Translations under genes and position numbers: made by a program | Notes under the pieces: model-generated | Seen by the model: the letters and a program-made list of their open reading frames with translations, nothing else | Told to the model about the DNA's origin: nothing | Database searches by the model: none | Shown: positions 1-64,000 of the stretch, piece after piece | Layout: each line of letters starts with the position of its first letter | Position numbering within the stretch: the first letter of the stretch is position 1 | NCBI GenBank assembly: GCA_000002435.2 | Contig: CM018792.1 | Strand: one strand, 5' to 3' | DNA from: Giardia intestinalis | Lineage: Eukaryota | DNA length: 64,000 nt

Positions 1-16400: not shown

Positions 16401-18604
16401 ATAAGGTTGAGATTCAATGTAGTAGAAAAGGTGCTATGGCTAGTTATCCTGACTATACATATGCGGGATCACGGTGCACAAATAGTGAGAACAATACTCA
16501 GTGCTTCAATCTTCCTTTTCTGCGCTTCCTAGCATCAATCCCGTTAATAAAAGTGGAGGAAGGGCAATCCGTGACGTTTCCAGAACTGTTGTTACATTTA
16601 CCTGATGTGGATGTCTATGCGCAGAGAGAAAGACGCCAACAGCAAGCATTAGTATCGGAACACCTTGCCTATGCACGGAATTCTTTAGCCTCGAGGCCAG
16701 GGGCAGATGTCTTGTTTCTTTCTGGAAGATCATCTAGTTCTAAGCAACGTAAGCATGCAATTGATGCAATGTGTGCACAACTTTCCAGTTCTCAGTCTTT
16801 GCAAAAACCCATATTCAAAGGAGACGTTCTTTCAGCTGCACAATCTGTTCCAGTCATCATGCCTACAAGGTTACCACCTGGTGGAGGAGCTCATATCAAT
16901 AAACAGGTCAGCATTTCTGTCACTCCAGCTAGCACACCTATTCTTAGTGAGTACGTTAGAGAATCGATTGCTGACTTGCCCCAATATGATTCTGGTAGGG
17001 CTCCAGCTCCCATTCTTACGTCAGCGTTCGAATGCTTTATCACCGCGTTGCATACCACTAACGAGACGCCCTACTATCTTCATAGACATGGACAGCTACC
17101 TCCTGGATACTCCCTTGCTTCTGAAGTAGAATCTTCCAAGACAAACATCATTCTTTCACTGAAGGATTTGGACAAATACTCCAATGTCACTAAGTCAACC
17201 CGAGATTCAACAGAGTATCCCATTGCAACCATTACATTTGTTGTCAAATTCACTAGAAAACTCATTAAAAGATTACTAAGAACGCTTTCTTCTTGCGAAA
17301 ACTTGCCGTGCTTCCTTGAACAGAAGTACGAGATCAATATTAATAATCTTGCCCATCCTAACGCTTCCTCAGTGAGTTACCAGATCCTACTACGTATTCC
17401 ACTGCAAATAGACCCATCCAGTTTGGTATTTCTGAAAAGTGCAAGCCAAGTAACCCGTGTGGATCGTCTAATGGGAAGTTCGGCCCCACAATACAATACT
17501 CAGTCAACCAACGGTGCCGCTATGCTCATCTCAAATTGTGCAATGAACGTTAAAGCAGAAAACGTCAATGGCTTTCTTGACGGTCTTTGGACAGATAGTT
17601 ACTTTGTCAACCTTCCTCCATCCTTTGCTGGTGCAAAATCCTTTAGTTCTATATCCCTTCATAATGCTTCTGATTATCCTGTAATAGCTGTTCTTTCTGG
17701 CTTAGCTCTTCCATTCAGCTACAGGACTACTTGTCGACTGGAGCCGTTGTCTAGCCTCTTGGTGCCAATCAACTTTGCGCCCAAACGCCCAGGCCAGTAT
17801 AATGGAACCTTGACCATCTCATATAGCCAAGTTATTCCAGACGAAAAGCAGGAAGCGCTTCTACTTCAGAAGCGTATGCTTGACAGGGGATTTGGGACGA
17901 AGCATGCGTTTTCTAAATCGCACTACCTTGAGCTAGACGCTCTTGAACGTCTAGCAACCACGTCACCTTCTCTGTCGACAAGACCAAAGAGTGCGAATAT
18001 GTGGGATAATATGGTGGCGAAGCCTGCTGGAACAAAATGCAAGGAGCGAGCGAAATCAAGCAAGACAATCTCTCGTAACGGATTATCACACATGAAACAG
18101 TTAGCATATGGTGACACCAAGCTAATACCAGAGTGCAGCCGCTCGCAGATAATACCTCCTGGTCCCAAAAAGGCATTCTATGTCAAATTATCTGGGCTAG
18201 CACTGAATACTCCACTAATGGTGACTCAGCCACCTTCTCAACTATATAATACGCACCCAGAATATGAGCCAGAGATTCCAAAGGCCACAATCATATATCT
18301 GCAGAAAGGAACACGTACAGCCCGGATTCTTCTGACCAATGTCTCTGATAGAGCATTGCTTTATGATATTCAATTGCTAATCCCTGGGGATAGAGATTCT
18401 CACGACGCTGCATATCACATGCTAACCGTTATGCCACCAAGCGGTTGCATTGAGCCCAAGTGTCAGGCAGCTATATCCCTCCATGGAGCAAAACAGTTTC
18501 ACAACGAACTTTCCATCGTGCTCAACATCTACACTAAATACAGGTCCGATGGAGATCTTATGATGGCTCTGTCTTACCGTGGACTTGTTAAGATGCACGC
18601 GTAA
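13436..18604 (+). CDS. Large hypothetical protein (1722 aa), rich in Ser/Thr/Pro
   Basis: This is a long uninterrupted ORF with a true ATG at 13436, preceded by an AT-rich initiator-like sequence (ttttatctcaaaacttggttttaag). I recognise no domain. Confidence 0.6.
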   Translation: MTSFPIRIGPSDFLFYGKESSTLRIHAVHSEPLMVILQTILRQANLSYALEKNDSVVPVKVEPSALVMNPDDRKAIAISFSPAHISSFAIGKILVKVAKLHTEEVIGTYQVPILCLAACVDLNYELFQSTSDGTHGLTVINTGNSHGFVCTRNFHGSDIGIISPGERIFLPTLSDASSLFMAPVLVHALASLLTDDALFRTGMHTDVIASLKAEFPESIKASMGTALDDITKMAYSLYSAYTSYPFKSDLLRFLINHCVWYSYNNGKLDEKPIWINTRMLPNHCTTELSGSSIGESVEPQLLSSSDLSVTLQPLANSTRPIGGINDRMLSSSDSVSIRTHFADHAPGRPPVIPPASTSTLEPRRLVIESGYNLVSNSDESPDTRVHQAAPKAVTSYQPSSLCKSNLPPSSTTSELSATRVVAAPSAHADILYSPKKPPSITSPQSHTECKASCLGQTPALETSPNDLHSVTAQSVSRIKSPSSSAINTSIYGVTQPHTSSTPSSATPVDEIEKSIINSTGVPPSVAHSAHPLESNNQNTSQHPFEHASTNVSSAPQRSVTFTDDYSRRSYCDQDSVHDASSVHRFSTPTPSRSTHSYMQSPEDALIGNTAIMYQDSPARASLPSFGSRVRSHEFPYSPIPEHVSNPSSQHLLPSGYDLQYKSPDNNATALEKELIDQYNSTLSEYRSLTQAIKDNSRSVSKLASDLKEEKSSTPYTLEQDFTDEYLPDVRPLCIHFAEDSIIYNNPAMKWAVNGVPIYERPKYNATMFWRVLNDSFLLGGSPFFPPYLESHRGVNTTGGICYLTGSVTVENNANQSGFMNSLLQSETLRNTNVLDAAEDLHYLYYSLSFVTFDPSILRMRLSIKADRPLTGRLSPGEQHTIEITIAIAYSDVSGTDLPEIPMFLQSFNRGSDRMSVTDSGASLFLRVFGARFDRQFFQDELESLDTLQNTIRTPSRFSIRECIDLPVRFLDGIVCDRNVAVNPVNLQEHKVEIQCSRKGAMASYPDYTYAGSRCTNSENNTQCFNLPFLRFLASIPLIKVEEGQSVTFPELLLHLPDVDVYAQRERRQQQALVSEHLAYARNSLASRPGADVLFLSGRSSSSKQRKHAIDAMCAQLSSSQSLQKPIFKGDVLSAAQSVPVIMPTRLPPGGGAHINKQVSISVTPASTPILSEYVRESIADLPQYDSGRAPAPILTSAFECFITALHTTNETPYYLHRHGQLPPGYSLASEVESSKTNIILSLKDLDKYSNVTKSTRDSTEYPIATITFVVKFTRKLIKRLLRTLSSCENLPCFLEQKYEININNLAHPNASSVSYQILLRIPLQIDPSSLVFLKSASQVTRVDRLMGSSAPQYNTQSTNGAAMLISNCAMNVKAENVNGFLDGLWTDSYFVNLPPSFAGAKSFSSISLHNASDYPVIAVLSGLALPFSYRTTCRLEPLSSLLVPINFAPKRPGQYNGTLTISYSQVIPDEKQEALLLQKRMLDRGFGTKHAFSKSHYLELDALERLATTSPSLSTRPKSANMWDNMVAKPAGTKCKERAKSSKTISRNGLSHMKQLAYGDTKLIPECSRSQIIPPGPKKAFYVKLSGLALNTPLMVTQPPSQLYNTHPEYEPEIPKATIIYLQKGTRTARILLTNVSDRALLYDIQLLIPGDRDSHDAAYHMLTVMPPSGCIEPKCQAAISLHGAKQFHNELSIVLNIYTKYRSDGDLMMALSYRGLVKMHA

Positions 18605-20519
18605 AGCTCACTGTTGAGCTTGATTTGTATATAGATGTTGCTACGCTTCTCTCTGCCTCTACAACCGAGAGACCGTGCTGCATGAGCTGTGAAATAGAAA
18701 TGGACCCCTCTGGAAGCGGCGACCCTGCGACGTAGCTGTCTAGTCTCAGGTACCCTGCCTCATGGCTTGCCTCTATTTTGCATTCTGTGTCCATTATTGT
18801 ATATGTGTCTGAAGAAGTTATTAGCCTCGGGTTAAATAGGTCTATCTTCTGATTCTCCCTTATGAGCATAGCCATCTGTCTATCGTGCTTATGCTCTTCA
18901 CTCCTCTCCATGGATCGTATTGCCCGAGCACGCTCAATGGATTCTATGGTTGTGTTCGCATCTGCAATTGCCAAGTCTTCGTTATGGAGGAGTTCCTCAA
19001 CTGGTGCAGGACACCGAATAGCGTTAAACCCGAACTGATCCCCGAGCAAGTCTACGTGGTAGCGAAACTTATCATCCTGAAACATTGTTTGGTCGAACTC
19101 AGGAACCTTGCTACCTCCATATCTATCAACAGAATTACTTTCATGTACCTGTGCATACTCCTGTGGAATGATCACTGGCTTGGGGAGAGACTCAAACTCT
19201 TTGTAGTAGCGTTCAAAATCATCCAGTATTGACTCCAACTCGTCTGTGCTGAATATAAACCTCCTCGAGGTGTCAGACCTTGAAGAGGACAGTTTTTCTT
19301 TTATAATCTGGTATATCTCGGATTGAAAATAGAATATGTTAGAGATTGCTGGCTGCATCTTTTGGTCAGGGTTAAGATTATTATCAAAGTGCGAGATCTG
19401 ATAGCTCATCCACCTCAATCGTGATAATGTGTTATATCGTGTGACATTAAAAGATGGACACTCAAATTTTGTGATGAAGTCTCCATACGGTGTCTGGATC
19501 AGTCTCTTGAACGGAGGAGACGTTCTGATGAGGATCTGCTTCTCTGGTATCCTGGTGTGGTGTACTCCTTGTTTACCCGTCTCAACTGCCATCCCATCCT
19601 TGTTAAGTATTGGTTGAGGTGTCAGGGACTTTATTTTCCTTTCTGTTGAACGATGGGTCTTGTAGATTGGCGGTTCGATCTGTTTGGTGAAGTATGACTC
19701 TATCACAGCTGGGCTCTTTTGTTCTGTGGCGCTTTCAGCAAGAATTTGCCCAATAAAATTAGCACCCTCATCTTTCGCCGTCGTTTTCTCGATGCCCAGA
19801 TAGCATGCCTTCCGTGAAACATACCCAGCATCACTTTCAGTTGGCCCGTAGCTTACTTGTTGTACTGAGTACTTTCTCAGTTCTTCACGACTCTCAGTTC
19901 CGTTGCTGTTATCATCTTCGCTGCATGACTTGATAGATTTGGTAGACTCATCTCTAAACGGAACAGTAGTAACTCCAGTAAGCTGGTCTAAAATTGGTAT
20001 TCCTGGAGTTGTCTCAAGTCCAGAAGCATCAAGATAGCATGCTCTTTGTGCCTCCTTCATCGAACTACTGGCTATAGAAACCGATTCTGGTTGCAAGTCG
20101 GCATCAGCTTCTATTAATGAAGAACTGGGAGAAGGCACAGGCAGATCTGATCCTTGTATGCACTGAGTAGCCTTTTTGCGTACAGACAACGGTGTAGAAG
20201 AAAGTGAGTGAAGTGGATTACTGGTGCTGGGACTCTTAGATTTGGCGGGTGTGGCTATCTCAGAGATATCTTTGTTCTTGACCATGATATGTGGCATTTT
20301 ATCCTGCGCTAACTGCATGCTATTTGCGAGTGCAGATGACGATCGTTTGGATCGAGCTGCTGATGTAATAACAGGGAGCTTGCACTTATAGGACCCTGCG
20401 CCTCTACTAAGCGGCCTTGCTATGTTGGGTGAGCTCTGAGGCACTGGGATAGGGTCTAGCATGAAGCTGGGTCTTGTACTCATAAAGGTTGTGAGGTTTA
20501 CACTTAGATTTAAAATCAT
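18588..20519 (-). CDS. Hypothetical protein (643 aa)
   Basis: A long ORF with a true ATG at 20517-20519. Its 3' end overlaps the stop of the convergent 13436-18604 gene by 17 bp. Confidence 0.55.
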   Translation of the reverse strand: MILNLSVNLTTFMSTRPSFMLDPIPVPQSSPNIARPLSRGAGSYKCKLPVITSAARSKRSSSALANSMQLAQDKMPHIMVKNKDISEIATPAKSKSPSTSNPLHSLSSTPLSVRKKATQCIQGSDLPVPSPSSSLIEADADLQPESVSIASSSMKEAQRACYLDASGLETTPGIPILDQLTGVTTVPFRDESTKSIKSCSEDDNSNGTESREELRKYSVQQVSYGPTESDAGYVSRKACYLGIEKTTAKDEGANFIGQILAESATEQKSPAVIESYFTKQIEPPIYKTHRSTERKIKSLTPQPILNKDGMAVETGKQGVHHTRIPEKQILIRTSPPFKRLIQTPYGDFITKFECPSFNVTRYNTLSRLRWMSYQISHFDNNLNPDQKMQPAISNIFYFQSEIYQIIKEKLSSSRSDTSRRFIFSTDELESILDDFERYYKEFESLPKPVIIPQEYAQVHESNSVDRYGGSKVPEFDQTMFQDDKFRYHVDLLGDQFGFNAIRCPAPVEELLHNEDLAIADANTTIESIERARAIRSMERSEEHKHDRQMAMLIRENQKIDLFNPRLITSSDTYTIMDTECKIEASHEAGYLRLDSYVAGSPLPEGSISISQLMQHGLSVVEAERSVATSIYKSSSTVSFTRAS

Positions 20520-20761
20520 CGAAAAGTGCCCAGAACGGTCGGCCTATCACTTCTTTATGGCCTGTTGGCTCTTTTGGTTCTGCTGCGGTAGGATCCTTTG
20601 CTGCCTATACTGGCAGTCGCCGACATAGTTTTGAACAATGGTGTTAAGGATGGGAATGCTTCTAGAGTCTATTTGCAGAGTGAGGAGCGTCTTTGCGTAG
20701 CTAATTACATCACTACTATAATCGACTTGCCTGTAGTCAATGGACATATGCTCGTACCGAT

Positions 20762-22480
20762 TTATTGATTTTTCTGGATATACTCGTACCAGGCCTTGGG
20801 GTTTAGATTTCGGAGACGCTCCTCGAAGTCCTGCTCTACCTCTGCCTTTATCTTGTACATTTCATTTCGCAACTTTGTGTCATATTCGTCCTGAATTTGC
20901 TCACGGAGCTTATTAAATCTAATATCGCTCTCGAGTAATTTTTGTTGGAGCTCTAAGATCTTACTTTCATATTCCAAACATTGTAATTGCTTAGTTCCAT
21001 GGCAATCCTCATCTTCTTTTTCTGTATTTGGCACTCTGATGGTTTGTAACCCAGATGAGCACCTGGCCCCATCCAACTCCATGGTGATTTTATCCCAGGC
21101 TATGCTGGCGTCTGCCGAGTCCCTACCGTTTGGAAGAGTGCATAAAAATTCATCTAGGGTATCCTCTATCTTGTTTTCCTTTATCGGTAGCAGCGGATTA
21201 GTTGCCGTTGTCATGGGTGAACACTCCTCATCAAGGCCCCGTAGAGTCCGTCGTTCGTCCTCTGCAGGCCCTTCGTGAAGCTTCTTAAGCAGGTACGTTA
21301 CCTTGCGTCGCTCGTTTTCAGCATCTCCTTGGGCCTTTGCGAGATCCGCTGTTAGCTTTGCCAAATGATCCTCCAAGTTCTTGCGGATATACTGCTCCTT
21401 CATCAACATCTTGCTCAGGGTAAACTGATCCTGTGTTGCAGCATCAAGCTTCTGCTGCAAGTGTTTAATTAGGTCGTCGGTAGTGGGGTCGTGCAGGTTA
21501 CGGTGCTCATCATGTAAATAGGACGAGTCAATCGAAGAGTCACATATGTGCACTGACTTTTTTTCTTTTTTTGGTGAATCAATCTCAATCCCAGGGTTCG
21601 TAATGGAAGAGGGAAAAAGTGCATCCTTTAAGATGGCACGAAGCACCCCCTGAATACTCTGCTTCTTGTGTAGCTCTGGATTAATTACAGTTAAGATGGT
21701 AAGTGTTTTAGCACCGAATTCTTGGGCCTCTAGTAAAGAGAGCATGTAGTTGTGTATTTTCTTGTGGGCAGGTGAAGGCTTGGCTGCGCTGAAATATCTA
21801 GTAAAGCTTGCTTTGCGTGTTCTGGCATCAAGATACTTCAAGATAACGGTGTTGTGATCGGAAGGCCCTTTTACGCACTGGTAGTCACAGAAGATAGAGA
21901 GCCACTCGGGCGCGGATACAGGGGTTGTGTTGGACATCTTCCCGACAAACGGAGAGAGAAGGTGAATTTTCATGGGGGCTAGTTCAGCACCATCCACAGA
22001 TAGCTCCAGCTGAAGGGCATACGTCTCCACACGGTCCGCTGCGAACCTGCGAACTGCCTTCACAACAGCTTCTGCAGCGCTGCGAGTTAAGCTGTCTCTT
22101 GTTAACAGTCCTATTGCTTCCTCCTCAAACATAGGTTCTTGGTCCATCGAGTGAACAAAGCGATAGCCAGTGATAGCGAGTTTATAGCCTGTTAGACGAA
22201 GTATTAGACGTAGGAGCTCGTCATGAACTGCTGTCATATCGGTTTCAAGGAAGCGGGGCACAACTAATAGGAACGTTTCTGCCACGACCCTCTTTGGCAA
22301 GAGATGGTAGAGGGCTGTGCATATCCTTTTTCTGGCAGAAGATGGGGTCCGCAGAAATGACACGTCCCCTTCCAAGAACACAGCTCCATCAGAGCACGAA
22401 ATGCATGCAGCTTGAAGACTGGTTGCCTTAAGATCAGGAGGAAAGCCTGTGACTACTTGAAGCAAAACATCTGTGCTCAT
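20762..22480 (-). CDS. Hypothetical protein with a C-terminal coiled coil (572 aa)
   Basis: True ATG at 22478-22480. The C-terminal 250 aa are charged and heptad-like (EEL…KLTADLAKAQGDAENERRKVTYLLKKL… KILELQQKLLESDIRFNKLREQIQDEYDTKLRNEMYKIKAEVEQ). Confidence 0.55.
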   Translation of the reverse strand: MSTDVLLQVVTGFPPDLKATSLQAACISCSDGAVFLEGDVSFLRTPSSARKRICTALYHLLPKRVVAETFLLVVPRFLETDMTAVHDELLRLILRLTGYKLAITGYRFVHSMDQEPMFEEEAIGLLTRDSLTRSAAEAVVKAVRRFAADRVETYALQLELSVDGAELAPMKIHLLSPFVGKMSNTTPVSAPEWLSIFCDYQCVKGPSDHNTVILKYLDARTRKASFTRYFSAAKPSPAHKKIHNYMLSLLEAQEFGAKTLTILTVINPELHKKQSIQGVLRAILKDALFPSSITNPGIEIDSPKKEKKSVHICDSSIDSSYLHDEHRNLHDPTTDDLIKHLQQKLDAATQDQFTLSKMLMKEQYIRKNLEDHLAKLTADLAKAQGDAENERRKVTYLLKKLHEGPAEDERRTLRGLDEECSPMTTATNPLLPIKENKIEDTLDEFLCTLPNGRDSADASIAWDKITMELDGARCSSGLQTIRVPNTEKEDEDCHGTKQLQCLEYESKILELQQKLLESDIRFNKLREQIQDEYDTKLRNEMYKIKAEVEQDFEERLRNLNPKAWYEYIQKNQ

Positions 22481-22615
22481 TTGTCCTTGTTAGCTTCTTA
22501 AAAACACGAGGTCAAAACCCATCTGCTAACGCATAAACGATAACATACAAGGCAGGCTAATCAGCAATATAGCTGAAAATTTACAGCACAGCGTGCTCTA
22601 GAGCAGACGCATAAT

Positions 22616-23305
22616 TTATACATCAGGCCTGTCCCCTGCAAGCTGCCGCCATCGGGCTCGTTCTGCAGCTATCATAGTATCTAATTCCGCAATCTGCTCC
22701 CTTATTGCTGTATTCCGCTCGCGACATCTAGCAAGCTCTGTACTGGCCTCTCCGATTGACGAACTAATTTTAGCAAAGCTCTCTTCCCGTTTCTTTGCAA
22801 CATTCCCAAAGTACGCCTCATGCTTTTCCAGAATTGCTTTGAAGGTCGATGCCAGCGTGCCCCCAAATGTCATGCCCGAAGCTGCTGCATCACTGAGCTT
22901 TGAATTGATATCATCCGAACCAGTTGACAGTGGAGGATCGCCCCTTTGGATAGATGAAACTGTAGACCTCTTTGCATCCCTGGATGGTGGAGCATTGCTG
23001 ATGACACTAACTAATTCTGCGCTGGCCGCAGAAGCCCGTGCACTAGGACTGTCGCTGATGGTGCTACTTAGCGTCTTTGGCTGTCTATACTTGGAAGAAA
23101 CGACCCTTTCCTCTATTAGTTTGTCAACAGGAACATATTTAGAGACGGATGGGGCTCCGGGACGGTACACCAAAACCCACGCGTCATTAGGGCTCGCCTC
23201 TGGGTTGTTGGCCTCAATGAACTGCTCCCCAGCTTCAAAAGAAAACTCGTTGCTGGGATCCTCAGCTGTATATGGCTGTGCAGCGACAAACGTACGAGAA
23301 CTCAT
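22616..23305 (-). CDS. Hypothetical protein with an N-terminal SH3-like domain and a coiled-coil tail (229 aa)
   Basis: True ATG at 23303-23305. The N-terminus (AAQPYTAEDPSNEFSFEAGEQFIE…DAWVLVYRPG…KYVPVDKL) follows the SH3 pattern ALYDY..ELSF..GD.I.V…W…G…GYVP.NYV. Confidence 0.4.
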   Translation of the reverse strand: MSSRTFVAAQPYTAEDPSNEFSFEAGEQFIEANNPEASPNDAWVLVYRPGAPSVSKYVPVDKLIEERVVSSKYRQPKTLSSTISDSPSARASAASAELVSVISNAPPSRDAKRSTVSSIQRGDPPLSTGSDDINSKLSDAAASGMTFGGTLASTFKAILEKHEAYFGNVAKKREESFAKISSSIGEASTELARCRERNTAIREQIAELDTMIAAERARWRQLAGDRPDV

Positions 23306-23547
23306 AGACTTTGACTACTGCTATTTTTGAACGACAAGGCGGCAACCCGTTGAACCAGGCTGAAGCAGACGTTGCTGCATAGCTTCACAAATGCTTACTG
23401 CGCCAACAAAACGCATATATGCATAGATATATGCACAGCCTCACGAGTATTCGCATATTTCAACAAATTTAGCCAATATGTTGCCGACACAAACAAAGCG
23501 GTCTGAGACCCAACACAAGGTCAGAGAGCATATTTACAGTGCCAATG

Positions 23548-24417
23548 TCAGCTCATATTTGCATTTATGGTGGTATACATCTGTGGTGCAGGACTGACGC
23601 ACCCTCCTGCTCTCGGAGCCGTCAAAATAAAGGGAACGTATGTGAAGGGGGCCTGGCTGAAGAAGGAGGCTGGGGGTGGCGGGTAAGACATGGGCACATA
23701 CCCGTGCGGAGCGGCGGGGTAGGGGAGATTGATGAACGATTGATTAGGCATGAGAGGAAGCAGGGTAGGGTCAGGAAGAGAGACAATCCCCCCGGGAACA
23801 TACTCTATGGGGCACGGAGAAAGTTGCGAAGAAATTTGCGAAGAATGCTGTGAGGAATGTTGTGAGGAAAGTTGCGATACCTCCACTGGTGTGTTTGCTT
23901 CTGGAGCCTTGGGCTTATCTGCCTTTTTGCGCTGCGCTCTCGGTCTGTACGGTCTTCGTGATGATATCTTAACTCCGCATTCTTCTAATACCGCACGAAC
24001 ACTGTGGGTACGAAGCGCGTTATTGTAAGTCATACGCAACTCCTGGCGTGGATATTTCGCGCTAAAGCGCTTGTGTATCTCTTTATAAAACTCTGCGTCG
24101 ATAGCTCTTCTATCACGGATACCCCCAATTATAATTGACCTGATTGCTTCTCGGTCTTCGTTTGTCATCTTCACATCCAGGATGTTCCGAGAGTGGGTCT
24201 CACGATACCAATGATAGATCCGATTGCGATCTTGGTTGAGGGCGGTTGCTATCTTGCGCCAATTGATAGGAGTTTTAATGGCATAGGCGTACAGCTTCCG
24301 TGGAGTGCGGATGAGTGTTTCTACGTCCTCAGAGACACCGCGAGTGACAATAATTTGTGAAGCAAGTTCCCGAAGGATAGACTCTTGCAGTTCCGATGAC
24401 ATACTAGGATAAACCAT
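23548..24417 (-). CDS. Myb/SANT-like DNA-binding protein (289 aa), with SQHS repeats and a Pro/Tyr-rich C-terminus
   Basis: True ATG at 24415-24417. The segment INWRKIATALNQDRNRIYHWYRETH matches the Myb-repeat core W..IA..L..R.....HW (compare c-Myb [21 protein letters not shown]). The C-terminus carries a SQHSSQHSSQISSQ repeat and a PYPAAPHGYVPMSYPPPP tail. Confidence 0.45.
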   Translation of the reverse strand: MVYPSMSSELQESILRELASQIIVTRGVSEDVETLIRTPRKLYAYAIKTPINWRKIATALNQDRNRIYHWYRETHSRNILDVKMTNEDREAIRSIIIGGIRDRRAIDAEFYKEIHKRFSAKYPRQELRMTYNNALRTHSVRAVLEECGVKISSRRPYRPRAQRKKADKPKAPEANTPVEVSQLSSQHSSQHSSQISSQLSPCPIEYVPGGIVSLPDPTLLPLMPNQSFINLPYPAAPHGYVPMSYPPPPASFFSQAPFTYVPFILTAPRAGGCVSPAPQMYTTINANMS

Positions 24418-25157
24418 GGAATTCTGATTCTTTAATGCCTAAAACCTTTGAATTAATATAGTAGAGTAAAACCCGGACTAGAACCTTGTAGGCCGACGTA
24501 TTGCTGAGCAATATGATTATCAGGCTTCTAAGTGACTCCCAGCAAAAGGCCCCGACCGATGTCTTTTAATCATGCCTACAACTATATGAACCCATCTAGG
24601 ATTAAAAGAATTGCCTCTTGCCTGTAGCTAAAGTAACCGACTACTTGGAGGTAAGGCCGAGCACCTTATGGTTTGACTGTAGACCGAGTTGGACGATTAA
24701 ACTAATTGCTAAAAACAACGGTCAAGAAATGCCACCCACTAGTGTTACTAACAGTAGCTACAGCAACACCAAAAATCTTTAGAACCTACATCGTATGCCA
24801 AAAATGGCAAAATCCGGGTCCAAAAAGAAAATATCTCAACGCATTTCCAGCGCTAGCGAGTCAGGGCATCCTGTACTGACTACGGAGAGGTCCTATGTAG
24901 CTTTATAATCCAGTCGGCGAGTATGTGCAAGCCCGTGATCCGGATGAGACTTTGCATTCATTCAGTAGCAAGACATGCAAACGCTTTTTGTGCTGAAGCC
25001 TTGGCGATGCATGTATTTGGAGGTGTCTTAGCTGGAAATACAGCATTATCTACGGCCGCAAAACGTAGTTGTGTCTTCGTTTGCCATGTCCTCTACCTTG
25101 CGAGGGCAGGTTTGACCACGACGTCCCGACACAGGTTCTTTAACGTTGAGCACACGT

Positions 25158-25321
25158 AATCTAACATGCTAATCTAACATGCGTATCCGTCAAATTCCTG
25201 CTTGTAGTGATCCTGATCCAACACACAATGAGAATCTAACATGGAATGAATTGGTTGCTGTTAGGCATAAGCAGCAGATGGTCACATTCTTTCACGGTCT
25301 GCTCCCCCAGAATCTGACATG
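25158..25321. repeat. Four dispersed copies of the 11-mer AATCTAACATG (fourth copy AATCTGACATG) within 165 bp of a gene-free region
   Basis: Copies lie at 25158-25168, 25171-25181, 25233-25243 and 25311-25321. Each is followed by C or G. Confidence 0.5.
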
Positions 25322-26504
25322 CTAAGCGGGGCAGTTGGCGAGTCGTCAGGTGAAGATGAAAATTGCGGGATCTTCTTATGCTGCGCAACGAACCGCTGTC
25401 CTCCCTCACGCGGTCTCCTGCATTGGCCTCTAATTGTGATGAGTGCCACCAAAAGGACGTAACGATGGCAGGGATGGATACCGCGATGGGATTGGACAAC
25501 GATCCTTTAAACGACTCTGAATAAAGCCTGAGCACAAAGCTTGTGAACGCTCAACGTCAACCGGAACAGTTACATACGCAGATTAACGAGAAGAACGAGA
25601 TTATATATGCGTATGGGTCCAAAGGGACTGCGCCAAATTTATTTAGCTATATTTCGGATGCAAATTTCACACACCTCCAATTTACAAGGGATGGTTTTAA
25701 TTCTTTTGAAACAGGATTAGAATTACTAGCTGCCAACTTCGCCTACGTGGTCAAATGCTCATGACTTCACAAGAATCTCAGATGGCGACTTTTCTTTGCC
25801 ACTTCGAGTTTTCAGGAGTTCTAACCCTAATCATAGAAGGATGTCAGCCATTCAAGACATACAAGCTCTTTCAGAGATGATTGGACAGGTGCCAAACGAA
25901 GCACTAGATGAGCCTGTTACCACCAATAACACGCTGCTGATGCATGCAATACGTTTTGGATAACCGTTTTGGCCTGAAAACACTTTTTGAGACGTGCCAG
26001 AATGGCTGCCTGCGAAAGGGAAATAATCTCTAGTTTCTGTGGGAACGGTGGTCTTACGAATCTTGCGTTGCACTTTAGCAGTTGGAAGAGAAGCAGGTAT
26101 GGCGAGTAATCAATATACGATTACTCTAAAATCGTCGTGTGGATAGAGCAGGACTTAAGATCCTGAGGGATTCTTCTACCACAAGAGGAGTACGTGTGAA
26201 ATAGCGTGAGAAAAGCACCCTACTCATGCTATAGGCACGGAAACTACGACATGGTTGTTCCGATGGCCTCAGACTCATGGGTGTTATCAAGGGGGTCAAG
26301 ATGAAGAATTCTGAAGGAGAAATTTATCCACTCACACCGGTTAAACACGGTAATCTACCCCTGGCAAACCTTTTATTAAAGGGGTTAGAACCTCTACAAC
26401 CGAAAATTTCCCGAAAAAATGAAAGAGTTGAATTGGTGGCTGCAGTTCTGGCTCTAGTTCTGGTTGCCGCCCCTCGGAAGGCGTCCAGACCGGTGGTAAG
26501 GTAG

Positions 26505-28067
26505 TCAGCTGGTGTCAAGAGCGTCTTCTGTGAGCTTTAATATCTTCTTTATCCTGTTCTCGAACCGGAAAAGGATCGAATCGGTAGAGTACGTCGTCAA
26601 GTTGTTTTCAAGGCAATCTAGCTGCTTGTACAGACGACTGAGTTTTTGCTTGAACGCGGGCTTATTGCCGCGAAGCTCCTGGAACTTGTCGGAGAACAGG
26701 ACTGTCATTATGTACCGTGAAAAGTCATAGAGCCATTGGAAGTTTTTGATATAGACAGCATCTTGCTTCTGCATAGCATCACCTGCCGTGCTGTGCACGT
26801 TCTCGTGTATATCTGACTGAATTTGCTGGTAGGGGAACTCCTTTCCGCTCTCCTGGCGAGAAAAGCACGACATAAGGGCCTTCTTGGAGAGGGTGTCTCC
26901 ACCCATGCCTGCTGCAGCATGCCGGGTCCTAAGAAGCTCCCTGAAGGAATTATTCTTTTTGGTGATTTCCTCGTGCGGCATTCCCTCGTTAGAAAGTTTT
27001 TTTGCAGGCCAGTTAATGCTCTTTAGTGGTAGGCTTCGCTTTAGAGGCGGCTCGGAGTACACCCCATCTAATATGCAGGTGTTAACCATTTTTTCGTAGT
27101 CTATGATGTGTGCGTTTAGCAGGTTTCCGTGCCCAATGTCCTTCATGAGAAGCATGTTGTAGGCTTGTATGGATCGAATCAGAACAAAATTGGATGCGTT
27201 GCGGTAACAGTTATGAATGTCGTCGCCTACGCCATACGATGTGTGCGGTTGGAAGAGGGCACTGTTCCCCTGGAGCTTATCGTTAGCGTCCATCACTGTC
27301 AAGAGATTCACCGTACTTCCACCGTTGGTATCATATAGTAAATCATCTATCTTGCACCTGAAGCCTTTGGAGGGCGTGTCTGCTGACTCTTCCTGAAGGT
27401 TGTGGGAACCGAACAGCGTAATGTCTCCAACAACACTTAGAAGATTGATGTGAATGTTGTTAATATCGAATAAGTTTCTGAAGCGATCGTGCTTATTGCT
27501 GAAAGAGCGCTTGATAACGTTGAGCAGGTGTGTCATGGTCTTGCTGGAGTCGTCCATAAAGCTAGTGCTGGGCATTATGGTAGTCTTACGAGTCCCTCCA
27601 GGACCAGATGTCTTGAACTCAGTGATGTAGTTACTCTTAGCGTGATCATCAAATTCAAAGATGACGTGAAGCCAGAAGTCAGACTCAAAGTTGGGACCCT
27701 CCTTAGAAACAGTATCGTACAGGGCTTTGATGTTAGGATAAAGACGGAAGATCATGTCCTTGTAAGCAGGGCTAACGACGGCCTCCAGTGGCTTGGAGTC
27801 GGCGTCTTGGTGGACCCTGCGGATGGAGAATCCATTTAGCTCCTGAAACTCCACATGCTTATGTGGAATAAAGGAAATGACCGGCTCAAGGAGTGCTGCA
27901 GTCTGGAGCTTGGGGTTGAAGCGCATGAGCTTCTCTTGCTGGCTGTAAAGATCATAAAATTCTTCATCACTTAGTATTTTATTTTGCCCGACAAGCTGGG
28001 CATAGCTATCATGCTCCTGATCGCCTATCTGAGTAAGGATCTCCTTGATCTTACTCGCCGTATCCAT
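26505..28067 (-). CDS. Hypothetical protein (520 aa)
   Basis: A long ORF with a true ATG at 28065-28067. There is a weak GS…(17)…IDDLL arrangement reminiscent of nucleotidyltransferase folds, but it is not convincing. No family is assigned. Confidence 0.55.
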   Translation of the reverse strand: MDTASKIKEILTQIGDQEHDSYAQLVGQNKILSDEEFYDLYSQQEKLMRFNPKLQTAALLEPVISFIPHKHVEFQELNGFSIRRVHQDADSKPLEAVVSPAYKDMIFRLYPNIKALYDTVSKEGPNFESDFWLHVIFEFDDHAKSNYITEFKTSGPGGTRKTTIMPSTSFMDDSSKTMTHLLNVIKRSFSNKHDRFRNLFDINNIHINLLSVVGDITLFGSHNLQEESADTPSKGFRCKIDDLLYDTNGGSTVNLLTVMDANDKLQGNSALFQPHTSYGVGDDIHNCYRNASNFVLIRSIQAYNMLLMKDIGHGNLLNAHIIDYEKMVNTCILDGVYSEPPLKRSLPLKSINWPAKKLSNEGMPHEEITKKNNSFRELLRTRHAAAGMGGDTLSKKALMSCFSRQESGKEFPYQQIQSDIHENVHSTAGDAMQKQDAVYIKNFQWLYDFSRYIMTVLFSDKFQELRGNKPAFKQKLSRLYKQLDCLENNLTTYSTDSILFRFENRIKKILKLTEDALDTS

Positions 28068-28360
28068 AAGGGCAAGAGGATTTTATTTTTAGAAATGCTA
28101 AGGAAGAGATCCACAGCTATGAGCGGATACAAAGAAGCAGACGCTTCATTGAAGGCTGGGATAAAAACAATCTTATTATAGAAATAGATGCATATATTGG
28201 CTGACTTGTGAGACAGCTTGGGCTAAGTTACCACTAGTGAATAATAATATCCATTCAAATGTACATATTCTTTGTATGACCCATTCCCTCCTTACTGTCT
28301 TCTTTGCCCTCTTGTTGTGAGGGTTGGGGCACGGAGTTGGCAGGTACAAAATTATCTCTA

Positions 28361-29254
28361 ATGAGCACCCAGCTGGAGAAGCTTGCAGACATTATTCTTT
28401 CGCTAGTAGGTCAAGCAGGGTTTACAACGGTGGATACAACTGCAGTGCACCGCCTCATCAAATTTGTGCAGGACTTTTGTCTTTCGGCACACAGACCAAT
28501 TAGGCTGAACTTCTCCGATGTAATCGATCGCTCTCTAACGGTATTTAATGAGGAAAAGGGGATCAGGAACAAGACAGTGGAAGACTTCTTTTACTCCTTC
28601 AGCGCGCTTCTCTTTAAGACGCCCCTGGGACGCCTGGCCACTACTCGTCTTTTCGAAACCCTACAGGCTCAGCAAGGGCCAGCGAAGGGCTTTGATTCCT
28701 TGGGAGGGTTTCGCATACAGGAACCCCTAGATGTTCTCCAGATAAAACTGACTCCTGACAACCCCAGTGATACCGTCCAAGCAGCCATCATACAGGACCA
28801 AAGTTCAGAGTACACCCCATGTGGCTTTCGCAATTGCAATATTCACCCCGTTTTCACATCAACCACCGAAAACTACACACTGACCCCAGAGCACAGCATT
28901 TCAAGCGATGAAAACAACGTCACCCACAGGCCTTACACTATTGAGAATCTCTCAGATAGCTCAGATAACGATGATGCCTTGCCAATGATCCAGGCGGGGC
29001 CTTTCAAAACCGATCAAAACCCTCCCTGGAATCAGCTTCCGCTGGACCTCATTGAGGAGCCAGCCATATGCTTTCTCTGCGATAGCTTAATGGCACAGTT
29101 CTCTAAAAGCGCCCCGCTTCCAACTGTCGCATCACAATTTGACAAGATTGAGCCGTTCCTTATTCCTCCACCGACGGCCTCTCACAGAGCATTCGGTGGA
29201 TATGGCCCTGCCCTTAACCAGCTCCTGGAAAGAAACTGTCAGTTGGGAACATGA
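28361..29254 (+). CDS. Hypothetical protein (~297 aa)
   Basis: The track ORF starts at a TTG at 28304. The first ATG is at 28361 (MSTQLEKLADIIL…). An AGTGAAT poly(A)-like signal follows at 29281-29287. Confidence 0.45.
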   Translation: MSTQLEKLADIILSLVGQAGFTTVDTTAVHRLIKFVQDFCLSAHRPIRLNFSDVIDRSLTVFNEEKGIRNKTVEDFFYSFSALLFKTPLGRLATTRLFETLQAQQGPAKGFDSLGGFRIQEPLDVLQIKLTPDNPSDTVQAAIIQDQSSEYTPCGFRNCNIHPVFTSTTENYTLTPEHSISSDENNVTHRPYTIENLSDSSDNDDALPMIQAGPFKTDQNPPWNQLPLDLIEEPAICFLCDSLMAQFSKSAPLPTVASQFDKIEPFLIPPPTASHRAFGGYGPALNQLLERNCQLGT

Positions 29255-29280
29255 CTGGATTGGAGCATGAACTAAATAAA

Positions 29281-29287
29281 AGTGAAT
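29281..29287 (+). terminator. Putative polyadenylation signal AGTGAAT after the 28361-29254 CDS
   Basis: Matches AGTRAAY, 27 nt after the TGA stop. Confidence 0.35.
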
Positions 29288-29301
29288 TGATGACCTTCCG
29301 G

Positions 29302-32300
29302 TCACGGCGGAGGTGTGATTGTTATTTTTGTTTGGTCTAAAGTTGCGGTCCCACCGGTCATCGCTAAATTACAGTTGTTAGTTGTAATTGTACCTCCTGG
29401 GTCTAACTTTATCTTGTCAGTGCTGGAATCTGTGACTGTGACTTGTTTGGTGAAGTTTGCTGGTACATGCACTGTTACCTTAGTTCCACTGGTGAAGTCT
29501 ATGACGTCAGCATTATTGCTTTTAACTACTGTGTTGATTGCAAAGGAAGCAGGTGTACCGGGGGGATTGCTTGTTTTGGCAGCATAAACGATGTCGAAGT
29601 CGGGATGGGCTCCCAGTGAAAGGTTTGTGCTTACTGCTACTGCAGGTGCAGCCAGGCTCGTGGATATGACCGCTGTATCTATCGTTGCTGTCTTTACATT
29701 GCTAATAGTCCCCGTCACTGCTTGCCCAGCAGTTGCCACCGTGAGAAATGTAACAGAGGGTGCTCCAGCTGGACAAAGGTTGATGCTCTTTGTTATGCAC
29801 AGTTCATCTATTGAATTGGAGGCAACTTGTGTGGTAACTTTGTTCGTTTTGACCTCTGCTTCTGTAATAGTAGTTGTATCCCCTGTGCCCGTTTTAGTTA
29901 ATTGCAAAGTATTATCTGTAAAGGTGTATGTTCCTGGAGAACCTGATTGTGCAGCTTTGAATACTACGTTCCCTGAATTTGTGACATCTATAGTTTTAGA
30001 CAAGGCAATATTACCACTTATAGTTACGCCCGTGTCAGTCACCGATAGGACCTCAGCATTTGCTCCATCCTGATAGGCTAACTTCTTTTTAGTGATTACT
30101 CCATCTGTTCCAACGACTAAGTTGTAAGGTCCATTTGGTGCTGTACCAACTGCACTAAGTTGCGTCTGCACTACTTGTGTACCGATCGTCGCAGTATCAG
30201 CGGTAATGCTCGTAGCTTTCAATGCTCCCGTGGTCAAGGTAGTCGTGGTGAGGTCGTTCAGTCCAGTTATGCTTGGGATGGTGGCAGACCCTGTAACGTC
30301 CAATTTTCCAGATACGGATAGATCGGTAAAGGTGGCGCTGGTCGCCGTGAGCTTCCCGTTTATTATCAAGTCCTGGAACGTTGCTTGGACATTGGTCATC
30401 TGCATGTCTAGGTCTGCGGTCTTGAGGTAATTGAATTGTCCGTTGCAACTGTATGTCGTCGGGGTCAAACACGCGGCTGGAGGAGCAGTCACAAAAATGC
30501 TTGAGAGGCTCTCGACGTTGAGCATGCCCCATAACCTAGACTCCATGGTAACGGAGCTCAGATAGGCATCCTTTAATAGCTCTCCTTTACGAGGATAAAA
30601 GGATGGATATCTTGTAGCACGCTCATATACAGATTTAAGCTCTGCGTAGCCATCTAATGTATCGAGGAGAGTGTCTGTTACTGGGCACGACACAATCTTG
30701 GTGGCTTGGCAGTGATTTTGAATATCAACTAGAAGACGCTTGTACTCTTCCAACGATAGATGCGTCCACTCGTTTCCGTCTAGATGGCTGCGATTCTGTG
30801 TTCCTGAGACAATCCTGCGCACCTCTGCTGTGAAATTGTCTGGTGCCAAACCCTGGAGAGTCTTCACACGGAACGTAGTGGTGACGGCAGATGGACCCAG
30901 TACTGACAAGTTGCTAACAACAAGATTTTTCACAGTTAGGGTGCTGCCGATTTGTGCGTACAAACAGATGACTAATATAAAGGTTATCAATAGCAAGATG
31001 GCCATAATTACAATGACAGTCCAAAGAAGCAGATGCCGCCCACAACACGTATCGTCGTCCACGCAGCTGCAGCACTCCTCTGCCTCACTTTGCAAGTGCT
31101 TACAGTATCCAGATGCACAGCCACCACCACAATCGCAGCCAGAGCACGGACAGCAATAGCACTGTCTATCATGTGTCAGAGGTACGTTCTTTAGAGCTTC
31201 AGAGTGCTCTAGAGTATACATGGGAGCAGGTGTGTTCGGTTTGAGGGGCTCTGTATCGGAGTACACTGTCTGCTGTGCAACAGATACAGGGGGGTTGATA
31301 GGGGAGACATGCTCTTGACGAGGTGCAGCAGAAGGAATTGCCAGCTGCTTGCGGAGCTCTGGGGCAAATGTCTTTGTATCCATGTAAAAGATGATCCGGC
31401 AGGGACCAATTCGTTGGCGAAGCTGGTTACCAGGGACGCCTTCTCTGTATGCAGCAACCTTCTTAGTCTTCAGAAATGTTAGTTCTGATACCTTATCACG
31501 TGCTTCGGCGCGCAGCGTGCTTCCCATGAAAGAGTACAGCACATAATCATCATTAGGCCCCCGTTTGTCTTGGGTGTTAATAAACACCGTGTAGCTCTCC
31601 ATGCGCCTTTCTGCATCTTCCATAGAATCGTCCGTGACCTTACTACTCATGAATGCCGTGTTATAGACACGATAATCTGGAGCTAACTGCTGATGCTGAT
31701 TGATAGGAAAGGATGAGTAGGACAGGGTAGTACTTACTGATAAAAGAGGGCGCTGGACGACTGTCAAAAGACCTGTAGCCGCGCACACTGGGCATGGGAT
31801 GGATTGGATGTTGAAATTGAGTACTGCAGTCCCGCTAGTGTCGAATTGGAGGAAGTTGAGCAAAGTATGATGAGATAGCTTCCCACAACCACCACAGCGG
31901 AAGCTATGGTCAAACATATTTGTCCTGAGGGTTTCTGGGAGTGAATGCACTAACTTGGAGATGACTCGTTCGTGTTGTTCAGCAGATTCTATCGGAGAAA
32001 GATCTAAATGTGAAACTAGGGGAGCCAGAGACAGAAGAACGTCATCTGCAGAAGCGTTATCACACACAGACTGCAGCAGGCTATACCAAATTCTAGCAGC
32101 TGGGGTATGATCCCCGGCAACATCTGTCTGAACGAGAAGATGATCGCCGCCGTGAATCTCAATTGTGTTGACGAGAACCCGAAAGAACCCACCCAAAATG
32201 CCCTGTTCATCCCCTGTAAGTGTGAATGTGCGTAGGATTCGGGTATTCGCCGCAGTACTTGCTCTGGAATGACTGAACATGACTAAATAAAACGCAAATT

Positions 32301-35300
32301 CACTAGTTCTACTCTTGACTACCTCTGAAAAGGCCCCTTCAAGTGTGTTTTCGTTACTAGACTCCTCTTCATTGAAGAGGCTTTGGTCGTATTCAACATT
32401 CTTAAGAGACAGCCCCATGAAAGATGTTATCCGTGTAAAGGTTGTGAAGCTGTGCAGAATATTAAAGTGAGAGATACCGTACTCCACAATCCTGTCATCA
32501 ACGTACTGATCTGGAACGCCGTCATTGAGCATACTACTGAGGATGACAGTCCCGTCGCCCTGGCCCGTCACAAATGTTGGAATCTGGTCTAGAAGTTCAG
32601 AGTACTCCTGTATTGGTTTGGGGTACACAACGTGTATAGGAGTTTGTCGCCCGTAGGTTAATAAACTGATGTACCGAAAATCCTTTGGATTGGCTGGATA
32701 GACAATAGGCTTGACTTGCCGCTGAGCAGAGAAGCTCCAGCACTTATCAAATTTAGGAAATATCAGGGCGTCTAGGGACCCCTTCACCGAAACCTTATCT
32801 ATTAGCTCTGCTATGGGGCGCTCTGAAACAGATTTGCGAAGGGTCAGATCAGACCACGGATTTGCATAGGGGATTAGGATGATACGGTCTTTTTCTTTGT
32901 CCTTTTTCCCTGGTGTGCCGGTCAGATCCAGGTTAGAGATTTCTTCTGTGCTGGGAGCATACTCCATGATTTCCGAGGCTCTATCAGACAAGGACAGGGA
33001 AGTACGTCTGCTCGTACGTTTGGAGTTTCCCCGAGACTCCTTGTCTGGTCTCGGCTTGGCAGCAGCTTTTCCGTGAGTATCAGAAGTCGAGTCGGCACTT
33101 TTCACTCGCTTTTTATGATTAGCTCTACAATGCTTAGAGTCACTATATGCACTCCCCGTGCTCGACACTATATTGTCAGTTTCCTCTGTAAAGCTGTTCG
33201 AGCCGAGCTCTGCACAACTATCAACGTCCATGCTATCTTCTTCCCCAGTAATATGGGTAAAGGAATGGTCTTGCGAGCCCTGATTGTCTGTGTAGCCATC
33301 AGTGTTAGGCGATGAACTTGAGGAGTTATAGTTGATAAACTTCTCTACTACAGATGTCCTTGCATCTGTTGATGCACGCCTGGCCTTAACATAGGCCGAG
33401 GAGACGCGCTCCTTCACGTAGATGGACGACGGATCCATCTTCTTTACAATCGATGCTATGCTGTCTGGGGTGTCGTTGAGGAGCACACCCTTTGACAGAT
33501 GTTTCGGTTCGCCTGTCTCTACCTTCTTTATCTTTTTCTCCCGTCGTAGCTTCGGAAGATCTGGGTAGTTCAATATGCACTTTTTTGACTTGACTATTCG
33601 TCCGTTGTAGTTGATGTGATGCGGTATATTTTCATACTCTGCTGCTAGCTCATCCATCAACATGGTTATCTCGCTATACCGTCGCAGGTGAGGATACTCA
33701 GACCAACGTATAACGCGCCCGCTGGTACCGTGGAATCCACCAGAGGTCTCTTTGTAGAAGGTCAAGAAGTCACTATCTTCTTTTATAGTAACAGTGTTCC
33801 CTTTGAAAATAAAATCAGGGTGAGAAAATATGTTCGCTAGCTTTCTGGTCTCATACGATCGAGGAATCACGGATCCATGTTCGTTAGAGTAGGTAACCCA
33901 TGGAGAGTAGCATTCCCATGAAAAGATTGGGTTTCCTGTGTGCTGATTTTGAACAACGCTGAGCTCATGATCGTTAACCAATTGGAAGGATGAACTGGTA
34001 ATGGATAGCGAATTCTGTTGGAGTGGACGTACTTTAATTGGCGAAAGCTCTGGCTCTGTCGTATTAGTCCTAGGGTCTGTCTCTTCACTACCGTTTGTCA
34101 CGTGTGTGTCCAGTACGTCAGTAAAATCATCTGTTTGCCCTGGTAGCCTTTGTAAAGTATTCTCTTCCTTTGGCTGAAGAGAACCCGGCATTGTCAGTGA
34201 AGTGTTGTCATAGTGGATCATTATGGAATCAAGCAGTGACCCACAGTTAATATCTAGTTGATAGATGGTAGCATCTTGTTGCAAAGGACAATTTTTATAC
34301 TGATGCTCTGAACTTACGGCGAGAATGGTAGCTGTTGCGCCCTGTGGCAATGAGGTTGTAGGGACCTCTACAATTGTGGTACGTGGACTCTCCTCCGCTG
34401 GCACAACGTCCTCGATTATCTTGGTCAGAGCAGAGGCATACTTGAAGTCATAAAGAGAACTAACAACACCTATTTCCTCTGGCGTTGCGAGTGCTTCCAG
34501 CTTCTTGAAAGCACGATTGAACGCATACTCTGGGAACAGGGTTCCACGACGACGCTTTTTTAAATGCAGAACCCCGTTGATTTCTATTTGCACGGCCTTT
34601 CTATGACAGCAATTTTGAAGAAGCGTTAGCGACCTCTCCACATCTTTTGTCAAAAGAGACGGGTCCTGCTGAATTTTCTCCAGAATACAGTATGCAAGAT
34701 TGGGCATTTTCTTCCTGTATGGAGTAAGATTCAAATGTATCTTAAATAGAGGTTGCTTTTCATTGTGCTGTGAGTCTGCAGAGTCCTTCATAAGAGTGGC
34801 TAGCTCTGTGCAAGTATCACTAGTAGCGTCGATATTGCTAGTAACGTCACTGCCTGGATCATAATTATTGCTGTCGTTATCACCGCCACTACTAGTACGC
34901 GGACAGAGCAGGCGCTTGACGTATATGTTAGTGCTGATGAACTTACTGCTGCAGGGGCTGCCCCCCGGACGTCCTGCCATAGAGATGATGGAGCCCGACG
35001 CGCCTTGTATCCCTCGCCCACAAGACATAGGTATAGGAAGCCGGAGACAATAGCCTGTTAGAAATCCTGCCATAGAATAACCACCCACTCCGTCAAATGG
35101 GACACTGATTGCTGCAAACCGTGAAATATCGTCATTCCAGTCGGGGTACGTCTGCATGTATGCCTGAACTACCAACCCTCCGAGTGAATGCGCAATTACC
35201 GTCAATCTCTGGCCACCGTTGCGACACCGCATGGCCTTGATACATTTTCGTAGATCCTCCTGAAGTTTGGGGTGTCCGATCTCCTGTCGCCAGTCATAGG

Positions 35301-35679
35301 AAAATGCGTCTATAGTGACGCCCTCCTCATAACCGCAATACTTCTTGAACCATTGCAGTAATGTTTCATAATAGTACCCTATTCGCCGCTTACGCAGCAT
35401 GCGCTCGAACCCTTTGAGTGTGAGTAAACGACGGGCCCCCTCGAGCCCCGGGTAAGGCGTAACATCGACATACTTCGCAACATGTGATTCTACCCACAAA
35501 GTTTCTAAATCTGGGGCACACCACAAGTCGTTGGCCACCTTCGTGGCTATCATCATCCGCGGAATAATCTGAGAATTAACCCATGCATCTTCTGCGTGAG
35601 CTGATATGCGTGATTTGGCACGCATTTTACTTCCGACTGTTCCATGAATGAGTAATACCGGCGGCGGCTTTGTTACCAT
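29302..35679 (-). CDS. Giant membrane protein (2125 aa): N-terminal alpha/beta-hydrolase lipase-like domain, a long Ser-rich middle, a Cys-cluster plus TM segment, and a C-terminal Thr-rich beta-repeat region
   Basis: True ATG at 35677-35679 with an AT-rich upstream region. The N-terminus has PVLLIHG plus a nucleophile-elbow AHSLGG (GxSxG), as in LCAT/PGAP1/DUF676-type lipases. The segment CYCCPCSGCDCGGGCASGYCKHL…CCSCVDDDTCCGRH is followed by a TM helix LLLWTVIVIMAILLLITFILVICLY (about 30960-31040). The last roughly 380 aa are Thr/Ser/Val/Asn/Gly-rich with alternating T-x-T patterns and end in ITITPPP. Confidence 0.6.
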   Translation of the reverse strand: MVTKPPPVLLIHGTVGSKMRAKSRISAHAEDAWVNSQIIPRMMIATKVANDLWCAPDLETLWVESHVAKYVDVTPYPGLEGARRLLTLKGFERMLRKRRIGYYYETLLQWFKKYCGYEEGVTIDAFSYDWRQEIGHPKLQEDLRKCIKAMRCRNGGQRLTVIAHSLGGLVVQAYMQTYPDWNDDISRFAAISVPFDGVGGYSMAGFLTGYCLRLPIPMSCGRGIQGASGSIISMAGRPGGSPCSSKFISTNIYVKRLLCPRTSSGGDNDSNNYDPGSDVTSNIDATSDTCTELATLMKDSADSQHNEKQPLFKIHLNLTPYRKKMPNLAYCILEKIQQDPSLLTKDVERSLTLLQNCCHRKAVQIEINGVLHLKKRRRGTLFPEYAFNRAFKKLEALATPEEIGVVSSLYDFKYASALTKIIEDVVPAEESPRTTIVEVPTTSLPQGATATILAVSSEHQYKNCPLQQDATIYQLDINCGSLLDSIMIHYDNTSLTMPGSLQPKEENTLQRLPGQTDDFTDVLDTHVTNGSEETDPRTNTTEPELSPIKVRPLQQNSLSITSSSFQLVNDHELSVVQNQHTGNPIFSWECYSPWVTYSNEHGSVIPRSYETRKLANIFSHPDFIFKGNTVTIKEDSDFLTFYKETSGGFHGTSGRVIRWSEYPHLRRYSEITMLMDELAAEYENIPHHINYNGRIVKSKKCILNYPDLPKLRREKKIKKVETGEPKHLSKGVLLNDTPDSIASIVKKMDPSSIYVKERVSSAYVKARRASTDARTSVVEKFINYNSSSSSPNTDGYTDNQGSQDHSFTHITGEEDSMDVDSCAELGSNSFTEETDNIVSSTGSAYSDSKHCRANHKKRVKSADSTSDTHGKAAAKPRPDKESRGNSKRTSRRTSLSLSDRASEIMEYAPSTEEISNLDLTGTPGKKDKEKDRIILIPYANPWSDLTLRKSVSERPIAELIDKVSVKGSLDALIFPKFDKCWSFSAQRQVKPIVYPANPKDFRYISLLTYGRQTPIHVVYPKPIQEYSELLDQIPTFVTGQGDGTVILSSMLNDGVPDQYVDDRIVEYGISHFNILHSFTTFTRITSFMGLSLKNVEYDQSLFNEEESSNENTLEGAFSEVVKSRTSEFAFYLVMFSHSRASTAANTRILRTFTLTGDEQGILGGFFRVLVNTIEIHGGDHLLVQTDVAGDHTPAARIWYSLLQSVCDNASADDVLLSLAPLVSHLDLSPIESAEQHERVISKLVHSLPETLRTNMFDHSFRCGGCGKLSHHTLLNFLQFDTSGTAVLNFNIQSIPCPVCAATGLLTVVQRPLLSVSTTLSYSSFPINQHQQLAPDYRVYNTAFMSSKVTDDSMEDAERRMESYTVFINTQDKRGPNDDYVLYSFMGSTLRAEARDKVSELTFLKTKKVAAYREGVPGNQLRQRIGPCRIIFYMDTKTFAPELRKQLAIPSAAPRQEHVSPINPPVSVAQQTVYSDTEPLKPNTPAPMYTLEHSEALKNVPLTHDRQCYCCPCSGCDCGGGCASGYCKHLQSEAEECCSCVDDDTCCGRHLLLWTVIVIMAILLLITFILVICLYAQIGSTLTVKNLVVSNLSVLGPSAVTTTFRVKTLQGLAPDNFTAEVRRIVSGTQNRSHLDGNEWTHLSLEEYKRLLVDIQNHCQATKIVSCPVTDTLLDTLDGYAELKSVYERATRYPSFYPRKGELLKDAYLSSVTMESRLWGMLNVESLSSIFVTAPPAACLTPTTYSCNGQFNYLKTADLDMQMTNVQATFQDLIINGKLTATSATFTDLSVSGKLDVTGSATIPSITGLNDLTTTTLTTGALKATSITADTATIGTQVVQTQLSAVGTAPNGPYNLVVGTDGVITKKKLAYQDGANAEVLSVTDTGVTISGNIALSKTIDVTNSGNVVFKAAQSGSPGTYTFTDNTLQLTKTGTGDTTTITEAEVKTNKVTTQVASNSIDELCITKSINLCPAGAPSVTFLTVATAGQAVTGTISNVKTATIDTAVISTSLAAPAVAVSTNLSLGAHPDFDIVYAAKTSNPPGTPASFAINTVVKSNNADVIDFTSGTKVTVHVPANFTKQVTVTDSSTDKIKLDPGGTITTNNCNLAMTGGTATLDQTKITITPPP

Positions 35680-35993
35680 GTATTAAACTTTTTATCAACG
35701 ATATCCATGTACTACATTTTCAACTTCATATGAAATCCAAAGATAGATATAAGCAAACTAGTAGGTAGCATACCTCATTCTTAAGGCAGTGTTCATAACA
35801 TCATATAAAGACAGGACACTACGCTAGACATTAATCTATGGGATTATTGCTTAGTTCATCGCGAAAATGAACATAATCTAGGCATCAATTCCTCTTGTGG
35901 CCAGCTCAATCTTGCATATATTTAAGCAGGAAGCATGATTTGAGGGCTGATTTGCTTTTCAGTTAAGTCTCTTTGATTTTCGGAGCTAGTGAA

Positions 35994-36728
35994 ATGCTCT
36001 ACCTTCTGCTTTTGCTCCCTTCTAGCTTTCTACTAAACACTTTCCCAAACACCCCGTGCCTCAGCAGTGTCCGTATAGTGGTTCGTGAAGAGGATCTGTG
36101 TTTTGAGGTCTCCCATGCATCTTCCCCAGAATGCCCTCTCAATGGACTGGACACTGCCACCGCTAAGCTTCGAGTGATGCCATACAATGAATCCAAGAGT
36201 GCATATGTAATAAATCTCGGAACTGTCCCCATGAGCGTCAGCAAGTTCTGTCACCCGGGGCGGCACTACGATGTCCTCGAATCGAAGCTTCTGTTTTCTT
36301 TAGACAATGAAGAATGGCTTGTGTGCAAGAAAAAATCCCTCAAGATCCTCAAGACCATCTTCAGGGAGGGAACCGGCCAACAAGTCGATGAAACCATGTC
36401 AGGTAAAGTCCGTCGAAGCATATGGTACGAGCCTATCGATGGCTCAGCTCCCCAGGCAGTACTGATGCAGATGGAAGATGATGATTGGAGCTACTACGAC
36501 TTCAAATTCAGTCCGGTACCTGGCATTCATGACGCTATCCTGACGATGCGAGTGGGTGAAGGGGCAGTATTCTACATTCCGTACCAAGAGGCGTTCGGGG
36601 AGCATGGCTCAGACACAATACCCCCTAGAGCCCAGGTGATCATGCGATTCGAGATCTTCGAGGCATTTCCCAGCACAGAGGAGGAGATCATATATGAACA
36701 GCCCCGTAATGACGAGGATGACGATTAG
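35994..36728 (+). CDS. FKBP-type peptidyl-prolyl cis-trans isomerase-like protein with an N-terminal signal peptide and an acidic C-terminus (~244 aa)
   Basis: The track ORF starts at a TTG at 35973. The ATG at 35994 gives MLYLLLLLPSSFLLNTFP, which is signal-peptide-like. The C-terminal GIHDAILTMRVGEGAVFYIPYQEAFGEHG…IPPRAQVIMRFEIFE matches the FKBP motif pattern (GWEEGV.xMxVGE…IPP.A.LvF.vEL). It ends in acidic NDEDDD. An AGTAAAT signal overlaps the stop at 36727-36733. Confidence 0.5.
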   Translation: MLYLLLLLPSSFLLNTFPNTPCLSSVRIVVREEDLCFEVSHASSPECPLNGLDTATAKLRVMPYNESKSAYVINLGTVPMSVSKFCHPGRHYDVLESKLLFSLDNEEWLVCKKKSLKILKTIFREGTGQQVDETMSGKVRRSIWYEPIDGSAPQAVLMQMEDDDWSYYDFKFSPVPGIHDAILTMRVGEGAVFYIPYQEAFGEHGSDTIPPRAQVIMRFEIFEAFPSTEEEIIYEQPRNDEDDD

Positions 36729-36733
36729 TAAAT
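36727..36733 (+). terminator. Putative polyadenylation signal AGTAAAT overlapping the TAG stop of the FKBP-like gene
   Basis: The sequence reads gatTAGTAAATtt. Confidence 0.4.
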
Positions 36734-36869
36734 TTACATTAGCGGAATAGCTGTGAAAGGTGCTCATGCAGTGTACCGAGAGATGCTGAACAAGGCTAGG
36801 ACAGGGGGCTGATATAATTATTTAAATCATAATATAGCAATCTTCGCAGATTGACAATTGGATTCAATT

Positions 36870-39698
36870 TTAAAGGAAATCTGAATTTCTATTTAATTTC
36901 CTAAGGTCAGAGAAGGACTGACTCTTGGTTTCCCGAGAACCACCCTCTACATTTATACTCTGTTTGCCTGAGGCCTGTAGCTTCTCTATGCATTTCTGAA
37001 TATCTGCCCGCGAACCCGTAACTGACCGGGGCTTCTGGATTCTTATCTTCTCCAGCTTGACATCCGTTATAGGCTTGAACAAGCCGGTTCCATAAAAAAT
37101 ACTAACACGCTCAGAAGTACTATCATGAAGAGAGGAACGTATATCATCGTCCATCAAATCACTAATATAGCACCGTTGCAGCAAGTCTGGAGCAGATAAA
37201 ATTCTCCGTGTGACTAAGGGAGCCTGTAAGGATCTGTTTTCACAAAGGGATAGTCTACAACGTGGTGGGGACGCCTTTGCTAGAGGTGCACTCCTTATTG
37301 GAGTAGAGAAAATTGGAGATAAAGTTGTAGTGTTGATACTTATTGCACAGGCTTCGGGATCTAATGCAACTGTCAAGTGTGGGTCGGCTGCCCACGCTCC
37401 GTGGCCATCAAAGGCATCTATGGACGCTAATGAGCTAACCGTGTGGACGCTACCCTCTGTCCATGCAATTCGATCAGAGGCGCTGTCTGTGGGTCGATAT
37501 CGCATTGGGGTAGGCTTCATGTTAAAGCGCCGAGTGGCCCGGTATGGTACTCTATGGTCAGATCTGCCCGTAACCTCAACTGCCCAATCCGGTGGCTTGA
37601 GTAACTGGTCACGATCACCCAAACAAGAGCTCTGGTCGGTTATTACACAGGTGGTACTCTTATGTGTCTGCTCTGGGCATCCAGCTGATTCCTTGCCAGC
37701 AATGTGTTTTGAGGCAGTCAAGTAGCTGTCAGAAAGTGAATGATTCTTACACTCCTTATCTTTAGACATTTCCTTCTTGTAAGGTGAGGTAGCCAGATCA
37801 ACATTGGGCGCCATGCTGCTTGCTCTTGTGTCTGTGGAAACGTCAAGGTCAACGACAGGATCAATCTTGACAACAGCCCCTTTACTGCCTCCTCCAGGTC
37901 CATGCTTGTGCCTCAGAAGCTCCTTGACAGATAGAGGCGTTGGAGCAATGCACGTGGTAACAGATTCACTATCTATTACAGGAGTGGGGTTAATCTGGGG
38001 AACCGCTAGTGACGATGCATTGCAGTAGAAGGTCTGAAGTGAGGATGGGTTAGTTGCGTTGCGGTGTGATTCGGTCCTAATGCTTGCAGATGCAGTGTGG
38101 GTACCAATATTAGGGTTGGTGTGTTCTAAGAATTGAGAGTCAATACTGGCAACAGAAACGCCTTTGCTTAAGGTGCTGGAGGGCAATCTCTTGGGGGACT
38201 TTAGCTGTCCACTGCCTCTGTTACTTTCACTTTCTGGTCCTGTTGATTGGCAGAGAGAGCTGAGCTTAGACGCCCGTACACTCTTCTTTTCCTTCTTCTT
38301 TAGAAGCTGTTTGCTCTCGGACACACTGATGTTGGGAGGTACTGAATCTGTCACGGAACTTAGCTTTAATGCAGTGGAAGACTTATTTGGCTCTAATATT
38401 CCAGACTCTATGGGTTGCAATGAGGCATCAAGTGTGTGAGGAACGCGTACAAGGGTTTTAAACGCGGGTGATAGGCATATATCATCTTCTGTTGATCTGC
38501 TCTGGTCTGACGGGGTCTCTCCTCTTTGCAAAGGTGCCAGATCATCTACTTTCATAGGAGGAGACATCTCTCGATGCTCGAGTACGTGGCTTACAGATGG
38601 TGTTGTTGCTTCTGGATACTGGGAAACGAGCTCTGTAGATACGGTATTGAGCAGGAAGACATCCGGCCCCAACTCTGATACCATGTCTTCCTCTGTGTTG
38701 AAGTCAGCTGTGTTATCTATTTTCCTTTCATTACTCCCTAAATCTATAGTGCCAGGCTGGTCATTTTCTGCTTGAATAGACTCTATTACTTGCTTGAGAG
38801 TCATCGGAGACTTCTGGGGCGGTGATATATGTAACTTGGTAGGCTTCTCCTTTTCACCTTCCGGTTCCCAAAAGTGGTTCTTCTTCGTCGCCGAATGAAT
38901 AGCCATACGAGAGCGTATCGCCCGATCCATTGTAGCCCCCGGAAATGCTTGCTTGCTAAGGTGCTGAGGAGATCCAAACTGGGTGACTACTACAGGGGTG
39001 ATTGCTGTTCCTTGGAGTGATGGCAATTGAAGACTGACCTTCACAGGATGCCTTTGCGCTGCTACATGCGCTGCTGCTGCAGTTCCTGCAGCTGTATGAC
39101 TAGAAACGTGTCCGCTGCGTAAATGCTCACGAACAATCTCGGATTGAGGGATCTGGTAATCTCCAGGAGAGGTCTGCAGACCCGGATGTGAGGTGCCTGC
39201 CGGAGTAATACGAATTGATGCTGGAACTCGTTGTGAGAGAGCATTCCCATGTGACCGTGACACTGTTTGCGGAAGTAAGCGAGTTGCGTCGATAGTGTTA
39301 ACAGTCTTGGTGGTATTCCCTCGCATGATACCCTGTCGGTCTAATGAACGTGCTGCGGCATATGAGTTGGTAGTGTGTTCACCTGATTCTAAAACCGACA
39401 GGGTGGTGATGTAAGAGCTGCTGTCTCCTTTGGTAGAATCAAATGTACTTGAAAGTGGATTGATAAGTGATACTCCGTGCTTAGAGCGAAAATGAGGCGC
39501 ACTTCCGTACGCCTTCGTGTATCCCTGTGTAGTTCCAGATGCATACGGCGTTTTCACTGCACTCACAGGGCCTGCCTTCTTCCCTTGCATCTCAGCAATG
39601 GACAGAAGTAAGTGTGATTCCCCGGACGCAGATCTCCCAGGGTCCTGGTTGGTTGACGCAACTATAGCGTCATCCAGAGCAGCAAACCTGAATGGCAT
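36870..39698 (-). CDS. Hypothetical Ser/Thr/Pro-rich protein (~942 aa)
   Basis: The track ORF starts at a TTG at 39738-39740. The first ATG is at 39696-39698 (MPFRFAALDD…). Composition is low-complexity and S-rich. An AGTAAAT signal for the upstream gene lies directly after the neighbouring stop at 39753. Confidence 0.5.
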   Translation of the reverse strand: MPFRFAALDDAIVASTNQDPGRSASGESHLLLSIAEMQGKKAGPVSAVKTPYASGTTQGYTKAYGSAPHFRSKHGVSLINPLSSTFDSTKGDSSSYITTLSVLESGEHTTNSYAAARSLDRQGIMRGNTTKTVNTIDATRLLPQTVSRSHGNALSQRVPASIRITPAGTSHPGLQTSPGDYQIPQSEIVREHLRSGHVSSHTAAGTAAAAHVAAQRHPVKVSLQLPSLQGTAITPVVVTQFGSPQHLSKQAFPGATMDRAIRSRMAIHSATKKNHFWEPEGEKEKPTKLHISPPQKSPMTLKQVIESIQAENDQPGTIDLGSNERKIDNTADFNTEEDMVSELGPDVFLLNTVSTELVSQYPEATTPSVSHVLEHREMSPPMKVDDLAPLQRGETPSDQSRSTEDDICLSPAFKTLVRVPHTLDASLQPIESGILEPNKSSTALKLSSVTDSVPPNISVSESKQLLKKKEKKSVRASKLSSLCQSTGPESESNRGSGQLKSPKRLPSSTLSKGVSVASIDSQFLEHTNPNIGTHTASASIRTESHRNATNPSSLQTFYCNASSLAVPQINPTPVIDSESVTTCIAPTPLSVKELLRHKHGPGGGSKGAVVKIDPVVDLDVSTDTRASSMAPNVDLATSPYKKEMSKDKECKNHSLSDSYLTASKHIAGKESAGCPEQTHKSTTCVITDQSSCLGDRDQLLKPPDWAVEVTGRSDHRVPYRATRRFNMKPTPMRYRPTDSASDRIAWTEGSVHTVSSLASIDAFDGHGAWAADPHLTVALDPEACAISINTTTLSPIFSTPIRSAPLAKASPPRCRLSLCENRSLQAPLVTRRILSAPDLLQRCYISDLMDDDIRSSLHDSTSERVSIFYGTGLFKPITDVKLEKIRIQKPRSVTGSRADIQKCIEKLQASGKQSINVEGGSRETKSQSFSDLRKLNRNSDFL

Positions 39699-39752
39699 TA
39701 CTCTAAACGAGCTGCCGCGAAAATCCGGTGCTTTTTTCAAGCGATGATTTAC

Positions 39753-41393
39753 TCATTTCAGGTCAGCGAAAAACGCCTGCCGCCTAGCTTTCACCTTGTT
39801 ACGGTCAAACGTATTGTTCTGTATTGTTGTTTTCAGCGAGGGCTCGGGAGCTGAAGCCTTAACCTTGTTAAAGAATTGCGCCATCTCGCTGTCTGTTGTG
39901 GACGATTCATCCTTTGGAAGTTCATCATCTCTTAGGGGTGCCTCTAGCACACCCTTTAACGGTATTGGGCCACCGTCTGAAGAATCCGAGCAATCTGGGT
40001 TTTGGGGAATTCCATCTCGTATTGGTGTAGTGGAATCATTGCGATCATCGGAGGTGTCTGTAGACGGAGCTCGGACGTACTTGTGACGAGATTCCTCGTC
40101 GAGAAGATCTATCTCTTCCGAATCTGAGCATTGCTCATCCTCACTAATTGGACCCGGGTCTTCTTGCTTCTCAACCAAATCGTACACCCACTTGGCATCC
40201 ATCATGTAGAAAACATCACTGAAGTGCTCTGCAATAGTCAGCAGGCTCTTATCTTCCGATAGCTCCATAACAGATACTGCTCCTTTGAACTCGCTACAAA
40301 ATACCCCATAGTGTATGGGTGGGTACAAACCAACAAGATGCACCACCCCGTCACTAGCCCCCAACAAGTAGTAGTTCCGGTACAACCGTATGACACTCTC
40401 TATGCTCTCCGATGTCGTCCTCAACTTATTCACTGGGAGACCGATGTCTAGCACCGAGAACAACAGGACACTGCCTTCAGATGTACCGCAATAGATATAG
40501 CGCTCGTTTGGGTCCATTATCATGCATGTCAAGCTAAATTCCTCGGGGGATGAGTTGTCCTTCAACCGAAAGACGGGATACTGCTGCTTTCTGCTCATTT
40601 TTCGAACCAATGATGAACGGTCATTGTGATCACCGTTCAGGATGTCGATGTCCTGACTAGGGTCTTGGTCTGCACCTCTTTTAGACTTGCTATTGTTCTT
40701 ACCCTTCCCGATCTCATAACAGTACAGCGTGCCGTCAGCTGACGACGCATATAGCTTGGACTGAAACTCTGACCATGCAAAGCCAGTAATGTAGTCCCCC
40801 GCGTCGCCCAACGACTGTAGTATCTTCAGGTCGGAGTAGTTGTTGCACACATTAATAATATGCACATAGCCCTCATCATCGCCGGCAGCGAGGTACAGAT
40901 GCTCCAGATAGACGAAGACCTCGAGGCAGGAGATGGGATGCTTACAAAGCCTCTTCTTCATTAGAATAACCTCAAAGGTGCATGCGGAAATGGGATCATC
41001 GCGTCCTCTGAAATCGGTTGCAGTGGTAGCAGTGGCAACAAGCTTCTCTGCACACTCTTCTATGTCGCTGGTCCCTACTATTTGAGTGATACTGATGCCT
41101 CCTCCGCTGTCAGTGGAGATCAGCGTCACATCATCCAGCCATTTCAGAGCCCGTATGGCGTCATTATTAGCCTTACAGGATAAGAGAAGCTGTGTTCCTG
41201 GAAAGTACTTGTTATAGTAGTCAAATTCATCTTCGTCGAACGAAATGCTCGACGAAATCTCCTCACCTGGGACGATCTGCCGTATGAAAATACTTCCAAA
41301 CGCTGTTCCGTAGGCAAAGATCTGAGAATTAGAGGAGTAGACCATGGCGGTTATGGTTCCCTCTACCTGTTGTGCCAATAGTTTCTCAGCCAT
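39753..41393 (-). CDS. WD40/beta-propeller-like protein (546 aa)
   Basis: True ATG at 41391-41393. It contains repeated motifs of the form hydrophobic-x-S/G-D-G-x-h-x-h, such as LLGASDGVVHLVGL, YASSADGTLYCYEI and LAAGDDEGYVHIINV, separated by about 40-60 aa. The C-terminus is acidic. Confidence 0.45.
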   Translation of the reverse strand: MAEKLLAQQVEGTITAMVYSSNSQIFAYGTAFGSIFIRQIVPGEEISSSISFDEDEFDYYNKYFPGTQLLLSCKANNDAIRALKWLDDVTLISTDSGGGISITQIVGTSDIEECAEKLVATATTATDFRGRDDPISACTFEVILMKKRLCKHPISCLEVFVYLEHLYLAAGDDEGYVHIINVCNNYSDLKILQSLGDAGDYITGFAWSEFQSKLYASSADGTLYCYEIGKGKNNSKSKRGADQDPSQDIDILNGDHNDRSSLVRKMSRKQQYPVFRLKDNSSPEEFSLTCMIMDPNERYIYCGTSEGSVLLFSVLDIGLPVNKLRTTSESIESVIRLYRNYYLLGASDGVVHLVGLYPPIHYGVFCSEFKGAVSVMELSEDKSLLTIAEHFSDVFYMMDAKWVYDLVEKQEDPGPISEDEQCSDSEEIDLLDEESRHKYVRAPSTDTSDDRNDSTTPIRDGIPQNPDCSDSSDGGPIPLKGVLEAPLRDDELPKDESSTTDSEMAQFFNKVKASAPEPSLKTTIQNNTFDRNKVKARRQAFFADLK

Positions 41394-41653
41394 GTCAGGC
41401 TACTTATGTGTTATGCGGTGTTGTGCGTGATTAACAACAGTAAGCAATTGGAAATTAAAATTGAATTTAGCATTACATTGCATTTTGCAATAAAATTAGA
41501 AATCGAAGGCCGCTCAACCGTCGAGAACGATAAGGAGCACGCCGGTGAAGCCAGTACTTTCGCCAAAAACTCGACGGGAGAAGTAATGTGTTTATTTTTG
41601 TCAGACTATTTTTTGATAGCACAATCAGTGGCTAAGTAGTCACAGGAAAAAAA

Positions 41654-42601
41654 ATGCCAAAGATTAATGAACTCGAGTGGAACACCGCCCTAGCATTCGC
41701 CAACGTTGACGTAGACCAAGTTGCAAAGGCCGATGCCAACAACATCTTTAAGCTCACTCAGGAGATTGAGGCACTCGTCAAAGAGGACAACGCGAGCTTG
41801 GCCAAATTCAAGATCAAGGAGGTTGGGAACCTGAAGGACCGCACGGCCGTCCTAAATATGGTGAAGATGTATCTCTCTACAGTCAAGCAGGGGCTTTCGT
41901 CCATCAAAAAGTTCACCGAGAAGGAGCTTAACGAGCAGCTCATCGTCGCCATGCAGTCAATCATCCTTGCGTCCAGATCTCTTCCTTGCGAGAAGCTTCA
42001 CCCAGTAGTCAAGCTGTTCGGGTCCATCTATGGCAAAAAGTTCATTGACCAGGCCCTCAGACTACCCTCGTCCGATCAGGCTGGCGGAAAGGATGCAAAC
42101 CCCAAAGATCCTCTAACAAAGGCTGATGACCAGCTCCGGTTCCTTCTCTTCCAGAACGAGCTGACGTCGGAGAGGGTCGATTTGGAGTACAACAAGATAC
42201 GGATGCGTGTTATGAAAATCCCGCGACAGCAGGTGCCTGCTCCCGTCCCAGTGGCCTCCGGACCATCCGGGGCAGGGCCTATCGATTCTCTGATGCCCAG
42301 CAGCGGCGGCGGCGATGCCTTCAATGGCAATGGTGGCGATGCCGGCAATATGGATTCTGACGGAGGTATGCCATCCCTTCTCCCCATCCCTGTATCCAAT
42401 GACGACTACAATGAAACGTGTTTCCCTCCTGTTAATAATAACGTGGACGATCCGTTTCCCACAAGGGATATCTGTCAGATAGACAACAAATCAGATGCAT
42501 TCAGTGCTGGGCCTGCTAACCCAGACCCCTCTCCAGATGACAAGCCCCTAACAATGGACTCCTCCATCCAGGACATGCTCAGAAAGCTGAACAACTACTG
42601 A
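41654..42601 (+). CDS. Hypothetical protein, possibly IST1-like (ESCRT-III-related), 315 aa
   Basis: True ATG at 41654. The block LIVAMQSIILASRSLP.CEKLHPVVKLFGSIYGKKFIDQA resembles the IST1 core ESVSTLIWAAPRLQSEVAELKIVADQLCAKYSKEYGK. The tail is Pro/Gly-rich, with a C-terminal DSSIQDMLRKLNNY. This is a weak call. Confidence 0.25.
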   Translation: MPKINELEWNTALAFANVDVDQVAKADANNIFKLTQEIEALVKEDNASLAKFKIKEVGNLKDRTAVLNMVKMYLSTVKQGLSSIKKFTEKELNEQLIVAMQSIILASRSLPCEKLHPVVKLFGSIYGKKFIDQALRLPSSDQAGGKDANPKDPLTKADDQLRFLLFQNELTSERVDLEYNKIRMRVMKIPRQQVPAPVPVASGPSGAGPIDSLMPSSGGGDAFNGNGGDAGNMDSDGGMPSLLPIPVSNDDYNETCFPPVNNNVDDPFPTRDICQIDNKSDAFSAGPANPDPSPDDKPLTMDSSIQDMLRKLNNY

Positions 42602-42643
42602 TCTCTTCGTTTTATTAGGTAAATTGATTGATTTTTTTGGCCC

Positions 42644-42763
42644 AAAATTCAAAAATTCAAAAATTTGGAAATTCAAAAATTCAAAAATTCAAAAATTTGG
42701 AAATTCAAAAATTTGGAAATTTGGAAATTTGGAAATTCAAAAATTTGGAAATTTGGAAATTTG
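42644..42763. repeat. Degenerate tandem repeat of fifteen 8-bp units (AAAAATTC / AAATTTGG) ending 24 bp upstream of the CDC48 ATG
   Basis: The sequence is aaaattc aaaaattc aaaaatttgg aaattc aaaaattc aaaaattc aaaaatttgg aaattc aaaaatttgg aaatttgg aaatttgg aaattc aaaaatttgg aaatttgg aaatttgag. It is pure A/T tracts punctuated by C or GG. Confidence 0.85.
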
Positions 42764-42786
42764 AGCCAGATAAAAAAACAAGCCTC

Positions 42787-45399
42787 ATGGACAACAAGAG
42801 CATCTGCTCCAAGTTCAACAACAGGTTCATAGTGAACGACAATCCGGGAGGCGATGATTCACAGATAATTTTGAGCTCGGAGAAGGTCAACGTTTTGGAC
42901 CTCTTCCAGGGAGACTACGTGCGGCTTAAGGGGCGCTTTGGGAAAACCACCCACGCTATGGTCCAGTCGAGGGAGGATGTTGACAAGATAGTGGTTCTGA
43001 TGAACAAAACCATGCGTGCCAATCTGGGGGTCAATCTCGGCGATATCGTCATCCTGTACCCTGCCCAAAACCTTCCTTATCACAAGCGCATCAAGGTGAT
43101 ACCCTTCGAGCAGGATCTCGAGGGGCTCAATATTGCAGGATATACTGTGAAGCAGGGCGAGGACGGCAAGCCTGCCCCGGCGCCCTTCCCCGGTCCCACG
43201 TACGACCTGTTTGACATTTGCATTGCGCCATACTTCAAGGACAAGTGCCGCCCCGTTACTGAGGGTAATACGTTTAAAGTCATGACGACTAGCTTGCCCG
43301 TAAACCGCGAGATAGAGTTTAAGGTGGTTCTTACAGACCCCTCTCCAGCGTGCATCGTCATGGATGGGGGCGAGATCTTCTATGAGGGCGAGCCCATAGA
43401 TAGAGATGAGCACGAGCGCGAGAATACAAAGGTAGGCTACTCAGACCTTGGAGGCCTCGGGAAGGAGCTGGGAATGATCAGGGAACAAATTGAGCTTCCT
43501 CTACGCCACCCAGAGCTCTTCAAGTACCTCGGTGTCAAGCCTCCTCGGGGAATTCTTCTCACGGGTCCCCCAGGCTGCGGTAAGACCACTATCGGAAAGG
43601 CCATCGCAAACGAGGCTGGGGCGTACTTCTTTTTACTAAACGGTGCTGAGATCATGTCATCCATGGCTGGCGAGTCCGAGAAGAACCTGCGCAAGGCGTT
43701 CGACATTTGCGAGCAGGAAGCCGAGAAGTCTGCAAAGGAAAATGATGGTGTGGGGTGCGCTATTCTGTTCATTGACGAAATTGACTGTATTGCCGGAAAC
43801 CGTGCCGAGAGCAAGGGCGAGGTTGAGAAGCGTGTCGTTTCCCAGTTGTTGACCCTCATGGATGGGATCAAGCCCCGCTCCAACGTCATCGTCCTCGCTG
43901 CCACGAACAGACCTAATGTCATTGACCCCGCTCTGCGCAGGTTTGGAAGGTTTGACAGAGAGATACAGATAAATGTTCCCGACGAGAACGGGCGTCTGGA
44001 GATCCTCTCCATCCACACCCGCAAGCTAAAGCTCCATCCGGACGGCGTGGATATTGTCCGCATTGCGAATGAGACAAACGGGTACGTCGGTGCTGACTTG
44101 GCCCAGATATGCACGGAAGCTGCGATGATGTGCGTCCGTGAATCTATGGAGATGGTGCTAGATATGGAGAGTGAGGAGAAGCTGACCGATGAGCAGCTCA
44201 ATAAGATCTTCATCACTGATAGCCACTTTACGGCTGCAATTTCGAAGGTCACACCGAGTACGCTTCGCGAGACCGTTATTGAGATGCCCACAGTCACCTG
44301 GGATGACATTGGCGGTCTTGAGCACACAAAGAGAGAGCTCATCGAGCTTATTCAATATCCCATCCGCTATAAGGAGAAGTATCAACAGATGGGCATCGAG
44401 CCTTCCCGTGGTGCTCTTCTGTGGGGTCCTCCTGGTACAGGAAAGTCCCTTCTTGCAAAAGCAATTGCCAATGAGTGTGGCTGCAATTATATAAGCATTA
44501 AGGGTCCGGAGCTCTTGTCGAAGTGGGTCGGCGAGTCAGAGCAGAACATTAGGAATATCTTCGACAAGGCCAGGCAGGCTGCCCCGTGCGTCCTCTTCTT
44601 CGATGAGATTGAGTCCATTACCCAACATCGTGGAACGTCTGCTAGCGGAGGCGGAGAGGTCACTGATCGGATGCTCAACCAAATCCTCACGGAGCTCGAC
44701 GGTGTTGGTGTGCGTAAGGACGTCTTTATAATCGGAGCCACAAATAGGCCAGATACGATTGACTCCGCTCTTATGCGTCCCGGCCGTCTTGACACGCTTA
44801 TCTACATCCCGCTACCAGATTATCCGTCGAGAGTTGCCGTCCTCAAGGCACACCTCCGAAAGTCAAAGGTTAACGAAAAGGAGGTTTCTCTTGAGCAGAT
44901 AGCGCAGGTCACGGACGGATACTCCGGTGCAGATCTGGCAGAGATATGCAGCCGCGCCTGCAAGTATTCCATCCGTGAGAATGTCGAGGGCTTTTCAAGG
45001 GCCATGTCGGCCTTTGAATCTATGAAGAAGTCGTGGCTCGATAGCCACGGCGGCGTTCTGACACCGGAAAAGGAGAAGGAGTTTGCTGAGCACGAAGAGA
45101 AGATCTCTGAGCGCTTCTCTGACACGAGCATTTCTGGACGCCACTTCGAACAAGCGATCAGAGAGAGCAGGAAGAGCATCTCTGAGGAGGAGATGAGACG
45201 CTTCGAGGTCTTTAAGCAGAGCTACAGTGGGGGAATTGGCGACGGCCTCGGGTCGATGGGCAACGCAGGCCGCAGAAACGCAAACCCCGCCATCGCGAAC
45301 TTCTCGTTCAAGGTAGATGGTCAGACAGGAGCTCGCCAACAACCCCAGGGCGCTGTCCGATCAAAGGCTGGGGCAGGAAACGAGGCAGATATGTTTTAA
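42787..45399 (+). CDS. CDC48: CDC48/p97/VCP-type AAA+ ATPase (two AAA domains)
   Basis: The track ORF starts at a TTG at 42628 and reads through the A/T repeat. The real start is the ATG at 42787 (MDNKSICSKFNNRFIVNDNPGG…). This aligns with the p97 N-domain (…LFQGDYVRLKGRFGKTTHAMV ~ [21 protein letters not shown]). D1 has Walker A GPPGCGKT and Walker B ILFIDEID. D2 has GPPGTGKS and VLFFDEIES. The segment IPLPDYPSRVAVLKAHLRKS corresponds to [20 protein letters not shown]. An AGTAAAT signal lies at 45412-45418. Confidence 0.95.
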   Translation: MDNKSICSKFNNRFIVNDNPGGDDSQIILSSEKVNVLDLFQGDYVRLKGRFGKTTHAMVQSREDVDKIVVLMNKTMRANLGVNLGDIVILYPAQNLPYHKRIKVIPFEQDLEGLNIAGYTVKQGEDGKPAPAPFPGPTYDLFDICIAPYFKDKCRPVTEGNTFKVMTTSLPVNREIEFKVVLTDPSPACIVMDGGEIFYEGEPIDRDEHERENTKVGYSDLGGLGKELGMIREQIELPLRHPELFKYLGVKPPRGILLTGPPGCGKTTIGKAIANEAGAYFFLLNGAEIMSSMAGESEKNLRKAFDICEQEAEKSAKENDGVGCAILFIDEIDCIAGNRAESKGEVEKRVVSQLLTLMDGIKPRSNVIVLAATNRPNVIDPALRRFGRFDREIQINVPDENGRLEILSIHTRKLKLHPDGVDIVRIANETNGYVGADLAQICTEAAMMCVRESMEMVLDMESEEKLTDEQLNKIFITDSHFTAAISKVTPSTLRETVIEMPTVTWDDIGGLEHTKRELIELIQYPIRYKEKYQQMGIEPSRGALLWGPPGTGKSLLAKAIANECGCNYISIKGPELLSKWVGESEQNIRNIFDKARQAAPCVLFFDEIESITQHRGTSASGGGEVTDRMLNQILTELDGVGVRKDVFIIGATNRPDTIDSALMRPGRLDTLIYIPLPDYPSRVAVLKAHLRKSKVNEKEVSLEQIAQVTDGYSGADLAEICSRACKYSIRENVEGFSRAMSAFESMKKSWLDSHGGVLTPEKEKEFAEHEEKISERFSDTSISGRHFEQAIRESRKSISEEEMRRFEVFKQSYSGGIGDGLGSMGNAGRRNANPAIANFSFKVDGQTGARQQPQGAVRSKAGAGNEADMF

Positions 45400-45411
45400 A
45401 GACGTATCCAA

Positions 45412-45418
45412 GGCCAGT
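45412..45418 (+). terminator. Putative polyadenylation signal AGTAAAT after the CDC48 stop
   Basis: It lies 13 nt after the TAA stop at 45397-45399. Confidence 0.4.
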
Positions 45419-45463
45419 AAATAGGTGTTGGTTTTCTACAGGCCTGCAACGGCAACCAAAAAT

Positions 45464-48400
45464 ATGCTTTTGCTCGGTTTACTCTCCGCGTCCTACCTTT
45501 TTATATTCTACAAGCCTGCTTCCTTCGTTGCCGATGAAACTGCGTTTGCAGATCTACAGAGGATCGGCCAGCAAAGCTGCTTAAACAGCGCTAGTCCATC
45601 CCCCATGCCACAGGGGTTCCAAACCCGGTATGAGAAGGATATCACCGCTGAAGCAGCCAAGTGCCAAAACACATGTCAAGTAAGTGGCGGAGCTCCTTGG
45701 ACTCAGTATAATAATATAAATAACCCCGATCACCTATTATATAATGTTATGTGCATCTATCTAATGGCCCTAGCCTATAAATGCCCTCAGTCCACGCACA
45801 ACTCAGCAGATAGCTATAGGAGCGCGATAGAATACGCAGTAAAGTATCTAGCAGACCACGGACTTCAGACAACATATTTAACTCAAGATACCAATACAAC
45901 TAGGACTCTAATTCTTGCTGTGGAGGTCCCCACTTATATCTCTAAATTTCTTCCATTACTTGTGGAAGCGTCATCCTCTCCATCACAGTCATCTGATATG
46001 CAAACTCACTTGCTGAAGATAACAGAAAACATATTTTCATACGTCCCACAATTCACTGATTTGGCAAGCTGTTCAGCCAGGTCAAATGTGTGGAGTGACC
46101 CGGCCAAGTGCCCATACTCAGGTGTTCAGCTGGAAGCGTTTCTAAATAGTATATTCCTTACTCTAAACAAGTTTATCCAAGATAAAGTCAACACCCTAGG
46201 AAATGCGGAGTCCCTGGCGGCATACTTTCGACAAATGCCTACAAACTACTCCCAAACCAGCAATTATTACGTCGATGGCTACCGACTGGACTCGTCCATA
46301 GATCTGTACTACTCCATGCCAATGCAGGGCAGCACAGCATTTGACATTATCTTAGAGACTCTGCGTGCTGTGGAATACTTTGGGTCTGAGGAGAACGAGT
46401 GCGGCTCACGAATATTGGCGACGCTTTACTCTTTCTTCAATCACTCCATTCTTCCATACATGCAGCAATGCAGGCTCTCCGATGCCATTGCCGGTGCACT
46501 GGTGGTCGACGGAGTTCTTGATGGGCATGCTCGCCACGAGATCGCCATAGCGTTGTTTGCTCACATGCACGTACTAGCTGTTTCTAAGGGGTACATACCC
46601 AATTCATTGCCTGAAAATGTAACTGCTCTACTGAATGCGTTCTCGTACCAGGCCAATCAGTGTTTTTCAGCATCTTCTGCAAAGCTTCCCGCTAAATTTG
46701 CATATGGATGTCATTGTGCACTTAGTTTACTTGGGATCAATGCCGTCGCACATTATCATGCAGACGACTTGAAATCAAAGCGGACAGGGGTCCTCTGGCA
46801 GCCGTATGCTGACACTATTTCGATAGTGACCAAGGATCTCGACATCGTGTACGCGATGAGCTCTTACAAAACAGCATACTACAATTGTATTAACAACACA
46901 AATCGTCGTGGGTGGTATCAGAGGGCAGGACACCAATACGTTTATCCAAAAGAGCATCCTAACAAGTACATTAATTATTATCCCTCAATGGAGACCTTTG
47001 CATATCAGGGCGTTGTTGCAGCCAGGGCGCAACTTAAGGATTGTCAGTACCAAAATAACAAGGCAAGTGATAAGCGTGGGTCTACCAACGCCGGATTGGT
47101 TACCGTTGATACTGATGCAGCAATCGTCTACGAGCACATCCATCCTGATACCCGCAATGCATACTTAAAGCTCTTCTACCTTGAGGAGGCGGCAAACGCG
47201 GACGTGAAGAACACTTTCAGCAACAATGTCGCCATTCATACTCTTCTACTCTCCAATATGACTGCAGCTAATCCGTCTACCCAAATACATGATAACATAC
47301 TCGCAATCCCTCTTGGCAGCACAAAGGCTGTCGTTAGTGTGTTCTCTCTCGCAGGACAAAGAGTAGACACAGCCCCTGGAGACGATTGGACAAACACGGA
47401 CAGCGTGAAGTATGCATACGTCAAACTATCGTTTCCAGCCGATCAAGGGGCAGCTGACCAAAGCCCCACGCCCTCGCGTGGCCCAGAGGCCACATCCTAT
47501 GTCACAGGGGTGTGCTTCCATGCCTTCAGTGGGCCAGTAAAGGGACGCATCAAAGAGCTATCAGGGAGCTATGCTGAGCAAGGAGGTGTCTTACCACCAG
47601 ATTCTTCATCAAGTAATGTAAGGCAATACTTTTTGCAACTTCGGATGCGAGTTATGCCGGGCACGGAGTCCTCAAGTAAGTTAGCAATCTACACGTACTT
47701 TCCACGGCTCAGCTCCAGTGTTACAGAGACCGAGTTCAACAAGCTGTGTTCACAGTACAATGGCTCAGTATTCATCAATGGGCAACCAAATCCATCAAGC
47801 TACACATATCAGCAGATCGAGAACGTGCACTTTATCGTTGGAAAGTCCATTGCAAAGAGATATGTGGAGTTTCACGCCATGGCTTTCCTGAAGCCATCAG
47901 AGAGCGTGTTTTACCGAAATGCCACACTTCAGGCGAAGAGTACCGGATTCGTTGCCTTCAAAGCACGCGAGCGCACGCTGCAAATGTCGCTGGTGGACGT
48001 TACCCAGGACAGGCGAGCCGTGAACATGACCCTCTTTAATCTGTCTATTTACGACTTCCTGGAGACCAGCTGTAATCCCAAGAATGCCGATGATCAGATA
48101 CAGCTCTCTGTTCCAGGAATCAACGCCGTATTCTGCTCATGCAAGATGACCTTCAAGCTTACCTCATCCGAAGAGCATGCGTTATTCATGCATAAGGTGA
48201 CAATTGCCTCTGTGACCGTAACGATTTTAATAGCTATTGCGGTCATCATTACCATAGTTGTTATTTTGATCATGAAGAAGCGGTTAAAAGGCGGAGAGAA
48301 ACGTCTACGAAAGGTCCGTGAGAGGAAACAGATAACTGACGCTCAGATACGCTCAGATGCGGTAATAAAGAAGATGGCCAGGCACAGAGGAGAGAAGGAG

Positions 48401-48517
48401 CCACAGGACAAAACGTATCTGGACAACAATTTCCAGGATTCGTTCAGCGCTGATAAGATAGCTGACCTGGCAGAGACAATGTTTAGTAGAGGTGGCTTGG
48501 GAGAGAGCTACCTTTGA
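45464..48517 (+). CDS. Hypothetical type I membrane protein (~1017 aa): signal peptide, large ectodomain, one C-terminal TM helix, basic tail
   Basis: The track ORF starts at a GTG at 45425. The first ATG is at 45464 (MLLLGLLSASYLFIFYKPASF, signal-like). The TM helix is VTIASVTVTILIAIAVIITIVVILI, followed by MKKRLKGGEKRLRKVRERKQ. Confidence 0.55.
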   Translation: MLLLGLLSASYLFIFYKPASFVADETAFADLQRIGQQSCLNSASPSPMPQGFQTRYEKDITAEAAKCQNTCQVSGGAPWTQYNNINNPDHLLYNVMCIYLMALAYKCPQSTHNSADSYRSAIEYAVKYLADHGLQTTYLTQDTNTTRTLILAVEVPTYISKFLPLLVEASSSPSQSSDMQTHLLKITENIFSYVPQFTDLASCSARSNVWSDPAKCPYSGVQLEAFLNSIFLTLNKFIQDKVNTLGNAESLAAYFRQMPTNYSQTSNYYVDGYRLDSSIDLYYSMPMQGSTAFDIILETLRAVEYFGSEENECGSRILATLYSFFNHSILPYMQQCRLSDAIAGALVVDGVLDGHARHEIAIALFAHMHVLAVSKGYIPNSLPENVTALLNAFSYQANQCFSASSAKLPAKFAYGCHCALSLLGINAVAHYHADDLKSKRTGVLWQPYADTISIVTKDLDIVYAMSSYKTAYYNCINNTNRRGWYQRAGHQYVYPKEHPNKYINYYPSMETFAYQGVVAARAQLKDCQYQNNKASDKRGSTNAGLVTVDTDAAIVYEHIHPDTRNAYLKLFYLEEAANADVKNTFSNNVAIHTLLLSNMTAANPSTQIHDNILAIPLGSTKAVVSVFSLAGQRVDTAPGDDWTNTDSVKYAYVKLSFPADQGAADQSPTPSRGPEATSYVTGVCFHAFSGPVKGRIKELSGSYAEQGGVLPPDSSSSNVRQYFLQLRMRVMPGTESSSKLAIYTYFPRLSSSVTETEFNKLCSQYNGSVFINGQPNPSSYTYQQIENVHFIVGKSIAKRYVEFHAMAFLKPSESVFYRNATLQAKSTGFVAFKARERTLQMSLVDVTQDRRAVNMTLFNLSIYDFLETSCNPKNADDQIQLSVPGINAVFCSCKMTFKLTSSEEHALFMHKVTIASVTVTILIAIAVIITIVVILIMKKRLKGGEKRLRKVRERKQITDAQIRSDAVIKKMARHRGEKEPQDKTYLDNNFQDSFSADKIADLAETMFSRGGLGESYL

Positions 48518-48562
48518 ATGCGACAGGTATCAGCCTGTTATTCTAATTATTTTTGGTCTGAA

Positions 48563-49900
48563 ATGAAACTGACTCACCTTTCCTCACGCACCTCAACGTA
48601 CCCCTCCCTCTGCGCCCACTGGGTGGGGACAGACATAGTCGTTGTTGCGGGCGGTGGTGGTGCAGACCGCTCTGGACGTGAGAATAGAATAGAGCTGCTT
48701 CTCGCTGATGGCCTCGAGGAAGTTGCCCATGAAGTCTTGGATGGTGAGCCTGTTTTCTTCCTTGCTCCTGCGACTCATAGCACGTGCTTCTTTGCCGCCT
48801 TGCGGATGAGCTCTATTGCCGTATATGAGATTACAGGCTTGAACGCTTCTGGTACAGAATCGCCAATCCTGGCACTACACAATCAGACAGGGTGGAATGA
48901 TGTGGGAGAGAAACAGCGCATAACCGCTGTTTATGGGTGCGGTGACTATTTGGCCTTTTGTACAGTACACGAGGACACAAGAACAAGTTCCCTTCACATT
49001 TGGTGCTACTCTTGTAATAATGTTGAGAGCGATGACTCTACTCACTCCGCTACCGTTTCATTTGTTTCGCTACCTTCTACTTCTCTTCCTCTACGTTCTA
49101 CTCCCATTTCCATGGTACCCCACATCTCTGAAAAGCACACTGATTTATATGTTGTAAGTCGACAAGGGGAGGTTTCATGCGTATCCCCGGCGCAAATCCC
49201 GCACATTCTGGGGACTGCAACTCCATACAATCAGCATCCGCTTTCTTCCACCGTGCCCATGTCTCAGCCAGAGCCCGGGGCACGTCTCTGCGCAGCTGGC
49301 CAGGAGCAGCTTGTTAGTGGCACAGACGTTCTCAGAGCTCTCTACCCGCTCCATCTGGACACAACACACGCACTTGCGGGTCACTTTGTCGCCCACTTTA
49401 CCGGGAAACGTTCGTGCTCATTATGTCTTCTAGACCAGTGTCTCATCCCTGTCAAGACCTGCCGGGTAAGCTCGACCTTGTCGTGCGGGATCAGCCGCTT
49501 TCACGAGGACTCTGCTGTCGTCTTTATGGTTCTTTCTGACGGAAGCGTCCTAACGTTTGACGCACTGACCCTCACACGTCTTAACTCATACCGGGGAAGC
49601 GAGGACTCTCTTCTTACTGCGCTGGAGCTCACTAGCGGATCGTCTAGGTGCATTGTGGTGTCTCCGGCTGGTGTAGAAATCTGCTCCCTGCACCCAATCA
49701 ACAGCAGCCTTCAAAGTGCATACCGCACAGCACTCTTTATCTCCATCTTTATGGTCGTCGTTCTTGCAATAGGGATTTACTACAGATACCTGGAGAATAC
49801 GGGTAGCCTAGACTCACATCTTCTGTTCATAAAACTTAATCGTATGGTGTCTAGAAAGAATGCGTGGAAAACAAGCGGGTCTGGCGAGATCAGGATTTAG
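48563..49900 (+). CDS. Sec12/PREB-like protein (candidate Sar1 guanine-nucleotide exchange factor); beta-propeller with a C-terminal membrane anchor (~445 aa)
   Basis: The track ORF begins at ATG 48518, directly abutting the previous stop (TGAATG). The in-frame ATG at 48563 gives MKLTHLSSRTSTYPSLCAHWVGTDIVVVAGGGGADRSGRENRIELL. From memory, this parallels yeast Sec12 [45 protein letters not shown], including the GGGGxxxxGxxN K-loop. There is a single C-terminal TM (ALFISIFMVVVLAIGIYY), as in type II Sec12. The sequence preceding 48563 is AT-rich (ttattctaattatttttggtctgaa). Confidence 0.45.
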   Translation: MKLTHLSSRTSTYPSLCAHWVGTDIVVVAGGGGADRSGRENRIELLLADGLEEVAHEVLDGEPVFFLAPATHSTCFFAALRMSSIAVYEITGLNASGTESPILALHNQTGWNDVGEKQRITAVYGCGDYLAFCTVHEDTRTSSLHIWCYSCNNVESDDSTHSATVSFVSLPSTSLPLRSTPISMVPHISEKHTDLYVVSRQGEVSCVSPAQIPHILGTATPYNQHPLSSTVPMSQPEPGARLCAAGQEQLVSGTDVLRALYPLHLDTTHALAGHFVAHFTGKRSCSLCLLDQCLIPVKTCRVSSTLSCGISRFHEDSAVVFMVLSDGSVLTFDALTLTRLNSYRGSEDSLLTALELTSGSSRCIVVSPAGVEICSLHPINSSLQSAYRTALFISIFMVVVLAIGIYYRYLENTGSLDSHLLFIKLNRMVSRKNAWKTSGSGEIRI

Positions 49901-52889
49901 ATAAGTTGACCTGCTTCAGTGCATCCCTGGCTGCTTTTGTCGTAGCAAAGTCCCACGCTCCTCGACCATCCTTCGTTCTTAGACCCAGTTCGTGGTCTAC
50001 GAGTAAAGTAATGGCTTCCGCATGGGCATGCTTGCACGCGCTCATGAGGGCTGTGTACCCATCTGTCCTTTGCATCCCCTTTTCATGGGGGAGTAGAATA
50101 GACAGGCATTTGATAAATCCGTGGCTTGCGGCGCTCATAAGGGCGGTCTGTCCATTTTTGAGCTGCATACCACTCTCGTGTTTGGCCAGATACCCTACCG
50201 ACTTAGTGTGGCCTTCCTGGACGGCAAACATCAGGGCACTGAAGCCTCTCCGTGTTGGTATACGGGCCTCGTGCGGAACAAGAAGCTTGATGACGGCGAG
50301 ATTTCCTCTCTGGGCAGCCAACGCCAGGGCTGTGTATCTCCGTCTGTCCTTTATCCCAGCCTCATAGGGTATGAGCAAGCTGACAATTTCCTCATGACCT
50401 TTAACAGACGCTAACATAAGGGCAGTCCGTCCATCCCGGCGCTGAAGTCTTGTCTCATGTTGCAAGAGGAGCCTGACCACCTCGATATGCCCATGCCACG
50501 CAGCAAGCATAAGGGCCGTAGACCCCTCCCATGCCTTTTCCTTGGGGTCTGCTGGCAGGGGTGCCTGCAATCCGGCCTCCTTTTCTATTAAAAGGGCTGC
50601 AAGATCTGCATAGTTCAACACCGCAGCATAGGCCAGTGCCGTATAACCTGTGGTGCTAAACTGGCCGGCTTGATGTATGAATTCCTTAACCTGAGGAGTG
50701 CTACACGCTTTCACCGCCTTCATTAGGTCCGTTAAGGTCGGCTCGTAATGCGTGGGCGGAGTGTCAGGCTCTAGATTTATTAGTGGCCTGTGACTTGTGC
50801 TCACGTCGATAATTTCTTTGAGCTCATGCGCACCAGATTCGGCCGCAAGCTCTGCAGGCTTTTTCCCGTCTTCATTTGCTATACTCCGCTCATAAGGAGC
50901 AAGAATCCGTACACAATCTTTTGAATTGCATCTCACTGCGTGATGCAAAGCCGTGGAGCCCGTCGAATCAGTCAACTTTCCTTCTAGTGGCAGAAGATCA
51001 CGAACAACGCCAAAGCTGTTCTTTTGAGCCGCGTGCATCAAGGCTGTACATCCATCGTTGTCCCTCATACGCGCTTCCTCCTTGACCAGTAACTCAACTG
51101 CGTCCGGAAGATCCGCCATAGCTGCCAGCATAAGTGCAGTATAGCCACGCTCTGTCTTGAGGGAATGTAGGGATTGAAGCAGGTAACGAATCGAATCGGT
51201 GCTATCGTTAAGCGCGGCAACGTGGAGTGCTGTCAACCCTCCTGGGGCCAGGCAGGTTGCTTCGCGTTTGATAAGAAAAGATAACACGTCCGCTTTATTT
51301 TCCTCTGCTGCGATATGTATGGCAGCATAGCCATTGTCATTCTGTATCTTTCCTTCCAGCACATGCAGATGCCGTACAGCATCCTTGCTCCCTATTTTTG
51401 CAGCCATCATGAGGGCGGTAGTCCCAGTTAAATCTTTTCGCTTAGCTTCTTTGTTGGCCAGCTCAGCAATTGCATCAATACTGTTCTGCTGCGTTGCGAT
51501 CATGAGAGCCGTAAAACCATTGCTGGTCGTCATACCCCCTTCATATTTCCAGAGAACCTTGCAGACATCAGCATTGTTATGGCATGCAGCATACATAAGA
51601 GCAGTCCACCCTCTCTCTGTACACACTTTGCCTCTCTCTGTCTTCGCGAGCAGTTTTGCTATTGCTGAATGACCGCAAATTGCTGCATGCATCAGAGCTG
51701 TTCTCCCGGTTGTATCGACCACCATAGAATAGCATTGCATGAGCTTCTTCACAGAGTGCCGGTCGTTGTTCCGTGCAGCAATCATCATATCTGTCCATTG
51801 TTCCTCTACTGCCTCGGAGGGCCTCCTATAGTCAGCAGGAAGAGATGTCATTGCAGTTGTCGCGGAAGACACAACAGACACAGAATCATCTATTGCACCT
51901 ATCTCAGCAGGGGTGCACTCGTCCTTTGACAAAGCAGGCTCCGATGCAGCCTGATCTGACGAGGCAGACTCCGCACAAACAGTGCCGGAATCAGAGTAGT
52001 CTAAGAGATCAAAATCTGCCGTTTTTAGTCCAGTCAAGTTCTTACCATCATAAAGTAACAGTGGGGCCGAGACTATCCTGGGGTTATTTTGCAGAGCCAT
52101 GGCCGGAAGCCTGCGGGCGGGTATGGGAGAAAGAAGGATAGATAGAACAGGCTTGATGTCCTTGTCATAAGATGGTGGAAGAGATATCGTCTCCATGATG
52201 GTCATACTCATATTGTATGCCTCCATAACGGGGCTAACTCTTAAGGGCTTGAGTCCAGTAATAAACTCGTAAATCAAACAGCCCAAAGACCACAGATCTG
52301 CCTTCTCTGTGAGTGTGCCCTGCAGCTCTGATTTTGCTACCGCGTGAAGAAGTTCTGGAGGTGCATAACAATACATCTCTTGGTTGTCTAAAAGAGCCTC
52401 CCCAATACTAAGCGAATCGGGCAGAACATAGTCCACAACCTTAAGGAGCCCCTTGCTACAGAGAATCCGCTCTGGGGTCAAGATGCCGGCAAGGACAACG
52501 CCCACGTCTGAGTCTGGCTTAACTTTACTATGTAAGTAGGCTAACGCCTTTAAGAGCTGCATAAGCGAAGAGTGCACATCATCAAGAGATGGTTTTTTCA
52601 GCGCCCGTAGCTCTGCAAGAGTCTGACCGGCAGAATACAAAATGTAATGCTTCTGCTCACCCTCGTCACAAATGACATCGGCGATTTGGCCTACATGCTG
52701 ACAGACCATTTTCCGCGCCCCGCTGATGCGCGCAGAGAGCCTCTCTTGCTGCGTGGGGGTCAGACAAGCATAAGATAGTTCTCTGCAAATGTATCGAGCT
52801 TTATCCCTTTTTGCTTCCACTGTGTACAAACACCTATCGAGTCCCTGGCCCCATAGTGCTCCTGGCTCATAATTGGAGGCCAGTTTCAT
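49890..52889 (-). CDS. NEK-like protein kinase (probably catalytically inactive) with a long C-terminal ankyrin-repeat array (999 aa)
   Basis: True ATG at 52887-52889. The kinase-like N-terminus has subdomain VIII/IX motifs (YAPPELL, DLWSLGCLIYEF). However, HRD is replaced by HSK and DFG by DYV. It is followed by more than 15 ankyrin repeats (GxTALMxAAxxGHxxxVxxLL). This is the architecture of the Giardia NEK/'21.1' expansion. Confidence 0.8.
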   Translation of the reverse strand: MKLASNYEPGALWGQGLDRCLYTVEAKRDKARYICRELSYACLTPTQQERLSARISGARKMVCQHVGQIADVICDEGEQKHYILYSAGQTLAELRALKKPSLDDVHSSLMQLLKALAYLHSKVKPDSDVGVVLAGILTPERILCSKGLLKVVDYVLPDSLSIGEALLDNQEMYCYAPPELLHAVAKSELQGTLTEKADLWSLGCLIYEFITGLKPLRVSPVMEAYNMSMTIMETISLPPSYDKDIKPVLSILLSPIPARRLPAMALQNNPRIVSAPLLLYDGKNLTGLKTADFDLLDYSDSGTVCAESASSDQAASEPALSKDECTPAEIGAIDDSVSVVSSATTAMTSLPADYRRPSEAVEEQWTDMMIAARNNDRHSVKKLMQCYSMVVDTTGRTALMHAAICGHSAIAKLLAKTERGKVCTERGWTALMYAACHNNADVCKVLWKYEGGMTTSNGFTALMIATQQNSIDAIAELANKEAKRKDLTGTTALMMAAKIGSKDAVRHLHVLEGKIQNDNGYAAIHIAAEENKADVLSFLIKREATCLAPGGLTALHVAALNDSTDSIRYLLQSLHSLKTERGYTALMLAAMADLPDAVELLVKEEARMRDNDGCTALMHAAQKNSFGVVRDLLPLEGKLTDSTGSTALHHAVRCNSKDCVRILAPYERSIANEDGKKPAELAAESGAHELKEIIDVSTSHRPLINLEPDTPPTHYEPTLTDLMKAVKACSTPQVKEFIHQAGQFSTTGYTALAYAAVLNYADLAALLIEKEAGLQAPLPADPKEKAWEGSTALMLAAWHGHIEVVRLLLQHETRLQRRDGRTALMLASVKGHEEIVSLLIPYEAGIKDRRRYTALALAAQRGNLAVIKLLVPHEARIPTRRGFSALMFAVQEGHTKSVGYLAKHESGMQLKNGQTALMSAASHGFIKCLSILLPHEKGMQRTDGYTALMSACKHAHAEAITLLVDHELGLRTKDGRGAWDFATTKAARDALKQVNLSKS

Positions 52890-52929
52890 AGTGACTTTTA
52901 AAAACCCTTTAAACTATTGTACCTATCTA
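52890..52929. promoter_or_regulatory. 40-bp AT-rich divergent intergenic region shared by NEK/ankyrin (minus) and the E2 gene (plus); putative bidirectional core promoter
   Basis: The sequence agtgacttttaaaaaccctttaaactattgtacctatcta lies between the ATG at 52889 (minus strand) and the ATG at 52930 (plus strand). Confidence 0.4.
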
Positions 52930-53367
52930 ATGTCCATCTCACGCTTACAGAGTGAATTTAAGCGCTTACAGCTCATGCCCCCAAGATACATGTTTGTAGA
53001 CTTTGACGGTATTGATCTTTCAGAATGGGAAATCTGCATGATCGGACCCGCGAGCTCCCCTTACGAAGCATGTCTTTTCCATGTGCACCTCTCTATAGGA
53101 AGGGAATACCCTATATCTCCACCTACTATCACATTTAACTCTAGAATACTTCATCCCAACATATCGGACAGGGGGCTTGTATGCCCTAATCTAGTGAATA
53201 AAGACTGGACCCACACCATGGGAATTCAAGATCTCATGGAACTGCTACAGGATATCCTACTGACCCCACGCATGGAGAAGGCATACTTGATGGACATCTG
53301 TGCTGCAAGATTATACGCGTCCGATGTCCGAGCCCTTACGCAAGAAATGGCTAAAATGTCATCATAG
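52930..53367 (+). CDS. Ubiquitin-conjugating enzyme E2 (UBC fold), ~145 aa
   Basis: The track ORF starts at a TTG at 52873. The ATG at 52930 gives MSISRLQSEFKRLQ…PP…F…D…W.C.I.GP..SPYE…F…I…..YP..PP.ITF…ILHPNIS, which matches the UBC signature including HPNI and the catalytic Cys in LVCPNLVNKDW. An AGTAAAT signal lies at 53406-53412. Confidence 0.8.
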   Translation: MSISRLQSEFKRLQLMPPRYMFVDFDGIDLSEWEICMIGPASSPYEACLFHVHLSIGREYPISPPTITFNSRILHPNISDRGLVCPNLVNKDWTHTMGIQDLMELLQDILLTPRMEKAYLMDICAARLYASDVRALTQEMAKMSS

Positions 53368-53405
53368 AGCACAGCAATAATATGCGTCATACTATTGTGT
53401 TATAC

Positions 53406-53412
53406 AGTAAAT
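53406..53412 (+). terminator. Putative polyadenylation signal AGTAAAT after the E2 gene
   Basis: The sequence reads acAGTAAATactgg, about 39 nt after the stop. Confidence 0.3.
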
Positions 53413-53424
53413 ACTGGAGTGTTG

Positions 53425-54384
53425 CTACGGGCTGGTTGAGGGTGCGTCTATTTCCCAGCTAGCCACCTTGGCGCGACAAATTGGGCACTGGTCACTCGTC
53501 TTCTGGAAGCAAGAGGCACAGGAAATGCATAGCAGACGATGGGTACAAGGAAGAGCCCGGATTATGGCTACTTCATCGAGACATATGCTGCAGTGCTCGG
53601 CGCCTGAAACGACATCTGGAGGAAGAGAGTCTATGATAAGAAACTGAAGTCCGGGCCCATAAACTAGCTCCTTGATCAGCTGATTCTGGGAGTTACTGGC
53701 ATAGAGACGCAGATCAGGAGATGGAGCATTTATCAATCGGTACTCGTAAGGGATGAGGATTTTGACTATGTCAGTGTGCTCCTTGGAGATCGCATAAGCA
53801 AGAGCAGACCAGCCTCGAGAATCAACGATAGATGATTCGTGCGGAGCTAACAAGGCTACTACTCGTACGTGACCCAACAAAGATGCACGCATGAGAGCCG
53901 TCACCCCATCCTGATCCTTCATGCCAGCTTCTGTGTCAATAAGCAGGGCTAGAAGGCTGTAGTGGTTAAGGCCGGCGGCTAACATGAGTGCCGTGACACC
54001 GTATGAATCCTGATGTCTTGAGTAGTTTCTAGCGTGTAATTTCACACTAGAGACATCATTTGCTACCACGGACTCCATCAGAGGAGTCCAGCTCAGTGTG
54101 TGGTACTCTGGCTCACATAGATCAGCGACACTTTGCTCACTACCAGCCAGGAGCGCGTGCCTCAGCGCCGAGAAGCCACTGTTATCGCAAACCCCTGCTT
54201 CCTTCTGCAGCAGAGCACGGTGAATGCGCTGATTGTTCCGGGCCGCATGCATCAGGGCAGTCATGCCAGTTGCGTCACGCGTGCCACCTTCTTCGTCAAT
54301 AAGACTGTCAACTTCGGTAGTTTGGCCTTCTGCCGCAGCACACATCAGGGCAGTGCGGCAATAAGTGTCGGCGTTCAGCAGCAT
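53425..54384 (-). CDS. Ankyrin-repeat protein with a C-terminal C3HC4 RING finger (putative E3 ubiquitin ligase), 319 aa
   Basis: True ATG at 54382-54384. It has about 7 ankyrin repeats (TALMCAAAEGQ…, TALMHAARNN…, TALMLAAGLNH…, TALMRASLLGH…). The C-terminus CSICLDEVAIIRALPCTHRLLCISCASCFQKTSDQCPICR fits the RING pattern C-x2-C-x11-C-x-H-x2-C-x2-C-x9-C-x2-C. Confidence 0.75.
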   Translation of the reverse strand: MLLNADTYCRTALMCAAAEGQTTEVDSLIDEEGGTRDATGMTALMHAARNNQRIHRALLQKEAGVCDNSGFSALRHALLAGSEQSVADLCEPEYHTLSWTPLMESVVANDVSSVKLHARNYSRHQDSYGVTALMLAAGLNHYSLLALLIDTEAGMKDQDGVTALMRASLLGHVRVVALLAPHESSIVDSRGWSALAYAISKEHTDIVKILIPYEYRLINAPSPDLRLYASNSQNQLIKELVYGPGLQFLIIDSLPPDVVSGAEHCSICLDEVAIIRALPCTHRLLCISCASCFQKTSDQCPICRAKVASWEIDAPSTSP

Positions 54385-54529
54385 TTAACCGCCGCGATGT
54401 TTAAAAAAGAAAAGTGATGTTCCTTACTTTATGTTCTCAGAAAATCAACAAACCATCCATCTTAGATCGTAAAATAAATTGCCGGTATAAAAATTTCAAA
54501 AGTTGAATTGTGACAGTGAAGCAATCACT

Positions 54530-55012
54530 ATGTCTACTCCTTCTACTCTTGGAGAAAAGGCTTCATCACGGAGCGCCGGTATTTGTTCTTTGATCGCTCA
54601 TGTCTTTAGACGGCATGACATGGAAAAGGACCTCGAAGACTTTGTCGAGAGTCCTGCTGGCATAGCGCTAATTGTGTTCGTATCTTTGTTACTCTTGGCT
54701 ACCATCCTAGTCGTGATCATCGTTCCTATCGTATGCAACCGGCGCCAAAGGCAAGCAGCGAGCTACCAGGCTATGATGACGCCTTCGGGTGTTGTGCGTA
54801 AGTCTCGGCACCCTGTCACAGCGAGGCCCGGCATGGGAGGCCCTGAGTTTAACACCGGTCAGACGCAGCCTCCAACCGTGGCCCCGCCTACCATTGAAAT
54901 GAAAACTACTTTATGGGCGCAGCCATCCAACCCCACCGTCCGTGGATCAGGGATGAGTGCAGGACAAACTGCTGCGCTGTTTCCTCCCGCTGTGACAAGA
55001 GCGGGGTCATAA
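54530..55012 (+). CDS. Small hypothetical single-pass membrane protein (~160 aa)
   Basis: The track ORF starts at a TTG at 54503. The first ATG is at 54530. It has one strong TM helix (IALIVFVSLLLLATILVVIIVPIV) followed by RRQRQ. This is a weak gene call. Confidence 0.3.
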   Translation: MSTPSTLGEKASSRSAGICSLIAHVFRRHDMEKDLEDFVESPAGIALIVFVSLLLLATILVVIIVPIVCNRRQRQAASYQAMMTPSGVVRKSRHPVTARPGMGGPEFNTGQTQPPTVAPPTIEMKTTLWAQPSNPTVRGSGMSAGQTAALFPPAVTRAGS

Positions 55013-55187
55013 AGAGGATAACTGGCCAGGTCAGGCCTGGCCTGCATCACATATTTTGGTTACACCATTTTTCATAGTGAATCTTAAGCAGATATCTTTT
55101 CTCTGGGCTTCACGTTGCCCGTGCTGACGCCCCGTTTGCCCGGGCCAGCAATTCAAAAAGTGGAAATTCGTTAATCCAGAATCCGCA

Positions 55188-64000: not shown

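What the first reader, a model, noticed from the sequence alone, without database searches (positions are those of the whole stretch)
24418..26504. A 2.1-kb gene desert in an otherwise wall-to-wall coding region, carrying four copies of the 11-mer AATCTAACATG
Elsewhere in this window intergenic spacers are mostly 12-320 bp, and two convergent gene pairs overlap (by 11 and 17 bp). Here about 2.1 kb has no ORF longer than 99 aa. Most of the small ORFs start with non-ATG codons. The region contains AATCTAACATG at 25158, 25171 and 25233, plus AATCTGACATG at 25311, within 165 bp. It also holds A-tract-rich segments (ccaaaaatggcaaaatccgggtccaaaaagaaaatatc at roughly 24800). Candidate explanations are an unannotated ncRNA locus (snoRNA or another structured RNA), a degenerate retroelement or pseudogene remnant, or a regulatory or replication-related element.
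Basis: seen in the sequence. Interest (0 to 1): 0.5.

Follow-up and report, generated by a model that had tools for sequence, protein, structure and literature searches.

The report
Dead ankyrin-repeat gene in Giardia
The 2.1-kb "gene desert" is the decayed remains of an ankyrin-repeat gene that is still intact in other Giardia lineages; the loss was already listed in a 2010 comparative-genomics supplement, so the finding is ordinary.

Summary
The window is Giardia intestinalis WB (assemblage A). The gap lies between GL50803_11149 and GL50803_15353.

In perfectly syntenic loci of assemblage B and two more distant Giardia lineages, the same gap holds an intact 956-959-aa ankyrin-repeat gene (Protein 21.1 / ARP family). 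That protein aligns collinearly to the WB gap on the + strand (E 1e-52 to 1e-62).

The WB copy is dead:
- Its start codon is ACG and codon 6 is a stop.
- It has 29 indels, 25 of them frame-breaking, and lacks about 1.1 kb of the 3' half.
- Assemblage E (P15) shares at least 10 of these lesions, so the gene died before A and E split.
- WB-P15 divergence is equal at all three codon positions (0.32) and matches four-fold sites of neighbouring genes (0.30), so it evolves neutrally.

The A-tract is the relic promoter just upstream of the dead start codon. Two of the four 11-mers are a polymorphic 13-bp tandem duplication, and none is present in P15.

Jerlström-Hultqvist et al. 2010 (Additional file 9) already lists this locus as "Pseudogenes in WB and P15". 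Two short conserved islands remain unexplained.

The parts
24418..24507 (-). Promoter / 5' flank of the live gene GL50803_11149. It is not part of the dead gene.
   Evidence: It lies immediately upstream of the ATG at 24417. WB-P15 divergence here is 0.12-0.15 against 0.32 overall, and blocks such as TTTAAT and AGTAGAGTAA are invariant in all five lineages.
24667..24683 (.). Site where sub-assemblage AII (DHA2 and three Logan isolates) carries a 3.1-kb insertion bearing a reverse-transcriptase domain. These 17 bp are duplicated as a target-site duplication. WB has the empty site.
   Evidence: blastn of L011 against the window breaks at 24667 and 24683, with TCTACAGTCAAACCATA on both sides. The insert is 3,122 bp, 61% GC, with a Pfam RVT_1 hit at E 9e-15. 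Three AII contigs end 32 nt into the same junction.
24790..24838 (+). Relic AT-rich promoter/initiator region of the dead ankyrin gene.
   Evidence: It aligns to the roughly 45 nt directly upstream of the ATG of the intact orthologues. CAAAA...CCAAAAA(C/G)(A/G)AAAT is conserved in all five lineages. That it is a promoter is inferred from its position and from the known short AT-rich Giardia promoters (PMC3610916).
24839..24841 (+). Former start codon, now ACG.
   Evidence: It aligns to the ATG in P15, B, L002 and L003.
24854..24856 (+). Premature stop (TAG) at codon 6, shared with P15.
   Evidence: Projected onto the assemblage B reading frame, this codon is CAA in B and TAG in both WB and P15.
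24839..26504 (+). Body of the ankyrin-repeat (Protein 21.1 / ARP) pseudogene. It corresponds to codons 1 to about 565 plus the last roughly 16 codons of the 956-aa orthologue.
   Evidence: Collinear tblastn HSPs cover aa 2-90, 96-153, 174-305, 312-424, 445-480 and 514-562 at E 1e-52 to 1e-62. There are 29 indels (25 not a multiple of 3) and 5 in-frame stops. WB-P15 divergence at codon positions 1/2/3 is 0.317/0.321/0.323.
25158..25183 (+). 13-bp tandem duplication (AATCTAACATGCT | AATCTAACATGCG), which accounts for 11-mer copies 1 and 2. It is a frameshifting insertion specific to assemblage A.
   Evidence: P15, B, L002 and L003 have one unit in the 5-way alignment. One assemblage A isolate (L009, SRR21529627) has a single unit, so copy number is polymorphic.
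25233..25243 (+). 11-mer copy 3.
   Evidence: It aligns without length change to ancestral codons (..CPILNEL..). P15 has CGTCTAATTTT here.
25311..25325 (+). 11-mer copy 4. It matches copy 1 at 14 of 15 positions (AATCTGACATGCTAA).
   Evidence: the repeat finder family D1. It aligns to ancestral codons (..LEVDIA..), and P15 has AAATAGATACG here.
25623..25700 (.). Conserved island inside the pseudogene, including a 40-nt run (25656-25695) identical in WB and P15. Unexplained.
   Evidence: 6 of 78 sites differ, against a neutral level of 0.30. The permutation P for the longest identical run is 2e-4.
26283..26432 (.). Second conserved island. It contains a quasi-palindromic match to the Giardia ncRNA 3'-end motif: 26368-26379 on + and 26372-26383 on -. 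Unexplained.
   Evidence: 22 of 150 sites differ. The motif matches are and its definition in PMC3510501. The motif count in the window is not above chance (4 against 2.84 expected).
26443..26457 (+). Deletion junctions. A 123-bp in-frame deletion shared with P15 lies between 26443 and 26444. A WB-specific deletion of about 982 bp lies between 26456 and 26457. GTTCTGG recurs at 26445 and 26457.
   Evidence: 5-way alignment and indel list. The exact breakpoints are ambiguous because of the short repeat.

Best explanation
The desert is a unitary pseudogene: the neutrally decaying remnant of a single-copy ankyrin-repeat gene (Giardia 'Protein 21.1' / ARP family). That gene once lay on the + strand between GL50803_11149 and GL50803_15353.

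Shown:
- The gene is intact and under purifying selection in assemblage B and in two more distant Giardia lineages.
- It was disabled in the common ancestor of assemblages A and E, which share a stop at codon 6 and at least 10 indels.
- Since then both copies have accumulated substitutions at the neutral rate, plus independent frameshifts and deletions. WB has lost about 1.1 kb of the 3' half, which held the strongest ankyrin repeats.

- No long ORF, because the frame is broken about every 70 bp.
- The A-tract is the old AT-rich promoter just upstream of the dead start codon (function inferred from position).
- The 11-mer cluster is mutational debris. One 13-bp slippage duplication, still variable in copy number among assemblage A isolates, gives two copies. 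Two nearby sites were brought to the same word by lineage-specific substitutions, either by chance or by templated quasi-repeat correction (inferred).

Nothing indicates that the region as a whole does anything now.
For: Identity of the organism and flanks. Exact protein look-ups give GL50803_11149, 15353 and 11152 of G. intestinalis WB.

Synteny. In L002, L003 and L004 the gene order 297 aa / 520 aa / [956-959-aa Ank gene] / 272-276 aa / 229-238 aa / 577-578 aa is the same as around the window gap. The Ank gene carries Pfam Ank_2 at E 4e-81. In assemblage B it is annotated 'Ankyrin repeat protein' KWX12168.1 / ESU41467.1, and in GS it is split as GL50581_3705/3706.

Homology. tblastn of the intact proteins against the WB gap gives six collinear + strand HSPs at E 1e-52 to 1e-62. 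The P15 gap gives the same pattern.

Lesions.
- WB has 29 indels (25 frame-breaking) and 5 in-frame stops.
- P15 has 25 indels (23 frame-breaking) and 8 stops.
- The intact lineages have 0-1 in-frame indels and none that break the frame.
- Shared lesions include +8 at nt 54, -11 at nt 447, +8 at nt 961, -123 at nt 1698 and the codon-6 TAG.

Neutrality. WB-P15 p-distance at codon positions 1/2/3 is 0.317/0.321/0.323. Four-fold sites in four flanking genes give 0.30. The intact orthologues give 0.13-0.17 / 0.07-0.10 / 0.42-0.48.

Other points.
- No A or E protein clusters with the orthologue, and the next hits are 29%-identical paralogues.
- The lesions are not assembly errors. Independent assemblies of several A isolates are 98.7-99.7% identical across the parts of the gap they cover.
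- The published record calls the locus 'Pseudogenes in WB and P15, two Protein 21.1 in GS', at CH991764(131279..133252), with old models GL50803_11143/29429/11148 (PMC3091692, Additional file 9).
Against: - Two islands (25623-25700 and 26283-26432) are 2-4 times less diverged between WB and P15 than the neutral level. Not every base of the remnant can therefore be shown to be free of constraint.
- After collapsing the duplication, the 11-mer clustering is still rarer than chance (1 in 3,000 shuffles).
- Pfam no longer detects ankyrin repeats in any + strand frame of the WB remnant. Family assignment rests on orthology, not on a domain hit.
- No transcription data could be examined.
Confidence: 0.96

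Rival explanations
1. The region, or part of it, is an unannotated non-coding RNA locus such as a snoRNA or other structured RNA. The conserved islands would be its functional core and the CCTTYNHTHAA-type motif at 26368-26383 its 3'-end processing signal.
For: - Two islands are conserved between A and E well below the neutral level: 6 of 78 and 22 of 150 sites differ, with a 40-nt identical run at permutation P 2e-4.
- The few differences in island 3 are not biased towards synonymous positions (sequences, my codon count).
- Island 3 contains a full match to the 12-nt Giardia ncRNA 3'-end motif on both strands.
- An AT-rich relic promoter survives upstream.
Against: - Rfam has no hit at gathering score. 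The only hits up to E 10 (E 0.9 and 3.3) lie outside the islands.
- There are no tRNAs.
- MFE z-scores of both islands on both strands are -0.07 to -1.0.
- By eye I found no canonical C/D or H/ACA box arrangement next to the motif.
- The motif occurs 4 times in the window against 2.84 expected, with two of the four being the same palindromic site. Hudson et al. report that motif copies inside genes are not cleaved.
- The 11-mer cluster that prompted this idea is absent from P15.
Confidence: 0.08
2. The desert is a degenerate retroelement (GilM / GilT / GilD-like) remnant.
For: In sub-assemblage AII the same spacer does hold a 3.1-kb, 61% GC insertion with a reverse-transcriptase domain and a 17-bp target-site duplication at 24667-24683.
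Against: - WB has the empty site, and the duplicated 17 bp are present once.
- blastn of the DHA2 locus containing the insert gives no hit in the window apart from the two syntenic flanks.
- Pfam finds no RT in the three + strand frames of 24839-26504.
- GC content is 45-46%, like the surrounding genes.
- 24839-26504 is accounted for by collinear homology to the ankyrin gene.
Confidence: 0.01
3. The small ORFs left in the remnant now encode functional micro-proteins. The candidates are the 73-aa ORF at 25543-25764 and the 75-aa ORF at 26277-26504 (old model GL50803_11143).
For: - Both ORFs are open in WB, and the corresponding frames are also open in P15. The 73-codon frame ends at the same TGA in both.
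- Both overlap the conserved islands.
- The indels inside the second ORF (9 and 123 nt) are multiples of three.
Against: - Outside the islands the two 73-aa products are only about 56% identical, as expected for neutral drift.
- In the 26301-26456 segment I count about 14 non-synonymous and 5 synonymous codon differences, which is roughly the neutral ratio (sequences).
- The accession numbers of the 2020 models flanking the gap, KAE8304530 and KAE8304531, are consecutive, so no protein model lies between them.
- The WB 73-aa ORF starts with GTG.
- The least-mutated segments of a dead gene are expected to hold its longest surviving ORFs.
Confidence: 0.03
4. The 11-mer cluster is a functional cis-element, such as a transcription-factor, origin or small-RNA target site array, that arose in assemblage A.
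For: There are four copies in 165 bp against 0.13 expected in the window. After collapsing the duplication the arrangement still occurs in only 1 of 3,000 shuffles. Copies 3 and 4 each arose through 5-6 lineage-specific changes towards the same word.
Against: - It is absent in P15 and in the intact orthologues.
- One copy is polymorphic within assemblage A.
- There is no other occurrence in 64 kb, even with one mismatch, nor in any fetched locus outside this site.
- It lies 740-900 bp from the nearest live start codon, whereas Giardia promoters are short and adjacent to the gene (PMC3610916).
- Substitution density at copies 3 and 4 is in the upper 5-10% of 16-nt windows, not extreme.
Confidence: 0.02

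Closest known systems
Giardia 'Protein 21.1' / ankyrin repeat protein (ARP-1) family pseudogenes
   Same: The ancestor is an ankyrin-only protein of about 956 aa, typical of this large Giardia family. The 2020 WB re-annotation counts 267 ARP-1 genes plus 5 pseudo copies (PMC7000408). The 2010 three-genome comparison reports 16 candidate pseudogenes, all in common gene families. Its Additional file 9 lists this very locus as a pseudogene in WB and P15 (PMC3091692).
   Different: This copy is much more decayed than a one-frameshift pseudogene. It is dead in two assemblages through shared lesions, Pfam detects no Ank signal in it, and its 3' half is deleted in WB. I could not check whether it is one of the five 'pseudo copies' in the current GiardiaDB/NCBI annotation.
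Giardia ncRNA genes with the 12-nt 3'-end processing motif (Hudson et al. 2012)
   Same: An AT-rich element lies upstream and a full match to [T/A/C]C[C/A]TT[T/C][A/T/C][C/T/A]T[C/T/A]AA lies in a block conserved between WB and P15.
   Different: In assemblage B the site lies inside a coding gene and does not match the motif (ACCTTTTACTGA). I saw no snoRNA or snRNA boxes, and there is no fold signal or Rfam hit. The motif frequency in the window is at chance.
Giardia non-LTR retrotransposons (GilM / GilT / GilD)
   Same: Sub-assemblage AII carries an insertion with a reverse-transcriptase domain, a 17-bp target-site duplication and an AGTAAA near its 3' end, in the spacer of this same desert.
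   Different: The WB sequence under study contains no such element. I did not establish which Gil family the AII insert belongs to.

Membership tests
Unitary (non-processed, positional) pseudogene | An intact orthologue sits in the same syntenic position in related lineages. | tested here: met
   A 956-959-aa gene lies between the same neighbours in L002, L003 and L004.
Unitary (non-processed, positional) pseudogene | There is significant collinear sequence homology to the intact gene. | tested here: met
   Six collinear tblastn HSPs, E 1e-52 to 1e-62. 5-way DNA alignment.
Unitary (non-processed, positional) pseudogene | Disabling lesions are present: lost start codon, premature stops, frameshifts. 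| tested here: met
   ATG changed to ACG, a TAG at codon 6, 25 frame-breaking indels, 5 in-frame stops and about 1.1 kb deleted.
Unitary (non-processed, positional) pseudogene | Coding constraint is lost: substitution rates are equal at all codon positions and match the neutral rate. | tested here: met
   Codon positions give 0.317/0.321/0.323, against 0.30 at four-fold sites of flanking genes. Intact orthologues are strongly position-biased. Exception: two short islands are below the neutral level.
Unitary (non-processed, positional) pseudogene | No functional paralogous copy explains the sequence, so it is not a duplicated pseudogene. | tested here: met
   The best non-orthologous hits to the intact protein are only 29% identical. 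No A or E member is in the orthologue cluster.
Ankyrin-repeat protein (Pfam Ank / Ank_2; Giardia Protein 21.1 / ARP-1) | Ankyrin repeats are detectable by profile. | tested here: not met
   The intact assemblage B orthologue scores Ank_2 at E 4e-81. The three + strand frames of the WB remnant have no Ank hit at E up to 1. The remnant is therefore a descendant of the family, not a recognisable member.
Giardia ncRNA gene (Hudson 2012 criteria) | A 3'-end motif CCTTYNHTHAA is present downstream of an AT-rich initiator. | tested here: inconclusive
   The motif is present at 26368-26383 on both strands, but at chance frequency in the window: 4 against 2.84 expected.
Giardia ncRNA gene (Hudson 2012 criteria) | The promoter, motif and RNA are conserved in WB, P15 and GS, and lie in an intergenic position. 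| tested here: not met
   They are conserved in WB and P15 only. In assemblage B the site is inside the coding gene and the motif is broken.
Giardia ncRNA gene (Hudson 2012 criteria) | A discrete transcript is detected (primer extension, northern blot or RNA-seq). | not testable with these tools
   No expression data were available.
Known RNA families (Rfam 15) | The covariance-model score reaches the family's gathering threshold. | tested here: not met
   There are 0 hits at gathering score in the window. Inside the gap only snoR53Y (19.3 against 43 bits) and sR55 (16.6 against 35 bits) appear.
Non-LTR retrotransposon remnant (GilM / GilT / GilD) | Reverse-transcriptase or endonuclease homology, or similarity to a known element. 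| tested here: not met
   Pfam finds no RT in the three + strand frames of 24839-26504. The window has no similarity to the AII insert. Named Gil consensus sequences were not compared.

The most novel reading that the evidence does not exclude
Two short stretches of the dead gene are still held by nucleotide-level selection in both assemblages A and E. They are 25623-25700, and 26283-26432 with its match to the ncRNA 3'-end motif. On this reading, small functional elements embedded in or exapted from a coding gene outlived the gene's death. They could be a short ncRNA, a processing signal or a protein- or RNA-binding site. The evidence does not exclude this. The alternatives are a local mutational cold spot, inter-assemblage gene flow or a statistical tail.
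Probability: 0.1. Interest if true: 0.4.

Novelty: already known. Interest (0 to 1): 0.1.

Why it matters
It matters little beyond bookkeeping. The result explains a conspicuous hole in a very gene-dense genome as a lineage-specific gene loss. An ankyrin-repeat gene is kept under purifying selection in assemblage B and in two more distant lineages, but has been dead since before assemblages A and E split.

Such presence/absence differences in the large ARP/NEK families are of some interest for differences between assemblages. This locus, however, was already flagged in 2010.

There are two practical uses:
- The remnant is a clean internal yardstick of neutral evolution in Giardia. It gives an A-E neutral p-distance of about 0.32, many small frameshifting indels, and a GC-site rate higher than the AT-site rate.
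- The old hypothetical models GL50803_11143, 29429 and 11148 are fragments of the dead frame and should not be treated as genes.

Tried and rejected
- Rfam at gathering score on the whole window, and at E up to 10 on the gap: nothing credible.
- ARAGORN: no tRNA or tmRNA.
- RNA folding of both conserved islands on both strands: z-scores -0.07 to -1.0.
- Pfam on the three + strand frames of the remnant: no Ank, no RT.
- Search for other copies of the 11-mer. There are none elsewhere in the window, even with one mismatch. There are none in the fetched loci except the orthologous assemblage A sites.
- Literature search for the 11-mer and the locus tags: no relevant main-text hit. The locus was found only in a supplement.
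- Test of whether 11-mer copies 3 and 4 are extreme clusters of WB-derived substitutions. They are in the upper 5-10% of 16-nt windows, not outliers, so templated mutation is only a suggestion.
- Attempt to find more lineages carrying the pseudogene, in order to test the islands. The protein search with the 73-aa ORF found assemblage A copies only. An exact 30-mer scan of the JGI metagenomes found nothing.
- Small-ORF hypothesis: codon-level comparison shows no excess of synonymous change.
- Assembly-error explanation: rejected, because independent assemblies of several A isolates agree across the parts of the gap they cover and P15 shares many of the lesions.
- Identity of the runs ERR3333378 and ERR3333379. 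They are not named in any searchable paper. I suspect they are the dog assemblages C/D of project PRJEB32663, but that is an inference from accession range and divergence, not a verified fact.
Full report
**Where we are.** Exact look-ups of the flanking ORFs identify the window as Giardia intestinalis WB (assemblage A), on the 2.76-Mb chromosome. The ORF at 23548-24417(-) is GL50803_11149 and the ORF at 26505-28067(-) is GL50803_15353. Their 2020 protein accessions, KAE8304530 and KAE8304531, are consecutive, so no protein model lies between them. The 2007 accessions XP_001704700 and XP_001704695 leave room for four models. One of those, XP_001704697.1 (GL50803_11143), is the 75-aa ORF at 26277-26504.

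**The observation.** All of it is correct.
- The gap is 2,087 bp and the longest ORF inside is 99 aa. Most small ORFs start with GTG or TTG.
- Other spacers in the window are about 13-300 bp, and the two convergent overlaps of 11 and 17 bp exist.
- AATCTRACATG occurs four times in 64 kb, all at 25158-25321, against 0.13 expected. A one-mismatch search adds nothing.
- Rfam finds no family at gathering score in the window, and only two E of about 1-3 snoRNA-like hits in the gap. ARAGORN finds nothing.

**What fills the gap elsewhere.** I fetched the contigs that encode orthologues of the 520-aa neighbour.
- Three lineages have identical gene order, and the gap holds an intact gene of 956-959 aa on the strand that corresponds to window +. 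These are L004 (assemblage B, run SRR3177763), L003 (ERR3333378) and L002 (ERR3333379).
- That gene overlaps the 3' end of the 520-aa gene by 8 bp, has seven Pfam ankyrin matches (Ank_2 at E 4e-81) and is named 'Ankyrin repeat protein' in two assemblage B annotations. In the 454-based GS assembly it is split into GL50581_3706 and 3705.
- The assemblage E genome (P15, L001) has, like WB, an unannotated 2.6-kb gap.
- I did not verify which lineages L002 and L003 belong to. Their neighbour protein is 80-82% identical to WB, more distant than B at 84%. The run numbers are compatible with the dog assemblage C/D project PRJEB32663. This is inference only.

**Homology of the gap to that gene.**
- tblastn of the intact proteins against the WB gap gives six collinear + strand HSPs: aa 2-90, 96-153, 174-305, 312-424, 445-480 and 514-562. 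They map to about 24842-26432, with summed E of 1e-52 to 1e-62. P15 gives the same pattern plus remnants of aa 705-926.
- In a five-way MAFFT alignment the WB start codon reads ACG (24839-24841), where all four other lineages have ATG.
- Codon 6 is TAG in both WB and P15.
- WB has 29 indels relative to the assemblage B coding sequence, 25 of them not a multiple of 3, and 5 in-frame stops. P15 has 25 indels (23 frame-breaking) and 8 stops.
- The two other intact lineages have no indel and one in-frame 9-nt indel respectively.
- At least ten indels are shared by WB and P15: +8 at nt 54, -1 at 106, 117, 250, 282, 913 and 1224, -11 at 447, +8 at 961 and -123 at 1698. The gene was therefore already dead in the A/E ancestor.
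- WB then lost about 982 bp more of the 3' half, which held the best ankyrin repeats. This explains why Pfam sees no Ank signal in the remnant.

**Neutrality.**
- Between WB and P15 the p-distance at the former codon positions 1, 2 and 3 is 0.317, 0.321 and 0.323.
- Four-fold degenerate sites of four flanking genes give 0.30 (range 0.28-0.375).
- The intact orthologues compared with one another give 0.13-0.17, 0.07-0.10 and 0.42-0.48.
- The gene is thus under purifying selection where it is intact, and evolves neutrally in A and E.
- Independent assemblies of several assemblage A isolates are 98.7-99.7% identical to the window across the parts of the gap they cover, so the lesions are not sequencing artefacts.

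The A-tract string (24798-24835) aligns to the roughly 45 nt directly upstream of the orthologues' ATG. Its A-runs (CAAAA..CCAAAAA[C/G][A/G]AAAT) are conserved in all five lineages. Given the short AT-rich promoters of Giardia (PMC3610916), it is best read as the relic promoter of the dead gene. That reading is inferred, and its present activity was not tested.

The 11-mers:
- Copies 1 and 2 are a 13-bp tandem duplication (AATCTAACATGCT|AATCTAACATGCG). P15 and all intact lineages have a single unit, so the duplication is one more frameshift. One assemblage A isolate (L009) has a single unit, so copy number is polymorphic, as expected for replication slippage.
- Copies 3 and 4 align without length change to ancestral codons (..CPILNEL.. 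and ..LEVDIA..). P15 reads CGTCTAATTTT and AAATAGATACG at those positions.
- Each of copies 3 and 4 acquired 5-6 WB-lineage changes towards the same word. That density is in the upper 5-10% of 16-nt windows but is not extreme.
- With the duplication collapsed, an exact pair within 200 nt plus a third copy with at most 1 mismatch occurs in 1 of 3,000 shuffles.
- I read the cluster as mutational debris, possibly helped by templated 'quasi-repeat correction' between neighbouring look-alike sites. That last step is conjecture.

[quoted passage not shown] 2010 (PMC3091692) has this row: 'Pseudogenes in WB and P15, two Protein 21.1 in GS', P15 contig45(43379..45804), WB CH991764(131279..133252). It lists the hypothetical models GL50803_11143, 29429 and 11148, and GS GL50581_3705/3706. 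The 2020 WB re-annotation mentions 267 ARP-1 genes plus 5 pseudo copies (PMC7000408). I could not check whether this locus is one of them.

**What is left unexplained.** A sliding-window comparison of WB and P15 shows three blocks well below the neutral level.
- The first, 24418-24507, is the promoter of the live gene 11149 and is expected.
- The other two lie inside the dead gene. At 25623-25700, 6 of 78 sites differ, with a 40-nt identical run and a permutation P of 2e-4. At 26283-26432, 22 of 150 sites differ.
- Base composition does not explain them. AT sites diverge at 0.265 and GC sites at 0.393.
- The few differences in the second island are not biased towards synonymous positions (sequences, my codon count), which argues against a surviving micro-protein.
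- That island contains a quasi-palindromic full match to the 12-nt Giardia ncRNA 3'-end processing motif: ACCTTTTATTAA on + and CCCTTTAATAAA on - (PMC3510501).
- Against a functional reading, the motif is not enriched in the window (4 against 2.84 expected). It is broken in assemblage B. No fold signal exists and no Rfam family matches. Hudson et al. note that motif copies inside genes are not cleaved.
- WB and DHA2 show no difference in either island, but only 2.5 differences would be expected there.
- I found no further lineages with which to test this. It stands as a low-probability lead, not a finding.

**Side observation.** In sub-assemblage AII (DHA2 and three Logan isolates) the spacer between the dead gene and gene 11149 carries a 3,122-bp insertion. 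The insert is 61% GC, has a Pfam RVT_1 domain and is flanked by a 17-bp target-site duplication of window 24667-24683. WB has the empty site.

**Verdict.** Confidence is 0.96, novelty is 'already known' and interest is low.

Noticed in passing
window 24667-24683; L011 13402-16523: Sub-assemblage AII (DHA2 and Logan isolates SRR3177750, SRR21529642, SRR21529627) carries a 3.1-kb, 61% GC insertion here with a reverse-transcriptase domain (RVT_1) and a 17-bp target-site duplication. WB has the empty site, so this is a chromosome-internal retrotransposon insertion polymorphism between AI and AII.
   Followed up: partly
window 25623-25700 and 26283-26432: Two islands inside the neutrally evolving pseudogene are 2-4 times less diverged between assemblages A and E than four-fold sites. 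They include a 40-nt identical run. The second island holds a palindromic match to the Giardia ncRNA 3'-end motif. The cause is unknown.
   Followed up: partly
window 25158-25183; L009: The 13-bp tandem duplication that makes 11-mer copies 1 and 2 varies in copy number among assemblage A isolates. SRR21529627 has one unit.
   Followed up: yes
window 240-10074: Head-to-tail array of VSP genes (Pfam VSP, E 1e-42 to 1e-44) on the - strand: four paralogues of 584-634 aa followed by one of 765 aa. Recurrent 175-208-aa ORFs on the opposite strand are probably spurious.
   Followed up: partly
window 10165-13375: GC-rich block (62-65% GC against about 46% nearby). The 442-aa ORF at 10165-11493(-) is GL50803_00111911, a hypothetical gene with at least four near-identical copies on two WB chromosomes and no Pfam domain. 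It looks like a dispersed repeat next to the VSP array.
   Followed up: partly
L004 6001-8871; GS genes GL50581_3705/3706: The intact assemblage B orthologue is one 956-aa ORF in Logan assemblies, and 972 aa in two NCBI annotations. In the GS (ATCC 50581) annotation it is split into 208-aa and 741-aa models, probably because of a 454 frameshift. The 2010 table therefore counts 'two Protein 21.1 in GS'.
   Followed up: partly
window 26445-26463: GTTCTGG occurs on both sides of the junction of the WB-specific deletion of about 982 bp. This is compatible with a microhomology-mediated deletion. The exact breakpoint is ambiguous.
   Followed up: no
window 36870-39740 (-): This ORF also happens to be 956 aa (annotated as 942 aa, GL50803_0029424). 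It has no Pfam hit and is a separate gene, not a paralogue of the dead ankyrin gene.
   Followed up: partly

Follow-up and report, generated by a model that had tools for sequence, protein, structure and literature searches.

Giardia intestinalis GiLCAT4: a predicted LCAT-type lipase probably fused in frame to a type II membrane protein of a previously undescribed family

The long ORF on the minus strand of the 64,000-nucleotide window (the whole stretch of Giardia intestinalis DNA analysed here) probably encodes one chimeric type II single-pass membrane protein, which arose by in-frame fusion of neighbouring genes. The ORF is GiLCAT4 (XP_001704693.1) of G. intestinalis WB; the published gene, chr4 2602151-2608528(-), has an identical length of 6378 nt and is likewise on the minus strand. 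It runs from ATG to stop and has the 2125 aa given by an earlier sequence-only reading of this DNA, and full-length orthologues of 2123-2148 aa are found in four other Giardia lineages with 99, 87, 74 and 69% identity. Because the ORF is an annotated gene, its lipase head was already known. That reading also called the protein a mosaic, which is right in a stronger sense than was meant, since the gene appears to be a fusion of two genes. Its implicit placement of the organism among the diplomonads is likewise correct. The features of the ORF are as follows, in window coordinates.

29302..35679, minus strand: whole ORF, ATG to stop, 2125 aa plus stop, 6378 nt
34978..35679, minus strand: LCAT/LPLA2-type alpha/beta-hydrolase, predicted N-terminal part, residues 1-234 (Pfam PF02450, LPLA2 4x90 alignment)
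35176-35193, minus strand: nucleophile elbow AHSLGG with Ser165, residues 163-168
32725..34977, minus strand: insertion inside the predicted hydrolase fold, residues 235-985, flanked by two LPLA2-aligned stretches
32395..32724, minus strand: predicted C-terminal part of the LCAT/LPLA2 hydrolase, residues 986-1095, with GQGDGTV (Asp1042) and ISHFNIL (His1071)
32281..32394, minus strand: acidic Ser-rich junction linker, residues 1096-1133, ending in SEFAFYLV before M1134
31339..32280, minus strand: predicted catalytically dead USP-fold (peptidase C19-like) domain, residues 1134-1447, with zinc ribbon C1262, C1265, C1296, C1299
31162..31338, minus strand: Pro-rich low-confidence linker, residues 1448-1506, pLDDT about 30
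31042..31161, minus strand: juxtamembrane Cys cluster, residues 1507-1546, 13 Cys in 40 residues
30958..31032, minus strand: single transmembrane helix, residues 1550-1574, Kyte-Doolittle 3.52 over 19 aa
30880..30957, minus strand: putative extracytosolic juxtamembrane motif, residues ~1575-1600, IGSTLTVKNLVVSNLSVLGPS
30400..30879, minus strand: putative membrane-proximal ectodomain, residues ~1601-1760, four predicted helices and two C-x7-C pairs
29305..30399, minus strand: Thr/Val/Ala/Gly/Asn-rich putative distal ectodomain, residues 1761-2125, with C1961/C1969 and C2103

The head is predicted to be a complete LCAT/LPLA2-type hydrolase with the triad S165, D1042 and H1071. A Pfam check of the N-terminus gave a hydrolase-fold match, LCAT PF02450 over residues 103-234 (45.4 bits against a cut-off of 21, E 8.6e-12), and the profile search matched LPLA2 with E 6.6e-11. 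These scores bear out the LCAT-like head proposed earlier. Both motifs noticed at that time are present, PVLLIHG at residues 7-13 and AHSLGG at residues 163-168. In the alignment of LPLA2 4x90 with residues 83-219, AHSLGG is paired with AHSMGN of LPLA2, and S165 is unchanged in all orthologues, the distant one included. Profile positions 1030-1087 match LPLA2 312-372 (conditional E 4.2e-5), with GQGDGTV corresponding to GDGDGTV and SHFNIL to EHIEML; both segments are collinear with those of LPLA2, whose triad is S165/D327/H359. D1042 and H1071 are unchanged in the orthologues, and the segment around residues 986-1095 is 38% identical to a stand-alone orthologue.

Between these segments, an insertion of about 750-800 aa replaces the ~90-aa LPLA2 segment 220-311, which is the cap/lid region. 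Owing to this splitting of the hydrolase fold, the middle of the protein, more than 1000 aa that the earlier reading called a Ser-rich linker, is not a linker: its Ser content is only 9-12%, it contains conserved blocks, and it comprises the insertion, the Asp/His segment at ~1000-1095 and the putative USP-fold domain at 1134-1447. The conservation profile of the insertion is in part conserved and in part variable and of low complexity; blocks 306-376 and 625-713 are kept in the distant stand-alone orthologue, and a Pfam search of the insertion returned no match. GiLCAT4 shares with LPLA2 (PLA2G15, group XV phospholipase A2) and LCAT the AHSxG elbow, the GDGTV Asp motif and the SH-x-x-hydrophobic His motif, but lacks their compact ~400-aa domain, short cap/lid and signal peptide. 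LPLA2 and LCAT are secreted or lysosomal and unfused, whereas the GiLCAT4 lipase would be cytosolic, since it has no signal peptide, and is fused to a membrane protein; residues 1-1133 contain no hydrophobic segment. In the published tree, GiLCAT4 lies on a very long, distinct branch (PMC5573378). GiLCAT1-3, of the same Pfam family and genome, have been assigned to the Lands cycle (PMC5573378); with 772-1058 aa by their published coordinates, they are two to three times shorter than GiLCAT4.

The C-terminal half, from M1134 onward, is assigned by homology to a previously undescribed protein family, and this separate gene family is not described in PMC5573378. Six stand-alone homologues, proteins of 736-909 aa from SRA assemblies of Giardia-like relatives, came out of an exhaustive HMMER search with E-values from 1e-13 to 6e-25. 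The first Met of each aligns with M1134, and the whole downstream architecture is common to all. The two halves occur as separate genes in one related genome: contig SRR31929897_35086 bears two stand-alone family members, P0008 and P0009, and, about 4-7.5 kb from them on the opposite strand, a stand-alone LCAT4-like gene of 941-1071 aa with its own stop codon and no TM. This gene scores 50 bits against Pfam LCAT, matches GiLCAT4 residues 7-276, 306-376, 625-713 and 940-1092 at 27-41% identity, and terminates 7 aa past the equivalent of residue 1092. Moreover, the convergent 3' neighbour of GiLCAT4 is common to P0008. In the Giardia lineage ERR3333380, one T fewer changes the junction to TAT TAG TC ATG, so that the first ORF stops and another opens 2 nt further on. 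The separate genes in a relative, together with this one-nucleotide split, indicate that GiLCAT4 is a fusion of two once-separate genes.

The fused family member begins with residues 1134-1447, for which a moderate-confidence model supports an inactive USP-fold domain, a predicted pseudoenzyme. The AF2 model shows a thumb-palm-fingers USP fold (pLDDT 50-85, moderate; TM-score about 0.5). Zinc-ribbon cysteines C1262, C1265 and C1296 in the fingers are present in all seven family lineages and C1299 in six of the seven; this region aligns weakly with the zinc ribbon of USPL1 (E 0.13). No catalytic Cys or His is conserved in any column outside the zinc ribbon, and the Giardia residues at the partly conserved ones are H, Q and Y; by-eye mapping puts GILGGFFRV at the Cys box and DDYVLY at the GGHYVVY position. 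This lack of a catalytic Cys, His and Asp/Asn set supports the pseudoenzyme reading. Pfam UCH models (PF00443/PF13423) gave no match at E ≤ 10 for the domain, nor at E ≤ 1 for nine family sequences. The pseudo-UCH domain of Pan2 and Sad1/USP39 are in soluble subunits of RNA-processing complexes, whereas the GiLCAT4 domain starts a type II membrane module and, unlike Pan2 and USP39, goes unrecognised by the Pfam UCH models. USP30 has an N-terminal TM and resides at mitochondria, and USP19 has a C-terminal TM and resides at the ER. Both are active enzymes that lack a large extracytosolic domain, whereas the GiLCAT4 domain has no triad and is followed by about 550 aa beyond the membrane.

Residues 1550-1574 are the only segment of GiLCAT4 with Kyte-Doolittle >1.5; they are helical in AF2 (pLDDT ~70), and the helix is found in six of six distant homologues. 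A dense Cys cluster directly before a single TM had been claimed and was found at 1507-1546. From the missing signal peptide together with the 1549 residues that precede the TM and consist of cytosolic-type domains, the invariant C-x7-C pairs in the tail and the concentration of N-glycosylation sequons in paralogue tails (33 in P0013), we infer an N-in/C-out topology with the lipase and pseudo-USP domain cytosolic and the tail outside; the positive-inside rule gives no decisive orientation for the Giardia sequence itself. Thus, of the two placements offered before, lipase or tail outside, these features favour the tail and speak against the lipase.

Beyond the membrane, the juxtamembrane motif is the best-conserved ectodomain segment in the family (consensus N-x-T-L-V-V-x-N-L-V-V-x-N, with invariant T, V and G). 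It is followed by a region largely missing from distant homologues, with C-x7-C pairs C1657/C1665 and C1737/C1745 invariant across assemblages and helices 1615-1629, 1643-1660, 1669-1690 and 1698-1722 in both AF2 models (pLDDT 50-74). BLASTP homology to P0008 spans the TM and the first ~375 ectodomain residues. It stops at about residue 1950 and so covers just the first ~190 residues of the distal part. The last ~365 residues consist of 20% Thr, 10% Val, 10% Ala, 8% Gly and 1% Glu, with no Arg. Of the Thr-rich, beta-solenoid-like tail proposed from sequence, the Thr/Val/Gly-rich composition is confirmed, but a sequence repeat is not found in the Giardia tail. A parallel beta-helix or beta-solenoid adhesin-like domain is possible, at somewhat less than even chances. 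The composition is beta-prone and almost uncharged, and distant homologue tails are periodic (lag 5, z 3.3-4.5 in four of six; lags 21-22, z 2.6-4.0). However, both AF2 runs left over 80% of the tail at a pLDDT of about 30, and a solenoid-like coil of ~70 residues at ~1774-1843 (pLDDT 44-54) in one model was absent from the tail-only model. In addition, the tails of three Giardia assemblages showed no periodicity (maximum z 2.1 over 45 lags), and no family member matched a Pfam repeat family. Known beta-solenoid surface proteins (autotransporter passengers, tapirins, bactofilin and pentapeptide-repeat proteins) have no Pfam match in GiLCAT4, and the homologue pentad (large hydrophobic, x, small, x, x) is in reversed register relative to the canonical pentapeptide repeat A(D/N)Lxx.

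The very low AF2 confidence, the Thr/Ser-rich composition with fast divergence among assemblages (48-84% identity) and the dense sequons of paralogue tails would also suit an extended, largely unstructured, glycosylated mucin-like stalk. We regard this as rather doubtful, because the tail has about 33% Ile/Leu/Val/Ala and only 5% Pro, unlike mucin domains, its Cys pairs are invariant, the homologues carry periodic hydrophobic patterns, and a shallow alignment (5-10 sequences) alone could account for the low pLDDT.

On the other side of the membrane, Cys makes up 13 of 40 residues in the cluster against 2.2% in the whole protein, with 12-14 Cys across all Giardia lineages. The cluster ends about 3-4 residues before the TM with CC at 1545-1546, and a Pro-rich segment at the preceding linker position is also found in homologues. 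S-acylation typically takes place on Cys near the cytosolic end of a TM. In distant homologues the cluster is shorter, with 2-5 Cys in the same place and none more than about 10 residues from the cytosolic TM end. The Giardia cluster is probably S-acylated. A metal-binding (metallothionein-like, Zn or Cu) module instead of an acylation site seems to us somewhat unlikely: the 13 Cys in Giardia do stand in C-x-C, C-C and C-x-x-C spacings, and the cluster, with an acidic stretch included, extends 43 residues from the membrane and exceeds what acylation needs, but the relatives keep just those few membrane-near Cys, and no metal-binding family matched in Pfam.

It is unlikely that the locus instead yields two proteins, a soluble LCAT4 lipase of ~1130 aa polyadenylated at the junction and a pseudo-USP membrane protein of ~990 aa made from M1134 by an internal AT-rich promoter, with the 2125-aa read-through minor or absent. 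The junction-spanning sequence of the fused ORF is SEFAFYLVMFSHSR. AGTRAAY is the Giardia poly(A) signal consensus. Separate products are suggested by its sole sense-strand match in the ORF, at window 32298-32304, 8 codons upstream of M1134, by an AT content of 68% in the 40 nt that precede the M1134 codon (top 3.5% of ORF windows), by the conservation of M1134 and its alignment with the Met at which each stand-alone homologue begins, and by the separate intact ORFs, spaced TAG TC, in ERR3333380. However, the junction frame is open in assemblages A, E, B and a fourth lineage in many independent assemblies, the linker indel is a multiple of 3, one AGTRAAY in 6.4 kb is about the chance expectation, and the split contig is a single unreplicated observation.

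In the single-polypeptide reading, the fused protein, of a predicted 235 kDa, would consist of two modules. Module 1, residues 1-1133, would be a divergent cytosolic LCAT/LPLA2-family serine phospholipase or acyltransferase with its predicted triad intact and a lineage-specific insertion of about 750-800 aa. Module 2, residues 1134-2125, would run from the dead USP fold through the Pro-rich linker, Cys cluster, TM and extracytosolic motif to a Thr-rich beta-prone ectodomain, and would belong to a family of Giardia and related standard-code, gene-dense protists. The fusion would give a permanent membrane anchor to a lipase that is soluble in relatives, and because of this anchor the lipase may act on the cytosolic leaflet, deacylating or transacylating its glycerophospholipids. 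Such action would fit Lands-cycle remodelling, on which Giardia depends. A probably S-acylated Cys cluster would pin the linker to the bilayer, the pseudo-USP domain probably serves to bind a partner, which may be ubiquitin or a ubiquitin-like protein, and the ectodomain would be exposed on the surface or in a lumen.

A more far-reaching view, which we hold to be quite improbable as a whole, starts from an unrecognised family of type II surface proteins that resemble receptors in Giardia and its relatives. In this family a conserved pseudo-USP domain in the cytosol, which may recognise ubiquitin or a ubiquitin-like protein, would be joined to ectodomains that are variable, glycosylated and beta-rich. 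The one member left in G. intestinalis would have captured an LCAT-type lipase by a one-nucleotide change. If true, GiLCAT4 would connect, across the membrane, what happens at the parasite surface or in a vacuole lumen with the remodelling of phospholipids in the cytosolic leaflet, and the adjacent Cys cluster could be an acylation-dependent switch.

GiLCAT4 also resembles the variant surface proteins (VSPs) and high-cysteine membrane proteins of the same organism in being a surface-type single-pass protein with Cys-rich elements. VSPs are type I, with CxxC-rich ectodomains and a CRGKA tail, whereas GiLCAT4 would be type II with its Cys cluster cytosolic, and VSP Pfam models gave no match to it. 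As a separate observation, VSP genes are present in the same window as GiLCAT4.

The 6378-nt ORF agrees in length and strand with GiLCAT4 (XP_001704693.1, chr4 2602151-2608528, minus). A previous study named this gene together with three others that encode an LCAT domain; there GiLCAT4 formed a very long branch of the tree and was backed by EST, SAGE, RNA-seq and mass-spectrometry data (PMC5573378).

Window 29302..35679, minus strand: GiLCAT4 ORF, 6378 nt, 2125 aa

That study was the only paper found in a literature search on the P15 locus tag, GiLCAT4 and its accession; searches on the SRA runs of the relatives and on orthologue locus tags retrieved no paper. Most lipids are not made de novo in Giardia and remodelling of host phospholipids is needed, and this reliance makes the LCAT-like enzymes candidate drug targets (PMC5573378). 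The lipase head was therefore already annotated before this analysis. Judged by the literature that could be searched, the new elements are a split-but-complete hydrolase fold, a pseudo-USP domain, a family of type II membrane proteins and a gene fusion that is one nucleotide away from two genes. At least four further lineages carry an intact ORF, and we rejected an ORF artefact on this ground. All motifs quoted in the sequence-only reading were recovered, namely PVLLIHG at residues 7-13, AHSLGG at 163-168, the 13-Cys cluster, the hydrophobic helix and the Thr-rich tail. Its interpretation was partly right; what failed was the reading of more than 1000 residues as a linker, which hides the pseudo-USP domain. 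The upstream divergent neighbour (window 35973-36728, plus) matches Pfam FKBP_C (E 8e-6) and resembles FKBP-type peptidyl-prolyl isomerases; it is also retained in the other Giardia lineages (Logan contig stretches L006 and L007).

A hydrolase fold had been proposed for the head, and Pfam LCAT indeed matches residues 103-234 with 45 bits against a cut-off of 21. The closest solved relative is human LPLA2 (4x90), for which a weak second collinear stretch places GQGDGTV (residues 1039-1045) on LPLA2 GDGDGTV. The LPLA2 score increased from 25 to 35 bits once the intervening residues were removed. With a profile including the distant orthologue, a stand-alone LCAT4-like gene on Logan contig SRR31929897_35086, the LPLA2 match reached an E of 6.6e-11, and the second stretch (profile 1030-1087 versus LPLA2 312-372) a conditional E of 4.2e-5. 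This alignment pairs the Asp motif and also SHFNIL with the LPLA2 His motif EHIEML. The Asp/His segment is detectable only in this collinear context and with this profile; when searched alone against PDB it was not significant. S165, D1042 and H1071 do not vary among the orthologues. Together with the two collinear stretches, this invariance shows that the hydrolase fold is interrupted between residues ~220-235 and 985-1030, at the position of LPLA2 residues 220-311, which we take to be the cap/lid region. Judged from these alignments, the odd long-branch member GiLCAT4 keeps an intact catalytic triad. The insertion is not a featureless linker: among assemblages, conservation extends over blocks 306-376 and 551-750, and the distant orthologue, whose insertion is shorter and lies in the same place, has recognisable counterparts of 306-376 and 625-713.

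An exhaustive HMMER search with residues 1100-2125 retrieved six proteins of 736-909 aa (E 1e-13 to 6e-25, 24-30% identity). All are encoded on SRA contigs assembled by Logan, with four paralogues in SRR31929897, one in SRR14944320 and one on a short contig. Residue 1 of each aligns with M1134, and all six have a common plan. They begin with a conserved domain of ~310 aa, which contains two CxxC pairs, and continue with a Pro-rich linker, 2-5 Cys directly before one TM helix, N-x-T-L-V-V-x-N-L-V-V directly after it, and a Thr/Asn/Ala/Ile-rich tail. For P0008, one of these stand-alone homologues, the BLASTP alignment with the Giardia C-terminal half extends over 818 residues, across the TM into the tail. 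Homologue loci are gene-dense, use TAA, TAG and TGA as stop codons and have some neighbours in common with the window, which points to a Giardia-like source rather than a hexamitid diplomonad. No relatives were found in the JGI metagenome contigs scanned, and a Pfam scan of all six distant homologues gave no match. Similarly, separate Pfam scans of the Asp/His segment, pseudo-USP domain, tail and insertion of GiLCAT4 returned nothing beyond the LCAT head. Half of GiLCAT4 belongs to another gene family, for which Pfam has no matching model, and the literature that could be searched contains no description of this family of type II membrane proteins. At least four family paralogues, two of them nearly in tandem, occur in the SRR31929897 organism (Logan stretches L002 6569-19868, L003 10001-12493 and L004 10001-12649). 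An Ist1 (ESCRT-III-related) gene adjoins family members in L002 and L005, and in the window the Ist1 gene (41654-42601) lies ~6 kb from GiLCAT4.

In an AlphaFold2 model of residues 1134-2125, built from an alignment of ten sequences, residues 1149-1446 had pLDDT of 50-85. The best 50 Foldseek matches of this model in PDB were all USP catalytic domains, including USP18 (E 2.7e-9), USP30, USP2, USP12/46, USP47, USP28 and the Pan2 pseudo-UCH domain. The top PDB sequence match of the family profile was the USPL1 zinc ribbon, weakly (E 0.13). Conserved Cys in the family alignment are limited to C1262, C1265, C1296 and C1299, the four ligands of the zinc ribbon, and no conserved His was found. Mapping by eye gave GILGGFFRV at the Cys box and DDYVLY at the His box. 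The model and the alignment indicate a catalytically dead USP fold for this cytosolic domain, which is the most conserved part of GiLCAT4 across assemblages. Pfam UCH models did not detect domain 1134-1447. The published inventory of the Giardia ubiquitin pathway was compiled with Pfam UCH models, and neither the membrane family nor any lecithin or LCAT protein appears in its main text (PMC7029713).

The 13 Cys of the cluster occupy residues 1507-1546, just before the single strong hydrophobic helix (1550-1574). We infer an N-in/C-out orientation with the lipase on the cytosolic side, since there is no signal peptide and 1549 residues of cytosolic-type domains (hydrolase and zinc-ribbon USP fold) precede the sole TM helix, the ectodomain carries three invariant C-x7-C pairs and C2103, and paralogue tails are packed with N-x-S/T sequons. 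The P0013 homologue (L004 10001-12649) has 33 sequons in its ectodomain (6.8 per 100 aa) versus 3 on the N-terminal side, and P0011 has 15 in its ectodomain (3.1 per 100 aa); the cytosolic sides of both have ~0.8 per 100 aa. These densities suggest that the two ectodomains would be heavily N-glycosylated. The positive-inside rule is clear in some homologues but not in the Giardia sequence. The GiLCAT4 lipase is probably kept at a membrane, on the cytosolic side. The Cys cluster abuts the TM on the cytosolic side in every homologue, and Cys next to the cytosolic end of a TM is the classic position for S-acylation. Alternatively, the cluster may bind metal in Giardia, where it is enlarged to 12-14 Cys. 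A VSP or high-cysteine membrane protein was rejected, given the opposite orientation and the lack of a Pfam VSP match.

The distal tail is 20% Thr and nearly uncharged. Two AlphaFold runs concur on four helices in the membrane-proximal ectodomain (~1615-1722, pLDDT 50-74), and in both pLDDT was ~30 over nearly all of the Thr-rich region. With alignments this shallow, such values may come from the lack of depth as well as from disorder, the prediction that the sequence-only reading had named as refuting its solenoid. No significant sequence periodicity was found in the tails of three Giardia assemblages (z <= 2.1). Tails of distant homologues showed lag 5 periodicity in four of six (z 3.3-4.5) and periodicity at lags 21-22 (z 2.6-4.0), which would fit a solenoid of ~21 residues per turn in the family. 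A canonical pentapeptide-repeat protein was rejected: the pentad register in homologues is the reverse of the canonical one, and Pfam repeat models did not match the GiLCAT4 tail or the six distant homologues. The beta-solenoid proposed for the tail is plausible, with somewhat less than even chances. Taken together, these features suggest that GiLCAT4 is tethered to a membrane and remodels phospholipids of the cytosolic leaflet, with a pseudo-USP part that might bind ubiquitin-like proteins and a beta-rich ectodomain that would be exposed.

The two modules occur as separate genes on SRR31929897_35086. P0008 and a second homologue, P0009, lie on one strand, and the LCAT-domain gene lies on the other, ~4.4 kb beyond P0009 and ~7.5 kb from P0008. 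This LCAT gene matches GiLCAT4 residues 7-276 (40%), 306-376, 625-713 and 940-1092 (38%), keeps Ser, Asp and His, and lacks a TM segment; its reading frame closes with a stop codon 7 residues past the equivalent of residue 1092. P0008 and GiLCAT4 have a convergent downstream neighbour in common, so P0008 probably corresponds in position to the C-terminal half. The junction frame is open in five G. intestinalis-type lineages (the window's own and four others) in many independent assemblies, giving proteins of 2123-2148 aa. On an ERR3333380 contig ~80% identical to the lineage of P0004, a full-length orthologue from another Giardia lineage, the junction reads TAT TAG TC ATG versus TAT TTA GTC/ATT ATG elsewhere.

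L006 4520-4545 (Logan ERR3333380_900): split junction, one T fewer than TAT TTA GTC ATG

The missing T splits the gene into a 1168-aa LCAT ORF and, 2 nt on, an ORF from the M1134 equivalent that is open for 862 codons, up to the contig end. The split is a single unreplicated observation, and a random assembly indel exactly at this junction is unlikely. Comparison of these loci indicates that GiLCAT4 is a gene fusion, one nucleotide away from a two-gene arrangement.

In the window, the junction (32281-32320, minus) reads ...ACT AGT GAA TTT GCG TTT TAT TTA GTC ATG, with the peptide ...SEFAFYLVMFSHSR... across it. The sole match in the ORF sense strand to AGTRAAY, presumably the Giardia poly(A) signal consensus, is located here (32298-32304), and AT makes up 68% of the 40 nt that precede the M1134 codon, which ranks them among the top 3.5% of ORF windows. 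Both may be relics of the two-gene state, as poly(A) signal and promoter. Alternatively, they may mean that the locus still yields two products, which we consider rather improbable. An 11-mer of the junction, TTTTATTTAGT (32284-32294, minus), recurs at ~29266-29276, ~25 nt past the ORF stop codon; the complement of this second copy overlaps a plus-strand AGTGAAT that closely follows the end of the convergent neighbour (gene 28304-29254), and the recurrence may be coincidence. The fusion gives a Rosetta-stone-type prediction that lipase and pseudo-USP membrane protein act together in relatives with separate genes. Moreover, the locus illustrates cleanly how small a step lies between fused and split neighbours where a eukaryotic genome is very compact.

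Elsewhere in the window, five head-to-tail ORFs of 584-765 aa form a tandem VSP array (240-10074, minus).

240-2102, minus strand: VSP-array ORF
2115-4016, minus strand: VSP-array ORF
4029-5933, minus strand: VSP-array ORF
5946-7700, minus strand: VSP-array ORF
7777-10074, minus strand: VSP-array ORF

The Pfam VSP model matched all three of those scanned (E 1e-42 to 1e-44), which makes them variant-specific surface proteins of Giardia. The array, along with database proteins nearly identical to the GiLCAT4 product, marks the DNA as Giardia intestinalis. An ORF at 10165-11493 (minus, 442 aa) had no match in a Pfam scan; it lies inside region 10001-12000, where GC-content is 64% versus 45-53% in most of the window. 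The array itself (240-10074) has strong negative GC skew.

Follow-up and report, generated by a model that had tools for sequence, protein, structure and literature searches.

Introduction

The core promoters of Giardia are the closest described counterparts of the locus analyzed here (Holberton and Marshall, 1995; Elmendorf, 2001; Teodorovic, 2007, PMC1885649; Tolba, 2013, PMC3792122). An AT-rich initiator is placed proximally, at the start site itself, and some 30 bp upstream lies a distal, TATA-like element that is likewise AT-rich. The sequences of both are loosely defined: AT-richness affects promoter strength, any AT-rich patch may hold several starts, and transcription is often bidirectional (PMC1885649). 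These promoters are only 50–60 bp long (PMC12209930). Sequencing of transcription start sites (TSSs) in WB yielded an 11-nt A/T-rich consensus centered on the start and with an A at its center, the frequent variants of which include AATTCAAAAAA, AATTTAAAAAT, and ATTTCAAAAAA (PMC3792122).

Bacterial phase-variable promoters carry di- or polynucleotide tracts between −35 and −10, in which slippage changes the repeat number inside the promoter and alters the spacing of two fixed elements, while kinetoplast-minicircle-type bent DNA is characterized by short A/T tracts phased at about 10.5 bp. Variable-number tandem repeats (VNTRs) are also found in human promoters, such as those of INS and MAOA, and unstable promoter repeats in yeast were reportedly described by Vinces et al. 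in 2009. In the yeast and human promoter VNTRs, copy number measurably alters expression or nucleosome positioning.

Described Giardia promoters contain one or two AT-rich patches within 50–60 bp, whereas the distal patch of the WB CDC48 promoter extends over 120 bp and holds 15 units with seven consensus initiators. The array resembles the yeast and human promoter VNTRs in having short promoter units arranged head to tail, in a copy number that varies between close relatives, and in a probable growth by slippage or unequal exchange, which its nested 8-, 16-, and 32-bp duplications suggest. However, published CDC48 mRNA levels are equal at about 3, 4, and 15 units. Slippage inside a promoter is likewise shared with the bacterial phase-variable repeats, but the WB array adds its units upstream and leaves the spacing between the proximal element and the ATG unchanged. 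The likeness to kinetoplast-type DNA is confined to short A/T tracts at a fixed period, which in the WB array is 8 bp (16 bp at the higher order), and the modeled axis is essentially straight. A literature search found no description of this repeat or of tandem repeats in Giardia promoters. We propose that the array probably arose in the WB/AI lineage by a recent, near-neutral VNTR expansion, in which the AT-rich distal element in the core promoter of CDC48 was multiplied.

Location and architecture of the array

The window, a stretch of 64,000 nucleotides of the Giardia intestinalis genome, contains on its plus strand an Ist1-like (ESCRT-III associated) gene at 41654–42601 (GL50803_11129, also GL50803_0011129, XP_001704688; 315 aa; Pfam Ist1), which is followed by the coding sequence of a CDC48/p97-type AAA ATPase at 42787–45399 (GL50803_16867, XP_001704687; 870 aa; ATG start). 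The preliminary description had named the downstream gene as CDC48, and its identity as the CDC48-type ATPase of Giardia (here WB C6) is borne out by its Pfam domains (CDC48_N, two AAA, and two AAA_lid_3) and by exact-sequence look-up, which returned the protein records of Giardia intestinalis WB clone C6 labeled "hypothetical protein" for XP_001704688 and "AAA family ATPase" for XP_001704687. GL50803_16867 is also the name of the CDC48 ATPase in a published table (PMC9014877 Table S1).

The spacer between the two genes is 185 nt long and contains no ATG on either strand. Its length is equal in the 2007 WB assembly (CH991764), as derived from the gene coordinates in a table published in 2013 (PMC3610916 Table S1), and since the two WB assemblies agree, the array is not an assembly artefact. 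Direct reading and Tandem Repeats Finder (TRF) place a tandem array of 15 octamers at 42645–42764 on the plus strand, the 3′ end of which lies 23 nt before the CDC48 ATG (42787). It is the most AT-rich 120 bp within the 64 kb, with a GC content of 18.3% against a mean of 49.3% (SD 6.8).

Read in one register from 42645, the array is built of two octamers, AAATTCAA (C) and AAATTTGG (G), which follow one another as C C G C C C G C G G G C G G G′; the final unit, G′, is AAATTTGA, giving 14 full units and one variant. The composition of octamers and the block order CCG/CCCG/CGGG/CGG+G′ that had been reported for 42644–42763 were confirmed by this reading. While the order of the two octamers stood, one of the units named at that time, AAAAATTC, did not: it represents the C unit read two bases out of register, and behind a G unit this reading fails, GGAAATTC standing there instead. 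The array is parsed most simply as two 32-bp tandem duplications, CCGC ×2 and GGGC ×2. The first, at 42645–42708, is perfect, its copies (42645–42676 and 42677–42708; units 1–4 and 5–8) being exactly identical; the second, at 42709–42764, consists of GGGC at 42709–42740 followed by a shortened GGG′ at 42741–42764, with 23 of 24 bases matching between units 9–11 and units 13–15. TRF called period 8 with scores of 99 and 101, and its best-scoring call had a period of 16 (score 160, 85% matches), so that the 15 units are head-to-tail copies of a short unit free of indels, as is typical of a VNTR.

The 16-mer AAATTCAAAAATTTGG occurs four times in the 64-kb window, in each case within the array, against 0.03 occurrences expected from shuffles. 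As for a generic satellite, the array was found at a single locus within the window, and a search of JGI metagenomes with a 22-mer from the array gave eight unrelated single-copy matches and no arrays. No Rfam family matched anywhere in the window. A scan for bacterial promoters and terminators was set aside as irrelevant to a eukaryote.

Elsewhere in the window, three tandem copies of a 620–635-aa ORF, about 1914 bp apart, occupy 240–5933 on the minus strand, and small TRF repeats in this region recur at the same 1914-bp spacing. A further ORF of 635 aa lies at 7777–9684, and a common TCACCCATTA repeat is present at 189 and 7726. These ORFs are probably clustered tandem members of a gene family of the surface-protein type.

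Predicted promoter elements in the array and spacer

A position weight matrix (PWM) was built from Table 3 of PMC3792122, using only the 17 most frequent consensus variants. It gave matches of about 3–14 bits at 3–40 nt upstream of many other ORFs of the window, indicating that the matrix behaves sensibly. At the C-unit junctions of the array, between 42646 and 42744 on the plus strand, the matrix detected seven copies of AATTCAAAAAT (starts at 42646, 42654, 42670, 42678, 42686, 42702, and 42734), each of which scored 14.1 bits; together they make up seven of the ten best sites among about 128,000 positions in the window. All seven are on the CDC48 strand, and the transcription starts predicted from them would precede the ATG by 136 to 48 nt. 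AATTCAAAAAT differs by one base from the TSS-consensus variants AATTCAAAAAA and AATTTAAAAAT (PMC3792122), and each C-unit junction is a near-consensus Giardia transcription-start motif. In addition, CAAAAATT matches the first eight bases of the Giardia upstream motif CAAAAA(A/T)(T/C)... quoted in the same study (PMC3792122).

Between the array and the ATG, a proximal A-rich initiator-like element, CAGATAAAAAA, was identified at 42767–42777 on the plus strand. It scored 4.8 bits, which places it in the top 0.11% of positions, and it is conserved. A transcript starting at this element would carry a 5′ UTR some 15 nt long.

The best initiator-consensus match outside the array is AAATTAAAATT (15.7 bits) at 41452. 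This site is located in the divergent promoter region 41394–41653, between a WD40 gene on the minus strand and the Ist1-like gene, where gene callers also call a conserved ORF of 77 aa (2753–2986 of contig L004).

Conservation and length variation across lineages

Homologs of the Ist1-like protein were retrieved, and the contigs encoding them were read for the spacer before CDC48. The gene order WD40, Ist1, CDC48, and Lyase_8-domain gene is kept throughout the lineages compared. The last of these genes, directly 3′ of CDC48 at 45425–48517 on the plus strand (1017–1030 aa), has a Pfam match to the polysaccharide lyase family 8 super-sandwich domain (Lyase_8, E = 8e-10), which is an unusual annotation for Giardia, and it is syntenic in all lineages.

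The array comprises 15 units in WB (AI), both in this window and in the 2007 assembly. The assemblage AII (A2) sequence of DH (NCBI AHGT01000001; contig L011) carries four, C C G G′. Four units were also found in an ENA assembly (L023), the spacer of which equals that of DH but for one SNP and which is represented by eight unbroken contigs with this Ist1 variant; in an ENA metagenome scaffold (L024) with a spacer identical to that of DH; and in a Logan contig (L034) with a 4-unit spacer as in DH. Assemblage E (P15; contig L006) has four imperfect units, AAATTCAA AAATCCAA AAATTTAG AAGTTTGA, and about three degenerate units are present in assemblage B (GS_B and other contigs) and in each of two further lineages (L008 and L025), the Ist1 proteins of which are 76–77% identical. 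The DH allele contains 41 31-mers that are absent from WB, and it is therefore a distinct allele rather than a collapsed copy or a graph shortcut. The array had been suspected to be length-polymorphic between isolates, and the difference at one and the same locus between the 15 units of WB and the four of the A2-type assemblies (DH, L023, L024, and L034) upholds this, as well as the designation of the array as a VNTR.

In every non-WB lineage compared, the octamers number only three to four and lie at −57 to −25. The alignment of nine promoters, from at least five lineages, contains as conserved blocks a poly(A) signal, the first C-like unit, the G-like units, and (G)ATAAAAA before the ATG. 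Core octamers and (G)ATAAAAA are thus common to all nine. Lineages A, E, and B share the GATAAAAA core at about −15 (−18 to −11), and ATAAAAA is present in all nine promoters. Initiator-like sites recur across the orthologous promoters at the conserved offsets −48, −40, −32, and about −15. The site at −32 is a perfect AATTTAAAAAT in assemblage B and in the L008 lineage and a AATCTAAAAAT variant in L025; given the consensus initiator in B and L008, the G unit of assemblage A is a derived version of such an initiator.

In WB, the four 3′-most units are located at −55 to −24 and the other 11 units at −143 to −56. The C G G G′ at the 3′ end is the counterpart of C C G G′, the ancestral block seen in A2 and E isolates; it and the proximal element are still as far from the ATG as in the ancestral promoter, with the extra units all lying upstream. 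The 15-unit array is, by comparison of the orthologous spacers, a lineage-specific (WB/A1) expansion of an old element of three to four units. The 3–4-unit core and GATAAAAA occupy the positions published for Giardia core promoters (Holberton and Marshall, 1995; Elmendorf, 2001; Teodorovic, 2007, PMC1885649; Tolba, 2013, PMC3792122). Three properties looked for in a Giardia AT-rich core promoter, a match to the TSS consensus, a location at the published positions, and conservation in orthologous promoters, were found here, which agrees with the earlier idea of an expanded promoter element: the core is conserved in every lineage, and its units match the start consensus.

A T-run upstream of the array, at 42632–42638, is T7 in WB and in WB-like Logan contigs; at the same position it is T6 in DH, L023, and L024 and TTTTTC in L034, so that the T-run variants co-vary with the short and long array alleles. 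On the L024 scaffold (DERR23-1), the gene at 1501–2367, which adjoins the 4-unit promoter, is an assemblage-A-like Ist1 allele of 288 aa, compared with 315 aa in WB, with 91% identity over the full query. Its length implies a putative internal deletion in the low-complexity C-terminal half of the protein.

Copy number among WB-like isolates

Copy numbers in WB-like isolates, taken as those with an Ist1 protein identical to that of WB, were read from Logan contigs assembled at k = 31. Most of these contigs stop inside the array, and L005 stands for 21 of the 23. L004 and one similar contig cross the array with seven units, C C G C G G G′. The first 32-bp duplication of WB (42645–42708) is absent from the path of both L004 and L005. 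The 7-unit array of L004 was downgraded as proof of polymorphism within AI, all of its 31-mers being present in the WB array as well, and part of the apparent within-AI polymorphism could be an artefact of the k = 31 graph.

In a unitig simulation, the WB allele was predicted to break at "C C G aaatt", while L005 ends in "C C G C G aaattt". The latter is the break expected for an allele of the form CCGC-(GGGC)n-GGG′ with n ≥ 2, that is, one of at least 11 units without the first duplication of WB. A true 7-unit allele assembled unbroken in the same simulation. The data suggest a series of 4, 7, at least 11, and 15 units among isolates, in which the values of 7 and at least 11 come from k = 31 contigs and are uncertain.

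Repeat length and CDC48 expression

Expression values were taken from strand-specific RNA-seq of axenic trophozoites, published as FPKM for four-way orthologs (PMC3610916 Table S1). CDC48 (GL50803_16867) has values of 331.8 in WB, 339.2 in AS175, 341.9 in P15, and 297.7 in GS (PMC3610916). Its mRNA level is thus flat across WB (15 units), P15 (4 units), and GS (about 3 units), a comparison made in one growth condition and confounded by lineage. AS175 was rejected as a 4-unit comparator, its genome being a read-mapping consensus on WB (PMC4570179), from which its 184-nt spacer may be inherited.

It had been suggested that repeat length modulates the expression of CDC48, and a fuller form of this explanation would have copy number set the strength of the CDC48 promoter or its choice of start site, with the variation among isolates being functional or adaptive. 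Several observations are in keeping with it: extra AT-rich sequence raises the strength of Giardia promoters and any AT-rich patch can initiate (PMC1885649), six consensus start motifs in sense orientation come with the extra units, copy number varies between close relatives, and long leaders from a spacer devoid of ATGs would carry no upstream ORF. However, an expression-modulating repeat is one in which the level depends on the number of units, and the lineage-confounded FPKM values of this single condition are essentially identical (332 in WB, 342 in P15, and 298 in GS) and lend the suggestion no support; moreover, over the 57 bp next to the ATG the expansion has left the promoter nearly unaltered. 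A tuning role of the repeat therefore appears rather unlikely, and the near-neutral expansion of a promoter element is preferred.

DNA structure of the array

Another explanation is structural, in which phased A/T tracts would produce curvature or a nucleosome-free or easily melted region, independently of sequence-specific initiation. The extreme AT-richness of the array and its short A5/A3–T2/T3 tracts speak for such an element. Intrinsic bending, which the preliminary description had also raised, was assessed with a dinucleotide wedge model, the parameters of which were checked on a positive control whose A-tracts recur every 10.5 bp. The ratio of end-to-end distance to contour length was 0.94 for the array, with a net bend of 13 degrees, less than that of 88% of genomic 120-mers, whereas the ratio collapsed to 0.34 in the positive control. 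Little net curvature is to be expected of the array because its 8-bp period is out of helical phase, successive bends being about a quarter turn apart. Bent DNA is marked by A-tracts phased at about 10–11 bp and by net curvature, and in the wedge model the array has neither, so bending is not supported. Folding of the array as single-stranded DNA was also ordinary, no better than that of shuffles (z = −0.28), and CDC48 expression does not differ between the lineages. Taken with these results, a structural role is improbable, and the sequence of the units is better read as that of a reiterated promoter element.

The upstream gene and the open frame through the array

The enlarged AT-rich tract might also fire bidirectionally and produce antisense RNA over the Ist1-like gene, lowering the expression of the latter in WB. 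Distal AT-rich elements of Giardia are known to yield antisense transcripts over the upstream ORF (PMC1885649), and the FPKM of the Ist1-like gene (GL50803_11129) is lowest in WB, at 256.7 compared with 353.8 in AS175, 368.1 in P15, and 479.5 in GS (PMC3610916). Nevertheless, the difference is less than 2-fold and is confounded by lineage, and the minus strand of the spacer contains no match to the initiator matrix of 8 bits or more. We regard an antisense effect as very improbable and retain the expansion of a sense-oriented promoter element as the explanation of the array.

The 3′ end of the Ist1-like mRNA falls short of the array. A poly(A)-signal-like AGGTAAAT and the cleavage site (about 42629–42630) lie within 42617–42630 on the plus strand, as located by conservation and published 3′ UTR lengths. 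The mapped 3′ UTR of GL50803_11129 is 28 nt in one study (PMC9014877 Table S1) and 29 nt in four isolates in another (PMC3610916 Table S1). Cleavage occurs 11–12 nt past the conserved (A)GTAAAT signal (42617–42624), and the AGURAA signal is 13–15 nt ahead of the cleavage site. The GTAAATTG of this signal is invariant across all nine aligned promoters, and the variant AGTAAAT is found in assemblage B and in the L008 and L025 lineages. With a 3′ UTR of 28–29 nt, the Ist1-like mRNA ends about 15 nt short of the array, which consequently lies outside it; the array, for which a UTR role had been considered at the outset, is not a UTR element of the upstream gene.

The TTG-started N-terminal extension of the CDC48 frame, at 42628–42786 on the plus strand, is open through the array. 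Allele lengths differ by 88 bp between 15 and 4 units and by 24 bp between 7 and 4 units. As 88 bp is not a multiple of 3, the frame is broken between alleles. The MDNKSIC start and the ATG context of CDC48 are conserved in all lineages compared, and the CDC48_N domain begins at residue 14 of the ATG-started protein. A protein-coding segment keeps its frame and peptide among orthologs, and the sequence 5′ of the CDC48 ATG keeps neither, which confirms the earlier opinion that the TTG-started frame is an artefact. That the array belongs to a gene product, either as an N-terminal extension of CDC48 from the TTG at 42628, a frame that does run across the array into CDC48 and that one gene caller rendered as an 884-aa product on a 7-unit contig, or as a 3′ UTR element of the Ist1-like gene, is hardly credible and is refuted as far as sequence comparison goes by the frame-shifting 88-bp allele difference, the conserved ATG start with its adjacent CDC48_N domain, and the end of the mapped Ist1 3′ UTR before the array.

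Two groups of Logan contigs touch these genes. Two 2.64-kb contigs (L002 and L003, from SRR3568108 and SRR3568098) correspond to 42787–45432 of the window and carry no ORF other than that of CDC48; the ATG is their very first codon, and their 3′ ends lie 28–33 nt past the stop codon, 5–10 nt past AGTAAAT. They look like RNA-seq transcript assemblies, and their ends match the published 31-nt 3′ UTR of CDC48. Their use as evidence for the TSS was rejected, since a look-up by the exact 870-aa product biases the set toward contigs starting at the ATG. Another 17 contigs with the WB-type Ist1 gene (L016–L022, from several unrelated runs) correspond to about 39762–42598 and end within about 3 nt of 42595–42598, a shared end just inside the Ist1 stop codon; given their length of about 2.83 kb, the other end lies just inside the stop codon of the divergent WD40 gene. 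An "AGAT" continuation on one of them resembles what we take to be the start of an Illumina adapter.

Origin and significance of the expansion

The alignment of orthologous spacers shows that the ancestral CDC48 promoter consisted of three to four initiator-like octamers, which followed one another at 8-bp intervals from about −57 to −25, together with GATAAAAA at about −15. Judging from the structure of the array, slippage or unequal exchange between the self-similar octamers would have added units on the upstream side. A plausible growth path leads from CCGG′ (4 units) to CCGCGGG′ (7 units), then by duplication of GGGC to 11 units, and by duplication of CCGC to 15 units. The core promoter would have been preserved in this process. 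Since published core promoters fit within about 50–60 bp and the distances of C-G-G-G′ and of the proximal initiator from the ATG are kept, the extra 88 bp is presumably largely redundant. It supplies six additional consensus start motifs facing CDC48, from which minor transcripts may initiate farther upstream, their longer leaders containing no upstream ATG, and the extra units would leave the steady-state level of CDC48 mRNA in cultured trophozoites unaltered. The locus is most likely a near-neutral, length-polymorphic promoter minisatellite rather than a tuned regulator; the mutational path, the position of transcription start, and neutrality under other conditions are what we infer.

A natural multi-initiator promoter, with seven alternative TSSs and WB-specific leaders of 48–136 nt, and with a fast-changing copy number that would make it both a typing marker and a condition-dependent modulator of CDC48, is a doubtful reading by comparison with the near-neutral minisatellite. 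If it were true, CDC48 would be modulated, e.g., in encystation or under stress, where the effect would be hidden from trophozoite RNA-seq.

The array is of modest practical value and opens no long-standing question. Most short-read assemblies of WB-like isolates are interrupted at this locus, where ORF callers also tend to be misled to an N-terminally extended CDC48. The variation of 4, 7, at least 11, and 15 units makes it a candidate PCR-sizeable marker for distinguishing AI from AII and for sub-typing near-identical AI isolates. For the biology of Giardia, the array offers a natural example in which minimal AT-rich promoter elements have been reiterated without a change in mRNA output, and this unchanged output fits the view that the proximal 50–60 bp alone matter.
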